A stretch of 64,000 bases of DNA, taken from Candidatus Latescibacterota bacterium (GTDB taxonomy: Bacteria > Latescibacterota > UBA2968 > SICM01). Both the position numbers and the translations under genes were made by a program. Positions 1 to 64,000 of this stretch are shown piece after piece; positions within the stretch are counted from its first letter, which is position 1, and each line of letters begins with the position of its first letter. The notes below the pieces were generated by a model. The model did no database searches, was not told the DNA's origin, and saw only the letters and a list, made by a program, of their open reading frames with translations. Location of the stretch: assembly GCA_965217865.1 (NCBI GenBank), contig CBDCJO010000002.1, positions 3,328,001 through 3,392,000 of the forward strand, in the 5' to 3' direction.

Positions 1-75
1 CGACGATTTTGCGTAGATTTTTCGTCATTGATTCACCAGATCGGTTCAATCAACGGGAAAAGGAGAGTGCTTTTT

Positions 76-1059
76 ATGGCCGATAATATGCCTTTCGATT
101 TAAGAGATTTCAAGCCGCCGAACATTCAAGCCCGGACGTTTGTTTGGATTGTGCTGGGAATCCTGATCCTGATCCTTTTGTTTTCTTCCTGGTTCACTGT
201 GGACCCTGAAGAGGTGGGCGTGGTTCTGCGTTTCGGAGAGTATGTCCGTCTGGAGGAGCCCGGTTTACATATCAAAATCCCCTTCGGCGTCGAAACCGTT
301 ACCAAAGTTCCGGTTGAGCGGCAATTAAAGGAGGAATTTGGATTTCGGACCCGGCTTGCGCAGATTCAAACCCAGTATTCTTCCCACCGGAGTTATCAGG
401 AAGAGTCATTGATGTTGACGGGAGACCTGAATGCGGCGCAGGTGGAATGGATTGTTCAGTATCGCATCAAAGACCCGTATAAATATTTGTTCCGGGTCAG
501 GAGCGCACGCAAGACTTTCCGCGACATCAACGAGGCGGTTATGCGTGAAGTGGTCGGAGACCGCACCGTGAATGAGGTGTTGACGATCGGTCGTCAGGAT
601 ATCGAACACGCCGTTTCCGTGAATCTGCAGGCCCTGTGCGACCAGTACGACACGGGAATCAAAGTGGACCAGGTGGTCCTTCAGGACGTGAATCCTCCCG
701 ATGCGGTGAAGCCCGCGTTCAATGAGGTGAACGAAGCGCAACAGGAGCGCGAGAAATTGATCAACCAGGCGCGCTCGGCATACAATCAGGTGATTCCCAA
801 GGCCCGGGGCGAGGCCGCCCGGACAATCGAAGCGTCCCGGGGGTATGCACTGGAGCGGGTCAACAAAGCCCGAGGGGAAGCGTCCAAATTCAACTCCGTA
901 TTCAAGGAGTATATGCGGGCCAAAGAGGTCACCCGGCAGCGAATTTACCTGGAGACGATGAATAAAGTCATGCAAAATGTCGGTCGAAAATTGATTACGG
1001 ACGAAAAGGCATCGGGGATTCTCCCTCTGTTCCAGTTCCAAAAGGAGGAAAGAAGATGA
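76..1059 (+). CDS. hflK: FtsH protease modulator HflK (SPFH/band 7)
   Basis: N-terminal TM, GVVLRFG, MLTGD and AFNEVNEAQQERE motifs; AGGAG at 61-65 before ATG 76; overlaps hflC (ATGA). Confidence 0.93.
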   Translation: MADNMPFDLRDFKPPNIQARTFVWIVLGILILILLFSSWFTVDPEEVGVVLRFGEYVRLEEPGLHIKIPFGVETVTKVPVERQLKEEFGFRTRLAQIQTQYSSHRSYQEESLMLTGDLNAAQVEWIVQYRIKDPYKYLFRVRSARKTFRDINEAVMREVVGDRTVNEVLTIGRQDIEHAVSVNLQALCDQYDTGIKVDQVVLQDVNPPDAVKPAFNEVNEAQQEREKLINQARSAYNQVIPKARGEAARTIEASRGYALERVNKARGEASKFNSVFKEYMRAKEVTRQRIYLETMNKVMQNVGRKLITDEKASGILPLFQFQKEERR

Positions 1060-1997
1060 AAGCCGTCTGGGGGGTTCTCGGGCTGATCGTATTGATTGTC
1101 GTCATATCATCAGCGTATGTGGTACAAGAGACCGAACAGGTCGTGATTACACAATTCGGAAAACCGGTCGGGACTCCGATTACCGACCCGGGGCTTCATT
1201 TTAAAGTTCCGATCATCCAGGTCGCCCATTTTTTTGAAAAGCGGTTTTTGGAATGGGATGGGGATCCCAACCAGGTCCCGACCCGAGACAAGAGATTCAT
1301 CTGGGTGGATACCTATGCGCGCTGGCGGATCTCGGACCCCCTGCTGTTCTTTCAGAGGGTTCGGGACGAGCGCAGGGCCCAGTCCCGGTTGGACGATGTC
1401 CTGGACGGAGAGACCCGGAATGCGATCGCAAAGCACGATCTTGTCGAAGTCATCCGTACTTCCAACCGGACACCAAAGGCCAGCCAAGACCTGACCGAGG
1501 GGGAGGAGGCCGAGACCTTTCCTCGTATCGATATCGGGCGTGAAAAAATCACGCGCGGGATTCTGGAAACGGCTGCCCCGCGTACCGCGGAACTCGGTAT
1601 CGAACTGCTGGACCTTCGGTTCAAACGAATCAAGTATGTGGAGGAAGTTCAGAAGAAGATCTTCGAACGGATGATTTCGGAGCGACAACGAATCGCGGAA
1701 AAATTCAGGTCTGAAGGTCAGGGTGAGGCGAGCAAGATCATGGGCGATAAAGAGCGCGACCTGAAACAGATTCAATCCGAGGCCTACAAGACCGCGCAGG
1801 AGATCATCGGGAAGGCGGACGGTGAGGCCGTGGCGATCTACGCGAAGGCCTACAATCAGAGCCCAGAGGCGCGTGATTTTTACGGTTTCTTGAAGACTAT
1901 GGAGACTTACCAGACGACGTTGCTGGATAAGGACTGGCTGATTTTATCCACCAAGGGAGACTTTTTAAAATACCTTCAAGACCAAAGGGGGAGATAG
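1056..1997 (+). CDS. hflC: FtsH protease modulator HflC
   Basis: VITQFGKP, WRISDPLLF and RMISERQRIAEKFRSEG motifs; paired with hflK. Confidence 0.93.
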   Translation: MKAVWGVLGLIVLIVVISSAYVVQETEQVVITQFGKPVGTPITDPGLHFKVPIIQVAHFFEKRFLEWDGDPNQVPTRDKRFIWVDTYARWRISDPLLFFQRVRDERRAQSRLDDVLDGETRNAIAKHDLVEVIRTSNRTPKASQDLTEGEEAETFPRIDIGREKITRGILETAAPRTAELGIELLDLRFKRIKYVEEVQKKIFERMISERQRIAEKFRSEGQGEASKIMGDKERDLKQIQSEAYKTAQEIIGKADGEAVAIYAKAYNQSPEARDFYGFLKTMETYQTTLLDKDWLILSTKGDFLKYLQDQRGR

Positions 1998-2097
1998 TCA
2001 GAGGCCAGAGTTCGGAGGTCGGATGTCAGGGAAACCAGTAGCAGTGGCAGAGGACAGGAAAGCCGGGGATCGTGGATCGCGATTCCGTAACCAGTGA

Positions 2098-2182
2098 CGG
2101 ACATACAAAATTTGGTCAGACCTAACTCCCAAACCCCCTTCCTAAAGGGAAGGGGGTATTGTTTTATTTTAACCAAACTTTA
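2098..2182. repeat. Dispersed REP/MITE-like hairpin element, copy 1
   Basis: CCTAACTCCC-AAA-CCCCCTTCC-loop-GGAAGGGGG with flank TATTTTAACCAAA; similar element at 52850-52946. Confidence 0.6.
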
Positions 2183-2229
2183 AGCATTTGATTCTCCTCT
2201 AGCTAACCGTCCTTACCCTTTCATCGAAC

Positions 2230-2432
2230 CGGAACATGTCAACAATTTTGAGACACTGAAAGTTGGAATTCAGTGAAGTTTCCGGCCGTCTCCATAAGAG
2301 GTGTCATCGGCAACCGTGGATCCCCGTGCAGGTATCGGGACCGGGTTCGATTTGGTATCACCTGGCGTAATAACGATTGGATCCTGCTGGGACTTATCCG
2401 AGATCCGGGGTGGATTGATCCAGACCTCGGAA
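2230..2432 (-). mobile_element. IS3-family right-end remnant (transposase C-terminus plus terminal IR)
   Basis: Minus strand encodes SEVWINPP...GDGRKLH* then TGTCTCAAAATTGTTGACATGTTCCG; related copy at 15048-15270. Confidence 0.7.
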
Positions 2433-2433
2433 A

Positions 2434-2646
2434 GTCGGTAACACGAACGTCTTCAAACACGGTTTTTTCACCGTCACGGCGATCGTCGAGCGGCGGGAAG
2501 CGGCTGCGCTCATTCGTGAGATGGAGAGCCTTTCTGCCGCTGGGATACCTACCCTACCGGTGACCGTCCGAAAGTGTCGGAGAAGAGGTCAGGAGACGAT
2601 CCGGTCCAGGATGGAGTGTCGAAAAAATGTCCTTGGTAGTATATGA
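2434..2646 (+). pseudogene. Fragment with GNxNxxKHG motif (HGGxSTG-type protein C-terminus)
   Basis: Reads VGNTNVFKHGFFTVTAIVERREAAALIRE; no start, abuts the IS remnant. Confidence 0.3.
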
Positions 2647-2673
2647 CGGTTAGAGGGGCCACCCGGGAGTGAT

Positions 2674-3519
2674 ATGAATAATCCGGACGACGATCCGAAA
2701 TATACGATGGGTCGCAGCCGGGAGGAGACGGACCGGTTGATTCGGCAGTCGCGGCTGTATGAGGGTCTGACCCGGCGTTTTCTCAAGGAGGCGGGCCTGG
2801 TCAGCGGGATGAGGGTCCTCGATATCGGCAGTGGTGCCGGAGACGTGGCACTGGCCGCAACTGAACTGGTTGGTCCGGCAGGTCAGGTTGTGGGCGTGGA
2901 TGTCAACGGGAAGATTCTGGAAACGGCTCGAGTGCGGGTCGGAAAAGCGGGATGGACAAATGTCGAATTCGTGGCGGGGGACGCGCGAACCCTTGATCTG
3001 GGGGGCGACTTCGATGCCCTGGTGGGCCGGTTTGTCCTCATGTATATGTCCGACCCCTCAGAGGCTCTGAAACAATTCGCCGGGTGCCTTCGCCCGGGGG
3101 GCATCGTGGCTTTTCAGGAGATTGATTTCATGTTTCGACGCTCGTTTCATCCTCCGAATACCCCCCTTGCGAAAAAGCTGATCGGTTGGGCTATCGCAGT
3201 GTTTGAGCGTTCGGGTGCGCATACCGGTATGGGCTTCGACCTGTATCGTGCTTTCGTCGATGCCGGTCTGCCTGAACCTGTCCTGGAGGGCACGGCGCTG
3301 GGGGGCGGTTCAGCAGGGTGGCCCGGATACGAATACATCGCTGACAGCGTTCAAAGCGTTCTTCCTCTTATGGAGGAGTATGGAATTGCGACCTCTGAAG
3401 AGGTGGATGTGAAGACGTTGCCGGAGCGGCTTCGGAAAGAAGTCGTTGCGGCGAAATCTCCGATTTTATTGCCGATGAATGTAACTGCCTGGACACGGCT
3501 GACGATGGACAGCGCATGA
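2674..3519 (+). CDS. Class I SAM-dependent methyltransferase
   Basis: Motif I VLDIGSGAGD, FDALVGR, LRPGG. Confidence 0.88.
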   Translation: MNNPDDDPKYTMGRSREETDRLIRQSRLYEGLTRRFLKEAGLVSGMRVLDIGSGAGDVALAATELVGPAGQVVGVDVNGKILETARVRVGKAGWTNVEFVAGDARTLDLGGDFDALVGRFVLMYMSDPSEALKQFAGCLRPGGIVAFQEIDFMFRRSFHPPNTPLAKKLIGWAIAVFERSGAHTGMGFDLYRAFVDAGLPEPVLEGTALGGGSAGWPGYEYIADSVQSVLPLMEEYGIATSEEVDVKTLPERLRKEVVAAKSPILLPMNVTAWTRLTMDSA

Positions 3520-3780
3520 CCTATGACACGGGATGTTCCATGTTTTATATTTTATAAAATTATTCATTGTTTTATTAAGACTCTTTTAATATGTTGGGGC
3601 TGTCAACATTCGAGCAGATTTCCCGTCTGTCGTGGCCTCCTCCTTCTCGCTGGGGATAGGTCTTTGGATGAACTTCCGTTTTCCCAAAGATAACCCCCGA
3701 TCACCGAGATCGGAAGAGGTCTTTCATATACTCGTCAATACATAAAGTCTGGAATATCCAGCCAAATCTGGAGCAGACCT

Positions 3781-5283
3781 ATGACAACGCCCGTTACCGC
3801 CGCAATGCTCTATGACCTTGTGGCCTGTCCGCACCGTGTGACGATGGACCTCTTCGGCGATCCGGGCGAGCGGGACCACCCGAACTCTTTTATTGAGTTG
3901 CTTTGGAAGCGCGGCGCCCTCTACGAACATGAGGTTATGGAAGGGCTGGACATACCCTTCCTCGATCTCTCTTCCTTCGCCGAAGACGAAAAAGAACGGC
4001 GGACGCTTGAAGCTATACGCCGTGGAGAACCGCTGATTTACAGCGGCCGCATTCAGGCTGACGGACTCCTCGGGAATCCGGATCTTCTGCGCAAGGAGAG
4101 CAATGGTTATTCCGCCGGCGACATCAAGTCGGGTGCTGGAGAAGAAGGCCCGGAGGATCTATCGAAGCCCAAGAAGCACTATGCCGTTCAACTCGCGCTG
4201 TACATGGACATCCTTGAGCGCAGGGGCTTGTCCGCTGGCCGCTGCGGCTTTATCTGGGATATTAACGGCGACGAGGTGATCTACGAATTCACCGAACCGT
4301 ACGGAAAGCGTAACGCACGCACACTCTGGCAGGACTACCAGGAATGCCTCGCCGAAGCGCAGGCAATCGTCGCTAGGAAGTCAGAAACTCTCGCGGCTTT
4401 CAGCGGAGTCTGCAAGCTCTGCCACTGGTACAATGCCTGCCTTGATCAACTCACCGCAGCGGACGACCTGACGCTGATCCCGGATCTTGGACGGTCCAAA
4501 AGGGACGCCATGATTGGCCATGTGGCGACTATCAGGGATTTTGCCGTAGCCGACCCGGCGCGGTTTATGGCGGGCTCGAAGACGATCTTTCCCGGCATAG
4601 GTCCTCCAACGCTTGAGAAGCTACACGCCCGCGCTAGGCTGATCGCCACAGGCGAGGACGCCAAGCCGTATTTTCGGAAGCGAATACCGCTGCCGACTGC
4701 GGATCTGGAGTTGTTTTTCGATGTCGAGGTCGATCCTCTCCGCGACATTTGCTACCTGCACGGTTTCGTCGAGCGGCGCGGCGGCGAAAATGAAACAGAG
4801 CGTTTCGTCGCCTTTTTCGCGGAAGAGCCCACCGCAGAGGCCGAGCAGAAGGCGTTCGCCGATGCGTGGCGGTATATGCAGAGCAGCCAACCCTGCATCA
4901 TCTACTATTATTCCAAGTACGAGCGGACCATCTACCGGAAGCTCGGAGAGAAGTATCCGGACATTTGCAGCGCGGAAGAGCTTGAAGCGCTGTTCGACCC
5001 GGCGCGCGCCGTGGATCTGTATTTCGATGTGGTGCAGAAAGCCACGGAATGGCCGACACGGGATCTCTCGATCAAGACCCTGGCCAGTTATCTCGGTTTC
5101 GCGTGGCGGGATACTCACCCCTCGGGGGCAGCTTCAATTGAATGGTTTGACAGGTGGATCGAAACCGCTGACCCGACAGTGCGGCAGCGCATCCTCGATT
5201 ACAATGAGGATGACTGCCGGGCGATGCGGATTCTTCGCGATGCGCTCCCCGGCCTTCCGGTCATGACGGGAACCTCTCCATGA
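3781..5283 (+). CDS. TM0106-family RecB-like nuclease with C-terminal RNase H-like domain
   Basis: PDLL...DIKS...QLALY PD-(D/E)XK core, CKLCHWYNAC, FFDVE, YNEDDC. Confidence 0.85.
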   Translation: MTTPVTAAMLYDLVACPHRVTMDLFGDPGERDHPNSFIELLWKRGALYEHEVMEGLDIPFLDLSSFAEDEKERRTLEAIRRGEPLIYSGRIQADGLLGNPDLLRKESNGYSAGDIKSGAGEEGPEDLSKPKKHYAVQLALYMDILERRGLSAGRCGFIWDINGDEVIYEFTEPYGKRNARTLWQDYQECLAEAQAIVARKSETLAAFSGVCKLCHWYNACLDQLTAADDLTLIPDLGRSKRDAMIGHVATIRDFAVADPARFMAGSKTIFPGIGPPTLEKLHARARLIATGEDAKPYFRKRIPLPTADLELFFDVEVDPLRDICYLHGFVERRGGENETERFVAFFAEEPTAEAEQKAFADAWRYMQSSQPCIIYYYSKYERTIYRKLGEKYPDICSAEELEALFDPARAVDLYFDVVQKATEWPTRDLSIKTLASYLGFAWRDTHPSGAASIEWFDRWIETADPTVRQRILDYNEDDCRAMRILRDALPGLPVMTGTSP

Positions 5284-5819
5284 ACGGGCCAGCCGCGAAA
5301 CATGATGCGCAGAAGCTTCTCGCGGGCCTGCGGGATCACTTGGCGCGACACGACAAACCGATTGCTTTTTTCTTCGGAGCCGGAACCTCCTGCGCGGTGC
5401 AGGTTTCCGAATCCGGGGACGGCACGGCGAAAAAACCATTGATTCCCGACGTTGCCGGTTTGACTCTCCTCTGCGAGGAAGCTGTCGCATTATTAGACGA
5501 CAAATACGCGCAAGCGTGGACGGCGATCAAGGATCAATGCAAAGTGGCGAAACAGTGTCCCAACGTTGAGAACATTCTCTCTCGCTGCAGCACCGCGGAT
5601 CCATTCGCCGAAGTTCAGCGGATTGTTGCCAGAAAAATCTCGGAGAAGATTGTAACCTCCAAATTCCCGATCAAGGTTATTAATGTGCAGTCCGATGGTA
5701 ATCTGATCATAAATTATGGCGACGTGTTTTTCAAGCAAGGCGATAAGCTTTCCTTATTCAAGACTACGGGAGAAGCATTCGTTGATCCCGATACTGGCGA
5801 AATTATAAAATACTTATGA
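5280..5819 (+). pseudogene. Truncated SIR2-like N-terminus fused to an unrelated CsgG/HfaB-like C-terminal fragment
   Basis: IAFFFGAGTS...IPDVAGLT...NVENILSR to ~5585, then FPIKVINV...VDPDTGE. Confidence 0.65.
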
Positions 5820-5825
5820 CCAAAT

Positions 5826-5931
5826 GGCGCGGCTGCACGCTTACCTGGACTATGTGTCCCCGGCCCTTTTTGAACGGCTATCGCTGCAGAAAGCGGCTTA
5901 AACCACTGTCCACTTTTCCCGGGTCATATCA
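5826..5931 (+). mobile_element. IS3-family right-end remnant (second type)
   Basis: Encodes RLHAYLDYVSPALFE...KAA* followed by TGTCCACTTTTCCCGGGTCATATCA. Confidence 0.65.
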
Positions 5932-6345
5932 CCGGCTGTAGTCGGATCGCACGGGATCGCGATATAAGGCAACCCCTCCTGCGAAAAACCCGCGAGCTTG
6001 GCGCTGACCTTGGCCATCTGCATCAGGGACATCGCGCTTTCCTGCATCCGGGCCCCGCCTGACCTGCAGACCAGGACGAGCGGAAGTCGATCCAGTGTAC
6101 AACGGTTGATCAACCGGCAGATGCGTTCCCCCTCAGCTGAGCCCAGGCTCCCTCCGATAAACCCGATTTCGTGGATCTCGACCTCCACATCACGCCCATC
6201 GATACGCCCGATCCCCGTATAGATCGCCGCTTTAAGACCGGTCTTTTTCCGCATCTGCTTAAGCCGTTCTGAATAGGATATCCGGTCCTTGAACTTGAGG
6301 AAATCCTTGGATTTGACTTCCCCGGCCACCTCCTCGAAGCTCCCT
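5932..6345 (-). pseudogene. accD: Acetyl-CoA carboxylase carboxyltransferase beta, internal fragment
   Basis: DFLKFKD, FIGGSLGSAEGE, SGGARMQE, SLMQMAK, DPTTAG; no N-terminal Zn finger; cut by the IS3 end. Confidence 0.8.
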
Positions 6346-6402
6346 CCGTCGACGCCGCGTGGACGGCCACAGCGACCGTGGCGGGTTCTTTCCGTAGCTG
6401 TG

Positions 6403-6615
6403 GAGCGTTTGTCCGGCACCGCTCACGCCGCAATCGCCGACTTGGGGAACGATATCCTCATCAGCGCCGCGTCCGCCTGGGAGATCGCTACGAAGTATCG
6501 CCTCGGAAAGCTTCCGGGAGCCGAGGCCGTGGCACACGACGTGGTCGGCTGCATCGCGAGCCAAGGATTCGGAGAGATGCCAATTACCGCAATACATGCA
6601 GATACTGCTGGCAAA
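6403..6615 (+). pseudogene. PIN-domain (VapC) toxin, internal fragment
   Basis: LISAASAWEIATKYRLGKL motif; both ends missing. Confidence 0.7.
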
Positions 6616-6626
6616 AAGCTCACGAC

Positions 6627-7103
6627 ATGAGCACTAGTCAATTTCAAATTCAGGAAGCAGCAGGAGCACATTATCAGCAGCTTGCAGAGCTTCTTGAAAT
6701 GAATCACCAATCCACACGGGACATTCTCGCCCCTGGTACAAAATACTGGCTAGCTCGCGAGACTGGGGGAGGGACAATAGGCACGATTGGAATTGAACTC
6801 GGGAACGATTCCATCTTATTGCGAAGTCTGGGTGTCCTAATGCCTTGGCATCGACATGGCGTCGGTGGAGCATTGATTCACCGTGCGCTAGAGTCTGCGA
6901 GGCAAACCGAATTCAAGAAGGCTTATCTATTTAGCAGAACTGCTGGAAAATACTGGATGAGATTCGGGTTCTACCAGGTTTCGGTATCAGAGGTGGTTGA
7001 AGCATTGCCGGAAGTTCCTCAAGTGAGGCACTTTCTCGAAGCAGGTACAATCTGGACGGACGTGGCTTGGCGGTGTGACTTGACGCCAAAGCTGCCTAAA
7101 TGA
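6627..7103 (+). CDS. GNAT-family N-acetyltransferase
   Basis: LLRSLGV..HRHGVGGALI acetyl-CoA motif; AYLFS..AGKYWMRFGF. Confidence 0.8.
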   Translation: MSTSQFQIQEAAGAHYQQLAELLEMNHQSTRDILAPGTKYWLARETGGGTIGTIGIELGNDSILLRSLGVLMPWHRHGVGGALIHRALESARQTEFKKAYLFSRTAGKYWMRFGFYQVSVSEVVEALPEVPQVRHFLEAGTIWTDVAWRCDLTPKLPK

Positions 7104-7659
7104 GGACAACTCCGTCGACAAGGGAGTTATTCGGCCCTGTGTACAATTAACCCGCTATGCCAAAGAATACTCACGCCAGAACAACCGCCGTCGTCTTCGT
7201 CGAGCTGGCTCAGGGGGATCCCCAGGAACTCGGAGGCTTTTTTTTGGATCTCCAGCATCGCCTCTTTACAGCATCCTCAGCTTATCCCGCTCGTACATGA
7301 AAAATGTACGGGACGTATTATGGGGGGGCAATGGTTAACAAGGAAGGAGCGTCAAGCCTAGAACCAAAAGTTGTACGATATTTAACACTTTGGACGGAAA
7401 CCGGCACCAAATTGGTATACGACGACAAAGCGCGATGGACCTCTGTCCGGGGGGGACAAAATTGGGCTTGGAGATCAATGCCATGGGGTTAACACCCCTT
7501 AATTTTTCCTTCTTGTCCCTTTTTAAACCTTGTAAGTTATCTTTTGTCTGAGATCGCCCGAAAAAACGGGGGCAAGGTCGAAGCAAGATCCTGGTTGCCT
7601 GTAGGGTTGAGAAGGGATACATATTTTGGGATATCCCTGACCTCACAGGAGGAGTAAAG

Positions 7660-7995
7660 ATGGAGCAACTGTCCTCAAACAGTGACCCGGTCAAGAAGCG
7701 CAGGAGCTTGTCCCCGGAACAGAAGTATGAGATTTTCCTTGAAGCCAGCCGGGGAGATGTTCCCATTGCACAGGTGCTGCGGAAATGGGGCATTCATTCC
7801 TCGGATCTAAAGCGTATTCGTGAGTCGGTCAAGTCCGGGGCCCTCAAGGAGTTCAAGGGTCGCCGGAGCCGCAAGCCGATGGTATCGGCTGAGGAGGTGG
7901 AGCAGCTGCGCAAAGAGCGGGCACGCCTGGAGCAAACGATCATTGAGCAATCTGTGGAACTTTCCCTGCTAAAAAAAAGTGTGAATGGGATCTGA
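7660..7995 (+). CDS. IS3-family transposase OrfA (HTH)
   Basis: HTH plus leucine-zipper-like tail; GGAGGAG RBS; A8G slippery site at 7971-7979. Confidence 0.85.
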   Translation: MEQLSSNSDPVKKRRSLSPEQKYEIFLEASRGDVPIAQVLRKWGIHSSDLKRIRESVKSGALKEFKGRRSRKPMVSAEEVEQLRKERARLEQTIIEQSVELSLLKKSVNGI

Positions 7996-8018
7996 CAGGC
8001 CCGATCAAGGGCCACCGG

Positions 8019-9050
8019 GTGCAAGCTGAGGTCAAACGCGAGATCCTCTTAATGGTCCATCGGGCCAAGGAGAAAGGGGTGAAACTCACCCGTTCTTGCG
8101 AGATCCTACAGCTTCCCCTCCAGCGGTATTGTGCCTGGAGCCGGCGAGATCGAGAAGAGAAGCTGGATGGGGTGTCGGACCCGCTTTTGGATGGGAAGCC
8201 CGGGCCCGCCCCTGATAAGGCCCCACACGGATTGCTGAGGGAGGAGAAAGAGCAAATCCCGGCCCTCTTAAGGGATGAGACCTATGCCGATCTGCCTCCC
8301 CATCAGCTGGCGGTGGTAGCCTCAGAGAAGGGGGTAGTGCAGGCCTCGGCCTCCAGCTTCTACCGACAGGCCAGGAAAGAACGTCTGGCACGCAGGAAAC
8401 AGGTGAGGACGCCGGTCAAGCAGAGCAAGCCCCAGGTCAAACCTGAAGGTCCTAATCAGGTCTGGAGCTGGGACCTGACCTACATCCCATTTTTCGGTTT
8501 GTTCCTGTATTTTACCGCCATTCTCGACGTGTATTCCAGGAAGATCGTAGGATGGAAGCTCTCCTTCAACGCGACCGTGGAGCAGGTCAAACAGGCCTGG
8601 GATCAAGCCCTTGCCAACGAAGGACTGCTGGACCTGGACACTGGGCCCATAAGCTTGACAGCCCTCTCAGATCACGGATCTCAGATGAAGGCCAAATCGA
8701 TGGCCCAATTCTTCAAGGACCTGGGCATCTCGCAGCTGTTTGCCCGATATCAAACACCCACGGACAACGCCTGGATCGAAGCCTTTTTCCGGACATTCAA
8801 ATACGACTGGCTGCGCTTCCAGGACATCTTCACATTCCATCAACTGGAAGGCCTGATTGATTCCTTCATTCACAGCTACAACGCCGAACGCTATCACGGG
8901 GCAATACAGTATGTCACGCCTCTTCAGAGGCATAAAGGCCAGCATCAAAAGATTCTTCACCACCGACAAGGTCGAAAGGAGGAGGCTCGGCAGCGCCGCA
9001 TAGAAATCAATCGGCAAAGAACATCCCAGACCATCCACAAGGCTGCCTGA
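8019..9050 (+). CDS. IS3-family transposase OrfB (rve DDE), probably fused to OrfA by -1 frameshift
   Basis: WSWDLTY, DVYSRKIVGW, SDHGSQ, DNAWIEAFF; in -1 frame to OrfA and open back to the A8G site. Confidence 0.9.
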   Translation: MQAEVKREILLMVHRAKEKGVKLTRSCEILQLPLQRYCAWSRRDREEKLDGVSDPLLDGKPGPAPDKAPHGLLREEKEQIPALLRDETYADLPPHQLAVVASEKGVVQASASSFYRQARKERLARRKQVRTPVKQSKPQVKPEGPNQVWSWDLTYIPFFGLFLYFTAILDVYSRKIVGWKLSFNATVEQVKQAWDQALANEGLLDLDTGPISLTALSDHGSQMKAKSMAQFFKDLGISQLFARYQTPTDNAWIEAFFRTFKYDWLRFQDIFTFHQLEGLIDSFIHSYNAERYHGAIQYVTPLQRHKGQHQKILHHRQGRKEEARQRRIEINRQRTSQTIHKAA

Positions 9051-9141
9051 ATCTTGCTTGGACCTTTATCTACTTTTCTCTTGTTATCTCAGAATAGATA
9101 CAAAGTCACCAAAAAGTTCCATATCTATCTCGCACGGTCGG

Positions 9142-9735
9142 CGGCCGTATGATCCGAAAAGGCCGCTTTTGGCCATGGACGAACACCCCGTGCAGTTGAT
9201 CGGAGAGACTCGCATCCCGGTCCCGGAAAAACCGGGACATCCCCGACGTTACGACTATGAGTATGAGCGTAACGGCACAGCCGCGAATTTCTTGTTCCTC
9301 GAGCCCCTGACCGGACGTCGGAAGGTCCACGTCCGGGAACGCAGGACCGCCGTAGACTGGGCTTACGAGATCCAGGAGCTGCTTGAGGTGGACTACCCGG
9401 ATGCGGAAGTCGTGGTCCTGGTCTGCGACAACCTCAATACTCACACCATCGCATCTCTCTACGAGGCCTTCCCACCCGAAAAGGCCCGTTCTCTAGCCAA
9501 ACGCCTCGAATTGCACTACACCCCCAAGCACGGTAGCTGGCTCAATGTCGCCGAGATCGAACTGAGCGTCCTTGCCAGACAATGCCTGGACAGCCGCATG
9601 CCTGACCTGCAGACCCTCACCAACCAGGTGGAGGCCTGGAAATGTGATCGAAACGAGAAACACAGAACCGTTGATTGGCAGTTCACGACCACCGACGCCC
9701 GAATCAAACTGAAGAAGCTCTATCCCAAGTTTTAG
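9142..9735 (+). mobile_element. IS630-family transposase, C-terminal remnant
   Basis: MDEHP, YDYEYERNG, LVCDNLNTH, YTPKHGSWLNVAEIE; N-terminal HTH absent. Confidence 0.85.
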
Positions 9736-9857
9736 GTGATCGATCTATGAGAATACGGCGCAAACGATACCGGTGCGGTCAGGTGGTATGATCCAATGAT
9801 GTGACTTGGACAGTCCGAGCGTTATTGCGGCGAGTTCTCACCAGAGAGGAGTAGAAC

Positions 9858-10928
9858 ATGCTTTTCGACATGGACGTGGAGCGAACCGACGGCAGTGCAT
9901 CGGCTCGGGAAAGCAACTACGACTATCTGAGACGCTCGAACCGTCCTGCGGCCATCGAAATCTGCCACTGGATGAATGAATGGTTCTGCGAGCTGCCGTC
10001 CGATGCCAAGCCGAAAATTAAATCCCGGTTAACGGCCACGAAATGCAACACTTTCAACGGGGCTCGATTCGAATTGATTGTCCACCGAATGTTGAAGAAG
10101 CTGGGTCTCAGCGTCGAAATCGAAAGAGAAATACCAGGAACTGACAAGAAGATTGATTTTTTTGTTTGCCCTCTCCCGGGCGAGAACGAGAGGTCAGTCT
10201 ATTTGGAGGCGACTGTCGCCGGGTTCGGGAAAGGTCAACTGTCGTCCAACTGGAACGAACACGACGCGGTCGAAAAACTCAGACAGTATTTTTGTAGTCC
10301 GCATTCGGATATCTGGTTGAAGGCGGAGGGCACACTCCACCACACGCTAGGCAGGAAAGATATCGTTAGGCCGTTCCAAGAGCTATTGGAGCGGTATGGA
10401 CCAGAAGAAGTGCGTCAACTGCATTCCACTGGACGGCAGTGGAAAAAACCACATTGCGAAATCAAAGACGAACGCTGGGTGCTGACAGGGTACCTCGATC
10501 CACTACGTTCATCATCTGGCGTTGGGCAGGTTTTCGGTCCGGCGCGTAGCGGGACGGTCGATGGATCTAAGGCGATTCGAGATGAGCTATGCAAGAAAGC
10601 AAGTGGCTGTAGAAACGTAGATTTGCAGGGTATTCCCCTGCTTGTCGCTGTCAACGGTTGTGATTCCGAATTCTTTTTGAGTGAACATGATGAGATCGAT
10701 ATCCGACGCGCCCTGTTCAAGGAGCCTAATGGAGAGGAGTGCACCGGAGAGTTCCACGAATCTTTGCGTTGTCTGTCCGGGGTGATTGTCTTCAATCATG
10801 CCGTTCTGAGAAACGAAAGGCGGTCGAGAGTGCAGCTGTTCGGAAACGAAACCGGAGAGATTCCAGAGTATCTTCACTTTCTGTTCGCCCCTCAAGAGCT
10901 TGGCGTGTTGCTCGGTATCGAATCCTGA
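9858..10928 (+). CDS. Hypothetical protein, possible PD-(D/E)XK restriction-endonuclease fold
   Basis: 356 aa with AGGAG RBS; FELIVH...KKIDFFV...YLEAT resembles an E...(P)D...ExK core. Confidence 0.55.
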   Translation: MLFDMDVERTDGSASARESNYDYLRRSNRPAAIEICHWMNEWFCELPSDAKPKIKSRLTATKCNTFNGARFELIVHRMLKKLGLSVEIEREIPGTDKKIDFFVCPLPGENERSVYLEATVAGFGKGQLSSNWNEHDAVEKLRQYFCSPHSDIWLKAEGTLHHTLGRKDIVRPFQELLERYGPEEVRQLHSTGRQWKKPHCEIKDERWVLTGYLDPLRSSSGVGQVFGPARSGTVDGSKAIRDELCKKASGCRNVDLQGIPLLVAVNGCDSEFFLSEHDEIDIRRALFKEPNGEECTGEFHESLRCLSGVIVFNHAVLRNERRSRVQLFGNETGEIPEYLHFLFAPQELGVLLGIES

Positions 10929-11009
10929 AAAAAGCATCGGCCGAACAGATGCGTGAATTTGCGCGGGAGTGTGACTCCCGCCAACAGTTCATCAATCAGT
11001 CCTCTATAC

Positions 11010-11156
11010 GGCGACGCTGGGAGAACCAGCCCGCCGGCGGATGGTCGGTCGAAGACCTCGACGCGACAGAGATCCGGCGCACGGTCTCGGAGGCGATCCG
11101 GCGAGGCCGACTGGAAGACCCGGGGACTCGGGAACCGGCTGAATTGTTGCGCGGCG
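11010..11156 (+). pseudogene. Fragment of an AlbA/Schlafen-HATPase (RecG-C-like) ATP-binding protein
   Basis: RWENQPA..WSVEDLD..EIRRTV.EAIRRGRLEDP linker typical of this family. Confidence 0.45.
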
Positions 11157-11164
11157 GCGGTGCT

Positions 11165-11262
11165 GTTCGATGGTGTTGGTCGCCACGAAGTTGAAGATCA
11201 GGCAGTCGTGCCGCTGGCCGTAGCGGTGGATGCGGCCCATCCGCTGCTCGAGCCGGTTCGGG
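11165..11262 (-). pseudogene. SNF2-helicase motif VI fragment
   Basis: Minus strand PNRLEQRMGRIHRYGQRHDCLIFNFVATNTIE. Confidence 0.7.
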
Positions 11263-11679
11263 AGTCAGGAGAAAGGATCCTCATGTTTTCAAGGATGAAT
11301 TATCGGGTATTTTCTCGGTCTCTTTCTTGATCTCCAATTAATTCGTGAATAACGCCTCGGAAGACCGTTGAAATCTGTAAGATTCCCATAATCCACCAGA
11401 TTATCCGAAACTGACGAGTTACAGGTACCGTGAGAATCAAAGGTCCGCTCTTTCATTACTCTTGATTTCCCTCCCGGTGCGCTTTGTTGATCCATTCCAC
11501 AGACGAGCATCGCGAGACATCGAGGTAAACATTCGGCATCCATAGCGTCGCGTATGAGGTCAGTCGAGTTCGCCACGCAGCCACCGGGCCAGCGCCTTCT
11601 TCGGAGAAGAGATCTCCCTCACAGACGTATAGTAGTAGTCTTCCCACCCCCATTGTGTTGTGCAATGAAAGGCCCGATC

Positions 11680-11814
11680 TTTCGGACCATCCAGCTTTTG
11701 GACAGCATCTTTGGCCAGTGCAACCTGGATTTCAGTCTGCCAGAGGGCATTGTGTAAAAACAGTCACTTACTTGTCCAAAAAAGGCCCATTCTGATTTAT
11801 CTTGGACAGCAGTG
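11680..11814 (+). mobile_element. Possible IS4-like right-end remnant
   Basis: Short C-terminal reading QLLDSIFGQCNLDF followed by an end-like TTATCTTGGACAGCAGTG; recalled similarity only. Confidence 0.3.
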
Positions 11815-12428
11815 TAAAAATTTATGTAATTTTTCGTAAATCTCCCTTATCGGAAATCCCGACCCTTCGACCATCGTGACGGGAGCACAGAAATACGGGC
11901 CTGTCGAGCCGAGGGAGCTACGGCACCACGGCCGACAAGAGGCTAGAGAACACTCGCCATCCGGTTCTGACGCGCAAGCTGCGGTAGGCCAACGGACCTG
12001 CTTCTTTTTCGAAACGCCTTGGTGGTGCGTATGCTGTTGGCGGATACCGTGATCTGGATTGCCCAGGGGCTTCTGGCGACCACACAAGCCATATCCTCTG
12101 CGTCCATGACCTCCTGCCAAGATCGCTCAACGAAGGCCGGGGCGCCTCGGCGCACCGTACCACACATAGCCATCCGGTATCTGCACGTCGAGCATCTCTT
12201 CGAGGCACAACGCCTGAGCACAGAGCTGTAGATCGGCTGCCGACCCATGCCGGACGCCCGATTTGTATTCAACAGGCAGCGTTGAGGGTTGAGTTTGCTT
12301 GCGCTTGCTGAATCTTAAGACGCCTTGCCTTGCAAGGGAAGATTCAGCCCCTCAACGCTGTTATTTTCCTCCTTCACTCAATATAGAAATCGTTAGACGC
12401 AACATTGTTTTTGTCATAACCAATTAGT

Positions 12429-13260
12429 ATGGGGGAGCAAAAGAGAAGATTGGAAGCCAGACGCCCAATATCCATTCCAACTTCGTTTGATTACGATGTG
12501 CCGATCGAAACACAGATTCCACTGATCGCGCGGGCCGGGTTTACGCATGTTTCTTTAGGAGGAAGAAAGGTCCACACAGCTTATCTTTCAAAGCCTGCCA
12601 GAACTGCACTCAAGCAACTTTTGATTGAACACCGACTCAGTATGGATACTATCCACGGGCCGAATGCTGACCAACCCAATTGCATTGATGTTTTATTGGG
12701 CATTTCGGAGGCGGCAGTGGAATTATCTGGTGCCGGTCGTGGTTATACACGGAGGGCCATTTAGTTTTGGGGAAGACGAATTACCGTCCCGTTTTGAGGA
12801 ACTTCTTATTACGTGTGAAGCACTTGAGCCAATTGCGCGTGAAAAAGGCATCACGTTTGCACTTGAGAACGTGCTTCCAGGTCCGGCCACGGAACTCGTT
12901 CGGCGCGCGGTCCTCGAACTTAATCCAGAGCACTTCGGGTTTTGCTATGATTCCGCCCACGATCAGATTGGAGGTCCGAGGCCATTCGATCTTCTCTCGC
13001 AACTCAGGAACAGGGTTGTTGCGGTACACCTATCGGACCGCATTCGGAAACATGTAGATCATCTCATTCCTGGCAGCGGGTTCATCGATTGGATATCCCT
13101 TTCAGAGGAGTTGCGGCGCACGCCTTTTCCTGGGCCGTTGCTTTTGGAGGTGTCAGTTACCCACTCTGATGTGAAGGATACGAAAGATTTCCTGAGCCTG
13201 GCCTACCAAAAGGGGTGCTGGATTTACGATATGATATTTGACTCGCTCCAAACTAACTAA
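12429..13260 (+). pseudogene. Sugar phosphate isomerase/epimerase (xylose-isomerase-like TIM barrel), frameshifted; probable integron cassette gene
   Basis: IHGP, ALENV, GFCYDSAH, HLSD, DHLIPGSG split across two frames by one extra G near 12730. Confidence 0.75.
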
Positions 13261-13355
13261 CACCAGAATAAGGACACCATGATCGGCTCCGCTTGGCTTT
13301 GGAGTTTTACAAAAACAATGCAGACGCCTAACACATATTAAAGGCCCCGGGTCAA

Positions 13356-13833
13356 GAAAAAAAGACTCCTCCATCACGATTTTCACCGTTTTTTTGCGAC
13401 CCTAACGTTCGGGGCGTGCAATGAGCCGATCCGAAGAGGTTTGGCGATGTTCGGATCTTTGTCAGTCGTCGGTCTGACTTGATTTTCACAAACCGGGCTA
13501 GATGTGAGCCATCTGCACCAAACACGTATCGGGAATCAAGCGCCTCTCACGGTATACTGTGGAGCGCCCTGGGAGAGGCATTGTCCTCTCCCTCCAGAAA
13601 ATAATCGGTACCCCTTGAGTCCCAATCAAGAAGGATGGCTGTTCTCCCCTTTTATGAGGGGGAACGCCAGTTAGGTTCGGGTTCATCGCGGGGGCAGACG
13701 GACTGACTGTCTCAGATCCGCTCATCTATGTTCTAAATAAGGGGTGAAGGCGGCTTCCCAATCAAGCCGATGAGCTGGGCTATTGTCCGGACGTTGCCCT
13801 GCCAGTTAGGCGCCGGGTTAACCGCCCCACCCA
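13356..13833 (-). ncRNA. Candidate bridge/seek RNA with repeated target-binding loop modules
   Basis: Non-coding and hairpin-rich; two CCTAACTGGC...CTTGATTGGGA modules match the GCCTAAC insertion site; RNA boundaries unknown. Confidence 0.6.
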
Positions 13834-14877
13834 TTATGCTACAAACCGTTTCTCGTCGAATGCCTGGCCGTTTTTGAGCATTTGGTAGGCGGCCACGCCG
13901 AATTTGTGAGCGATGACGCTCTTGGCTTTTCCCGGACCTTGTTTGCTTTTGAGCTTCTCGTAGTATCTATTGATCGGTTCTGACCATCGCTGGGCGACGA
14001 GGATGATTTCTGAGAAGGCCCACTTTAGGTGTGGGTTGCCGATTTTGTTATTCCCGTCCTTTGTCTTCTTTCCAGCGGACTCTCTCTCGACTTTGATCAG
14101 CCGGCTGTAGGAGGAGAAGGCTGAAGCGGATTTGAACCGTTCAATCGTGTGGATTTCATACAGGATGGTCATGGCCAACATCTCCCCAAGTCCGGGAACC
14201 GTCATCAGGATAGACAGGACATTGCGATCGTGATGTTTGGCCTGTGCCAAGACTTGCTTCTCGACTTTGTAGATCATTTTGTCCAGGGAGTCAACCAGGT
14301 CCAGATCGCAGTCCACAGACATACTCAGATCTGGGTCGGCCAGACGTTCGCACAGCTTTCTCCTGTTGCTCTTCTTTTTGACCTGGTCGCTGAGAGGATC
14401 CAGGATAGCTTGCTGAGAGAAGGTGTTCTGGATGTGGGTGTAACACTCAGCCCGTAAGGCCACAAACCGGTGTCTTCGCCGGAGCAGGTCCCGGGTTGCC
14501 CGCATCTCTTGCGGATAGGCATAGGCCATCGGGAACAGGTTGCAGCGCATCAGCTCAGCCAGCATTCTGGAATCGAGACGGTCGTTCTTTTTCTTGCCCC
14601 CATGGATCGCCTTCATATACAGGGCGTGTCCCAGGTAGAATGGAATCCCGGCCTTGTGACACCCGTCAGCCAGCCAGTACCAGTTGAAGGTTGACTCCAC
14701 CCCGACGGCGATGCTACCGAGGTGAGTTTCCAGCACCTGCAGCAGGAGCTTGAAGTCGTTTTTCAGGTTGCGCTGGAACACAATCTCTCCCATCTTGTCC
14801 ATGATGCAGACAAACATCGTTCTGGCGTGGAGATCGATGCCACAGAAATAGTTCGAGTCGATCCTTGCGTATTGCAT
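13834..14877 (-). CDS. IS110-family recombinase/transposase (DEDD RuvC-like plus Transposase_20)
   Basis: GIDLH, VGVES, KKKNDRLDS, VPGLG, RESAGK (catalytic Ser), GNPHLKWAF; AGGAGG RBS. Confidence 0.93.
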   Translation of the reverse strand: MQYARIDSNYFCGIDLHARTMFVCIMDKMGEIVFQRNLKNDFKLLLQVLETHLGSIAVGVESTFNWYWLADGCHKAGIPFYLGHALYMKAIHGGKKKNDRLDSRMLAELMRCNLFPMAYAYPQEMRATRDLLRRRHRFVALRAECYTHIQNTFSQQAILDPLSDQVKKKSNRRKLCERLADPDLSMSVDCDLDLVDSLDKMIYKVEKQVLAQAKHHDRNVLSILMTVPGLGEMLAMTILYEIHTIERFKSASAFSSYSRLIKVERESAGKKTKDGNNKIGNPHLKWAFSEIILVAQRWSEPINRYYEKLKSKQGPGKAKSVIAHKFGVAAYQMLKNGQAFDEKRFVA

Positions 14878-15047
14878 AAGGCCCTCCTGTGGGAGAAAGG
14901 TGATTGAGATATCCGGATCTCAATTATAACCTCTCCTGACAACGAGGGCCTTTATATTAATATCAAAGTGCCCACGGCTGCGCCTGTCATCCGGTTTGCA
15001 TAGAACAAAAGCGCAAACCGGCTGCCAGTGCTCGACCTAAACCGCCC

Positions 15048-15270
15048 TCATCGGCAACCGTGGATCCCCGTGCAGGTATCGGGACCGAGTTCGATTTGGT
15101 ATCACTTGGCGTAATAACGAGTGGATCGTGCTGGGACTTATCCGAGATCCGGGGTGGATTGATCCAGACCTCGGAAGGCAGGTCGGTTGGCTGTGACACC
15201 TCTTATGGAGACGGCCGGAAACTTCACTGAATTCCAACTTTCAGTGTCTCAAAATTGTTGACATGTTCCG
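15048..15270. mobile_element. IS3-family end remnant with internal inversion
   Basis: 15048-15176 is a direct copy of 2304-2432; 15194-15270 is the reverse complement of 2230-2306. Confidence 0.7.
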
Positions 15271-16099
15271 ATCACCAAAGCGCCCTTGGGTGGCACGCGG
15301 CCTACGTTCCGTCGTGCGCTACGAGGAGCATGTGCGCAAGCTGGATAACCGGTCCGGTTTCATCGACGAGACCTCAAAATTATCGCCACAAGGGGCACGG
15401 CGAACAGGCGGGATGCAAGCCATGACCATCCCAACGATATTCGAGACAAACACGGCGGGGAAGGCGGCAAACTCTAACGAAACAGCCACCATCATCGGGA
15501 TCGTCTCCGGTACCGATACCCTGAAATACAAGGCTGACCAGCAAAACCCTGCGTTCACCGGGCCGGGGGGGGCAGTGGGTGGCGTGGTGGTACGGAGCCC
15601 GGACGGGAAACCTCCGACGCGGAACTGCTCAAATTCGGGGGACCTGGTCCGGCTCCAGTGAATACATACCGGGGGACGTTCCCAAACGTCGAACCAGGCT
15701 GTTAAATAAGGCAGACGGGAAAAACAGAGAATCAGAGAATCCGGGAGGAGATATCTCTGCTCAGCGGGCGCAACCCCACGGTTGTGCTCGAACACCGGGG
15801 GGAACGCTTCGAAACAGAGAATCGGCAGAGAGGGGAAGGAGGTGGCCCAAGTGTTTGTGAATACGACAGAAACGACAAGACTCCGAAGGGTTGCCCCACG
15901 GGGTCTTGCGTTAACGGACGACCGCCGAAGTTGGCGGATTGGAATCTGGCTCCCCATATGATCCTTTCCCCGGAACCATTCTCTGTTCGTCAGTCGTAAC
16001 ATGCTGTATTGAAAGGAGCTATCGTAATTACGCCCGCGCCGCAGACGCGGAAGACAGCGTCAAGACGACTTCCGCCCTTCAGGTCAAAACAGCCACTTC

Positions 16100-16215
16100 T
16101 CCGACATGGGATCAGGATATCCGGGTCGTCGTTACCCACGCTGTTCACCTTGGTGCTGACGGCGCGCCTTTCGTAGGGGCCAACACAGGCTTCACGCATC
16201 AACTCGAGAAGCCGT
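16100..16215 (-). pseudogene. SOS-response-associated peptidase (SRAP), C-terminal fragment
   Basis: RAVSTKVNSVGNDDPDILIP resembles the conserved SRAP C-terminus. Confidence 0.5.
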
Positions 16216-16601
16216 GGTGAGGTCGTTGTCCACGTTCTGGACCGCCTCACGCTGTCGGAAGCTGTGGCGGAGGAACCGTTTAACCTGAAGAAATTCTACA
16301 TAGTGCGGCGCAAATCTCAAATCCCCTCTTCCCACACCCGCCAAATCGCCACTCTTATCTTCCCCTCCATCCGCTCGTAGCTTCTGATCGCTCGGATCTG
16401 AAGCCTCCCTGATTGACAGCTTCCGGCCAAACGGCTATATTACTCGATTGTCTGACTGCCCCTAATCGTCTTGGCTCCCAGTCTCGCGCACTCCCGGAAT
16501 GCAGTGAGGAGCAAGACCACGCTCGTCGAAACCGTGGCGGGCGCGTGGGGAGCAGGAAGCATATCGGGTTCTCAAATATGAACAGGGAACAGAAGCAGAG
16601 T

Positions 16602-17392
16602 ATGAAGCTGGAAGATCTCCAGGCCAATGCTGCGGTGCATGGCATCCTATCCGACTCTCTCGTCACGGTGGTCAGCGTGCAGTGGTTCGGCTCCGAAGCG
16701 CTTGAGTTGACGTACAAGACACCTGCCGGAAAGGTTGCCAATGAGCTTCTGTACCGTCACGACGAAGCCCGGCTCGAGATCGTCGAAGTCGGCCGGCCAT
16801 GGAGCTTTGACGGAGACGGTGCGTTGTTCCGCCTGGTCTCCGAGGCGCAGCGGATACGCCTCGCGCATCTCTTCGATCCGGTGCTCGCCGTGCACACCTC
16901 GGTCGTCGAGCCGTTGCCCCATCAGATCACCGCGGTCTACGAATCCATGCTGTCCCGTCAACCCCTTCGCTTTCTTCTCGCCGATGACCCGGGCGCCGGC
17001 AAGACGATCATGGCGGGGTTGCTCATCAAGGAGTTGATCGCTCGCGGGGATCTGCAGCGGTGTCTGGTCGTCTGTCCCGGCAGTCTCGCAGAGCAATGGC
17101 AGGATGAGCTTTACCGCCGGTTCCAGCTGCCCTTCGACATCCTGACAAACGACAATCTCGAAGCCGCGCGCACAGGGAACTGGTTCCTGGAATCCAATCT
17201 CGTTATTGCCCGGCTGGATAAGCTCTCTCGCAACGAAGACGTTCAGCAGAAGCTGCAGGTTCCGGATTGCCGCTGGGACCTCGTCGTGTGCGACGAGGCG
17301 CATAAGATGTCGGCGACGTTATTCGGTGGTGAAGTCAAGTACACGAAGCGCTACCGGCTGGGGCAACTGCTGTCGAGTCTCACCCGCCATTT
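16602..17392 (+). pseudogene. SNF2-family helicase, N-terminal part truncated by IS3 copy 2
   Basis: PLPHQ, LLADDPGAGKT (Walker A), QWQDEL, VVCDEAH; ends at the IS terminus. Confidence 0.88.
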
Positions 17393-17444
17393 TGTATCTA
17401 TTCTGAGATAACAAGAGAAAAGCAGATAAAGGTCCAAGCAAGAT

Positions 17445-18476
17445 TCAGGCAGCCTTGTGGATGGTCTGGGATGTTCTTTGCCGATTGATTTCTATGCGGC
17501 GCTGCCGAGCCTCCTCCTTTCGACCTTGTCGGTGGTGAAGAATCTTTTGATGCTGGCCTTTATGCCTCTGAAGAGGCGTGACATACTGTATTGCCCCGTG
17601 ATAGCGTTCGGCGTTGTAGCTGTGAATGAAGGAATCAATCAGGCCTTCCAGTTGATGGAATGTGAAGATGTCCTGGAAGCGCAGCCAGTCGTATTTGAAT
17701 GTCCGGAAAAAGGCTTCGATCCAGGCGTTGTCCGTGGGTGTTTGATATCGGGCAAACAGCTGCGAGATGCCCAGGTCCTTGAAGAATTGGGCCATCGATT
17801 TGGCCTTCATCTGAGATCCGTGATCTGAGAGGGCTGTCAAGCTTATGGGCCCAGTGTCCAGGTCCAGCAGTCCTTCGTTGGCAAGGGCTTGATCCCAGGC
17901 CTGTTTGACCTGCTCCACGGTCGCGTTGAAGGAGAGCTTCCATCCTACGATCTTCCTGGAATACACGTCGAGAATGGCGGTAAAATACAGGAACAAACCG
18001 AAAAATGGGATGTAGGTCAGGTCCCAGCTCCAGACCTGATTAGGACCTTCAGGTTTGACCTGGGGCTTGCTCTGCTTGACCGGCGTCCTCACCTGTTTCC
18101 TGCGTGCCAGACGTTCTTTCCTGGCCTGTCGGTAGAAGCTGGAGGCCGAGGCCTGCACTACCCCCTTCTCTGAGGCTACCACCGCCAGCTGATGGGGAGG
18201 CAGATCGGCATAGGTCTCATCCCTTAAGAGGGCCGGGATTTGCTCTTTCTCCTCCCTCAGCAATCCGTGTGGGGCCTCATCAGGGGCGGGCCCGGGCTTC
18301 CCATCCAAAAGCGGGTCCGACACCCCATCCAGCTTCTCTTCTCGATCTCGCCGGCTCCAGGCACAATACCGCTGGAGGGGAAGCTGTAGGATCTCGCAAG
18401 AACGGGTGAGTTTCACCCCTTTCTCCTTGGCCCGATGGACCATTAAGAGGATCTCGCGTTTGACCTCAGCTTGCAC
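17445..18476 (-). CDS. IS3-family transposase OrfB
   Basis: Same protein as 8019-9050 except one K>E change. Confidence 0.9.
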   Translation of the reverse strand: MQAEVKREILLMVHRAKEKGVKLTRSCEILQLPLQRYCAWSRRDREEKLDGVSDPLLDGKPGPAPDEAPHGLLREEKEQIPALLRDETYADLPPHQLAVVASEKGVVQASASSFYRQARKERLARRKQVRTPVKQSKPQVKPEGPNQVWSWDLTYIPFFGLFLYFTAILDVYSRKIVGWKLSFNATVEQVKQAWDQALANEGLLDLDTGPISLTALSDHGSQMKAKSMAQFFKDLGISQLFARYQTPTDNAWIEAFFRTFKYDWLRFQDIFTFHQLEGLIDSFIHSYNAERYHGAIQYVTPLQRHKGQHQKILHHRQGRKEEARQRRIEINRQRTSQTIHKAA

Positions 18477-18499
18477 CCGGTGGCCCTTGATCGGGCCTG

Positions 18500-18835
18500 T
18501 CAGATCCCATTCACACTTTTTTTTAGCAGGGAAAGTTCCACAGATTGCTCAATGATCGTTTGCTCCAGGCGTGCCCGCTCTTTGCGCAGCTGCTCCACCT
18601 CCTCAGCCGATACCATCGGCTTGCGGCTCCGGCGACCCTTGAACTCCTTGAGGGCCCCGGACTTGACCGACTCACGAATACGCTTTAGATCCGAGGAATG
18701 AATGCCCCATTTCCGCAGCACCTGTGCAATGGGAACATCTCCCCGGCTGGCTTCAAGGAAAATCTCATACTTCTGTTCCGGGGACAAGCTCCTGCGCTTC
18801 TTGACCGGGTCACTGTTTGAGGACAGTTGCTCCAT
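18500..18835 (-). CDS. IS3-family transposase OrfA
   Basis: Identical protein to 7660-7995. Confidence 0.85.
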   Translation of the reverse strand: MEQLSSNSDPVKKRRSLSPEQKYEIFLEASRGDVPIAQVLRKWGIHSSDLKRIRESVKSGALKEFKGRRSRKPMVSAEEVEQLRKERARLEQTIIEQSVELSLLKKSVNGI

Positions 18836-19209
18836 CTTTACTCCTCCTGTGAGGTCAGGGATATCCCAAAATATGTATCCCTTCTCAACCCTACAGGCAA
18901 CCAGGATCTTGCTTCGACCTTGCCCCCGTTTTTTCGGGCGATCTCAGACAAAAGATACATGCGAGGATGTTCGACCACGACCTAAAGGAGATCGAAAATG
19001 AGGCGTTCGAAGGAAGCCGAAACTCAAGCTCGTGAGGCGAAGATGCTTGATGATCTCCTGAAGGACCTACTCATCCTGCCGGAACTCCCTGATCTCCCCC
19101 CATTCGTGTGACTGTCGCACTCCACTGTTGCAACTCCACTGTCCCGCTCCACGGTCAAGTCTTAAGCGTCCTGCAAAATGCAAGCCTTCAACTGGAGGTC
19201 CAGTGAGGT

Positions 19210-19605
19210 TCACGCAACGGCTACCATTTCAGCCGGTGGTGCGATCTGTCGTTCCTCATAGAGCAGCTGGAGCTGGAGCAGTTCGGTGGACGTGATGTTG
19301 ATATTCTGCCACCTGGCAGCGGCACGGATGAGAACAGCATAGACGAGCTTCAGGCAACTCTTTTCGGAGAAGAATCGCGGCAATGTTTTGGTTCGGCGGC
19401 GTTCCTCGACAAAGCTGCGTTCGATCAGGTTGGTGGTGCGGGCGAACTTCCGGAGTCGCCAGGGAAGCTGGAGGTGTGCGAGGAGAGCTTCGAGGTCCTC
19501 CGTGAGACACTTGCACAGACCGGGGAACTCCTTGCTGAACTTCTCCAGAAACTCTCGCACCGCACTTTGGCCGGCCTGAAGATCCGGGGCGTCACGAATC
19601 ATCAC
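19210..19605 (-). mobile_element. IS256-family transposase, C-terminal remnant
   Basis: RTTNLIERSFVEERRRTK...SEKSCLKLVYA. Confidence 0.8.
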
Positions 19606-19632
19606 CAGATACGGCTTGCACGGAGAATCTTC

Positions 19633-19917
19633 TGGATCTGTATCACCGGCCGTATGATCCGAAAGGCCCGTTCTCTAGCCAAACGCCTCGAATTGCACTA
19701 CACGCCCAAGCACGGCAGCTGGCTCAATGTCGCCGAGATCGAACTGAGCGTCCTTGCCAGACAACGCCTGGACAGCCGCATTCCTGACCTGCAGACCCTC
19801 ACCAACCAGGTGGAGGCCTGGAAATGTGATCGAAACGAGAAACACAGAACCGTTGATTGGCAGTTCACGACCACCGACGCCCGCATCAAACTGAAGAAGC
19901 TCTATCCCAAGTTTTAG
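19633..19917 (+). mobile_element. IS630 remnant with internal deletion
   Basis: LDLYHRPYDP joined directly to sequence matching 9478-9735. Confidence 0.8.
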
Positions 19918-19947
19918 GTGTCATGGTGTAGTAGTCCCCAGATTTCA

Positions 19948-20364
19948 TTATGCATCGGGAGAGAGAAGGTTCTTCAGCTTTCGGCTCACTGTAGCTTGTT
20001 TCCTTTCGACCTCACACTCCCAAAGTCTCAAGACTGTCCAGCCTTCTCTGCGGAGTTCGCGGATATTCCGCTTATCTCGGTCGCAGTTCTTGCGCAGTTT
20101 TTCCTCCCAGTATTCCCTGCGCGAATGAGGAATCCTGCCTTCCCCACAATGGGGGCACTGATGCCAGAAGCAACCATGCACGAGAACGATAGATCTGTAT
20201 TTCCTCAAGACAATATCAGGCTTCCCAGGAAGCGATTTTACATTCAACCTGTACCTGTAACCCATATTGGTTAGGATACGACGCACAATCCGCTCCGGTT
20301 TCGTATCCTTTCCACGAATCCGTGACATTACCTGACTTCTCTTCTCTTTCGTCCAAATATCCAT
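19948..20364 (-). CDS. vsr: Very-short-patch repair endonuclease Vsr
   Basis: MDIWTKEKRSQVMSRIRGKDTKPE, LPGKPD, VHGCFWH, LWEC. Confidence 0.92.
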   Translation of the reverse strand: MDIWTKEKRSQVMSRIRGKDTKPERIVRRILTNMGYRYRLNVKSLPGKPDIVLRKYRSIVLVHGCFWHQCPHCGEGRIPHSRREYWEEKLRKNCDRDKRNIRELRREGWTVLRLWECEVERKQATVSRKLKNLLSPDA

Positions 20365-20543
20365 GACTCTCCGGGCACTTGCTCGCCGAGTCGCTTGGAA
20401 GCGACCCTCTACACCGATGGTTTCGGTAACTTCGTCTCCTCTATCATCGCTTCGATTGCTGCCGACTGGAGCGATAGTTGCCGGGCGGGAATTGCACCCG
20501 CTGAAGATCGGCACCTTTCATGGCACACTGCCGCATTAAGGTT

Positions 20544-21584
20544 AATAGGTGTGAAAAAAGAGAAAGGGGTGACCCTAACCTTCCTTTATAGCAGTCCATC
20601 CAAAACCGTCCGGTGAACGCCGGGCATGGTAAGGAGAGAGTCGCCATGAGAGAATCTACACTGGAGTCCGTAGACCTGTCTATGTCAACGTGGGGCACGC
20701 TGGAAAGACTGGGCCCGCTCGTCGATCCAATCTCTTTTGCAGCAGGACCTGGAAGAGGACGCAACTACTGGGACGTACACGCTACGAGCGCTGATCGGGA
20801 GTGGACCGCAGTCCAGGGTCGCGCAACGGCCATGGCAAGCCTCGACGCGTGTCGTTGATGTCGGGCACCATCGAGGTGAGACGGCCTCGGGGCTGGGGAC
20901 TGAAGGAGCGCTTTGAGAGCCGCATCCTGCCGTTGTTCATGCGCCGTACGAAAGCGGTGACCGAGTTGCTGCCCGAGCTCCAAGGGGACTTCGAGCTGGC
21001 GTTGCGCGGTCTGCTGGGCGACAGAGCACCTCTGTCGGCCTCGTCGGTCGCCCGTCTGCGGGTGGGAAAGAGGAGTTCGAGACTTGGCAAGAGCGACGCC
21101 TGGACGATCGTGAGATGGTCTACGCCTGGACGGACGGCCTCTACGTCAAGGCTGGGCTGGAGAAAGACAAGGCAGCGTTTGCTGGTCGTTCCTCGGCACC
21201 ATGAGCGACGGACGGAAGGAGGTGCTGGCGGTCCGTCCCGGCCATCGTGAGCCGACCGAGTCGTGGTTGAACGTCTTGCGTGTTTTGCGCGACCGGGGGT
21301 TGTGCCGCTGTTGTTGATGGCCGACGGTACCCTGACCATCTGGAGTGCCGTCGGCCAGGTCTGGCCGGAGACGTCGCATCAGCGGTGTTGGAATCACAAG
21401 ATCATCAATGTGCTCGACGACCTGCCCAAGTGCGCACAGAGCAAGGCCTAGGCTCTGCTGACACAGATCCCCACGGCCGCCACACGGGCCAAGCCGAGGC
21501 CCGGCGTGACACGTTCGCCGCTCACTACCGAGACCAGCATCCCGAGGCTGCCTGATCTCATTTTACACACCTATTGACGCGACC
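20544..21584 (+). mobile_element. Degenerate IS256-family element
   Basis: Frameshifted RFESRILP, DGLYVKAGLEK, HQRCWNHK; inverted ends AATAGGTGTGAAAA and TTTTACACACCTATT. Confidence 0.75.
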
Positions 21585-22715
21585 TCGCTCATCGCAGATG
21601 AATGCCTTTAGGCTGACTGCGACTTGATGTGCTAATGGTACCGGAACGCCATTCGACACTACTGCGAACTTGTCTGTGAGTGACATATCCGGATGCAAAT
21701 GGTATTCGTCCGGAATGCTCTGAATTCTCATCGTTTCCCTGACACTTAAGCGGCGTTTCTTCCAGGGGTGAAGGTGCACCTCGTTGTGTCCATAACAAGC
21801 TGTGGGGCTGAACCTGTACCGGTGAAGTCTCTTGAATGACTTCCGTTTCGTGTCGCCTTCCTCTATGCTTGAGAACCTCTCTGAGTAGGCTGCAAAGACA
21901 TCCTTCCCGTTTGCTATCTCCTCAGGCAGCGAGCCAGAATTCAGGACGGAATCTACCATCAGCTCATAGGGTGTTCCTTTGGGCCGCTTCGGCCTGCCCC
22001 CGAACTTGCAAATTTGTGGCCAATTATAGCCTGCCCTCGCTCCCCTGTATGGGGGGGGGATATCGGGCCAGGGGAACCAATCCCTCTCCGACGAGCCGAT
22101 CTTCCGGCCAGCGCACTGGCCTGCAAATCTGGATTCTATTCCAATCAGTATGAGACGTTCTCGATCCTGTGGGATTCCCATTTCCAGCGCATTCAAGATT
22201 CTCAAATCGAGACAGTAGCCTTTGGATTCAAGCTTCTTTTCGAGCTTCTTCAGGAACTCGCGGTGAACGTGGACCCGGTATAGCCCAGCAACGTTCTCAA
22301 ACACGAAGAACCGGGGCATCAATGAGCAAACGCGGTTGAAGAAAGTCTTGGTCAGCTTGCCATTCACTCCCTTGACTCCGCGGTTTTTTCCTCCTGAGCT
22401 GAAATCTGGACAAGGAGGGCCGCCAATAATGCCAAAGGCTGACGGTTTTCCTTCTGGAAATGCTTGTGCAAAGATCTCAGGCGCAAACAGCCTCTTGATG
22501 TTCTTTGTATTGCTGATTTTCGCAGGTCCTGAATTCTTACCCGTGAATTCACGCCACCGGGACATGCCGTAGCTGTACATTTTTCCATAGGCAGGATTGC
22601 ATTCGTTAGTCTACACAATAGTGAAGCCCGCCTGCTCGAAACCCATATCGAGGAACCCGCCACCCGTGAAAAACGACAGGATAGTTGGCTCTATAACATC
22701 CTTGCTGCGAGTCAT
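21558..22715 (-). pseudogene. dcm: DNA (cytosine-5)-methyltransferase with in-frame TAG at codon 35; C-terminus abuts IS256
   Basis: SFFTGGG (motif I), GGPPCPDFS, ENV, PQDRER, RRLSVRE, NGVP; IV*TNE at 22611-22613. Confidence 0.88.
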
Positions 22716-22723
22716 CTTCTTCG

Positions 22724-23818
22724 TCACCGTTCCAAAGCGTACCCGGATGTAAGAGGAGTCTGAATATAAAAACCTTCGGATGAATCCCTGCGAAGGTTAC
22801 ATAGCATTACTCTTTTGGCGTCCTTTCCCAGGAAACCAAACCGCCCAGGTGACAATCCCCGCACTGCCACGGCACCCTGTTCCGAATCTATCACAGCCCT
22901 GATCGAACCGTTGCCCAAAATGCATATTTCCATGAGGTCTCCAGAAACATCCAGAGGCCATTCCGGGCAATCGCTTCTTATTCTCCAGTATTTCCTGCAA
23001 GCCGGGCGGTAGGCACAGAAACAACAGGCATCGGGGGAAGGACTTGCAAAGTGTTCTTGATCCGACCCCTTATCTATCATTTCGCTAATCCCGTCCTGCT
23101 TCTCCCCGGCCTCCTCAGCCAACTGTGAGCAACGGTCCTTATCAAGAGGGACATTGTACGCTTTCCCATCAAGGGTCTTCAGGGTAAGGCTCACCGGCCA
23201 TTCGCCGCGGACTTCATGATAGATCGCCGCGTACAAGGACAACTGCACTTCGTATGCCACCTTAACTTCATCCTTTTCCCCTCCTGGCTCCATGACAGCC
23301 CCCGTCTTGTAATCCACTATCTCCGCGCCGTTCTCTCTGTGCACTATTAGATCAACGAAGCCACCTAATCTGCCATCCTCTGTCTCAAGCCAGGCTTCAG
23401 ATTCGGTCTTCTGATCTTCGCTACTTGCCGGTTTGCGGCCGGATCGGCTCTCGACAATCTCTCCGGCAACAGCGAAGGTCAGGCGCTTTTTCACTTCATA
23501 TCTATAAGCATTCTTGAGCAGCGGGACCAGATGCTTCTCGGTCCTGGACTCCGACATTTCCGCTTCTACGTTGCGGGCTTCGCTATCCCATGCCTCCTGA
23601 AGTTGCTGCAGTGTATGGACTTTGCCTTGGCCAGCCAGCTCTAGGACCTTGTGCGACACGGAGCCAAGCCTGGCAGCGGGGGATACCGGAAGAAGGTGTT
23701 GCAGCCGTGCGGACGACCAGATCTCCCTCAATGGACACTGAAGCAACTGGTGATACCTGCTGGGCGAAATCCGCAGCATAGGTTGCAAGTCCATCCTTGG
23801 CACTGTGCCGGGAGACAT
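22724..23818 (-). CDS. PD-(D/E)XK (RecB/Cas4-like) nuclease
   Basis: ISPS...CP, GFVDLI..IVDYKTG, QLSLYA, CCFCAYRPAC. Confidence 0.85.
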   Translation of the reverse strand: MSPGTVPRMDLQPMLRISPSRYHQLLQCPLREIWSSARLQHLLPVSPAARLGSVSHKVLELAGQGKVHTLQQLQEAWDSEARNVEAEMSESRTEKHLVPLLKNAYRYEVKKRLTFAVAGEIVESRSGRKPASSEDQKTESEAWLETEDGRLGGFVDLIVHRENGAEIVDYKTGAVMEPGGEKDEVKVAYEVQLSLYAAIYHEVRGEWPVSLTLKTLDGKAYNVPLDKDRCSQLAEEAGEKQDGISEMIDKGSDQEHFASPSPDACCFCAYRPACRKYWRIRSDCPEWPLDVSGDLMEICILGNGSIRAVIDSEQGAVAVRGLSPGRFGFLGKDAKRVMLCNLRRDSSEGFYIQTPLTSGYALER

Positions 23819-26800
23819 CAGTCTCCCCTCGCCAACATTGTCCGGCAGGACCCTGGTCTCCGGAGCAGGTTGAATGTATCTATATATCCATCAACATCAC
23901 CGCCAGCCGCGACAATGGCATCAGCCAGGATCCCGCCGGGATTGTGAGTATTCCATAGTGGATGGACTACGAGAAATCTTCTTCCCCCCGCCGTGAATCC
24001 GGGCAAACTGCCCCAAATTACCGGTTGGTAATTGAAGTAGGAAATGAAGCTGTCCCTCAGACGGGCAGCCGTCTCAAGCCAATCTGAGAGCTCAGAACCA
24101 GAAAAGTCCCCATTTAAACCCGCCCGGTAATCAGGATCAAACAGGACCTTCAAATAAGTAATCGCGAGCCGCCAATCGAGGAGGCCGTGATATGTCATGT
24201 TTCGGTAGACTTTGAGGCAGTCGTAGCACGCGGAATACGCACTCCCGCCGATGAGCATCGCTATGGATCTGTGACGTATAGGATCCCTGTCCGCCCCCCT
24301 GGCAGATGTCTGCGAGGATTGCCAAGAGGTCTTCATATCCTTCCCTCACAAACCCTGCACCGTTCGGCAGCCTGTCGCTGAGGATTATATCAGCGACCCG
24401 TCTGTCTCCGTTGATTCTCCTGGTCGCTATGCTGGCAACTTCGATTTCATCAGGATCAATGTCCAGCCTGTCAGCAATCACTCGCTGCAGCACGAATGCC
24501 GCGGAATAGATCGCCGCTCTTACCGCGCTGTTCGACGAAAGAGGATCAAGCGTCAACCCCCTGTGGACGCCTGCCGGCGTAATACGCAACACTTCCGTGG
24601 TCTTGCCCGCAGCCAGTGCAATCCTGTCTGCATCCCCTCCATTGCCGAATCTGGACTCAATCCATTGATGCTCCAGCGGCGGAATCCCTCTGCCTCTTGC
24701 ATCATTGGCTGAAGGGGGTGGAGGAGTCCGGGTAATTCCTCCGTGGAACAGTCTGCCTGCATTATCGTTAATCCTCCAGACAGCCCCCGTCTCAGACAAG
24801 GTCTTCGTGCAGTTAGTTCCTTCCACTGGAAGACACCCTGAGTCGTCAGTCGATTCAACAAGGGCAGACGGAATTCCGAAAAGTACGTTCTCGTCTTCCT
24901 TCGCGTCCTCGCCTCTTGTAAGATTCGTGCGGAAGGCCTGAGGCACCGCGATCTGGAACTGGGTATACCGCCCGTCCTCTCCTCCAGGGTAGCCGCAAAA
25001 CGAGCACGAATCACCCGGGTCTTGTTCAATGCTTGTCCTCATAAAGCCGCACGCTTTGCATCTCTGTACCCAGCGTCTGAAGGGAAGTGGATTCTCCGAA
25101 GAAAGTGCCCACCTGGGCCCCCTACGGTAGATAGGTGGCGTAAAACCAATAGCCGTGTGAATCGCCTTGTCTTTGGTCTTCTGTGCGCCCGGTGCAAACT
25201 CCGTAATCGCCAACTCCAGATCACGGTCAATTGTCTTCTCGCCATTGCGACGCGTAAGCCGGTGATAAAGTACACGCGTCCTGGAGGGCATGCCAAACAT
25301 CGGAAGTATCGCCCCCTCCGCCAGGCGTTCGGCAAGCCCCTCGCCTGCCAGCTCTGGATTGACGGCGGCTTCATCAATGAGCATCGGCAATTCCCGTTCC
25401 AGCCACTCCAGATAATTCGTGTCGGGCCTGCCAAGGAGTGCCTGGATGACCTCCTGTTGGATTTCCTTCTGGTCTCTAAGCCAGTTTGCCACTGGCTCCC
25501 TGCTCTGCTCCCAGCCAGCTTGCCCGCGAGGATCCACTGCCAAACCAAACTCCCCGTGGCTGTCAGGCGGCCTGGGACTGTGCCACCAGCGCATTCCTGC
25601 ATCTCTGAACGCTCTTCGTAGGCACTCTTTTGCGAGAAGGCGACGCACTATGCGCTCTTGCCCCATTGTAAGGAACGGGACAGGTGGCGGGTCTCCAGTG
25701 ATCCTTTCCGGGAATGTGAAATAATGCTCGTCGTGGCTGCGACCCCGGCATAACGTAAGCACAAAAGCGAACGCCTGGCCCCGCCGGCCAGCGCGCCCCG
25801 CACGTTGCTGGTAGTTAAACCTCATCGGCGGCATGTTCGCGAGCATCACGGCTTGCAGATTGCCGATGTCTACACCCACTTCCATGGTGGTCGTAACGCT
25901 CAATGCATCGATTTCGTCTACGTGCTCCAGGAAATGCCTCTCTTGATCCGGCAAGTCAACGATGATTCCCCGGAAGTGCCGTTGCCGTTCGAGCTGGTTA
26001 TCCGTCTGCGCTGTAAGCTCCTCGCAATGAAGTCTTAGGGGCAGACGGCCTTCAGCCACTGATTTAGCCAGGTGGTTTGTGTCCCACAAGTCCGAACACG
26101 ATGTTTGAGAGTCTGCCGGAAGCGCCGCTTGGCAGGTTGTGCAAATACCCGCAGAACGGTGCAGATGATACCGCCCGCACCTCTGGCATTGCCAGACGGG
26201 GTCTTCCATATCCGCAACTCGCACATTGAGCATGCGTGCGGTCAGCTTTCCGTTTTCGTGTCCGGCCCGGCGCAACGCTTCGAAAATGGCATCGCCGAGA
26301 GCTAGCTCATCTGCTCCATACAATCCGGCTGCTTCTCTAATATATCGCTTGAATAAGGCGGTGAGGCCGCTATAAGATAGATAGTCGGTCTGCTGGTATT
26401 CAGAGCCCTCGTGCCGGTACTTGTCGCCTAGAATGCGCACGAAAGAATCGCAGGCCTGCACGAACTCCAGAAGAGGGAGGCCTGCGCTGTCCGCAAGCTC
26501 TTGAAGCCTGGAATCATCCGCTTCAAGCTTCAGCCACCCAAGCCCGGAGGATTCAAGTCCAAAGTACAGCCTGCCAAAGAACAGATTGCAAAGAGTCGCT
26601 ATCAGTGTTCTCCGGATCTTCTCCCGCCCGAAATGTGCTTCTTGTGGCAATCCCTGCCGCCAAGTCAGCCTGTCGAAGTCGAATAACACAGTCCAGTGGT
26701 GATAACGGTCGTCCCATCCAAACTCCTGGAGGAGAACGTCGTTTCCGGCAGGGTTAACTCCGGTACTGATTAGCCTTCTAATCAGCGCACCGCAGTTCTG

Positions 26801-28317
26801 AATGTCGTCCGGCGGAGGCAGGATCACTGAAATGGGGACAATCCTCCTCTGCCCGCGCGACCTCACGGACTCAATCTTCTGTCTTGCTCCGTCGATTTGC
26901 TCTACAACCGGCTCAGGCATGCCATCCCTGATCAGAGCCGCCATCTGTACAAGATTGCCATATTCCCTTTCTGCCCCAGGATGACTCTCTGCAAACGCCT
27001 GTGAGATTGGCGATAGGGGGTTCTGTTGCTCAATGTCCTCAAGGAGAGCTGGAGCGCTTGTGACCTCCGCTCGCAGTTCATCACACACGGTTTCCCTGAC
27101 CAGCTCGGAGTAGTGGTTACGCTCCACGCCGTTCGATATCTGGGCCGCGTCTTCCCTGCTGTCCGAGAACACGACCAGCTTGCGTTGCACATCCCTGCCT
27201 GCCAACAGCTGATAGAAAAGCTCCTTCGTTAAAATCTGGCTGACTTTTGAGAAACCGGTCCTGAACCCGCGAACGGGTGACATCCGGTTGCGCCGCCGAA
27301 CGTAGTTGCTACTACATGAAGGACACGCGCACGGCAAAGCCCTGTACTGCTCCTGTTCCTCAGGAGGGGCAGTGACTACAAACAAGTACCCCTTCGTCCA
27401 CTGCTCCGGATTCTCTTCTGCGTCCTCATGTGACAACCTGACGTGACCCGTCCTGTTATTGAGACTCGCACGTTGCCACTGACCCCATTCGGGCTGTCCA
27501 CCGCGATCGCCGAACCGGGACTGCCGCCACCGAGCCGGTTCGTCATACACCTGATCGCCTTGTGGCCAAAAAACAGCAAACTCATTATAGGTGCGGCGCT
27601 CAACAAATCTGGCTGCTTGCCTTTCGGGGATCCCTTCAATGTCGGGCGTTGTCGCCAACAACTCGATCACACCCTCATCCACGTTCAGCCTGCTTCCACC
27701 GAGGAATACGGTTCCGCAGTGTTCGCAATACAGTAGCTCCAAGACACGGTGGCCGTCCTCTGAGATGATCCGAGTTGATGCGTAGAGTTCCCCCACAGGA
27801 CGGTTGTCAATAGCGTCCGGCAGAGGCCTTGTGGAAGCCCATAATCCCTCAATGTTGCGGAAAAAGTAATGGATCCTGAAAGATGGAATCGTCCTGTCCC
27901 TGCTGTACCTGTCGAGGAGGGAGCTGGATATCAGCAGCCCCCTCGTCGCCATGACCGCGTCCGCCGCGGGCAGGCCAGTAAACAGTCTAGCCGCCATACT
28001 GCTGAGAGATACTGCCCGGACTCTCCCGTCGACGCTGCATGCATCAAGCAGCCGGGCTCTGAGATTACATCTGTCGAGTGCCTCAAAGAAGCCGTCCACG
28101 TCGCGGCTTTCTGTTCCGCCGAACATAGCAACAGCTTGTCCAAGCGTGGCCTCTGAAATGCTGTCCCCCTCTCCGGCAAGAAACATAAACGGCTCATGAG
28201 GCAATCCCGGACCCTCAGCAGGGATCGCCGGAACAGGAATCTGCGTTCCTTCGACTATGTTAAAGCTGGCAGACCCGAAGAAGTTCCGGAGGAATTCCTG
28301 GCTTTCCTCTCCCTTAG
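23818..28317 (-). pseudogene. Large DEAD/DEAH helicase with DUF1998 (DruE/DrmB-like); N-terminus removed at the IS, frameshift near 24237
   Basis: HYFFRN, YCEHCG, VFSDSREDAA, TTTMEVGVDIG, YQQRAGRAGRRG, DUF1998 C..ACYDCL; motifs I-III missing. Confidence 0.85.
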
Positions 28318-29843
28318 CAGCCTGTTGAAAAAGTGCGTTTATGCCAAGATGACTGTTGTCTTTCCTTGTGGTTTGGTCCTATGATATATCAGGTTCAAAC
28401 TGAGAAGGGAGGACGAGCAAATGGCAATGGGAAAACGAGGACGACAGAGACAGGAAAACCTGTTCATCGCATCGAACACTTTGGTGAAATCTCCGGGTCA
28501 TCCGTTCTACGAGAAGCTGAATCAGGTATTGGGGGCGAACGGCTTCGACGAGTTCGTCGAGGGGCTTTGCCAGCGGTATTACGCTCCTCATATGGGTCGC
28601 AAGGGCATTCCGCCCGGGGTTTATTTTCGGATGCTTTTGATTGGGTATTTCGAGGGACTTGATTCGGAACGTGGGATCGAATGGCGTGTATCTGACTCGC
28701 TGACGTTGCGCCGGTTTTTGGGGTATGCCCTTGACGAACAGACCCCGGATCATTCCAGCCTGTCTCGCATCCGGCATCGGCTTCCCTTGGAAGTTCACGA
28801 AGCGGTTTTCAAGTGGATCCTGAGGGTCTTGTGCAAAGCGGGTCTGGTGAAGGGGAAGACGTTGGGCGTGGATGCTACGACACTGGAGGCCAACGCCGCG
28901 ATGCGCAGCATTGTACGCCGTGACACGGGTGAAGGCTACCAGGCATTCCTTGAGAATCTGGCCAAGGCCTCGGGCATTGAAACGCCTACCCGCGAGGACT
29001 TGTCCAAGATCGATAAGAAGCGACCGAAGAAGGGATCGAACCAGGACTGGGAGCACCCGCACGACCCGGATGCCAAGATCGCTAAGATGAAGGACGGTCG
29101 CACGCACATGGCGCACAAGGTGGAGCACGCGGTGGATCTGGACACCAATGCCATTGTGGCAGTGGCGTTGTCGGGAGCAGATGAAGGAGATACCGAGTCG
29201 TTGCCCTGGACGCTGCTCGAGGCGCAGCTCAATCTCAAGCAGGTCGCGAAGGACGAAAAAGCTGCCAAACGTTTGCACAGACAGCGTATACGGGAGGTGG
29301 TTGCGGACAAAGGATATCATAGCAACGATGTATTGACCAGTCTGAAGCAAGGCGGCATCCGGAGTTACATTTCAGAACCGGATCGGGGACGCCGCAAGTG
29401 GAACGGCCGACGAGATGAGCAGGCCGCGGTATATGCGAATCGACGCCGGATCAAGGGAGATCGCGGCAAGGCCTTGCGCCGAAGTCGTGCAGAACGGGTG
29501 GAAAGAACCATCGCTCACACATATGATACCGGTGGCATGCGCAGGTTGCACTTGAGAGACCGCGGCAATATCCTCAAGCGTTTGCTGATCCACATCGGGG
29601 GCTGCAACCTGGCTCTGCTCATGCGCAAAGTGATGGGCGTAGGTACTCCGAAGGCCCTCCAGGACCTGGCCAAGGCCTTGCAGCGTCTACTGCTCGTCCT
29701 ACAATCACGTTTGCTGCCCTCGGTCACCTTTTTAACCTCTTATCAGCGTCTCCTGCTCAATCTCCTTACCTTGATTTATCCGACCCGCACTCCAGGCGTC
29801 TTTTCCGTTTATGTGCGTTGAAAGGTAGTTCTTCAACGGGCTG
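28318..29843 (+). mobile_element. IS5/IS1182-like DDE insertion sequence
   Basis: IRs CAGCCTGTTGAA and TTCAACGGGCTG; flanks TTAG and CTAA are not a direct repeat. Confidence 0.85.
28421..29821 (+). CDS. DDE transposase (DUF772 plus DDE_Tnp_1)
   Basis: TPDHSSLSR, VDAT, ADKGY, VERTIAH. Confidence 0.9.
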   Translation: MAMGKRGRQRQENLFIASNTLVKSPGHPFYEKLNQVLGANGFDEFVEGLCQRYYAPHMGRKGIPPGVYFRMLLIGYFEGLDSERGIEWRVSDSLTLRRFLGYALDEQTPDHSSLSRIRHRLPLEVHEAVFKWILRVLCKAGLVKGKTLGVDATTLEANAAMRSIVRRDTGEGYQAFLENLAKASGIETPTREDLSKIDKKRPKKGSNQDWEHPHDPDAKIAKMKDGRTHMAHKVEHAVDLDTNAIVAVALSGADEGDTESLPWTLLEAQLNLKQVAKDEKAAKRLHRQRIREVVADKGYHSNDVLTSLKQGGIRSYISEPDRGRRKWNGRRDEQAAVYANRRRIKGDRGKALRRSRAERVERTIAHTYDTGGMRRLHLRDRGNILKRLLIHIGGCNLALLMRKVMGVGTPKALQDLAKALQRLLLVLQSRLLPSVTFLTSYQRLLLNLLTLIYPTRTPGVFSVYVR

Positions 29844-30118
29844 CTAAGCACCGCCAGAGACTTGAACAATCTTCCAAACAAACAACATCCTGCACTTAAG
29901 GTAAATATCCCAATAGTCGCAATAGCCCAGTACATCCCAAGAGGCAGGTTTAGAGTCTTAGCTAATATGGGAATTGCCAATGTGAGCGTTATCACTACGG
30001 ATAGGAGCGCGTGAAAAAGACTGTTCATGGCATCCCACCGTTGTTGGATAATATCATAAGACTTCACGGCCAAATTATAGGCCAGGTCCACAGAGGGGTA
30101 TTTCGTTTCATCGTCCAT
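29844..30118 (-). pseudogene. Two-TM membrane protein truncated by the IS; possible IS1595 passenger
   Basis: GAGG RBS, ATG 30118, two hydrophobic helices, runs into the IS end. Confidence 0.5.
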
Positions 30119-30141
30119 AATTTAACCTCACGAAAAAAATG

Positions 30142-31026
30142 TTAGGCAAAGCACCCCTTCATGAACGTATCAAACGTCCGCTTGTTTTTCCGGTTGTTGT
30201 ATTTGTAGCAGGCTTCAGCCACGTAGAACGGCGTGTAACGCTTCGTGTAGTGATGATGTGAACCGTACCAGGCACGCTTGAGCAGAGACCACACGCCTTC
30301 AATCGTGTTGGTATGTATATCGCCGTCCGAGTATTGCTTGGCGTGGTGGATCACAGCGTGATTCATGATTTGCCTTACGGTATTATAGGCACTGAATTCG
30401 TCCGTGACAAGCACCGACTCCGAAGGGTCTATCGCCTGTTTGATGAAGGCCAGAACCCCCGTACCCGACAGATCGTCCGCCACACGGGCAACTACCTTTC
30501 CGCCACGTTCCACGGCTCCTATAACCGGAGTCTTGCGGGTTCCTCGCCCCCTTGGAGCATTGCCACCGCCACCCGAACGCTTGTTACGTTTCCGCGGCTT
30601 GCCTCCGACGTAGGTCTCGTCGGCTTCGACGATCCCACGCAACAATACCTTCCCCTGCCTCGTTGCCATCTCGGCACGAATCCGCTGTTGCACATACCAT
30701 GCAGACCGTTGCGTAAGGTTCAGGTCACGGGCAAGTTGGCAGCTTGACAGGCTTTTCTTGGCGTTCACGATCAAAGCGATTGCCATAAACCACTTCTGAA
30801 GCGGAAGATGCGTACCCTGAAACATTGTCCCCGAAAGGACGTTAAAGCTGGACTTGCATGCATGGCAGTTCCAACGCCCTACAAGACTTCCCTCTCTCTT
30901 TCGCGCGCACTCCCCAACCACCCCACACAGCGGACAAAACGGATCACTTCCGAACCGGACACGCTCAAGATGCTCAATGCATTTTTCCTGCGTCGGGAAC
31001 TTTTCAATTGCCGTCAACAAGTTCAT
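30142..31026 (-). CDS. IS1595-family transposase
   Basis: CPLC...CHAC Zn ribbon, VEADETYVGG, VTDE, HTNTIEGVWSLLKR. Confidence 0.92.
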   Translation of the reverse strand: MNLLTAIEKFPTQEKCIEHLERVRFGSDPFCPLCGVVGECARKREGSLVGRWNCHACKSSFNVLSGTMFQGTHLPLQKWFMAIALIVNAKKSLSSCQLARDLNLTQRSAWYVQQRIRAEMATRQGKVLLRGIVEADETYVGGKPRKRNKRSGGGGNAPRGRGTRKTPVIGAVERGGKVVARVADDLSGTGVLAFIKQAIDPSESVLVTDEFSAYNTVRQIMNHAVIHHAKQYSDGDIHTNTIEGVWSLLKRAWYGSHHHYTKRYTPFYVAEACYKYNNRKNKRTFDTFMKGCFA

Positions 31027-31304
31027 TTTCCTTTCTCCCTTTTTTTGGTTAAATTAGTTGTTTTAACTACACTTAATATAACTAAAAAGGGAAGAAAAGT
31101 CAAGCCTTAATCTGCTAATTGCGAAAAAAAATCACAGAAATAGAAAGTCAGGTTCTTGTTCTTGAAGAAACCATCGAAAGCGATAAGGAGCAGGAAGCCG
31201 AAGTAAAAACGGAATTAGAGGTTGCGAAAAAGGAGTCGGCGGATGTCGAAAAAGAAACAAAGGAATTGAAAAGAAAAATTGAAATGTTACAGGGGTAAGG
31301 CGAT

Positions 31305-31635
31305 AAGGAGGGGGAATGGAGATTAAGAGGCTGAGTTAGCACGCAGGGGTTACCGTCAGGCGGGGAAAGGCCGGTGCCCCAATTTTCCATGCGCGTGGAA
31401 AATTGGATTGGCCATTATCGGAAGCTACGGATCCTGTTCAACCTACATAAGAACAAGGCGGTTGCAGCGTTATGGATCAGGTGAAGCCAGTGGGAAGGCG
31501 TGCTCAATGAGGGGTTTAGATTGTTGCATATTCGGAATACAAATCCGAATATGCAACAAATCAAGGCTAAACTTGCAGAAGGAGATGGAATGGAGATTAA
31601 GAGGCTGAGTCAGCAGGCAAGGGTTACCGCCAGGC
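31305..31635 (+). repeat. Two imperfect ~55-bp direct repeats (31305-31361 and 31579-31635)
   Basis: Shared GGAATGGAGATTAAGAGGCTGAGT...GGGTTACCG.CAGGC. Confidence 0.75.
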
Positions 31636-32159
31636 TGTTCCTGGCCTTGGATCTCCTTCCCAGTTTTCCTTGACATCCAATATATCCCCCAGTACATTTC
31701 CTGTAGTCCAATCGAGCCCCTGATTCCCTATTGGGAGGGAGACGATGGACGTCGGGACAAGATAGGGGACAACGGTTATCATAAGCCGCATCTGGAGGTG
31801 CGGTTTTTATGTTTGGTACGTAAAAGCCATCGGCGTCATACTGAGAGTTGACCAAATTACCCGATAACAGTTGCCAGCACGCGTTGCGGGAGTGATCTCG
31901 GTAAGTATTTCACCTCAAAACCGACCTCGGGAGGGTAACGGTGCGGGACGAAGAGGCCGATTTTGCACAAGATAGACTCACTGCTGAAGATGAAATCCTT
32001 GGGGACTGCAGTTTTTTATCTGCGCCGGGTGAGCGCCCTCTTTTAAACAATCCGGGTAATTGCCGATAGTATTAAACTGCTCGAAGTCTGATCTTATTTA
32101 TATTTTAGTGCTCATAATAGCACGTCTTGTTGAACCGATTTACAGAAAGGATGAAACCG

Positions 32160-33854
32160 ATGAAATCACACGCCAACCTGCCCTACTTTTTTGCCGTGCT
32201 TCTTGTCTCCTCAACCAGCCTCGCCAGTGCCCAGAACACGGGCTCTTCTCCGGTCCTTCAGGCGATGAAGGACGAAATATCTCGCTCTTTGGAAACGTCA
32301 AAAGAGCAGCCAGCCCCCCCCTACTTTCTCAGCTACGAGATTACCGAAATGCACACCGCAAATGTGTCCGCCTCGTTTGGCGTACTCACAGGGAGCGACG
32401 AAAACCGTCGCCGCCAGCTCGACATCGACTTGCGCGTCGGCGACTACACGCTCGACAATACCCACCCCATCCGTGGAGGCTTTCCCAACTGGGCTGATCG
32501 CTACTCCCTGATCACAATTCCCGTCGAGGATGACCCCGATGCGATTCGCAGCGTCCTCTGGTATCATACCGACAAAAAGTACAAGCGTGCGGTCGAACAA
32601 CTGACAAAGGTAAAAACCAATGTTCAGGTGAAAGTTGAGGAGGAGGATCAGTCAGATGACTTTTCGCGAGAACCAGCGGAGAACTACATCGAGGAACCGG
32701 TCACGGTAAGAATCGATCGCAGTGTGTGGGAGGAGAAACTCAAAAACTACACGGCGCCCTTCGCCCAATACAGCGATATCTACGAAGCAAGCGCAAGAAT
32801 GCATATAAATTGCGAGACCCGCTGGTATGTAAACAGTGAGGGGGCTGAGATTCAAACGTCACAGGTATACTATCGCCTCTTCATCTTTGCGTTCTCAAAG
32901 GCCGACGACGGCATGGAGCTACCGCGCTACGAGTCATTCTTGGCCTTTAAGCCCGATGATCTTCCAGACGACGCAACATTGCTCAAGGCGGTCGATAAGA
33001 TGATTGAGGACCTACAGGCTCTACGGGCGACCCCCATCGTCGATCCCTACACCGGCCCGGCGATTCTCTCAGGTCGGGCCAGCGGCGTCTTTTTCCACGA
33101 GGTCTTCGGGCATCGCATCGAGGGACATCGACAGAAGAAAGCGGAGGAAGGTCAGACCTTCAAGAAAATGGTGAATGAGAAGGTCCTGCCCGATGTCTTC
33201 TCGGTCTATTCCGACCCGACCCTCTACCGAATCGGGACAACGGACCTTGCTGGCGCTTACAAATATGATAATCAGGGGGTAAAGCCACGGCGGGTGACAG
33301 TCATCGAGAACGGAGTGTTCAAGAAATTCCTGATGTCTCGTTCCCCCATCGAGGGCTTCTCCAACTCGAACGGGCACGGCCGCAAACAGCCAGGATTTAA
33401 ACCTGTTGCACGCCAGTCGAATCTCATTGTCGAGGCATCTCAATCCGTTTCGCGGGCAGACCTCAAGAAGATGCTCATTGAGCAGTGCAAAAAGGAAAAT
33501 AAGGTGTTCGGACTCTTCTTCGAAAACATTCAGGGTGGCTTCACAATCACGGGCCGTATGCTTCCGAACGCCTTCAATGTGCTTCCGATCATGGTCTACC
33601 GCATATACCCCGATGGGCGGGAGGAACTGGTACGCGGCGTGGACCTTATTGGGACACCGCTCACTGCTTTCAGTATGATTGCTGCAGCGGACGATCAGGT
33701 GGAGGTTTTTAACGGTATCTGTGGCGCGGAGTCGGGTGGTGTTCCAGTCTCGGCGGTATCGCCGGGCATCTTCGTCTCACAGATTGAGGTGCAGAAGAAA
33801 TTGAAGTCTCAGGAGCGACCACCCCTCCTCCCAGCGCCTTTCGAGGAACTATAA
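32160..33854 (+). CDS. tldD: TldD-family metalloprotease, catalytic subunit, with signal peptide
   Basis: FFHEVFGHRIEG, YDNQG, SNGHGR, GICGAESG; N-terminal h-region ending ASA-Q. Confidence 0.85.
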   Translation: MKSHANLPYFFAVLLVSSTSLASAQNTGSSPVLQAMKDEISRSLETSKEQPAPPYFLSYEITEMHTANVSASFGVLTGSDENRRRQLDIDLRVGDYTLDNTHPIRGGFPNWADRYSLITIPVEDDPDAIRSVLWYHTDKKYKRAVEQLTKVKTNVQVKVEEEDQSDDFSREPAENYIEEPVTVRIDRSVWEEKLKNYTAPFAQYSDIYEASARMHINCETRWYVNSEGAEIQTSQVYYRLFIFAFSKADDGMELPRYESFLAFKPDDLPDDATLLKAVDKMIEDLQALRATPIVDPYTGPAILSGRASGVFFHEVFGHRIEGHRQKKAEEGQTFKKMVNEKVLPDVFSVYSDPTLYRIGTTDLAGAYKYDNQGVKPRRVTVIENGVFKKFLMSRSPIEGFSNSNGHGRKQPGFKPVARQSNLIVEASQSVSRADLKKMLIEQCKKENKVFGLFFENIQGGFTITGRMLPNAFNVLPIMVYRIYPDGREELVRGVDLIGTPLTAFSMIAAADDQVEVFNGICGAESGGVPVSAVSPGIFVSQIEVQKKLKSQERPPLLPAPFEEL

Positions 33855-33876
33855 AACCCCCTGAAAGGAGGAGGTT

Positions 33877-35646
33877 ATGCGACGAATGATCGTACTTAGT
33901 GGGATTCTGGGGGTCGTGATCACATTTTCGCCATCACACGCGGAAGAGGGGATCCTGGTGAGAGCCATGCACGATGAGCTCGTGCGTTCGATGGAGAAGC
34001 TCCAGCTCGAAGACCTGGAGAAACCCTATTTCATCGCCTATCGTGTGCAAGAGAAAAAGGCTGCGAGCGTTTCTGCCACCTTCGGCAGCCTGCTCAGCAG
34101 CAGCGAGAGCCACACGCGCCTACTCACCGTGGAGGTGCGAGTCGGGGATTATGCGCTCGACAACACCAACTTCTTTTCCATGTCCTTCGGACGCTCTGGT
34201 GTTTCCCGTATGTTCAGAGGGACCGTTCGGCTTCCCCTTGAAGATAATTACAAGGAACTGAGAAGACAGATCTGGTTGGCCACCGATGGGGCGTATAAAA
34301 AGGCGCTTGAAGATCTGTCCAAGAAACGCGCAGCGCTCCAGCACAAGATGCGCATCGAGGAAATTCCCGACTTTAGCAAAGAGGAGCCTGCCACAATCAC
34401 GGACTGGACAGCGCCTGTGGAAATGGACCGCGTCGAAGCGGGGACATTGGTGCGTGACCTCTCCAGGCTCTTCAAGGAGATGCCGGACATCTTCACTTCC
34501 ACCGTTAATCTTGGCGTGAGCAACGTGGTTGCCCACTATGTGAACAGCGAAGGAACATCGTTCACGAGGATCACCCCGGCGCTGACATTTACAGCACTTG
34601 CAGGGACGCAGGCTCCCGATGGAATGCCGTTGGAAAATTTCATAGCCGTGCACGGACACTCGATGGACGACCTCCCCCCAAAACCCGAACTCGCCGCGCA
34701 CATTCGAGAGATGGGTGTGCATTTGCAGAAACTGCGTGAAGCGCCGCTTGTCGAGCGCTACACCGGCCCTGTGCTCTTCGAAGGACAGGCAGCCGGGGAG
34801 CTGTTCAGCCAGGGTTTCGTACCAAAGCTTCTTGCCTCGCGCCGTCTCCTCTCGGACAATCCTGCGTTCGAAAGAATCAATCTGCAGAGAGAGAATCCTT
34901 TTCTGGACAAGCTCGGCGCACGCGTGCTGCCCCGGTTTCTGAGCGTCGTGGACAATCCGACCCTGACGAATTACAGGAAGACAAAACTTGAAGGTGGATA
35001 CAAAGTCGACGATGACGGTATTCCTGCAAGCGAGACGAAGCTTGTTGAGAAGGGAGTTCTCAAAACCCTGCTAACGACGCGCAACCCGGTCCGGGGGATC
35101 ACGCAGAGCACAGGCAATCGACGTGGTCCAGGGCCTGCGCCGACCAACCTCTTTCTCACGGCTGAAAAAGGATTCAAAGACAAGGAGATCAAGAGGGAAT
35201 TCCTCAACATGGTCAAGCAGCAGGGGAAGGACTATGGCATCGTCGTACGGCGCCTCGGCAATCCGACCCTCAAAGTATCTCGTGACAGGAGGGTCTCAAT
35301 GTTTGCCCGACCTGGCAGGGAAGAGAAAAAAATAGAAGGCGTCATTCTCGCCTACAAGATGTTCACGGATGGACACGAGGAGTTGATCCGCAATGCAGAA
35401 TTGTCGGGCATCAGCGTGGCAACGTTTAAGGACATTTTGGCTGTATCGAAGGGGCAAACAGTGTATAATTTCCGTTTTTCGCGTCAAAGCTCCGCGCCCT
35501 TCTTAGGCAGGGGGCCGCATGAGATGGAGATCGTGGTGTCTCTCATCGTGCCGTCCCTGGTCCTCTTCGAGGATATAACCCTCAAGCAACCAAGCGGTGA
35601 GATATCCAACCCGCCGGTGTCCAAACATCCTTTCTTCGACAAGTGA
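33877..35646 (+). CDS. TldE/PmbA-like non-catalytic partner with signal peptide
   Basis: Paralogous N-terminus (PYFIAY, VRVGDY.LDN), YTGPVLF, DDDG; no HExxH; signal ending SHA-E. Confidence 0.8.
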   Translation: MRRMIVLSGILGVVITFSPSHAEEGILVRAMHDELVRSMEKLQLEDLEKPYFIAYRVQEKKAASVSATFGSLLSSSESHTRLLTVEVRVGDYALDNTNFFSMSFGRSGVSRMFRGTVRLPLEDNYKELRRQIWLATDGAYKKALEDLSKKRAALQHKMRIEEIPDFSKEEPATITDWTAPVEMDRVEAGTLVRDLSRLFKEMPDIFTSTVNLGVSNVVAHYVNSEGTSFTRITPALTFTALAGTQAPDGMPLENFIAVHGHSMDDLPPKPELAAHIREMGVHLQKLREAPLVERYTGPVLFEGQAAGELFSQGFVPKLLASRRLLSDNPAFERINLQRENPFLDKLGARVLPRFLSVVDNPTLTNYRKTKLEGGYKVDDDGIPASETKLVEKGVLKTLLTTRNPVRGITQSTGNRRGPGPAPTNLFLTAEKGFKDKEIKREFLNMVKQQGKDYGIVVRRLGNPTLKVSRDRRVSMFARPGREEKKIEGVILAYKMFTDGHEELIRNAELSGISVATFKDILAVSKGQTVYNFRFSRQSSAPFLGRGPHEMEIVVSLIVPSLVLFEDITLKQPSGEISNPPVSKHPFFDK

Positions 35647-35773
35647 CCGTGCCAAGTGGAATAGGTGCGGACCGCCGAGATATTGATGACACTTTTCAAC
35701 AGATAATCTCCAAAACATTGACTTTCCCCCTCACAAGCTTGAAACCAAAGACCCTTCGAACGGCTTGGTGTTC

Positions 35774-35810
35774 GCAAAAAAAAACCCACCTTGAAGGCGG
35801 GCTTTTTTGC
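35774..35810. terminator. Bidirectional intrinsic terminator
   Basis: A9-CCCACC-TTGAA-GGCGGG-CT6 between convergent genes. Confidence 0.7.
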
Positions 35811-35830
35811 ACCTGTACAACACCTCTGGA

Positions 35831-36955
35831 TCAGGCTGCAATTTCTGACCTGAGGGAACGCCATTCCTGACGCTGGTGCTTCACATTTGACTTGAGTTCG
35901 GAATAGCGTTTTTTCATGACCACCCGTTCAGGGTGTGTCTTCCCCTGGGTGTGTCTAACTTCAACCCATTGTTTTTGGAATGCATCCTGGTCCTCCAGGG
36001 CGAGGCTCAGCTTTTTGTAGCCCCCTTCCAGGCGTTGTATCCAGTGGCTGGATGCCTGTGATTGGGCTATTTTATTTATGGCCCGGTTGTATTGCGTCTT
36101 CAGGTGGGCTTGCTCAATCTTTAAATTGGAAGGCCGTTTCAGGCCATACGACAGCCTCAGCCAGGAACTGAGCTTAATCACCCATTTGCCCGGATCAAAA
36201 TGCCACCACCTGACCCCGTTTCGATAGTCCCACTGAAATCGGTGGTGATAGTTGTGATACCCCTCCCCGTAGGTAAAAAATGCCAGCAAATGGTTGTCCC
36301 GGGCAGTATGATCATCGACATAGGACTGCCCTCCCCAAATGTGGGCAAGGGAATTGATAAGGAAGGCAAAATGATGGTTCAAAACCAGACGCAGCACCCC
36401 TGCAAGCAGCACAACACCCCACAACTTTCCGTGCCAGTAGCCAAGTAAGAGGGGAAAAACCAGATTGGTCACAACCGCAAGGTGAAAATAATATTTGTGT
36501 TGCCAGCGAACGACGGGATCAGCAATCAGGTCTTTGACATTGGAAAAGTCGTCCTCTCCGCTGTCGTGTTTCCTCAGAATCCAGCCAATGTGTGAAAACC
36601 AGAATCCGCGTTTTGCAGAGTAAGGATCCCTGTCGTCCAGATCCACAAATCGGTGATGATTTCGGTGGTCAGATGCCCAATGGAGAACGCTGTTTTGCAG
36701 TGCACATGCACCCCATATAGCCCAGAAAAGGCGGTACAGAAAATGGGCTTCATAAGCTTTATGGGACCACAACCGGTGATATCCGGCCGTGATCGATATG
36801 CCGGTTAGACCCATAAACAGAAAAAACACAAACCATTCAAACCCATCATACCCCACCTTGTATCCATAGTAAGGAACAACACTGACGGCAAGCAATGGTG
36901 TGGTCGTCAAAATCAGCGCGTTAAGCTTGTTCAAAGGTGCTTTTTGTTCTGGCAC
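35831..36955 (-). CDS. Delta-9 acyl-CoA (fatty acid) desaturase
   Basis: His boxes HRLWSH, HRNHH, HNYHH; INSLAH; GTG start with GGAGG RBS. Confidence 0.92.
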   Translation of the reverse strand: MPEQKAPLNKLNALILTTTPLLAVSVVPYYGYKVGYDGFEWFVFFLFMGLTGISITAGYHRLWSHKAYEAHFLYRLFWAIWGACALQNSVLHWASDHRNHHRFVDLDDRDPYSAKRGFWFSHIGWILRKHDSGEDDFSNVKDLIADPVVRWQHKYYFHLAVVTNLVFPLLLGYWHGKLWGVVLLAGVLRLVLNHHFAFLINSLAHIWGGQSYVDDHTARDNHLLAFFTYGEGYHNYHHRFQWDYRNGVRWWHFDPGKWVIKLSSWLRLSYGLKRPSNLKIEQAHLKTQYNRAINKIAQSQASSHWIQRLEGGYKKLSLALEDQDAFQKQWVEVRHTQGKTHPERVVMKKRYSELKSNVKHQRQEWRSLRSEIAA

Positions 36956-37221
36956 ATCCTCCCCCTTCTTGGTGGTTGTCGACGTTCAGAGCGAGAACCC
37001 GCTTGACTAATCAAGATCTACGATAACATACCTTTATCCTCACCAAATGACAAAAAAACAGCTTTAATTATAATCATTTCGAGCTAACAAAGTCAAGGGT
37101 AATCCAAATTAACCTGGAATCCGACGATTGGAAATGTGATCCTATCGGCAAATCCATCTTATTCAACTGTCCCAAATACCAGACCAATATAAGATCAGTT
37201 CGGAATGCGACTTCCGATGGG

Positions 37222-38988
37222 TTATCCATCCATAGGCAGGCCGAAATCGTCCCGGACCATGAATCCATCCAACCAGCTCATAGGCACACAGCGGTACATA
37301 CTTTCCGCGAATGCCTTCATCCGCGGAAGCTCTTCCTCGTGACCAAGCAGCCGAGTCATCGCCCAGCCGCTGAGTCGGTTGGCCATCCAGTGTGAATCCC
37401 ATATGCAAAGGCCGTCCACTCCGGCCTCGTAGCAGGACATTGCACGGATCCGTCTGAATTCGCCTGCCTGCCGCCGGGGGTAAAGGTCTGCATATACCTG
37501 GGTACCGGTCCCTTGCGCCAGATCGATGTAGGGTCGGAGCCGGGGAATGCTGTCCCTGCCGTCGGGATCCCCTTTGTTTTCGAGGTGAACGACCAGGTGG
37601 TCAACAAGATCTTCTCTCACCCATGTTTCCACGTCCATCGCACGCGACCGAGGGGTGGTGAACGGCCCTAGATCCGGACAACCTCCGGGTGCGAAGGTGT
37701 CGCCCGGAATCACGTAGCAGGTGCCGAGGCGCCTCCCCTTTTCTTTTCCCACTTCGTCAAGCATATCACGCGTGTCACGTAAAAGTTGCGTCAGAAATCC
37801 GGCCCGGTGGTTGAGGACTCGTTCGTCAAAGCGATCCAGATCTTTCATGTTCAGCCCGTGCTTACTCCTAAAGCTGTCCAGGGCGGGCTGTTCGTAGAGC
37901 ACATAGGGAAACGAGCGGCAGAAAATGATACAAACCCCATCCACCTCGTAGTCCTCGACCCACTCTCTGAAGAGATCCACGTACTTTGCTCTTACTTCCG
38001 GAAATGCCTGGCTAAGATGACGAGCAGGGCGGCCCTCGGGTGTAACGCACCGCCATTCTGGATGTTGCCTTTGAAATTCCCCTGGGCCGAGAAATCCGAG
38101 GTGATTCGGCGGGAGTTGCTCTCCAAGCATCCGGACCTCCGCGTAGATTTCAATGCCAATATCCCTGGCCGCCCGCGCGGCAGCTCTGAGTGGATTGAAT
38201 CCGTGTCGACGATAGCGGTCCATAACCTCCAAGCCGTGACGATTGTATCCCGATAGCCCGAAGGACCACTTCATCTCGGATGCCACGCGAGAAGCGTAAT
38301 GGGTTGCGAAGGAACTTGCACAGCCCCAGAGCACCATCTTGAAGTCGCTGTTGGCCAGGGCCTGGAACTCATCGGCCATCTCCTGGTCCGTGGCATAGGC
38401 CCACTTGTGGTGCTGACCGCCGTCGTAGTTGGCGATCAATCGTCTGGTATCTCTCCTGGTGAGATCCTTTTTCGCAATGGACTTTTCCGAATCGGACATG
38501 GGGACAAGACGGATGTAAGAAATGTTCGTGCTGCTTTCTGCGATTGCCCCAGCCGCCGGTCTGTGAAAGGTGATATCCTGACCGGTGAGGTCCGCGGATT
38601 TCCAGTAGGCTTCGCAGATGTCCGCAGGGCCCGGAACCATCTCAGGGGATACAAAATCCTTGCCCGGCCGAAAGGTCTCCGCCACGGCCCTGGTATATCC
38701 TGGATCGCCGCTCAGCTTGATCAACAGACACCAATCCGGGGTTGCCTGCTCCGACCGGTAGGTACCGACAAGAATATGGTACCACCCCTGGACCCCAAGC
38801 GTGAGCCAAAGGGGTGGGGCCTTCGTGTCCGGACCGCAGAAGAGCATCTTCCCTTCGCCCTGATCGATCCTGTAGCTGCAGCAGGTCCACTTACCCTTCT
38901 CGAACTCCTCTGAGATCGCGTTCCCGGGCTCACACGCCGTCATGTCGAGTAAGTAAACAGATTCGTCTTCCCTGTCCATAGTCTCCAT
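37222..38988 (-). CDS. Glycoside-hydrolase-like (GHL10-type TIM barrel) hypothetical protein
   Basis: HPEW, AFPEVR, YEVDGV, MDVETWVREDLVD, GVDGLCIWD pattern. Confidence 0.6.
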   Translation of the reverse strand: METMDREDESVYLLDMTACEPGNAISEEFEKGKWTCCSYRIDQGEGKMLFCGPDTKAPPLWLTLGVQGWYHILVGTYRSEQATPDWCLLIKLSGDPGYTRAVAETFRPGKDFVSPEMVPGPADICEAYWKSADLTGQDITFHRPAAGAIAESSTNISYIRLVPMSDSEKSIAKKDLTRRDTRRLIANYDGGQHHKWAYATDQEMADEFQALANSDFKMVLWGCASSFATHYASRVASEMKWSFGLSGYNRHGLEVMDRYRRHGFNPLRAAARAARDIGIEIYAEVRMLGEQLPPNHLGFLGPGEFQRQHPEWRCVTPEGRPARHLSQAFPEVRAKYVDLFREWVEDYEVDGVCIIFCRSFPYVLYEQPALDSFRSKHGLNMKDLDRFDERVLNHRAGFLTQLLRDTRDMLDEVGKEKGRRLGTCYVIPGDTFAPGGCPDLGPFTTPRSRAMDVETWVREDLVDHLVVHLENKGDPDGRDSIPRLRPYIDLAQGTGTQVYADLYPRRQAGEFRRIRAMSCYEAGVDGLCIWDSHWMANRLSGWAMTRLLGHEEELPRMKAFAESMYRCVPMSWLDGFMVRDDFGLPMDG

Positions 38989-39042
38989 ATCCCGTGCGCA
39001 AATGGGACATCCCCCTGAGGGGAAGTCACTTTGAAAGAAAGC

Positions 39043-40197
39043 TTAGACTTCGGCGGAGATCTCCAGAGCGAACACCGTGTCCCGCGGCTTCGCGCAGTCG
39101 GAGGACCGGTATCCGGTCACATCGAATACGAGGACGAAGCGGCTGGGTCCGACTGCCACCAGGCCTGTCATGCCGCTGGTGTGATCGTTGCGTCCGAACA
39201 GGGATTCCTCGGGAACGATGCGCAGGGTGTTTGTCCACAGGCGCCCGACACCATCCGCGGAGAAGGCGACCTTCTGCCCCGGCCGCCCGAAAGCCAGCAC
39301 AGCGGTGCCGTTCTCCAGGCACACGAGCGACGGTGACACATTGCCGGCGTTGGAGTGGGTCTTTCCCTCGTTGCGCAGCGGCCGCTGGGAGCGGATCCGG
39401 TACACCGGAGGCACCCCTGCCGGCACGCCATCCTCCTCCCAGGTCACCCCGTCGTCGCTGGAGCGGAAGCTGGCCAGGTAGCGCCATTCGTCGCCCGGAT
39501 ACTCCGTCCTTGCCACGACCAGCAGGGAGCCATCGGTCATGCGGGCCATGGTCGGCTCGGTGAACCCACCATGGCCGGGGTCGGTGGCGCCTCCGATCGT
39601 GGAGACATAGTGGAAAGTGTGGGCGCCGTCCGCGCTGCGGAAGAGCATGAGACGGCACCAAGCTCCGTTGCAGTGGGCGCCGAGCAGGGTCCAGGCGGTC
39701 TCGCCCTCGCGTAGAAACCCGTACTGGTAGACGAACTGCTCGCATTGGCCCCAGTAGGACCGCGGTGATTCCAGATCGATGGAGATCTCATCCGGTAGCT
39801 GGAAGACCGCGCCGACCCGACCCTCGCAGAAGGTGGCACCACGATCCTGCGTCTCGCAGCGATTGCCGACAATCAGGTGCGGGTCCTCGACGCGCAGCTC
39901 GTTGAAATAGAGCAGCGTGTCATCTTCAAGCACCAAGGGCTCGGAGGCCGGACCGATGGGCATAGCCCGGGGTGGACTCCAGGTACGGCCGTCGTCCAGG
40001 CTGATGCAGTTGACGGGACGCGTCTGCCGATTCAGCCACGGGGACACGTAGAAGTGGGCATACAGCGTTCCATCCGAGAACCGCGCCGCGTGTGGATAAC
40101 CTCTCACCCCCGCGTCGAAGTCATCATCCGCGCGGTCAGGAGTAGCTTGGTCGATGATCTCTGGAGCTTCGACACGAAGCTGGATGGGATCGGCCAT
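39043..40197 (-). CDS. BNR/Asp-box sialidase-like protein
   Basis: Asp boxes SLDDGRTW, TQDRGATF, SADGAHTF, SSDDGVTW; FTEP; start may be TTG 40233. Confidence 0.8.
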   Translation of the reverse strand: MADPIQLRVEAPEIIDQATPDRADDDFDAGVRGYPHAARFSDGTLYAHFYVSPWLNRQTRPVNCISLDDGRTWSPPRAMPIGPASEPLVLEDDTLLYFNELRVEDPHLIVGNRCETQDRGATFCEGRVGAVFQLPDEISIDLESPRSYWGQCEQFVYQYGFLREGETAWTLLGAHCNGAWCRLMLFRSADGAHTFHYVSTIGGATDPGHGGFTEPTMARMTDGSLLVVARTEYPGDEWRYLASFRSSDDGVTWEEDGVPAGVPPVYRIRSQRPLRNEGKTHSNAGNVSPSLVCLENGTAVLAFGRPGQKVAFSADGVGRLWTNTLRIVPEESLFGRNDHTSGMTGLVAVGPSRFVLVFDVTGYRSSDCAKPRDTVFALEISAEV

Positions 40198-40404
40198 GGT
40201 GCCCAAGATACGACTCCCGGGGTCTCGCTGCAACTCCTTTCAGTCGCAGGCCTTTACCTGTCCCCAACTCCTCTCGGTGACAGCCGTGAGCAGGGCGGGA
40301 GGGTGACCGGGGACCACGTTGGTAATTTTGGATATGCCAAAATTATGGTTGATAAAGGCACTCACATCATTATCAGAGGAGATTTGGGTGCCAGAAAGAA
40401 TACA

Positions 40405-40447
40405 GAAAAAACGGCCGGTACCCCACAGAAAATAGGGACCGGCCGTC
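40405..40447 (-). terminator. Probable intrinsic terminator
   Basis: ACGGCCGGT...ACCGGCCGT stem followed by a T run on the minus strand. Confidence 0.55.
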
Positions 40448-40708
40448 TCACAGTTCTGCTTCAGGCAAAAAGCATCTGCCTAAAAGCCGTATGACAGTGG
40501 AAATTCTTAAGGCGTGCCGACTGCCTACAGATCCTCAAGGCACAGATTCCCCAGAGATCAAAGACCTGAGCTTGCATCCTGAATACGATACGCCTGCGCC
40601 TATCCCCTTCAGAGGACTTTTTCTAGCTCCATCTCTCTCTTCATCTTTGAACCACACCCACAAACAACCATTTACTGTACCATTCACCCCCATGTGTTCA
40701 CAATGATC

Positions 40709-41200
40709 TCACAAACCTAAATCTGTCATAGTGTTCGCGATCCTTTCCACCTCAGCCTTCACGCGATGGATGTCCTGATAGATCATCGGAATTGCCTCAT
40801 CGATCCGGTTTACCGCATCCATCACACTCCCGGTTTCCAGGGCGTCTTCGACCATTTTGATTCGAGGTGGCAGCTCCCCCGAACCTGGACTGCCTTTCCA
40901 CCGATCTGTTCTTGGATTAGACCATAAACTGAATTCAAACCCCGCACCCATTCGTATGCCCTCTGCGATCCCTGACGTCGTGCCCGTCGTTAAGATATGC
41001 TTCTTGGTCGCCTCCAGGAGCTGTTTGGTGATCGTCAGGGACTTCAACTGGGCGTCTTTCTGGGCCTTTACAGCGCCGATGTGGGCATGCATGGCTTTGA
41101 CAATAGGCCAAACGGTAGATTGTCCAACAGCAGATGTCGAAATCCCCCCCGACAGGACGGTTACCAGAACGACAGCTGAATACCGACGTGGTAGTGACAT
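40709..41200 (-). CDS. Hypothetical exported protein
   Basis: GGAGG RBS; signal-peptide-like N-terminus; no family recognised. Confidence 0.55.
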   Translation of the reverse strand: MSLPRRYSAVVLVTVLSGGISTSAVGQSTVWPIVKAMHAHIGAVKAQKDAQLKSLTITKQLLEATKKHILTTGTTSGIAEGIRMGAGFEFSLWSNPRTDRWKGSPGSGELPPRIKMVEDALETGSVMDAVNRIDEAIPMIYQDIHRVKAEVERIANTMTDLGL

Positions 41201-41609
41201 TTTATTCCTCCCGTGTTTTGGGTGAGTGGAGCCACGTTTTCTCATTTTCACTTCTAATATCGGGTTTTACCTGAATAAATGCTGTGACAGTGATCAACAT
41301 TCGGAAGGAGCGAGGGCGTCTCCCCCAACAGGGCAGCCTCACGGCAGCATTCATACAGTCCAGCACGTTCCGCGTCTGCTGTCTCAAGGACTGGGTAGGT
41401 AACGATCTTACAACTGGAGACAAGGTGATTTCAAATGGGGAATCCGCCGTAAACGACCAAGAATAACTGTGTCCTTATAAGTCCGAGTTCCGCAACGGGA
41501 GGATCAAGGAGAATGCGTCTGGTCGAATATAAAAAGTGCTTATGTCATCTGACAAGAAAAATAAAATATCCCCTGAATTAGAATCCTCTTGAATTATAGA
41601 TACTAATCT

Positions 41610-41790
41610 ATTCGTAAGGCGTGATGAAAAAGGCTATCGAGCAATTCCAATGAAGGACCTGCTATACGAGACGTTGAGAAAACACCTCAGACCCAGTACA
41701 AGTCCTCTCGTGTTCCATTATAAGGACGGTTCACGATGCCCAGATGTCCGGTGGAGTTTTGGGTCTACCTTGAAGCGAGCGGAATATGCA
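41610..41790 (+). pseudogene. Tyrosine recombinase (integrase) remnant
   Basis: RAIPMKDLLYETL...SPLVF..KDGSR..DVRWSF..TLKRA resembles the segment before the HxLRH box; lies at the tRNA 3' end. Confidence 0.5.
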
Positions 41791-41794
41791 TCAA

Positions 41795-41826
41795 AAAAGG
41801 GTTATGGCTAATCACCATAACCCTTT
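41795..41826 (-). terminator. Hairpin downstream of tRNA-Leu
   Basis: AAAGGGTTATGG-loop-CCATAACCCTTT, T run on the minus strand. Confidence 0.6.
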
Positions 41827-41836
41827 GATATTTATG

Positions 41837-41924
41837 TGGTGCCGAAGGCGGGACTCGAACCCACACGGGATTGCTCCCACTGCCCCCTCAAAGCAGCGTG
41901 TCTACCAGGTTCCACCACTTCGGC
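41837..41924 (-). tRNA. tRNA-Leu(GAG)
   Basis: GCCGAAG/CTTCGGC acceptor stem plus ACCA, anticodon loop TTGAGGG, long variable arm, GGTTCGAGTCC; follows secG. Confidence 0.95.
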
Positions 41925-41936
41925 AACGGGATGGGT

Positions 41937-42356
41937 CTATTCCGTTTTTTCGGTCTCTCCTCCTCCGGATGTCTCTGAACCGGATGCCGCTTCTCCCGAT
42001 GTGGCCCCGGCTTCTCGGGATACCTCACTCGCCGGAGGAAATTCAGGAGCGGTCAGGGGCATCAGTCTCCGTTTGGCGGCCTCTCTCTGCGCAGCGGTCT
42101 CGATTTGAGTCCCACTCCCGCCTCGAAAAATAAAGAGGGTGAGCACCATGCAGCTGATGAGGAATAAGATGGCCGTATAAGTTGTGATCTTGCCCAACAT
42201 GGTGGCTGCACCACGGCTCCCGAGAACGGTTCCGGTCGCTCCACCCGCGCCGCCAAGGGCGCCCGCAAGACTGCCTCCTTTTCCGGCCTGGAGAAGGATG
42301 GATAGGGCAAGGACAAAGCAGATGATGATATGGATCGTTACGAGAAGGGTTGTCAC
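41937..42356 (-). CDS. secG: Preprotein translocase subunit SecG
   Basis: ILLQAGKGGSLAGALGG, two TMs; tpiA-secG-tRNA-Leu synteny. Confidence 0.93.
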   Translation of the reverse strand: MTTLLVTIHIIICFVLALSILLQAGKGGSLAGALGGAGGATGTVLGSRGAATMLGKITTYTAILFLISCMVLTLFIFRGGSGTQIETAAQREAAKRRLMPLTAPEFPPASEVSREAGATSGEAASGSETSGGGETEKTE

Positions 42357-42397
42357 GGATACCTCGATTAGCGATATGTACGACCGAAAACGCGATG

Positions 42398-43159
42398 TCA
42401 GACGGCGACAGCGACTTTAATGATGGCCGCAAACGCGCCTGGATCCAGGGAGGCCCCTCCGATCAGCCCGCCGTCGATCTGGGGCTGGGAAAAGAGGTCT
42501 TGAGCGTTGTCTTCCTTGACGCTTCCCCCGTATAGGATTCGGATGTCCTCCCCGACGGTCTCGTCGTAGAGATCGGCAAGGAGCGACCGGATGAACGCGT
42601 GAATCTCCTGGGCCTGCTCCGGTTTTGCGGTCAAGCCCGTGCCGATCGCCCACACAGGTTCGTACGCGATGACGGTCTTTTCGGCCTCTTCGGCGGCGAC
42701 ACCTTCGAACGCACAACGCACCTGCCGGTCCACAATCCTGCGCGTGGCATTGCCTTTTCGCTCGTCGAGGGTTTCCCCGACACAAATGATCGGGATGAGG
42801 CCTGTGTTCAGGGCGGATACGGTCTTCCGATTGACCGCCTCGTCCGTTTCTCCGAAGAGCGCCCTCCGTTCGGAGTGACCTAATATAACGTAAAGACAAC
42901 CGGTAGTCAACAGCATACCAGGCGCTACTTCCCCGGTGAACGCCCCCGATTCCACCCAGTACATATCCTGTCCGCCCAGGGCTACAGTGGACCCCCGGAG
43001 GGCCTGGTGCATCGGCCAAAGGGAGGTAAACGGCGGGCAAAGAACGATCTCGACCCCGCTGACCCCTCCGATGCCCGATAGGAGATCGGGGATGAATTCG
43101 AGGGAGTCCTCGACGGTCTTGTTCATCTTCCAGTTTCCAGCCACGATCGGGGTACGCAC
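42398..43159 (-). CDS. tpiA: Triosephosphate isomerase
   Basis: AGNWKMN, GHSERR, AYEPVWAIGTG, GGASL; GTG start. Confidence 0.97.
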   Translation of the reverse strand: MRTPIVAGNWKMNKTVEDSLEFIPDLLSGIGGVSGVEIVLCPPFTSLWPMHQALRGSTVALGGQDMYWVESGAFTGEVAPGMLLTTGCLYVILGHSERRALFGETDEAVNRKTVSALNTGLIPIICVGETLDERKGNATRRIVDRQVRCAFEGVAAEEAEKTVIAYEPVWAIGTGLTAKPEQAQEIHAFIRSLLADLYDETVGEDIRILYGGSVKEDNAQDLFSQPQIDGGLIGGASLDPGAFAAIIKVAVAV

Positions 43160-43260
43160 GTAGAACCTCAAGGAAGGCAGTAGCAGAGGCAGTGGCAGGA
43201 AAACCAAAAAAGGGAACCAAGAAGTTGCACGTAGACAAATTAATCGATATTATTTTTTTT

Positions 43261-43303
43261 GCTACTGCTACTGCTACTGCTACTGCTACTGCTACTGCTA
43301 CTG
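43261..43303. repeat. Hexanucleotide tandem repeat (GCTACT)x7
   Basis: Perfect array between pgk and tpiA; complementary degenerate array at 43177-43198. Confidence 0.95.
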
Positions 43304-43305
43304 AT

Positions 43306-44490
43306 TTATGCGTCTGAGAGCGCCGCAACCCCGGGCAGGTTTTTCCCCTCGAGAAGCTCCAGGGATGCCCCGCCGCCGGTGGAGATATGCGTCATCCTGC
43401 CTTCGAGGCCGGCCCCTGCGATCGCCGCGGCGGAGTCCCCCCCTCCGACGATGCTGATCGTACCCCGGTCGGTTGCTTCGGCCAGGGCCCGGGCCAATTG
43501 GGTTGTCCCCCCCGCGAACGCATCTATTTCGAACACACCCATCGGACCGTTCCAGAGGACGGTCTTTGCGCGATGGATCTCATCGACGTAGGACTTCACC
43601 GTTTCCGGTCCGATGTCAAGGGCCTCCCAATCGGGCGGGATGTCCTCGGCAGCAACGACTCTCGTCCGTGCGTGTTGATCAAATCGATCTGCTACAATGT
43701 AATCCATTGGAAGGCGGACCCGGGCGCCCGATTCCTCGAGGATTTGTGCCGCGAGCGGAACCCGATCTGCTTCCAGCAAAGACTTCCCGATTTCAAACCC
43801 CCGTGCCTTCTGGAAGGTGTAGGACATCCCCCCCCCGATCAGGAGTCGATCGACCCTGGACATCAGGTTTCTGATAACTTCGATCTTGCCGGAAACCTTC
43901 TTCCCGCCGAGGATCGCCACAAAAGGCCTTTTTGGGTCTGCCACGGCGGCACCCAGGTGGCCGATCTCCTTAAGCATTAGATGCCCGGCCCCCCTGTGGC
44001 TGAAGTGGTGTGTCACGCCTTCGGTGGAGGCATGAGCGCGGTGGGCGGTCCCGAAGGCGTCGTTGACGTATAGGTCGCCGAGCCTGGCCAGGGCTTCGGC
44101 GAAGGCCGGATCGTTGCGTTCCTCCTCCGGATGAAAACGCAGGTTTTCAAGGAGCAGGACCTGGCCGTCGAGCATTCCATTCACCAGGTCCTCGACTTCC
44201 GGACCGATGCAGTCTGGGGCCATGGTCACGGTCCGGTCCAGAACCTCCCCCAACCGCTCCGCGACGGGGTTCAGGGAGAGCCCGGTTACAACCTTACCAT
44301 CGGGCCTCCCCAGATGAGACATCAGGACAGACCGGCCGCCTCTGTCGGAGATGGAACGGATAGAAGGGAGGGACTCGCGGATTCGGGTGTCGTCGGTGAT
44401 CTTTGCCGCTTCAAGGGGAACATTGAAATCCACCCGCGTTAAGACCCGCTGGCCGCGGACATCCAGGTCATCCACGCTCAATTTTCGCAT
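43306..44490 (-). CDS. pgk: Phosphoglycerate kinase
   Basis: RVDFNVP, SHLGRP, LLENLRF, DAFGTAHR, WNGPMGVFE, STGGGASLE. Confidence 0.97.
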   Translation of the reverse strand: MRKLSVDDLDVRGQRVLTRVDFNVPLEAAKITDDTRIRESLPSIRSISDRGGRSVLMSHLGRPDGKVVTGLSLNPVAERLGEVLDRTVTMAPDCIGPEVEDLVNGMLDGQVLLLENLRFHPEEERNDPAFAEALARLGDLYVNDAFGTAHRAHASTEGVTHHFSHRGAGHLMLKEIGHLGAAVADPKRPFVAILGGKKVSGKIEVIRNLMSRVDRLLIGGGMSYTFQKARGFEIGKSLLEADRVPLAAQILEESGARVRLPMDYIVADRFDQHARTRVVAAEDIPPDWEALDIGPETVKSYVDEIHRAKTVLWNGPMGVFEIDAFAGGTTQLARALAEATDRGTISIVGGGDSAAAIAGAGLEGRMTHISTGGGASLELLEGKNLPGVAALSDA

Positions 44491-44522
44491 GGTGTTTTTG
44501 GGAAGGGTGGGGGAAGTTCGTC

Positions 44523-45518
44523 CTACCCGCACATCTTCAGGAGCAGTTCGGCGCAACGGTTGGAGTAGCCCCACTCGTTGTCATACCAGCCGAGAACCTT
44601 CACCATGTTCCCACCCATCACGGAGGTGTAGAGCGAATCGAATACGCAGGAAGCGGGGTTTCCGATGATGTCCACGGACACGATCTCCTCCTCGCAGTAC
44701 TCGAGGTAACCTTTCAGCGACCCGCCTGCCGCTTCCCGGAAGGCCGCGTTTACTTCCTGTGCGGAGACCGAGCGTTTAAGCGTTGCGACAAAGTCTGTTA
44801 GAGATCCGTCCGGGGTGGGTACCCGGACGGAGATTCCGTCCAGCTTACCGTTGAGTTCGGGGATCACCTTTCCGACTGCGGTGGCCGCGCCCGTCGAGGT
44901 TGGGATCATCGATAAGCCCGCCGCCCGGGCACGCCGGAGGTCGCGATGGGGCTGGTCGTGGGTCTGCTGGTCGTTGGTGTAGGAGTGAATGGTGGTCATC
45001 ACGCCGTGTTCAACCCCAAACGCCTTGTGGAGGGTTTGGACCATGGGCGCAAGGCAGTTGGTGGTGCAGGAGGCGTTTGAAACGACTTTATCGGTCGGCT
45101 TGAGCGCCTCATCGTTCACGCCCAGGACCACGGTGGGGATGTCGCCCTTGGCCGGGGCGGAGATCAGCACTTTCTTCGCACCCGCAACCAGATGAAGCGA
45201 GGCCTTCTCTTTATCGGTGAAAAGGCCCGTGGATTCCACGACGCCATCCACATCGAGGTTCGCCCAAGGAAGCTTGGACGGGTCTCTCTCCGAAAGGACC
45301 CGGATCTCCCGGTCGTCTACGATGATAGTCCCGTCACCGGCCTTCACATCACCGGGATATCGTCCGTGGATCGAATCGTATTTCAACAGGTGGGAGAGGG
45401 TTTTTGCGTCGGCCAGGTCGTTGACGGCCAGAGTTTCGATTTCGCCGTGCTGTGTTGCGGCCCGGAAGACGAGGCGACCGATCCGACCGAAACCGTTGAT
45501 GCCGATCCGAATAGCCAT
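44523..45518 (-). CDS. gap: Type I glyceraldehyde-3-phosphate dehydrogenase
   Basis: GINGFGRIGR, ASCTTNCL, WYDNEWGYS. Confidence 0.97.
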   Translation of the reverse strand: MAIRIGINGFGRIGRLVFRAATQHGEIETLAVNDLADAKTLSHLLKYDSIHGRYPGDVKAGDGTIIVDDREIRVLSERDPSKLPWANLDVDGVVESTGLFTDKEKASLHLVAGAKKVLISAPAKGDIPTVVLGVNDEALKPTDKVVSNASCTTNCLAPMVQTLHKAFGVEHGVMTTIHSYTNDQQTHDQPHRDLRRARAAGLSMIPTSTGAATAVGKVIPELNGKLDGISVRVPTPDGSLTDFVATLKRSVSAQEVNAAFREAAGGSLKGYLEYCEEEIVSVDIIGNPASCVFDSLYTSVMGGNMVKVLGWYDNEWGYSNRCAELLLKMCG

Positions 45519-45528
45519 ATCTTCTCCC

Positions 45529-46572
45529 TTATCCGAAAAACACCTTTGCAATCTCGTAGAGTTCCTTGTCCACGGTTCGAGGTTCTGCAACCGCGTCTTT
45601 GAGACGGATTGCGTCGATCCTGAGTCCCCGCAAACAGACCATCTTTCCGAAATCTTCCTTATGGACCAGGTCGATGGCTGCGATTCCGAAACGGGTGCCC
45701 AGGACGCGGTCGAAGGCGGTGGGACTTCCACCTCGCTGGATGTGGCCCAGAACCGTGGTACGGGTCTCGAACCCGGTTCGCTTCTCGATCTCGCGCGACA
45801 GGAATGTCCCGATACCGCCGAGGCGGGCGTGTCCGAAGGCGTCCTGATCGTCGCCCTGTGTCACGAGGGATCCACCCTTCGGGGTTGATCCTTCGGCCGC
45901 AACGATGATGCTGAAGGTCTTTCCGCGTTTGTGGCGTTTTTCGACGAGGGCGCAGATTTCCTCGATGTCGAAAGGTTCCTCCGGGATCAGGATGATGTCC
46001 GCGCCTCCGGAAATTCCGGCCTCAACGGCGATCCAACCTGCGTCACGCCCCATTACTTCCACAACCATCACCCGGTTGTGCGCTTCGGCGGTGCTGTGGA
46101 GCCGATCGAGGGCCTCCATCACGATATTGATGGCCGTGTCGAAGCCGAAGGTGTAGTCGGTACCCGCCACGTCATTGTCGATGGTCTTGGGTATCCCGAC
46201 GATGTTGATACCGTGATTTTCATACAACCTGTCCGCCACCCCTATCGTGTCGTCACCCCCCACGGCGATCAGGGCATCCAGCTTCAACTGCTTCATGTTC
46301 TCGAGAATGGCCTCCTCGCCATCAGGCTCCTTGAATGGATTTGTGCGGGATGTGCTCAGGATGGTGCCCCCCTTGGGGAGGATTCCGGATATGACGCCGA
46401 GATCCAACGGTTGGGAGATGCCTTCAAGCATTCCCCGCCAGCCTTCCAGAATGCCGATGATCTGATATCCATAGACATCGATACCCTTTCGTACGACTGC
46501 CCGGATCACCGCATTCAACCCGGGACAGTCCCCCCCGCCCGTCAGGATACCCACGCGCTGAATTCCCATCAT
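45529..46572 (-). CDS. pfkA: 6-phosphofructokinase (PfkA family, PPi-type signature)
   Basis: TGGGDCPGLN, GGDD, PKTIDND, EVMGR, LGHIQRGG. Confidence 0.92.
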   Translation of the reverse strand: MMGIQRVGILTGGGDCPGLNAVIRAVVRKGIDVYGYQIIGILEGWRGMLEGISQPLDLGVISGILPKGGTILSTSRTNPFKEPDGEEAILENMKQLKLDALIAVGGDDTIGVADRLYENHGINIVGIPKTIDNDVAGTDYTFGFDTAINIVMEALDRLHSTAEAHNRVMVVEVMGRDAGWIAVEAGISGGADIILIPEEPFDIEEICALVEKRHKRGKTFSIIVAAEGSTPKGGSLVTQGDDQDAFGHARLGGIGTFLSREIEKRTGFETRTTVLGHIQRGGSPTAFDRVLGTRFGIAAIDLVHKEDFGKMVCLRGLRIDAIRLKDAVAEPRTVDKELYEIAKVFFG

Positions 46573-47067
46573 TTCTCCCGCAAAAAGAAAAACAAAAAGC
46601 CATCAAATCGGTCAAAGATACGGTTTTCGAAGGATAAAATCAAGTGATTTGCCCGAACCGATCTTTCCTTAACAGATCCTCATCCTTAAGATTAACAAGG
46701 AGATGAAAACAAATCACCTCATGTGTCGTGTGTCACATCGCCCTGAGGTCCGATTTGTTATCGTAAGTCATGTAGGACAGAGAGACTTGTGTCAACTACC
46801 CCAATCCCCCGGATGAGGGTTCAGCAATGGGGTTCGGTTGATTTCACACGGCCTCCAATCAGGTTGATGGTTTAACCGGTAATGATAAGGACTCAAGATG
46901 AATATCAACAGGATTTTCTCTTTTCGGATCGGCCCATGACAGGATGGGGTTGATAAAGGTTGATGTTAACAGTTGCTATGATCTGATGTGATTTTTGAGC
47001 GAAGACCCGAAGAGATAAATTTTATAACAAGTTGTTAAATATTATGATAAGTCGATTCGGACTCTTG

Positions 47068-47083
47068 TGGCACGATGGTTGCA
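47068..47083 (+). promoter_or_regulatory. Sigma54 (-24/-12) promoter
   Basis: TGGCAC-GATGG-TTGCA matches the consensus; 64 bp before ATG 47148; AT-rich tract upstream. Confidence 0.75.
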
Positions 47084-47147
47084 TAACCAAAATTAGGGTT
47101 AAAAAATAAGGTCCAGGCGTGAACTATGACGGAAAGGTAACTTTCGA

Positions 47148-47738
47148 ATGAAACTCGAAGATCGAAAGCGTATTCTGATACTGGACAATGAACCTGTGAT
47201 TCTGGACCGGGTTGAACGGGCTCTTCGGTCGAGCAACTTCGAAGCTCGGGGGACTTCCCGCTGGACCGAGGCCCTGGATATGGTCACGCACAATCCCCCG
47301 GACCTGGTCCTCATGGATCTCAGGATGCCCACGGTCCAGGGAGAGACTCTCCTGGGGCATATTCGGGAACATGACCATTGCCTGCCGATTGTGGTTATGT
47401 CCGAAACGTGCGAACCGGAGACGAGGGAAGACCTCCAAAGGCTCAAGATTCAGGATTTTGTGCTGAAACCTCTTCAGCTCGATCAGCTGGTTGGAACTGT
47501 CCAGGGTGTGCTGGACCGGATTTCACCCAGAACCGCATCTCCCCTCCCGGAGGGGGTTTCGGATTCGCCATTCGATATCCCGGAGCAGGACATTGGGAAT
47601 TCCCATTCGGTTTCCCAGCCCCCTTCACGTCCAAAGAACCGCCGCAACCGTTTTCGCCTCAGACTTTGGAAGTCCAGGGCTTTTCGTTTATATTTCATCA
47701 TATCCATGGTCGGCCTCATCAGCGTCCTCAACGGATAA
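47148..47738 (+). CDS. Response regulator receiver with C-terminal hydrophobic tail
   Basis: ILILDNE, LMDLRMP, KP; Pro-rich linker then a TM-like end. Confidence 0.8.
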   Translation: MKLEDRKRILILDNEPVILDRVERALRSSNFEARGTSRWTEALDMVTHNPPDLVLMDLRMPTVQGETLLGHIREHDHCLPIVVMSETCEPETREDLQRLKIQDFVLKPLQLDQLVGTVQGVLDRISPRTASPLPEGVSDSPFDIPEQDIGNSHSVSQPPSRPKNRRNRFRLRLWKSRAFRLYFIISMVGLISVLNG

Positions 47739-47804
47739 CCCTTCCCAATTCAGCGATGAAAGACCGGCCGCTTGATTAATTTATGGTGGTTACAGGGTAT
47801 TTCT

Positions 47805-48482
47805 ATGTCTGCGATGGGTGAAGCCCAGAGGCAAAATTTGGACGTATCCCGGGTGGGTCGCCGTGGGGCTTTCCTTGGAACAATCGCATCACAGATCCGG
47901 TCTCGGACGGCCGAGATCCTGCGCGGAAAGTCCGGTACTGTACTGGATGTGGGGTGCGGCAACGGGTTGTTATTCTCCGAACTCGGGGCACACACGAACC
48001 TTCGAATGGTGGGTCTGGACGAAGATTTGCCCCTCCTTCGGGAAGGCCTGGGTGTGGTGGAGGACAACGGCATGTCGGATGCGAATCTGGTGAAAGGAGA
48101 TGCCTTTCGCCTTCCGATAAAAGACAAAGCCGCGGACTTTGTCGTTGTGTTGAACACGCTTATGAACCTTCTGTCAAACGACCAGGCTGAACAGCTTCTC
48201 AAGGTGTTGATGGCAGTTTGTAAAGATGATGGCCGATTAATCTTCGACGTGCGAAACGGATCGAACCCGCTGCTCCGCCTCCGTTACGCGATCCACAACC
48301 TGCGGGGGGATTTCAAGATTCGGTCCTACCGCCTTCGATGGATTCGGAGAGTCTGCGAAAGCAACGGTTTTGACCTGGCTCGGGCAGAGCCCCTCGGCAC
48401 CTGGATCCCCAGGGCCTACCTTATCGAAGCACGAAATCAGGGATCGGGGTCCGGTGATCGGAGGGTGGGGGGGCCACTCTGA
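47805..48482 (+). CDS. Class I SAM-dependent methyltransferase
   Basis: VLDVGCGNG, GDAFRLP; start uncertain. Confidence 0.8.
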   Translation: MSAMGEAQRQNLDVSRVGRRGAFLGTIASQIRSRTAEILRGKSGTVLDVGCGNGLLFSELGAHTNLRMVGLDEDLPLLREGLGVVEDNGMSDANLVKGDAFRLPIKDKAADFVVVLNTLMNLLSNDQAEQLLKVLMAVCKDDGRLIFDVRNGSNPLLRLRYAIHNLRGDFKIRSYRLRWIRRVCESNGFDLARAEPLGTWIPRAYLIEARNQGSGSGDRRVGGPL

Positions 48483-48532
48483 TCCTCCAATCCTGAATCC
48501 AGGCCCCCATCACTTGATTCCGAATTTCGACG

Positions 48533-49723
48533 ATGCCACTCCGGATCCCATCCACAGGCACACCGTTTTCCACCTTCGATTTGTTGCGTGCGTTTCTCCC
48601 GCTGGGTGAGGTGCCGCAGTTCGAAGAACAATTCGGCCGCTGGATCGGTTCGCCGTGGTGCCGGTTCGTCAATTCGGGCACGACGGCTCTGTTCTTGATT
48701 TTGAAGGGATTGAAAGTTATCCGGCCGGACCGGGATGAGGTCCTGATGCCGGCCTATACGGCCCCATCCCTGACCCTTCCGATCAAGCGGGCGGGGTTGA
48801 AGGTGGTCCTGAGCGATGTGGACCCCGAGACGTTTAACGCGGACCTGAACGACGTGCGGAGGCGCTTCACGGACAGGACCCTCGCCCTTCTCCTGGTCCC
48901 GATGTTCGGGCTTCCGTGTGATGTGCGCGCCGCCGGAAGAATGGCCGACGACCACGGCGCCTTCTTGATCGAGGATGCAGCATCCGCGATGGGGTCCAAA
49001 TACGAGGGATCCGTGGTGGGAACGGCAGGGGACGTTGGGTTCATCAGTTTCAACCGGGGAAAGAACCTCTCGACCGTGACGGGGGGTGCCATCCTGTCCG
49101 GAAGGGAGGAGATTCAGCGGGCAGTGACAACCGAGTTGGAATCTCTTCCCGGTCTCACGGTCTCGGCCGAGATTCAACTTCGGGCAAAGGCCGTCGGCCT
49201 GGGGATTGCGGTGCGCTCCCTCTGGTATACTTTGCTTTATCCGGTTGTCTCCGGCTTCAAGTATACGTCGCTTCATACGACTTTCGAGGCCTTTCGATAC
49301 ACGGACTTTCAAGCCCGTCTTGGGACCTCCCTGTTGCGTTCCGCTGATCGATTCTTGACCCATCGGCATAAAATCGGCATATTATTGTTGAATTCATTCT
49401 CCGGCACCAAGGGGATCGGGCTACCCAGGATCCTCCCGGGGGGGGAGGCGGTGTTCAACCAGTTTCCGATTCTACTCCCTGACCGGGATTTGCGTGAGGC
49501 GGCGCTTCGGGCGGCCCTCCGGGTCGGCGTGGAGGCAACGACTTTGTATCCGGAGCCGATCCACCGACTCTACGATGACCTGGGTTACTCGACGGATCCG
49601 GATCCCTTTCCGCAGGCGACTGCGATATCCCGAAGAATTCTTCTCCTCCCGACACATCCGCTCGTTGGAGAGAAACGAATCCTGGAGGCGGCGACAGCCG
49701 TGAAACAGACCCCTGAAGGATGA
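48533..49723 (+). CDS. DegT/DnrJ/EryC1/StrS PLP-dependent aminotransferase
   Basis: NSGTTAL, IEDAASAMG, SFNRGKNL, LLLPTHP. Confidence 0.88.
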   Translation: MPLRIPSTGTPFSTFDLLRAFLPLGEVPQFEEQFGRWIGSPWCRFVNSGTTALFLILKGLKVIRPDRDEVLMPAYTAPSLTLPIKRAGLKVVLSDVDPETFNADLNDVRRRFTDRTLALLLVPMFGLPCDVRAAGRMADDHGAFLIEDAASAMGSKYEGSVVGTAGDVGFISFNRGKNLSTVTGGAILSGREEIQRAVTTELESLPGLTVSAEIQLRAKAVGLGIAVRSLWYTLLYPVVSGFKYTSLHTTFEAFRYTDFQARLGTSLLRSADRFLTHRHKIGILLLNSFSGTKGIGLPRILPGGEAVFNQFPILLPDRDLREAALRAALRVGVEATTLYPEPIHRLYDDLGYSTDPDPFPQATAISRRILLLPTHPLVGEKRILEAATAVKQTPEG

Positions 49724-49729
49724 GTCCCT

Positions 49730-50896
49730 ATGATCGCACGAAAAAACATCGCCAGAATGACGAAGAAGGCCCTAGCGAACCCGGGATATGCCTGGCAGGC
49801 ATTTCACAAGCGCCTCCGGTCTGCTATTACCTACCATCTGTATGACGGCCGAAGTGCCTGGCCGGAGACGATCTCTCTTTTCCTGACCTACAAGTGCAAT
49901 TTGAGATGCTATATGTGCGGCCAATGGGGGGATGCGGGGGCGTTCAAGGAATTCGACAATCAGGTCCTTCGGGAGCGCCTGTCCAAGGAAGAGATCTGCG
50001 CCTTCATCGATGATATCGCCTTCTTCCGTCCGAACATCACCCTGTTCGGAGGGGAGCCGATGCTCTACAAAGGGTGGACGGAGGTGGTCGCCCATATCAA
50101 ACAGCAGAAGATGAGATGCAACATGGTCACGAACGGTACCCTGCTGGAAGTCTACGCCGAGGCCATCGTGAAGATCGGTATGGATGAAATTATCCTCTCC
50201 ATAGACGGGCCGGAGGAGGTCCACGATCACACGCGCGGCGCAGGGGGGACATTCGCGAGCATCGAAAGGGGGATGCGGGCAATTGCCGAGGAGAAGGCAA
50301 AACGCAGATCACGGTATCCGATCCTCAACATCAACTGCACGATCACGAATGACAACCACCACAACCTCGAAGAGATCCTAGACGTTGCGGAGGATTTGGG
50401 TGTGAACGGTCTCAATTTCCATCATCTCCTGTTTATCGACCAGAACATCTACGACCAGCACGACGCGATCTTCAACGCCAGCTTCAAGCAGTCCACCACC
50501 GATTGGAAAGGTTTCGTCTGTGACCAGCTTCCCACGATCGACTCAGATGTCCTGATCGGGCAGATCCATAAGGTGACGGATCGGGATTCTCCGGTATCGG
50601 TCACGGTCTATCCGAATCTTCCGTCCGATGAAGTTCGAGATTGGTATTCGGGCTTCGAGTTCACGTCGAAGAGCTACAAAAATCGCTACATGAGCCTCTG
50701 GATGGCCGCCTGGGTGTTCCCGGACGGCCAGGTACGACCCTATCACACCATGAACTACTCTCCCGGAAATATCCGCGAACAGAGTTTTCGGGAGATCTGG
50801 AATAACGACCCCTACCTGTCCTATCGGAGCGAGGTCAAAAGGCGCAAGCGGTTTCCGGTCTGTTCGAAGGGGTGTACCGAGCTCTATCGATATTAG
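49730..50896 (+). CDS. Radical SAM protein with atypical SPASM domain
   Basis: CNLRCYMC, GGEP, TNG, SIDG; GNIREQSFREIW; C-terminal CSKGC. Confidence 0.88.
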   Translation: MIARKNIARMTKKALANPGYAWQAFHKRLRSAITYHLYDGRSAWPETISLFLTYKCNLRCYMCGQWGDAGAFKEFDNQVLRERLSKEEICAFIDDIAFFRPNITLFGGEPMLYKGWTEVVAHIKQQKMRCNMVTNGTLLEVYAEAIVKIGMDEIILSIDGPEEVHDHTRGAGGTFASIERGMRAIAEEKAKRRSRYPILNINCTITNDNHHNLEEILDVAEDLGVNGLNFHHLLFIDQNIYDQHDAIFNASFKQSTTDWKGFVCDQLPTIDSDVLIGQIHKVTDRDSPVSVTVYPNLPSDEVRDWYSGFEFTSKSYKNRYMSLWMAAWVFPDGQVRPYHTMNYSPGNIREQSFREIWNNDPYLSYRSEVKRRKRFPVCSKGCTELYRY

Positions 50897-51068
50897 CTCC
50901 CCCGCCCCATCGGAGGTAGAGAGGAGAGAGCGGGCTTCATCAGATGTATGAAGAGGCAGACAATGTAGGGGGCGCTCCGCGGTTGCCTTGTGAATCCCTC
51001 CCAAGAAGCACAGGCAACCTGAACAGGAGCGTCCCTCACATTCAGAGTGGAAGGGATGGGGGAAAATC

Positions 51069-51428
51069 ATGTCCACGATCCTGATCGTTGATGACCACGA
51101 CGATGTCCGGGAACTTCTCAGGGATTTCTTCCACTCGAACGGCCATCAGGTCGTCACCGCCGCAGACGCTGACGAGTGTTTGGAAAAGGTGCGGGACGAA
51201 AAGCCTGTCCTGATCCTGATGGATATCATGATGCCTCGCGTCCACGGGGTCGAAGCCATGCGCAGGGTGAAGGAAATCGATCCGGACATTATGGTCATTA
51301 TGATCACCGCTGTGGACGATAAGGAGATCTCTGAGGAGGCCATGGCCAGCGGCGCGACAGATTACATCACCAAGCCGATCGACCTGCAGTACCTCGACAC
51401 GATCGTCACCTTTGCCCTGTTCTCATAA
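51069..51428 (+). CDS. Single-domain response regulator (CheY-like)
   Basis: ILIVDD, MDIMMP, DYITKP. Confidence 0.92.
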   Translation: MSTILIVDDHDDVRELLRDFFHSNGHQVVTAADADECLEKVRDEKPVLILMDIMMPRVHGVEAMRRVKEIDPDIMVIMITAVDDKEISEEAMASGATDYITKPIDLQYLDTIVTFALFS

Positions 51429-51556
51429 AAGCAAAACGATATCAGTCTCGTATAAATCAACAGCGATATAATTAGCGTAAAAAAGCTATAGGTCCCCCCG
51501 CGCTTCTCCTTCGCACGCTTTTAGCCTTTCCCCAAGCCATATCGTCAGGGAGGGAT

Positions 51557-52753
51557 ATGTCCATGGTCCTTGGGATGGGTTTGGCCGGTTCCCTTGCAGC
51601 GTTGACCGCCCTTTCCCCGGTTTCGGGTCAGGAATATCAGCGCATCCCTGCGGCCATCCACCTGCACAGCACCTTCAGCAACGGCATCTACAGTCCGGGA
51701 CAGTTGGTGGAGATCGCTCAATCCGCGGGTATCCGGGTCGTTATCGTGACCGACCACGATACGATGCGGTTCGACTTCGGCCTTCCGCTGATGCCCTGGC
51801 TGACTAGCCGAATCGCCTGGCCGATTATCGCGTCGATGATGGACCACGGCACGTCGATTTCGGAAGAGGGATCTGAGGATTACCTTTCCCGCCTGGAGGC
51901 GGTCGGGAGGGAATATCCGGAAATGGTGGTCCTTCCCGGCGTGGAGGCGATCCCCTTCTTTTACTGGAAAGGCGATCTCTGGGACGGAACCCTGACCTTA
52001 GCGAGGGGAAACGAACACATCATGGTCATCGGCCTCGAAAGTCAGGAGGACTTCGTGAAGAATCTGTTCGGGTTGACGCCAATCTCGCCGCCTGGCGGCC
52101 GTGTCCGGAAGTATTTCCATCACATTATCCGCCTTCCCTATGTCCTGCCGGACCTGGGGTTGATCACCCAGCCGTGCCTCAATATCATCGACGCGTTGAC
52201 CGGCCAGACGCACCGGGAATGGGATGGGAGAGGTCGGATCTGTAATGCTTTGATCGCCGGGGATCAGGTGACGGCAACGGACGCGTGCGGCGCACACCTG
52301 ATGGGGCATGATCCCACGACGGACTGGCCCACGCCCCCCTTCCGGAGAGACCGAAACCATTTGTTGATCGCAGCCAAGCGGGGTTTCGGAACCGTGGACC
52401 TGAATGAGATCGACTTCGAGAGTGAAGTTAGGGCCCCCCTGGCGGAGTTCGATTCCGCGGAGACCGATACGCCTGAGACGGTTTTGAGCTGGCGCAAGAC
52501 AACCTGCGAACAAGCCTTGTTCTATCTGGATCAGAAAAAGGATATCGTAGATCGATTCCGGGGGGAGTTCGTCTTCCTTCAGGATGGAAAGGTTGTCTGG
52601 AGCGGGGACAATCCGTACCGGCTTCCCAGCAGAAGGCAATTGTGCGGAGACCACAAGGAGAAGGCCCTCTGGCTGAAACTCGTGGACCCGGATGAAGTGG
52701 AAGGGGAACAGTATCAGGTCTACGATCAGGTCCTGGCCGGGATGGCAGCGTAA
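51557..52753 (+). pseudogene. In-frame chimera: PHP-domain N-terminus plus DUF362-like C-terminus
   Basis: HLHSTFS.G, VTDHD, PGVE up to ~52050; then VKNLFG, IIDAL.G, LIAGD..ATD...AHLMG. Confidence 0.6.
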
Positions 52754-52849
52754 GGGAGGGGAAATTGCAAGGTGAAAAATGCAAAATGGAAAATGTAAAT
52801 TAAAAGGCAGGAGCAGCAACTGGGGTCGGGGATGGAAGGATGGTTTTAA

Positions 52850-52946
52850 CGAACATATAAAGTTCGATCGGGTGTCAAACCTAACCCCCTGCGCCCCCTT
52901 CCCGAAGCGGGAAGGGGGATGGCGCTTATATTTTAGCCAAATTTCA
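52850..52946. repeat. Dispersed REP/MITE-like hairpin element, copy 2
   Basis: CCTAACCCCC..CCCCCTTCCC-loop-GGGAAGGGGG with flank TATTTTAGCCAAA, matching 2098-2182. Confidence 0.6.
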
Positions 52947-53044
52947 AACACGTGATCTCCCTTCTCATAATGAATACATCCTGAGCGGAGTTCCGCGTCT
53001 TTTGCGGAACGCAGTCGAAGGACGGCTGGGTCGGAGGTCAAGGA

Positions 53045-53168
53045 AATTGAATATTGAAGATAATTGAATATTGAAGATTGAAGATTGAAGATTGAAGAGA
53101 TCCATATAGCCACAAGAAAGTCCTGAGGTTTTCAAATATTCAATTCTACGATATTCAATCTTCAATGA
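53045..53168. repeat. Heptamer array (ATTGAAG)n with a downstream inverted partner
   Basis: ATTGAAGATTGAAGATTGAAGATTGAAG then ...TATTCAATCTTCAAT. Confidence 0.85.
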
Positions 53169-53181
53169 TTCGAGGAGATCC

Positions 53182-53663
53182 GTGAAGACGATTATCGTCG
53201 TGGCGATAAGTTCCAACGGGATCATCGGGGATCGAGGCGGGCGCCCCTGGCATTATACGCAGGATATGAAGCGGTTTAGGAGACTCACGATGGGCCATCC
53301 GGTCGTGATGGGGCGTGACGGCCGAACATCGTGTTGACCAGGAATTCGGCCTACGTGGCCCCGGACGGGGTGAAGGTATGCTCGAGCCTGGAAGAGGCAA
53401 AGGCGACTTGTGAGGGGATGGGGGCGGAAAAGATGTTCGTAATTGGGGGCGCGGAGATCTACGAGCTCGCTCTTCCGGAAACCGACGAAATGGAGGTCAC
53501 CTATATCCCTGAAGAGGTCCGGGGAGACACGGTTTTTTCGGAATGGGACCCATCCGAATGGGAGGCTGTGGAATCCCGGGAGTCTGAGGATGGGCTTCGT
53601 TTTGTGACCTACAGACGAGGCCAGGGGGGGAGGGAAATGGAAAATGAAAAATGTAAAATGTAA
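53182..53663 (+). pseudogene. folA: Dihydrofolate reductase with internal deletion and frameshift
   Basis: NGIIG..PWH..DMKRFRRLTMGHPVVMGR; KTFES segment missing; NIVLTR, VIGGAEIY and GDTVF in another frame. Confidence 0.85.
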
Positions 53664-54157
53664 AATTGAAAATGCAAAAGTCAGGGGCCAGGGAATGCAA
53701 ATTTAAGGACTGGCCGGCGCTGAGCTAAGCAGGCCAGAGATAGGAGGAGGACAGAAAGTCGGACCGTCAGGTGCCGGCTTTTTCCTTAAGTAGGGGGGGA
53801 TTGCAAGTGCAAGTGCAAGTTGCAAAGTGAAAAATGCAAAATTGAAAGGCTCTCAGCCTTTGGGAGTCGCCAAAGAGATTTTGGTAGGAGCCGCCTCCCG
53901 GTGGCGGAAGCCGGTGGATCGTGATTCGGTGATCGGGAACTCCGGATTTCAAGATTTGATACTCCCCTTGGATTCTGTGGGACCCGACTCCAGTCGGGGA
54001 ATTAGGGCATCGGCCAAAAGGAAAATCCCCGTTCGTCAGCAGGAGCTGAAACCCACCCCCACCCCAGTTTCTGAATTTCCGGGAAGGGACGGTATGTGGG
54101 TAAACCAGGAAACCCTATGAATCGCCAAGCACTAAATATGAATCAAGGAGTAACGAA

Positions 54158-54691
54158 TTGAGATTCGCCCGTGCGTACATCCGGTTCGCGGATGGCCTGA
54201 ACGAAAAGATTGGGGCCGGGGTGTCGTGGTTGACTACGGTTCTGGTCCTCGTGGTCTGCTACGATGTCTTTACCCGTTATCTGCTGAAGAACAGCGTCGT
54301 GGCCGTGCAGGAACTGGAATGGCATCTGTTGGCGGTTATTTTTCTGATAGGCGCGGGCTATACCCTAAAACACGGACGGCACGTCCGGGTGGACGTGTTT
54401 TACGGACAGTTTTCCATCAGGACGAAGGCATGGGTCGATCTTCTGGGCAGTCTCCTTTTTTTAATCCCTTTTTGTCTCTTGGCGATCTGGAGCTCGCAGC
54501 AATTTGTGTTTAACGCCTTCACGATCGGCGAAACTTCGCCTGACCCCGGCGGGCTTCCTGCCCGGTTTGTGTTGAAATCCGCAATCCCTCTCGGTTTTTT
54601 TCTTGTCCTGATTCAGGGGGTTTCCGTGGTTTTCCAATCTTTTTTAAAGATTCTGGGATCCGGCGGTGACAGGAAGGAGTGCCGAGAATGA
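54158..54691 (+). CDS. dctQ: TRAP transporter small permease
   Basis: QELEWHL, HVRVD, SPDPGGLP; four TMs. Confidence 0.88.
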   Translation: MRFARAYIRFADGLNEKIGAGVSWLTTVLVLVVCYDVFTRYLLKNSVVAVQELEWHLLAVIFLIGAGYTLKHGRHVRVDVFYGQFSIRTKAWVDLLGSLLFLIPFCLLAIWSSQQFVFNAFTIGETSPDPGGLPARFVLKSAIPLGFFLVLIQGVSVVFQSFLKILGSGGDRKECRE

Positions 54692-56007
54692 CCGAGGCCA
54701 TGCCCCTGATTCTTTTCGCGGCGCTTTTCGTCCTCCTGCTGTTCGGTTACCCGGTCGCTTTCACGCTCGGGGGGCTTTCGATCATCCTTGGGGCTTTATC
54801 GTTCGGGATGGATTTCTTCAACCTGCTCCCTCTGCGCATATGGGGGGTGATGACCAACTATGTCCTGATTGCGGTCCCGCTTTTCGTGTACATGGGCGTG
54901 ATGCTGGAGAAGTCGGGTCTTGCGGAGGCGCTGCTGGAGACGATGGCGCTTCTATTCGGCAGGCTGCGGGGGGGGCTGGCGATTTCGGTGGTGGTCGTGG
55001 GGGCTATGCTGGGGGCTTCGACGGGCATCGTGGGGGCGACCGTGGTCACGATGGGTCTGCTAAGTCTTCCCACGATGATCAAGAGGGGCTACAGTCCGGA
55101 ACTGTCGACGGGAACGATTTCGGCATCCGGTACCCTGGGCCAGATTATCCCCCCAAGCATTGTCCTTGTGCTGCTGGGGAGTATTTTGAACGTGTCTATC
55201 GGCGACATGTTCATCGGTGCGGTGATTCCAGGTTTTGTCCTGGTATTTCTGTACGTTGTGTGGATCGTTACGATCGCTTTGACCCGGCCTGAATCGGCTC
55301 CCGCGATGCCCAGGGAGGAGCTCGATCTGTTCAGGAGTGAGGCCATGGTGAAAAGGATCGTGCAGGCGTTCATTCTGCCTTTCGCTCTGATTCTTGCCGT
55401 GTTGGGATCGATTTTCGCGGGGATCGCTTCGCCGACCGAGGCCGCAGCGGTCGGGGCTCTGGGCGCCACGCTTCTGACGATCCTTCAGGGAAAGTTTTCA
55501 TATCAGACGTTGAAATCGGTCATGGCCGGAACGACTCATCTGACCTGTATGGTGTTCATCATCCTGGTGGGCGCCACCTCTTTCGGCCTGGTGTTCAGGG
55601 GAATGAACGGGGACCAGTACCTCACGGATCTCATCGTTGGGGCCCAGATGGGGCCCAATACTTTCCTGTGCCTCGTGATGGTCGTCATCTTCATCGCGGG
55701 ATTTTTCATCGATTTTATAGAAATCACGTTCATCATCGTGCCTGTGGTCGCACCCATCTTCGCCGCGTTCGGGGTGGACATGCTCTGGTTGGGGATCCTG
55801 ATCGCGATGAACCTGCAGACTTCGTTTTTAACACCTCCTTTCGGGTTCTCGCTTTTTTATCTCAAGGGGGTGGCCCCTCCCGGTATTCGAACGGCTCACA
55901 TCTACCGGGGGATCATTCCGTTTATCGGCATCCAGCTGGTGGGGTTGGCCCTTGTCATCCTCTTTCCCAAAATGGCCACGTGGCTGCCGGAATATCTATT
56001 GAAATAA
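54688..56007 (+). CDS. dctM: TRAP transporter large permease
   Basis: AVPLF, GTLGQIIPPS, SPTEAAAVG, NLQTSFLTPPFG. Confidence 0.93.
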   Translation: MTEAMPLILFAALFVLLLFGYPVAFTLGGLSIILGALSFGMDFFNLLPLRIWGVMTNYVLIAVPLFVYMGVMLEKSGLAEALLETMALLFGRLRGGLAISVVVVGAMLGASTGIVGATVVTMGLLSLPTMIKRGYSPELSTGTISASGTLGQIIPPSIVLVLLGSILNVSIGDMFIGAVIPGFVLVFLYVVWIVTIALTRPESAPAMPREELDLFRSEAMVKRIVQAFILPFALILAVLGSIFAGIASPTEAAAVGALGATLLTILQGKFSYQTLKSVMAGTTHLTCMVFIILVGATSFGLVFRGMNGDQYLTDLIVGAQMGPNTFLCLVMVVIFIAGFFIDFIEITFIIVPVVAPIFAAFGVDMLWLGILIAMNLQTSFLTPPFGFSLFYLKGVAPPGIRTAHIYRGIIPFIGIQLVGLALVILFPKMATWLPEYLLK

Positions 56008-56049
56008 ATCTTCCAGGTTTTTCCCCGCCACACTATAGAGGATAATTTT

Positions 56050-56245
56050 ATGAAGTACTAAAGATATCATCACGATCTCGCCGGGAAAGCGGGGGGGGAA
56101 GCCTTGTATTCGAGGAATGAGAATAACAGTATATGATATCCTCGAATACCTTGCTTCCGATATGACTCATAAGGAAATCCTTGAGGAATTTCCCTATCTT
56201 ACAAAGGAAGATATTTTGGCATGTCTCAGCTATGCTGCTGACGCT
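56050..56245 (+). pseudogene. DUF433 protein with +1 insertion after codon 3
   Basis: KRGGKPCIRGMRITVYDILEYLA...LTKEDILACLSYAAD; ATG 56050 is out of frame by one T at 56059. Confidence 0.8.
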
Positions 56246-56310
56246 GGCCTGTGGAAGCCTACCGGTTTCGATTCAGGAGGCGAGATGATAATGGGACGTC
56301 TGGTCATGCT

Positions 56311-56486
56311 CCCTCACCCCGCCTCGCAAGGCTCAGCACCCCTCTCCCGAGTGCCGGGAGAGGGGGGGAAATCGGATGATCTGATTGTTTCATAAAGAGA
56401 ACAAATAGGTTCTTAATAGTATGTAAAATGGATGTCATCGTCCCCTTCTCCTGCTAAGCGGGAGAAGGGGATACAGGGGATGAGGG
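56311..56486. repeat. Convergent pair of REP-like hairpins
   Basis: CCCTCACCCC...CCCTCTCCC-loop-GGGAGAGGG at 56311-56368 and an inverted relative at 56441-56486. Confidence 0.65.
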
Positions 56487-56715
56487 CGTTGAATGAAAAA
56501 GGAGAAATGAACGCATTCCGTCCGGAAATAGGTGGAAGTAAAATCACGAATTTCCTCACCCCACCTTGAGTCGGCGCCTACCGCCTTCCGCGATACGTTT
56601 TAAGACATTCGTCCATCACATCTGCCTTTCGAGCTGTGCTCTCCCCGGTCGATTCACACCCCCAGGCCCAGGAACTGGTACACGATAGTCTGAATCAGAG
56701 GCTTGTGAGCGTGGG

Positions 56716-58758
56716 GTGGGAGCAGGGTTTCTGGGGCACGTCCATATCAGCGCTCATTCCAACATGAAACCAGGCTCAGGTCATCAGCCGGCCCCGGAGG
56801 ACAGCGCAATCAACACCCACACGGAACCCCTCGAAAAAAGGCCAGTGGAGACGCCTCCGCTCTCCTCAGGCCTGACTTGGCGGGCAGCCTTTATCGGCCT
56901 TCCTATGTGCAGCCTGCTTGTCTTTTTGGACGTCTCTACCCAGAGCATCGGTAGAACTTCCAGGCTGACGTGGGACGGCTTTGGTGCCGGCGCACTGTTC
57001 CTGCTGTTCACCTTGATCCTGGCCGTCGAGCTGCTGAAACGGATGAAAATCATCCGCTCAGGGATGGAGCCGAGAGAACTCCTGGTCATCTTCTCGATGT
57101 TGATAATCAGCTCGTCCATCCCCACGCTATTCTACGTCCTGCTCCCGGATCTGGCCGGGTTTACCCACTTCAGCGCTGACCAACGTCACATGGGGCGCCT
57201 GGTGGCGCCCCTGCTGCCCGAGGGCCTGACCATCGGCGATCAAGCCGCGGCGGCGGGCTTCTTTAAGGGTCTGGAGTCTGGGGAAAGCGTGCCCTATGGG
57301 GCGTGGGTCGGACCGCTGGTCCTATGGGGGGTGCTGCTCGGAGTGTTCTATTTTACCATGATGGCGCTGTTGGTGATCGTGCGGAAGCGATGGATCGAGC
57401 AGGAGCGGATCGCCTTTCCGATGGCGCAGCTACCCCTGTCCCTGATCGAGGGGACGGCCGGCGAGCGGGCCCTTCTTCGCAACGGGGTCTTCTGGTGGGG
57501 ATTTGCGATACCCGCACTGATCGGTCTGAACGGTATCCTGCGTTCCTTTCTTCCCTCCATCCCCCCGATCAACCTCTCCACCTACATCCGTTTCTACCGC
57601 AACTCGATGTGGTTGGGCTTCTACACCAATTTTCTCGTCCTGGGCATCAGCTATCTGGTCTCCCTGGAGATCCTGGGGAGCATCCTCCTCTTCAACTTGA
57701 TCGCCCACGTGCAGATCTTCCTGATCCTGGTCACGGGCAGCCCCATCATGACCAGCATGCCTCGTCCCCCCGGCGCGTATCATTCACGTCTGCACGAGCA
57801 GTCTATAGGGGCGCTGCTCGTGATGGTCGGATTCGGGCTGTATGAGGCCCGGGACCACCTAAGGGATGTGTTCCGAAAGGCCTTCGGGTTGGCCCCGGAG
57901 GTGGACGACGAGGATGAGATGCTGTCCTACCAGGCGGCGGTCCTCGGGTTCATCACCGGTGTCGCATTCATCTGCTACTGGCTCCGGCTGACGGGGATCT
58001 CCTGGTGGGTCGTGCCGATCTTCGTAGTGTTGATGCTGGTGACCTTTCTGGGCGTCACGCGCGTCCTGGCCGAAACCGGGGTCGTGCTATTGGCGCCGCT
58101 GAGCCCCATGAATATCCTCATCAATTCGGCGGGCCCGCAGATGCTGGGGGGACCCACTATGGCGGGCTTTCTCCTGGCTCAGCCCTGGACCTTTCCCACA
58201 CGGTCGCACGTCATGGCCAGCGGATCCACGGTCCTGAGGCTGACGCACCGGAGGGGGCGGCGATCCCGACCCCTAATCTATGTGTTCTTTCTGGCGCTTC
58301 TAATAGCGGGCGTCACCGCTGCGGCCACGATGCTGCATTATTCTTACGACGGGGGGGCATACGGGCTACACGGCCCCACGGGCCACGCAATCGTGATCAA
58401 AAGGAACCTGAATTGGTACGGGTCCATCATCAGTGATCCCTCCGAGGGAGAGCCCATTCGCCTCTTCTGGTCGGGCGTCGGGGCAGCCGCAATGGGCCTT
58501 CTCATCCTCGCCCGGAGGCGGCTTTTCTGGTGGCCTTTCTCTCCGGTCGGCTACGTCGTAGGCAACCTCACTCAAACGTGGCCCTGGTGGTGGGACGTCT
58601 TCCTGGCCTGGTTGGTCAAGCGGAACGTGTTGAAATACGGGGGACCGTCGCTCCACGGCAAGGCGCGAGCATTCTTTCTGGGGCTGATCATGGGGGAGGC
58701 CGTGATCGCAAGCGTCCGTGAGATCCTGGATCTCCTCCCATATCTGTTGCAGGAATGA
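56716..58758 (+). CDS. Polytopic membrane protein, DUF6785/DUF6784-like (putative peptide transporter)
   Basis: Many TMs; VPYGAW..PL..W, RKRWIEQERIAFP, RVLAETG, WWPFSPVGY, LKYGG, FLGLIMGE; start uncertain. Confidence 0.75.
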   Translation: MGAGFLGHVHISAHSNMKPGSGHQPAPEDSAINTHTEPLEKRPVETPPLSSGLTWRAAFIGLPMCSLLVFLDVSTQSIGRTSRLTWDGFGAGALFLLFTLILAVELLKRMKIIRSGMEPRELLVIFSMLIISSSIPTLFYVLLPDLAGFTHFSADQRHMGRLVAPLLPEGLTIGDQAAAAGFFKGLESGESVPYGAWVGPLVLWGVLLGVFYFTMMALLVIVRKRWIEQERIAFPMAQLPLSLIEGTAGERALLRNGVFWWGFAIPALIGLNGILRSFLPSIPPINLSTYIRFYRNSMWLGFYTNFLVLGISYLVSLEILGSILLFNLIAHVQIFLILVTGSPIMTSMPRPPGAYHSRLHEQSIGALLVMVGFGLYEARDHLRDVFRKAFGLAPEVDDEDEMLSYQAAVLGFITGVAFICYWLRLTGISWWVVPIFVVLMLVTFLGVTRVLAETGVVLLAPLSPMNILINSAGPQMLGGPTMAGFLLAQPWTFPTRSHVMASGSTVLRLTHRRGRRSRPLIYVFFLALLIAGVTAAATMLHYSYDGGAYGLHGPTGHAIVIKRNLNWYGSIISDPSEGEPIRLFWSGVGAAAMGLLILARRRLFWWPFSPVGYVVGNLTQTWPWWWDVFLAWLVKRNVLKYGGPSLHGKARAFFLGLIMGEAVIASVREILDLLPYLLQE

Positions 58759-58769
58759 TTTTAGATGTG

Positions 58770-59140
58770 TCCGGTCTGAGGGATGGAGCTTTTCAGGTAA
58801 TCCGCCCGCGTACTGGGGGCCTTGCCCGGGATGTTCTTTTGCCGGTGTTTCTGACACCGCTGTCGCAAAGTCAGTGGAGGACCTCCTGTGCGACCCCGAC
58901 CTAACCGCCCGGGTTGCCATCGGTGATGAGCAGCAGGGGGGCCTTGAGCGCTCGTCTGATCATCTCCTGCAGAAACGTCTTCCAGTTCTCGGAGCTCTCC
59001 CCCGATGACCCGGTCCCGCGCCCAAAAACATCTTGCTCCCGTCGCTTCGGATTCCGTACGCGACCAGAACCGGTTCCTTCCGCTCGGATTCCACTCGGAA
59101 TTCGACGCAGGCTCCGTCCAAAAACAGAAAGCCGATAGGT
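58770..59140 (-). mobile_element. IS256-family internal remnant, frameshifted
   Basis: FLFLDG, VLVAYGI..DG, ESSENW, ITDGNPG, QRCQKH across frames. Confidence 0.75.
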
Positions 59141-59144
59141 AGCA

Positions 59145-62100
59145 ATGGCTGGTTCTCCACACATCTCTCTTCGCATCTTCGGCAGGCTCGGCCTGGTGGC
59201 CCTTCTTTTCTGCGTGCTGGTTCTCGTGGTTGATTTCTTCCGTGGCCTGTCCACGGGGATCTCCTCGGTACCGGCCGAAAAATCCAGAGAGATCGTAGAG
59301 GCCGTTTTTCTCCCTGATGTATCGGCCGAACGTCTTCGCCGGACAGTGTCGCGTCTTTCGTCGCTTGAGTCCCGTGTGACGGGCTATGCGGGGGCCACGG
59401 ATGCGGCCCACTATCTGGAGCGCGAGTTTCGGCGTCTCGGGATGACCGATGTACGTCTGGAGCCGTTCCCCGTGACGGTTCCGATGGACCACGGGGCTTC
59501 CATAACGATTCTGGGGATCGGGGAAGAGATCCCTCTTCGGTGCGTGTGGCCCAATCTGATTCGGACACCGACCACGCTTGGTGTGCGTGGGAACTTGATA
59601 TACGGAGGGGATGGGGAGTTTGCGGATTTTGACGGGAAGGACGTCCGGGGGAATGTGGTGTTGATGGATTTCAACAGCGCGGGCCGCTGGGTGAACGCGG
59701 GGATTCTTGGAGCAGGGGCCGTGGTGTTCATAGCCCCTGACAGCACGACGACGGGTGAGGCGGAGGGCAAGTTTGCAGAGGTGCCGGTGGCGATGCCTCG
59801 TTTCTACGTGGGTCGAGAGGATGGGGATCGCCTGCTGGGACTTTCAGACAGGGGCATGGTGGTGGAGGTTCGGGGGCGAATGACGTGGGAAGTGCTGGAG
59901 GGGTATAATGTAGTGGGTCGGTTTGAGGGCGTTGATCCTGCTTTGCGGGATCAGGAGGTTATGTTATCCGCGTATTACGACGGGATGTCGGTGGTTCCCT
60001 CGTTGGCGCCCGCTGCTGAGATGGCCTGCAGCATAGCGGGTTTGCTCGAGCTGGGTGAAATGCTTCGGGCTCGTCCCCCTTCCCGGACGGTGGTGTTTCT
60101 GGCCACGTCGGGTCACTGTCAGAACCTTCGGGGGATCGACGCGTTTATGCAGCGACACAGCCGAAAGAGGGAGGACGCGACTGACCTGATGATCGAGCCT
60201 CTGTTTCCGAAGCTTTTTCTGGGTCTGGACCTATCGAGCTGGAATACCGGATTGGCCGTTTGGGATTCGCGGGAGAAGATGGGGGCAACCCAGTTCGCCC
60301 ATTCGAAGAGTTTCTTCGGGGTTTCGCTCGGCCGACGTCTGGCCGGAATGGCCGAGGGGGTGGCAGAGCGCATGGGGAAGGAGGTCGAGGATATCTTCGT
60401 CAACGTGATCGCGTCGCAGCAGAGCGATAAGGCCTGGGGGATGGTTTTTCCGGGCCGGCCCCTCGCGATTGAGAGCGAGTATGCCCTGGCGTGCGGGACA
60501 CCGGCGCTTTCGCTGATCACCTCATATGACGCCCGTCTGCGGGTGGACTCTCCGCTGGACCGGATCGAAGGTGTCAACTTCGACAACCTCCGGACGCAGA
60601 TGGTGTTCATCGGGGGGTTCCTGACCCGGGTCCTCAACGACCCCGGTGCGCTGGACGATGTTATCAACCTGGATATGGGGGACAAGGCGTGGGGGGTCAA
60701 GGGCCGAGTGAAGGCCTTTTCGCGGTACGCCATTACGCCGGACATCGAGCTGGGGGGGGCGGTGGCGGCGCTCCGCTCGGGCCGGGAGTCCAAGTCTCAC
60801 AAGGGCGTGCGAGGGGAGTATATCGAGCTCGCGGACGAACACGGGGTGTTCGAGGTGACCCGGCTTTTCCGCGAGTACGGGCTGGAGGTTCATGCCTTCA
60901 TACTGGACCGGACCACCGGGGATATTACGTTTGCTCCCGACCGGGGCGAGAGTACCTATCCGCTGGAGCTACGGCCGAAGTGGCGGGGAACGGAGCTGCC
61001 TCTTACCGTTCTGTTTCGGTCTGTGCCGACTTCGTTCTACGAGACGGTGGACCCCAGGCAACTGGGCAGGCTGTCCGACATCGTAGTGATGGATGAGGGG
61101 AATTCGGCGCCCTCACACTACGGTTACTTTTTCGAAAAGGCCGACGTGCGGTATCGAGATGAAGAGCCCACCATGGGTGTGGTGTTCACGGAGCCGGGGA
61201 AGCGCGTGAAGCTGACCCTGTCCACGGGGCTGTTCGGGGTCCGGTTCATGCTGTTGAACGTGGGACCCGAGGGCGGAGAGGGCGAAGGTTTCCTGGCCGA
61301 GGAGCCGTCAGCCTTTATGGAGACAGCGTTCACGGCGGCGCGTGACATGTGGCGTCTGGACGAGGGTCGAATACAGGAGCTGAGCTCCTACGGGATCCAG
61401 AACACGCGGTTGACTGCGCTTCACGACAAGGCTGGGGCCCTTCTGAGAAAGGCAGAGGAGGCGAGGGAGGACCGCCGGTGGAGCGACTTTGTGGAGCACG
61501 CTCGCGCTGCCCAGGGCGTTGAGGCGCGTGCGTATCCGGATGTGAAGGGCACGCAGAACGACGTGATCCGGGGTGTGGTGTTCTTTATGGCGATGCTGAT
61601 CCCGTGTGCGTTCTTCGCGGAGCGTCTGGTGTTTGCGTTTCCTGACATCCGGAAGCAGATCGGAGGTTTCTTCCTGTTCTTTTTCGGGGTGTGGATCTGC
61701 CTGAGCGTGGTTCATCCGGCGTTTTCGCTGGCCAATCCCGCGCTGGTGCTGATCGCGTTTTTGATCCTGGCCCTTGCGACGCTCGTGTTGAAGCTGGTAT
61801 CGGGTCGATTCATGGCGCAGATGCGAGCGCTTCGGACGGACGCGGCCGTGGCTCACGGCACGGACATAGGCCGTGGAGGGGCGTTTTACGCGGCGTTTAT
61901 GCTGGGCATCTCGAACATGCGCCGTCGGAGGATGCGCACGGCCTTGACGCTGGCGACGGTCTTGTTGTTGACTTTCACGGTGATGTCTTTTACGTCTTTG
62001 AAGTTCATGCTTCGTCATATGCGGATACCGTGGACGGAGGGTGATTTCCGTGCGGGGGTTTTGATTCGGGATGGCGCCTGGAACATTTTGGACGACTCTG

Positions 62101-63695
62101 TTTTGGAGTATACGGCGGATGAGTTTCGGGATCTGGGCACGGTTGTTCCCCGTGCGTGGTATACAAAGGCGACGCGCGTGATTGGGGAAATCGGGTCCGC
62201 GGAGGCGTCGTCGGTTGTGGGGGTGGTTCCTGAGGAGCCTGTGGTGACGGGCATCGACACGTGTCTTTCCGCGGGGAGGTGGATTGTGGGGAAGTCGACG
62301 TGCATTCTACCGGACAGTATGGCGCTGGATCTTGGGATATCGGGGGAGGATTTGGGTCGTGCCACGGTTCGTGTGTTCGGGAGGGAGATGGTTGTAGTGG
62401 GTATCATGGACACGGAGCGTTTGAAGGGTTTGCAGGATCTTGACGGCGCTTCATTGACGCCCGTTGATTTCAGTTTGGTTCCCGAGGATGTGTTGGCGGA
62501 GCAGCTTCAGCAGGCGGCCGTTTCGCAGGGCGCGGCGCAGAGCCAGGCGGGTCGGCAGGCGGGTTCGACGGTGGGGATACACGTTTATAGGCATCTGAAT
62601 CCCGGACGGGTGGTGTTTCTGCCTTATCACACGATGCGGGACATGGGTGGCGTGGGGACCTGGCTCGGGGCGACAACGGGGAGTCTGCGTTCCGTGGCAG
62701 TGAAGTTCGACGAGGGGATCGATGTGGGGAAGGTGGTGGAGAACTTCGTTTCGCGGTTGGAGCTGACGGTGTTTGGCAGCATTCCGAGGGAGGATGCGGT
62801 TGGGGCGGATGTGTATGTTTTCAGCTCGCACGGCATGGCCTCTGTGTCGGGTTTGAGCATGTTGCTGATCCCGATTGCGATCGCGGCTTTGATTGTTTTG
62901 AACACGATGATGGGTGCGGTGTATGAGCGTTTCCGGGACATCAGGATCTACTCGTCGGTCGGTCTTGCGCCTTCTCACATCGGTCTGTTGTTTATGGCGG
63001 AGTCGTGTGTGTATGCGGTGATCGGGGCAGTGGGGGGATATCTCGTCGCCCAGGGCGTGGGTCGGATGCTGTTGACCATGGGGCTTTTGGAGGGTTTGAC
63101 GCTGAACTATTCGTCGATGTCCGCTGTGATGGCGATGGGTTTGGTGATGGCGGTTGTGATGTTGTCGACGTTGTATCCTGCGAAGAGGGCGTCGGAGATG
63201 GCGGTTCCCGACGTGACGCGGCGTTGGGAGTGGTCGGATCCGACCGGCGATCGGTGGCTATTTGAGTTTCCGTTTACGGTGTCGGGTCGAGACGTGAAAG
63301 GGCTTTTTTCGTTCTTGGCAACCTATTTTCAAGCATATAGCAAGTATTCGCTTGGTGAGTTTTATGCGGAGCAGGTGTATTTGCATCAGGAGGAGACGCC
63401 AGAGGGACTTTCCTATACGATAGACATGCGGATGTGGTTGGCGCCGTTTGACATGGGGGTGAGTCAGGATACGGTGTTACGTGCCACTGCGACGGGTCAG
63501 TATGGGATATACGAGATAGAGATGGTACTGAATCGTATGAGCGGTGAATTTCAGGCGTGGAAGCGTACGAATCGACTGTTTTTGACTTTGCTGCGCAAGC
63601 AGTTTTTGATCTGGCGCACCCTTTCGGACGAGGTCCGTCAGGAATATGCCAGAGTCGATCCGACACTGCAGGAGGAATCGGCCGCTCAGGCCTGA
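59145..63695 (+). CDS. Large fusion: M28-like peptidase domain plus FtsX-like permease
   Basis: SRVTGYAG, NVVG, SAYYD, ATSGH; central TM block; NMRRRRMRT; V.ER..DI.IYSSVGLAP FtsX motif. Confidence 0.8.
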   Translation: MAGSPHISLRIFGRLGLVALLFCVLVLVVDFFRGLSTGISSVPAEKSREIVEAVFLPDVSAERLRRTVSRLSSLESRVTGYAGATDAAHYLEREFRRLGMTDVRLEPFPVTVPMDHGASITILGIGEEIPLRCVWPNLIRTPTTLGVRGNLIYGGDGEFADFDGKDVRGNVVLMDFNSAGRWVNAGILGAGAVVFIAPDSTTTGEAEGKFAEVPVAMPRFYVGREDGDRLLGLSDRGMVVEVRGRMTWEVLEGYNVVGRFEGVDPALRDQEVMLSAYYDGMSVVPSLAPAAEMACSIAGLLELGEMLRARPPSRTVVFLATSGHCQNLRGIDAFMQRHSRKREDATDLMIEPLFPKLFLGLDLSSWNTGLAVWDSREKMGATQFAHSKSFFGVSLGRRLAGMAEGVAERMGKEVEDIFVNVIASQQSDKAWGMVFPGRPLAIESEYALACGTPALSLITSYDARLRVDSPLDRIEGVNFDNLRTQMVFIGGFLTRVLNDPGALDDVINLDMGDKAWGVKGRVKAFSRYAITPDIELGGAVAALRSGRESKSHKGVRGEYIELADEHGVFEVTRLFREYGLEVHAFILDRTTGDITFAPDRGESTYPLELRPKWRGTELPLTVLFRSVPTSFYETVDPRQLGRLSDIVVMDEGNSAPSHYGYFFEKADVRYRDEEPTMGVVFTEPGKRVKLTLSTGLFGVRFMLLNVGPEGGEGEGFLAEEPSAFMETAFTAARDMWRLDEGRIQELSSYGIQNTRLTALHDKAGALLRKAEEAREDRRWSDFVEHARAAQGVEARAYPDVKGTQNDVIRGVVFFMAMLIPCAFFAERLVFAFPDIRKQIGGFFLFFFGVWICLSVVHPAFSLANPALVLIAFLILALATLVLKLVSGRFMAQMRALRTDAAVAHGTDIGRGGAFYAAFMLGISNMRRRRMRTALTLATVLLLTFTVMSFTSLKFMLRHMRIPWTEGDFRAGVLIRDGAWNILDDSVLEYTADEFRDLGTVVPRAWYTKATRVIGEIGSAEASSVVGVVPEEPVVTGIDTCLSAGRWIVGKSTCILPDSMALDLGISGEDLGRATVRVFGREMVVVGIMDTERLKGLQDLDGASLTPVDFSLVPEDVLAEQLQQAAVSQGAAQSQAGRQAGSTVGIHVYRHLNPGRVVFLPYHTMRDMGGVGTWLGATTGSLRSVAVKFDEGIDVGKVVENFVSRLELTVFGSIPREDAVGADVYVFSSHGMASVSGLSMLLIPIAIAALIVLNTMMGAVYERFRDIRIYSSVGLAPSHIGLLFMAESCVYAVIGAVGGYLVAQGVGRMLLTMGLLEGLTLNYSSMSAVMAMGLVMAVVMLSTLYPAKRASEMAVPDVTRRWEWSDPTGDRWLFEFPFTVSGRDVKGLFSFLATYFQAYSKYSLGEFYAEQVYLHQEETPEGLSYTIDMRMWLAPFDMGVSQDTVLRATATGQYGIYEIEMVLNRMSGEFQAWKRTNRLFLTLLRKQFLIWRTLSDEVRQEYARVDPTLQEESAAQA

Positions 63696-63756
63696 TGTCG
63701 ACGGTCTATGAGCCGGCAAGAATCTCTTAGGAAGGAATCGAATCGCTCTCGCCGGC

Positions 63757-64000
63757 TTACCCGCTTATCCCCGCATAATAGACCTTCTCCGAAACCTCCG
63801 CCCAACTCGTGACGTTTTTCCTGAAGGACCGAAAGGACTCGTAGACCGTTCTGCTCATAGGGTCCGTCGACACCAGCTCATCGACGACTTCCTCGGAAAA
63901 GTTTCTCAAGGCGTCCAGCACCTCGTCCGGGAACTTCCGGAGCTTCACGTTGTGTTCGTTGATCAGTTTCTGCAGCGATGTGTTGTTCTTCGATTCAAAC
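63757..64000 (-). CDS. dctP: TRAP substrate-binding protein, C-terminal part (extends beyond the window)
   Basis: NNTSLQKL...VKLRKFPDEVL...DPMSRTVYESF..FR. Confidence 0.7.
   Translation of the reverse strand, partial: FESKNNTSLQKLINEHNVKLRKFPDEVLDALRNFSEEVVDELVSTDPMSRTVYESFRSFRKNVTSWAEVSEKVYYAGISG

Follow-up and report, generated by a model that had tools for sequence, protein, structure and literature searches.

A candidate three-loop bridge/seek RNA in an IS1111-type element inserted at an attC site

How does an insertion element whose non-coding end carries guide-shaped modules in tandem choose its site, and is each module an address of its own? The question is raised by an IS110-family element in a stretch of 64,000 nt (here called the window) from a contig of a Candidatus Latescibacterota bacterium, for which an earlier note, made from the letters alone, had proposed an RNA with duplicated and diversified target loops that lets one recombinase address variable attC sites. 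The repetition that the note saw is real and its guides lie where it had put them: CCTAACTGGC starts on the minus strand at 13810 and 13675 (spacing 135 nt) and CTTGATTGGGA at 13766 and 13630 (136 nt), and no dinucleotide shuffle (n=3000) of the non-coding end produced two such 10-mer repeats at matching spacing. As a whole, this end is more stably folded than shuffles (z -3.2). The common layout of the two modules recurs in homologous elements down to ~34% transposase identity. We think it probable that this is a three-loop bridge/seek RNA in which loop A sets the insertion site, the last loop reads the joined element ends, and the loop between them, B, serves as the partner arm of the donor loop and not as a chooser of sites.

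The element is of the IS1111 type within the IS110 family, in an ISGsu4-like lineage, and occupies 13334-14963 on the minus strand, inserted opposite the attC top strand as judged from its genome copies. Two copies of a CA core (13332-13333 and 14964-14965) bound this body, and the precise junction is fixed by an empty copy of the site (G000:C1:639660-639727) together with a contig joint from 13331 to 14964 found in two runs. Its gene (13834-14877, minus strand) encodes a DEDD recombinase of 347 aa (P0001), which combines the DEDD RuvC domain with the Transposase_20 domain and catalytic serine that mark the IS110 family (PF01548 and PF02371, both above cut-off). Residues D15, E61, D99, D102 and S267 were assigned from sequence, D15 and E61 by motif only, and P0001 matches the structures of IS621 (E 6e-8) and ISCro4 (E 8e-8) in alignments that cover D99, D102 and S267. 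The nearest named annotation among relatives is ISGsu4-like, at 35% identity (plasmid hits H16 and H17).

Most of the non-coding sequence lies downstream of the gene (~500 nt, against ~86 nt upstream). The subterminal inverted repeats at the left (14946-14958, minus strand) and right (13335-13347, minus strand) match at 10 of 13 positions, the inner nine perfectly, and their extensions are 7 (left) and 3 (right) when the core copies are counted. The first guide of loop A is complementary to the top strand in the orientation of the element, in keeping with the IS1111 rule, set out in the text of PMC11187229, that the top-strand match lies 5' of the bottom-strand match in the RNA. By its 3' non-coding region, its subterminal repeats and its guide order, the element is IS1111-like. 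Next to the right repeat, within 13335-13355 (minus strand), a TTGAC -35-like hexamer (13350-13355) belongs to a predicted promoter, identified by eye, that would be present at the junction of the circle only; a sigma-70 promoter scan of the linear element found nothing on the minus strand. Ten RNA runs contain 5-13% of the sequence words, and four of them gave assembled contigs of depth 2-6 and of the variant type described below, from which RNA ends or level are not readable, and the circle junction is absent from the contigs of eight runs, which carries no weight against circles since contigs drop rare forms.

The host genome holds seven near-identical full copies, a ~95% variant with two full and five partial copies, and two more distant ends, and further copies are near-absent in its close relatives (0 of 2 other genomes of the family; 1 of 167 genomes of the phylum). 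One variant copy (G000:C2:372333; L168) lies in a run of CACA, its insertion point moved rightwards by two bases from that of the others, an offset that may represent core slippage or a small duplication. Two internally deleted copies, one in this genome (G000:C2:1604227-1604736) and one in that of the relative L002 (G008:C53:40505-40949), keep both ends and have lost the guide loops, and so would depend on RNA and enzyme supplied in trans. A single contig of run X3 (depth 3; window 13331-13679) comes from a copy of the variant type in which 14 nt inserted at 13533 duplicate the region of the right donor guide; the flank on the left of this copy agrees with the variant's loop A at 6/7. In the relative L092, a tandem repeat at the non-coding end covers the ~110 nt that run from the right donor guide through to the end of the element, which looks as if a copy of the donor guide had served as an end. 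In the wider window, an insertion element of two genes (111 aa + 343 aa) has one copy at 7660-9050 (plus strand) and another, nearly identical and oppositely oriented, at 17445-18835 (minus strand), one on either side of the region, other transposase fragments lie at 9058-9735 and 19210-19917, and 19948-28204 (minus strand) is presumably a defence-like cluster whose genes, named by motif, we take to encode a Vsr-like nickase, a DNA cytosine methylase, a PD-(D/E)xK-like protein and a 1355-aa helicase.

The site that the element occupies can be assigned with some precision. Its left target half, the attC R'' box CGCCTAA with the core CA, lies at 13325-13333 (plus strand), as defined by the empty site and the joint described above, and the second core copy with the right part of the attC site extends over 14964-15050 (plus strand), where it is truncated and without its R' box. 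A full-length homologue stands in an integron locus of the same genome (G000:C2:1655000-1658200), where cassette-like genes and a pair of attC sites, of which one is homologous to the target in the window, come after a frameshifted intI-like gene whose two pieces score 118 and 105 bits, short of the TIGR02249 cut-off. Among the genome copies, the core is preceded by TAA at 10 of the 12 left junctions. Of the 14 right junctions, a count that leaves out a fifteenth row consisting of the inverted repeat itself, 7 are followed 64-81 nt further on by an R'-like box. Given that most left junctions end in TAA, that R'-like boxes lie beyond half of the right ones, and that the homologous full attC site follows an intI-like gene, we conclude that the target is the R'' box of attC, in agreement with the earlier note, whose match between the left guide of A and the left flank (13325-13332) is indeed an identity.

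Loop A is a free-standing target-binding hairpin at 13742-13832 (minus strand), with its left guide at 13805-13814 and its right guide at 13763-13772. It fits better than B at all nine sites in its own genome for which both flanks are available, and each version of A fits the sites of its own copies better than the other version does (7/7 and 2/2), one of the two variant sites, the one shifted by two bases, scoring only 4/13. Relative to the window copy, the variant copies are altered in both A guides and in neither B guide. For the wider attC clade, modules were placed in 69 attC-type loci (46 guide sets) out of 193, the others being truncated, in the non-attC group or without placeable anchors, and the positions were hand-picked from motif anchors and stem energies after some element ends were known. 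This hand-placed set has 49 sites with both flanks; A gives the better fit at 43 of them, B does so at four (by a margin of 1) and two are tied, with means of 8.7 versus 5.9 of 13, and 28 of the 49 favour A by at least 3. Positions at which the two loops disagree follow A in 206 cases, B in 43 and neither in 89, where chance alone gives B 44. Permutation within the clade gives A 5.10 versus 4.10 on the left and 3.77 versus 2.38 on the right (both p=1e-4), p-values which, like those that follow, are overstated because related elements are not independent.

Further afield, annotation by pattern covered 28 of 30 non-attC loci (33-38% identity), with several misplaced guides retained; they gave 25 scorable sites, at which A fits best in 23 cases, B in one, and one is tied. 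A further 94 loci, mostly from marine gammaproteobacteria, yielded 65 after removal of 12 that lacked an anchor for B, 11 that lacked the right anchor of A, five partial loci and one duplicate; the 45 gammaproteobacterial sites divide into 23 for A, 11 for B and 11 ties, and the right guide of A covaries with the site (p=2e-4). Pooling all sites (n=119) gives 89 for A, 16 for B and 14 ties. On these comparisons loop A is the site-choosing loop, and the covariation of its guides with the insertion site is that of the target loop of a bridge RNA. Rfam holds no match to the RNA at E<=1.

The third, divergent module (13531-13606), which had been proposed as another target loop, is the donor loop instead. 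This donor-binding loop spans 13517-13610 (minus strand), with a left donor guide at 13597-13606 (GATTATTTTC) and a right donor guide at 13523-13529 (ATACGTG), and GGCGCTTG (13537-13544) lies within the stem of an inserted arm of the loop in the predicted fold; the provisional placement of a donor loop at 13486-13510 found no support. In most relatives, over many differing sequences, the 7-mer before a TTTGG-like motif equals the last seven bases of the element, a comparison in which the element end was picked partly by that very match. When guides and ends are placed independently of each other, the right donor guide matches its own end at 5.69 of 7 positions against 4.11 when swapped, with 18 of 29 perfect, and the left donor guide at 6.96 of 10 against 5.90 (27 sets); the window copy itself matches its own end at 6/7 on the right and 7/10 on the left. 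This covariation of guides with element ends, which is that of a bridge RNA donor loop, rules out the module as a third target loop, and together with the covariation of A with the site it bears out the claim of a bridge/seek-type RNA gene.

What, then, is loop B? It lies at 13611-13693 (minus strand), with a left guide at 13670-13679 and a right guide at 13627-13636, and it does not predict the insertion sites found here. When 26 modules were aligned with MAFFT, misalignment of the variable arms left RNAalifold with no pairs, and stems were tested by own-versus-swapped duplex energies. The stem that encloses B and the donor loop (5' arm 13694-13698, 3' arm 13512-13516, minus strand) scores -12.2 kcal/mol for an element's own arms and -7.4 kcal/mol for swapped ones (31 elements), the same test with the flank of A being null (-5.1 versus -5.4), and the inner and outer stems of B are likewise element-specific. 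From B to the left donor guide the spacing is 29-36 nt in all 37 sets; from A to B it ranges from 64 to 346 nt. Since B shares the flanking motifs of A and has its own inner and outer stems, we regard it as a true paralogue of A, and since A, B and the donor loop stand in that order in both attC and non-attC lineages, the latter at 34-37% identity, the duplication is neither recent nor local.

One reading of such a paralogue is that it is still a working second target loop, for another class of attC sites and less used than A. In its favour, B retains the full loop shape, an R''-like left guide and supported stems, its right guide equals that of A over 8 nt in L039 and L059, and 11 of the 16 sites at which it is the better loop are gammaproteobacterial, where its right guide covaries with the site at p=0.04 (left guide, p=0.34). 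In the same group, discordant positions on the left follow B 40 times against 29 by chance, and this subclade is the result most against our own reading of B as a partner arm. On the right, however, the corresponding figures are 18 and 17.7, and over the attC clade B stands at chance. No site in its own genome prefers B (0/9), a test somewhat weakened since B-like empty sites are rarer there than A-like ones (1 versus 4 at two mismatches), and B is favoured by at least 3 at a single one of the 119 sites, a gammaproteobacterial one, against the 28 of 49 for A in the attC clade alone. Different loops thus do not explain different sites of this element, and a multi-target use of B here is not supported by the sequence comparisons, though in the marine gammaproteobacterial relatives it is conceivable. 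We consider a second address unlikely. From the proposal of multiple addresses the paralogy and common loop shape of B stand, and the proposal itself survives in a weaker form, through the 11 of 45 gammaproteobacterial sites that B fits better, its core-proximal tracking of the target over long evolutionary distance, and two relatives with several different A-type loops (both described below).

The guides of B are nevertheless more than noise. Permutation inside protein clusters, for which 65 guide sets remained once misplaced ones were taken out, indicates that B tracks the target weakly, and near the core: p<=0.001 with clusters at 50% protein identity, p=0.0007-0.007 for three of four measures at 60%, and p=0.02 at 70% for the four core-proximal left bases only, A being significant throughout. 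The fading of the signal in tighter clusters, until it is mostly gone at 70% identity, is what would be expected if B were a leftover ancestral target loop that acts as a folding arm of the donor domain and binds no DNA, its likeness to the target being inherited and slowly lost. The B guides left unaltered when those of A were reprogrammed in this genome, and a B without A's left guide in L051, L053 and L064, agree with such a vestige. Against it, lineages at 34% protein identity still share the two flanking motifs of B, its two stems and the bases that pair with the core, and the core-proximal bases of B shift with A in separate lineages (L054 versus L122, L114 versus L102, L090, L092; by eye). 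We hold it to be improbable, more so than a second address.

A further possibility is that the RNA refolds. B and the donor loop could form a rod whose loops are hybrids, one of B-left and donor-right and the other of donor-left and B-right, and which would serve excision by reading the two junctions present after insertion; alternatively, a 3' anti-guide could silence B. Hybrid stems are possible because all loops share their flanking motifs, and by a crude estimate of stem energy the canonical fold is preferred in no more than 21 of 37 sets. As for the anti-guide, a segment at 13397-13406 (minus strand) is complementary to the left guide of B at 9 of 10 positions; pairing at 8-9/10 is found in the window, L001, L081 and L084, the closest subclade only, where the segment changes along with the guide and closes it in the full-length predicted fold. 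Yet the segment is missing in most of 35 sets, the canonical B stems are element-specific, and the excision complex of IS621 uses ordinary loops according to the text of PMC13626964, so that we rate a switch of either kind as very improbable. Two related candidates were set aside: a general antisense partner for B, whose advantage (7.14 versus 6.92, p=0.012) is driven by the close subclade, and the reading of the left junction (target-left combined with donor-right) by B, for which the right guide of B mismatches the element end. The segment at 13397-13406, with its neighbours, also resembles an attC R' box.

We therefore return to B as the partner arm of the donor loop. Comparison of copies and relatives has shown the junctions, the CA core, the covariation of A with the site and of the donor loop with the ends, the closing stem and the near-fixed spacing between B and the donor loop, whose folding as one domain is predicted. 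By analogy with IS621, IS622 and CazIS110-1, the element would form a circle, the junction promoter would transcribe gene and RNA, and one recombinase dimer would bind each loop. Loop A, acting either within the same transcript or as an excised short seekRNA, would pair with the donor-loop dimer for insertion, and B would bind a dimer as the built-in cis partner of the donor loop. Published text gives precedents in the split loops of IS622, which are functional (10.1101/2025.05.14.653916), in the target-loop-only RNA that is the main species of CazIS110-1 (10.1101/2025.10.25.684509), and in the excision of IS621, which is independent of target complementarity (10.64898/2026.08.31.748434). Most speculatively, the domain of B and the donor loop may be an old two-loop bridge unit that now serves mainly for circle formation; if circle formation needs little or no target pairing, this would account for the retention in B of no more than 3-4 bases to either side of the core. 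Taken alone, an excision role of B is in our estimate well under even odds. Since each loop can be deleted or reprogrammed individually, what drives excision and what drives insertion is directly testable.

Some relatives have gone further in adding loops. Among the 46 guide sets, which were selected for placeable modules, the count including the donor loop is three in 44, four in one and five in one, against the two loops of a bridge RNA. Two Chitinispirillaceae elements carry, besides B, three A-type loops (L002:1136-1904) and two (L003:1054-1529), in each case with near-identical left guides and different right guides, which suggests a small natural guide array. The deleted copy G008:C53:40505-40949, in the genome of L002, occupies a site that fits the third loop at 12/13 (hand-scored), so that a loop other than the first can match a site; this lends something to the idea of a second address discussed above, except that the fitting loop is of the A type and not B. 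A left end at G009:C20 fits the first loop of L003 better than the second (4 versus 2 of 6, hand-scored), and in the L002 and L003 families no family was found with two loops each matching a site of its own. We entertain, tentatively, the wider reading that the lineage is a natural multi-guide bridge recombinase with tandem, separately loaded target loops, B being a low-stringency address or an excision guide. If so, it would stand midway between bridge RNAs with two loops and TIGR arrays, and would offer a ready scaffold for bridge editing that is multiplexed or controlled in direction; the relatives with several target loops themselves suggest that natural multiplexing is possible.

Among known systems, IS621 and IS622/ISCro4 likewise combine a DEDD recombinase with an RNA that has left and right target and donor guides and a 2-nt core (in the published text of PMC11208160, PMC13626964 and 10.1101/2025.05.14.653916), and their target loop precedes the donor loop, as here. 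In contrast, the RNA of the present element lies 3' of the gene, has three loops and not two, and carries its site-choosing loop outside the donor-loop domain, and its protein is only distantly related (E about 6e-8). According to the text of PMC11187229, the IS1111 seekRNAs of ISEc11, ISPa11, ISKpn4 and ISPst6 share with it the 3' non-coding region, subterminal repeats with extensions of 7 and 3 bp and the top-before-bottom order, and measure 82-96 nt, close to the ~90 nt of the first hairpin here, which directly follows the stop codon. Long seekRNAs reach 148-172 nt (Table 1 of PMC13604230), whereas the loop region here, compared by such published lengths, covers ~320 nt with a second guide-shaped loop and a donor loop. 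The elements ISKpn4, ISPst6 and ISPa25 are IS1111 elements that target attC (PMC11187229 and PMC13604230, in their text), and insertion at one attC end is common to that group and to this element. The insertion point nevertheless differs from that of the known group, which inserts ~7 nt from the box TTAG (AA*CG) according to Table 1 of PMC13604230, while this element inserts at CA right after TAA, and judged from the insertion points an independent route to attC is likely. Elements at the distance of the ISGsu4-like IS110 transposases have the layout of A, B and donor loop and similar ends, as here, and insert at sites other than attC, with left targets that end in GGGGT, GGTGC and others; ISGsu4 is known here from annotation, and the literature yielded no description of its RNA.

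The TIGR-Tas systems, as the text of PMC12045711 describes them, consist of tandem dual-guide stem-loop units for a Nop-domain protein, and L003 and L002 resemble short arrays of this kind. Yet Tas proteins recombine no donor, and a TIGR array has 5-15 regular units beside Tas, whereas here a mobile element has a transposase and a donor loop, and its target-type units number only 2-4, at irregular spacing; the same text describes IS110 bridge RNAs as a single two-stem unit. For IS1111 elements, Durrant et al. (PMC11208160) place the donor guides often within a multi-loop, and their text does not describe a second target-like loop; this multi-loop may be the same domain of B and donor loop. Two-loop bridge RNAs or short seekRNAs are the picture throughout the text of PMC11208160, PMC11187229, PMC12045711, PMC13626964 and PMC13604230, of 10.1101/2025.05.14.653916, 10.1101/2025.10.25.684509, 10.64898/2026.03.19.712850 and 10.64898/2026.08.14.744561, and of 10.64898/2026.10.21.760802 and 10.64898/2026.08.31.748434. 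In the text of this literature we found no paper with several target loops in one bridge RNA; Durrant et al.'s Fig. 6d and their Extended Data Fig. 10c, and Fig. S12 of 10.64898/2026.10.21.760802, for example, may draw three arms. The three-loop layout is thus apparently an undescribed, real variant of a known system. The standard account gives a bridge recombinase a single target loop and a single donor loop, and for IS1111 elements the descriptions in terms of seekRNA and of bridge RNA are not fully reconciled. In the reading that we prefer, the two would meet in one RNA: a hairpin of seekRNA size would set the site, and beside it would stand a bridge-like domain of two loops, of which the target-type one would have lost the choice of site and yet stays conserved over a wide lineage.
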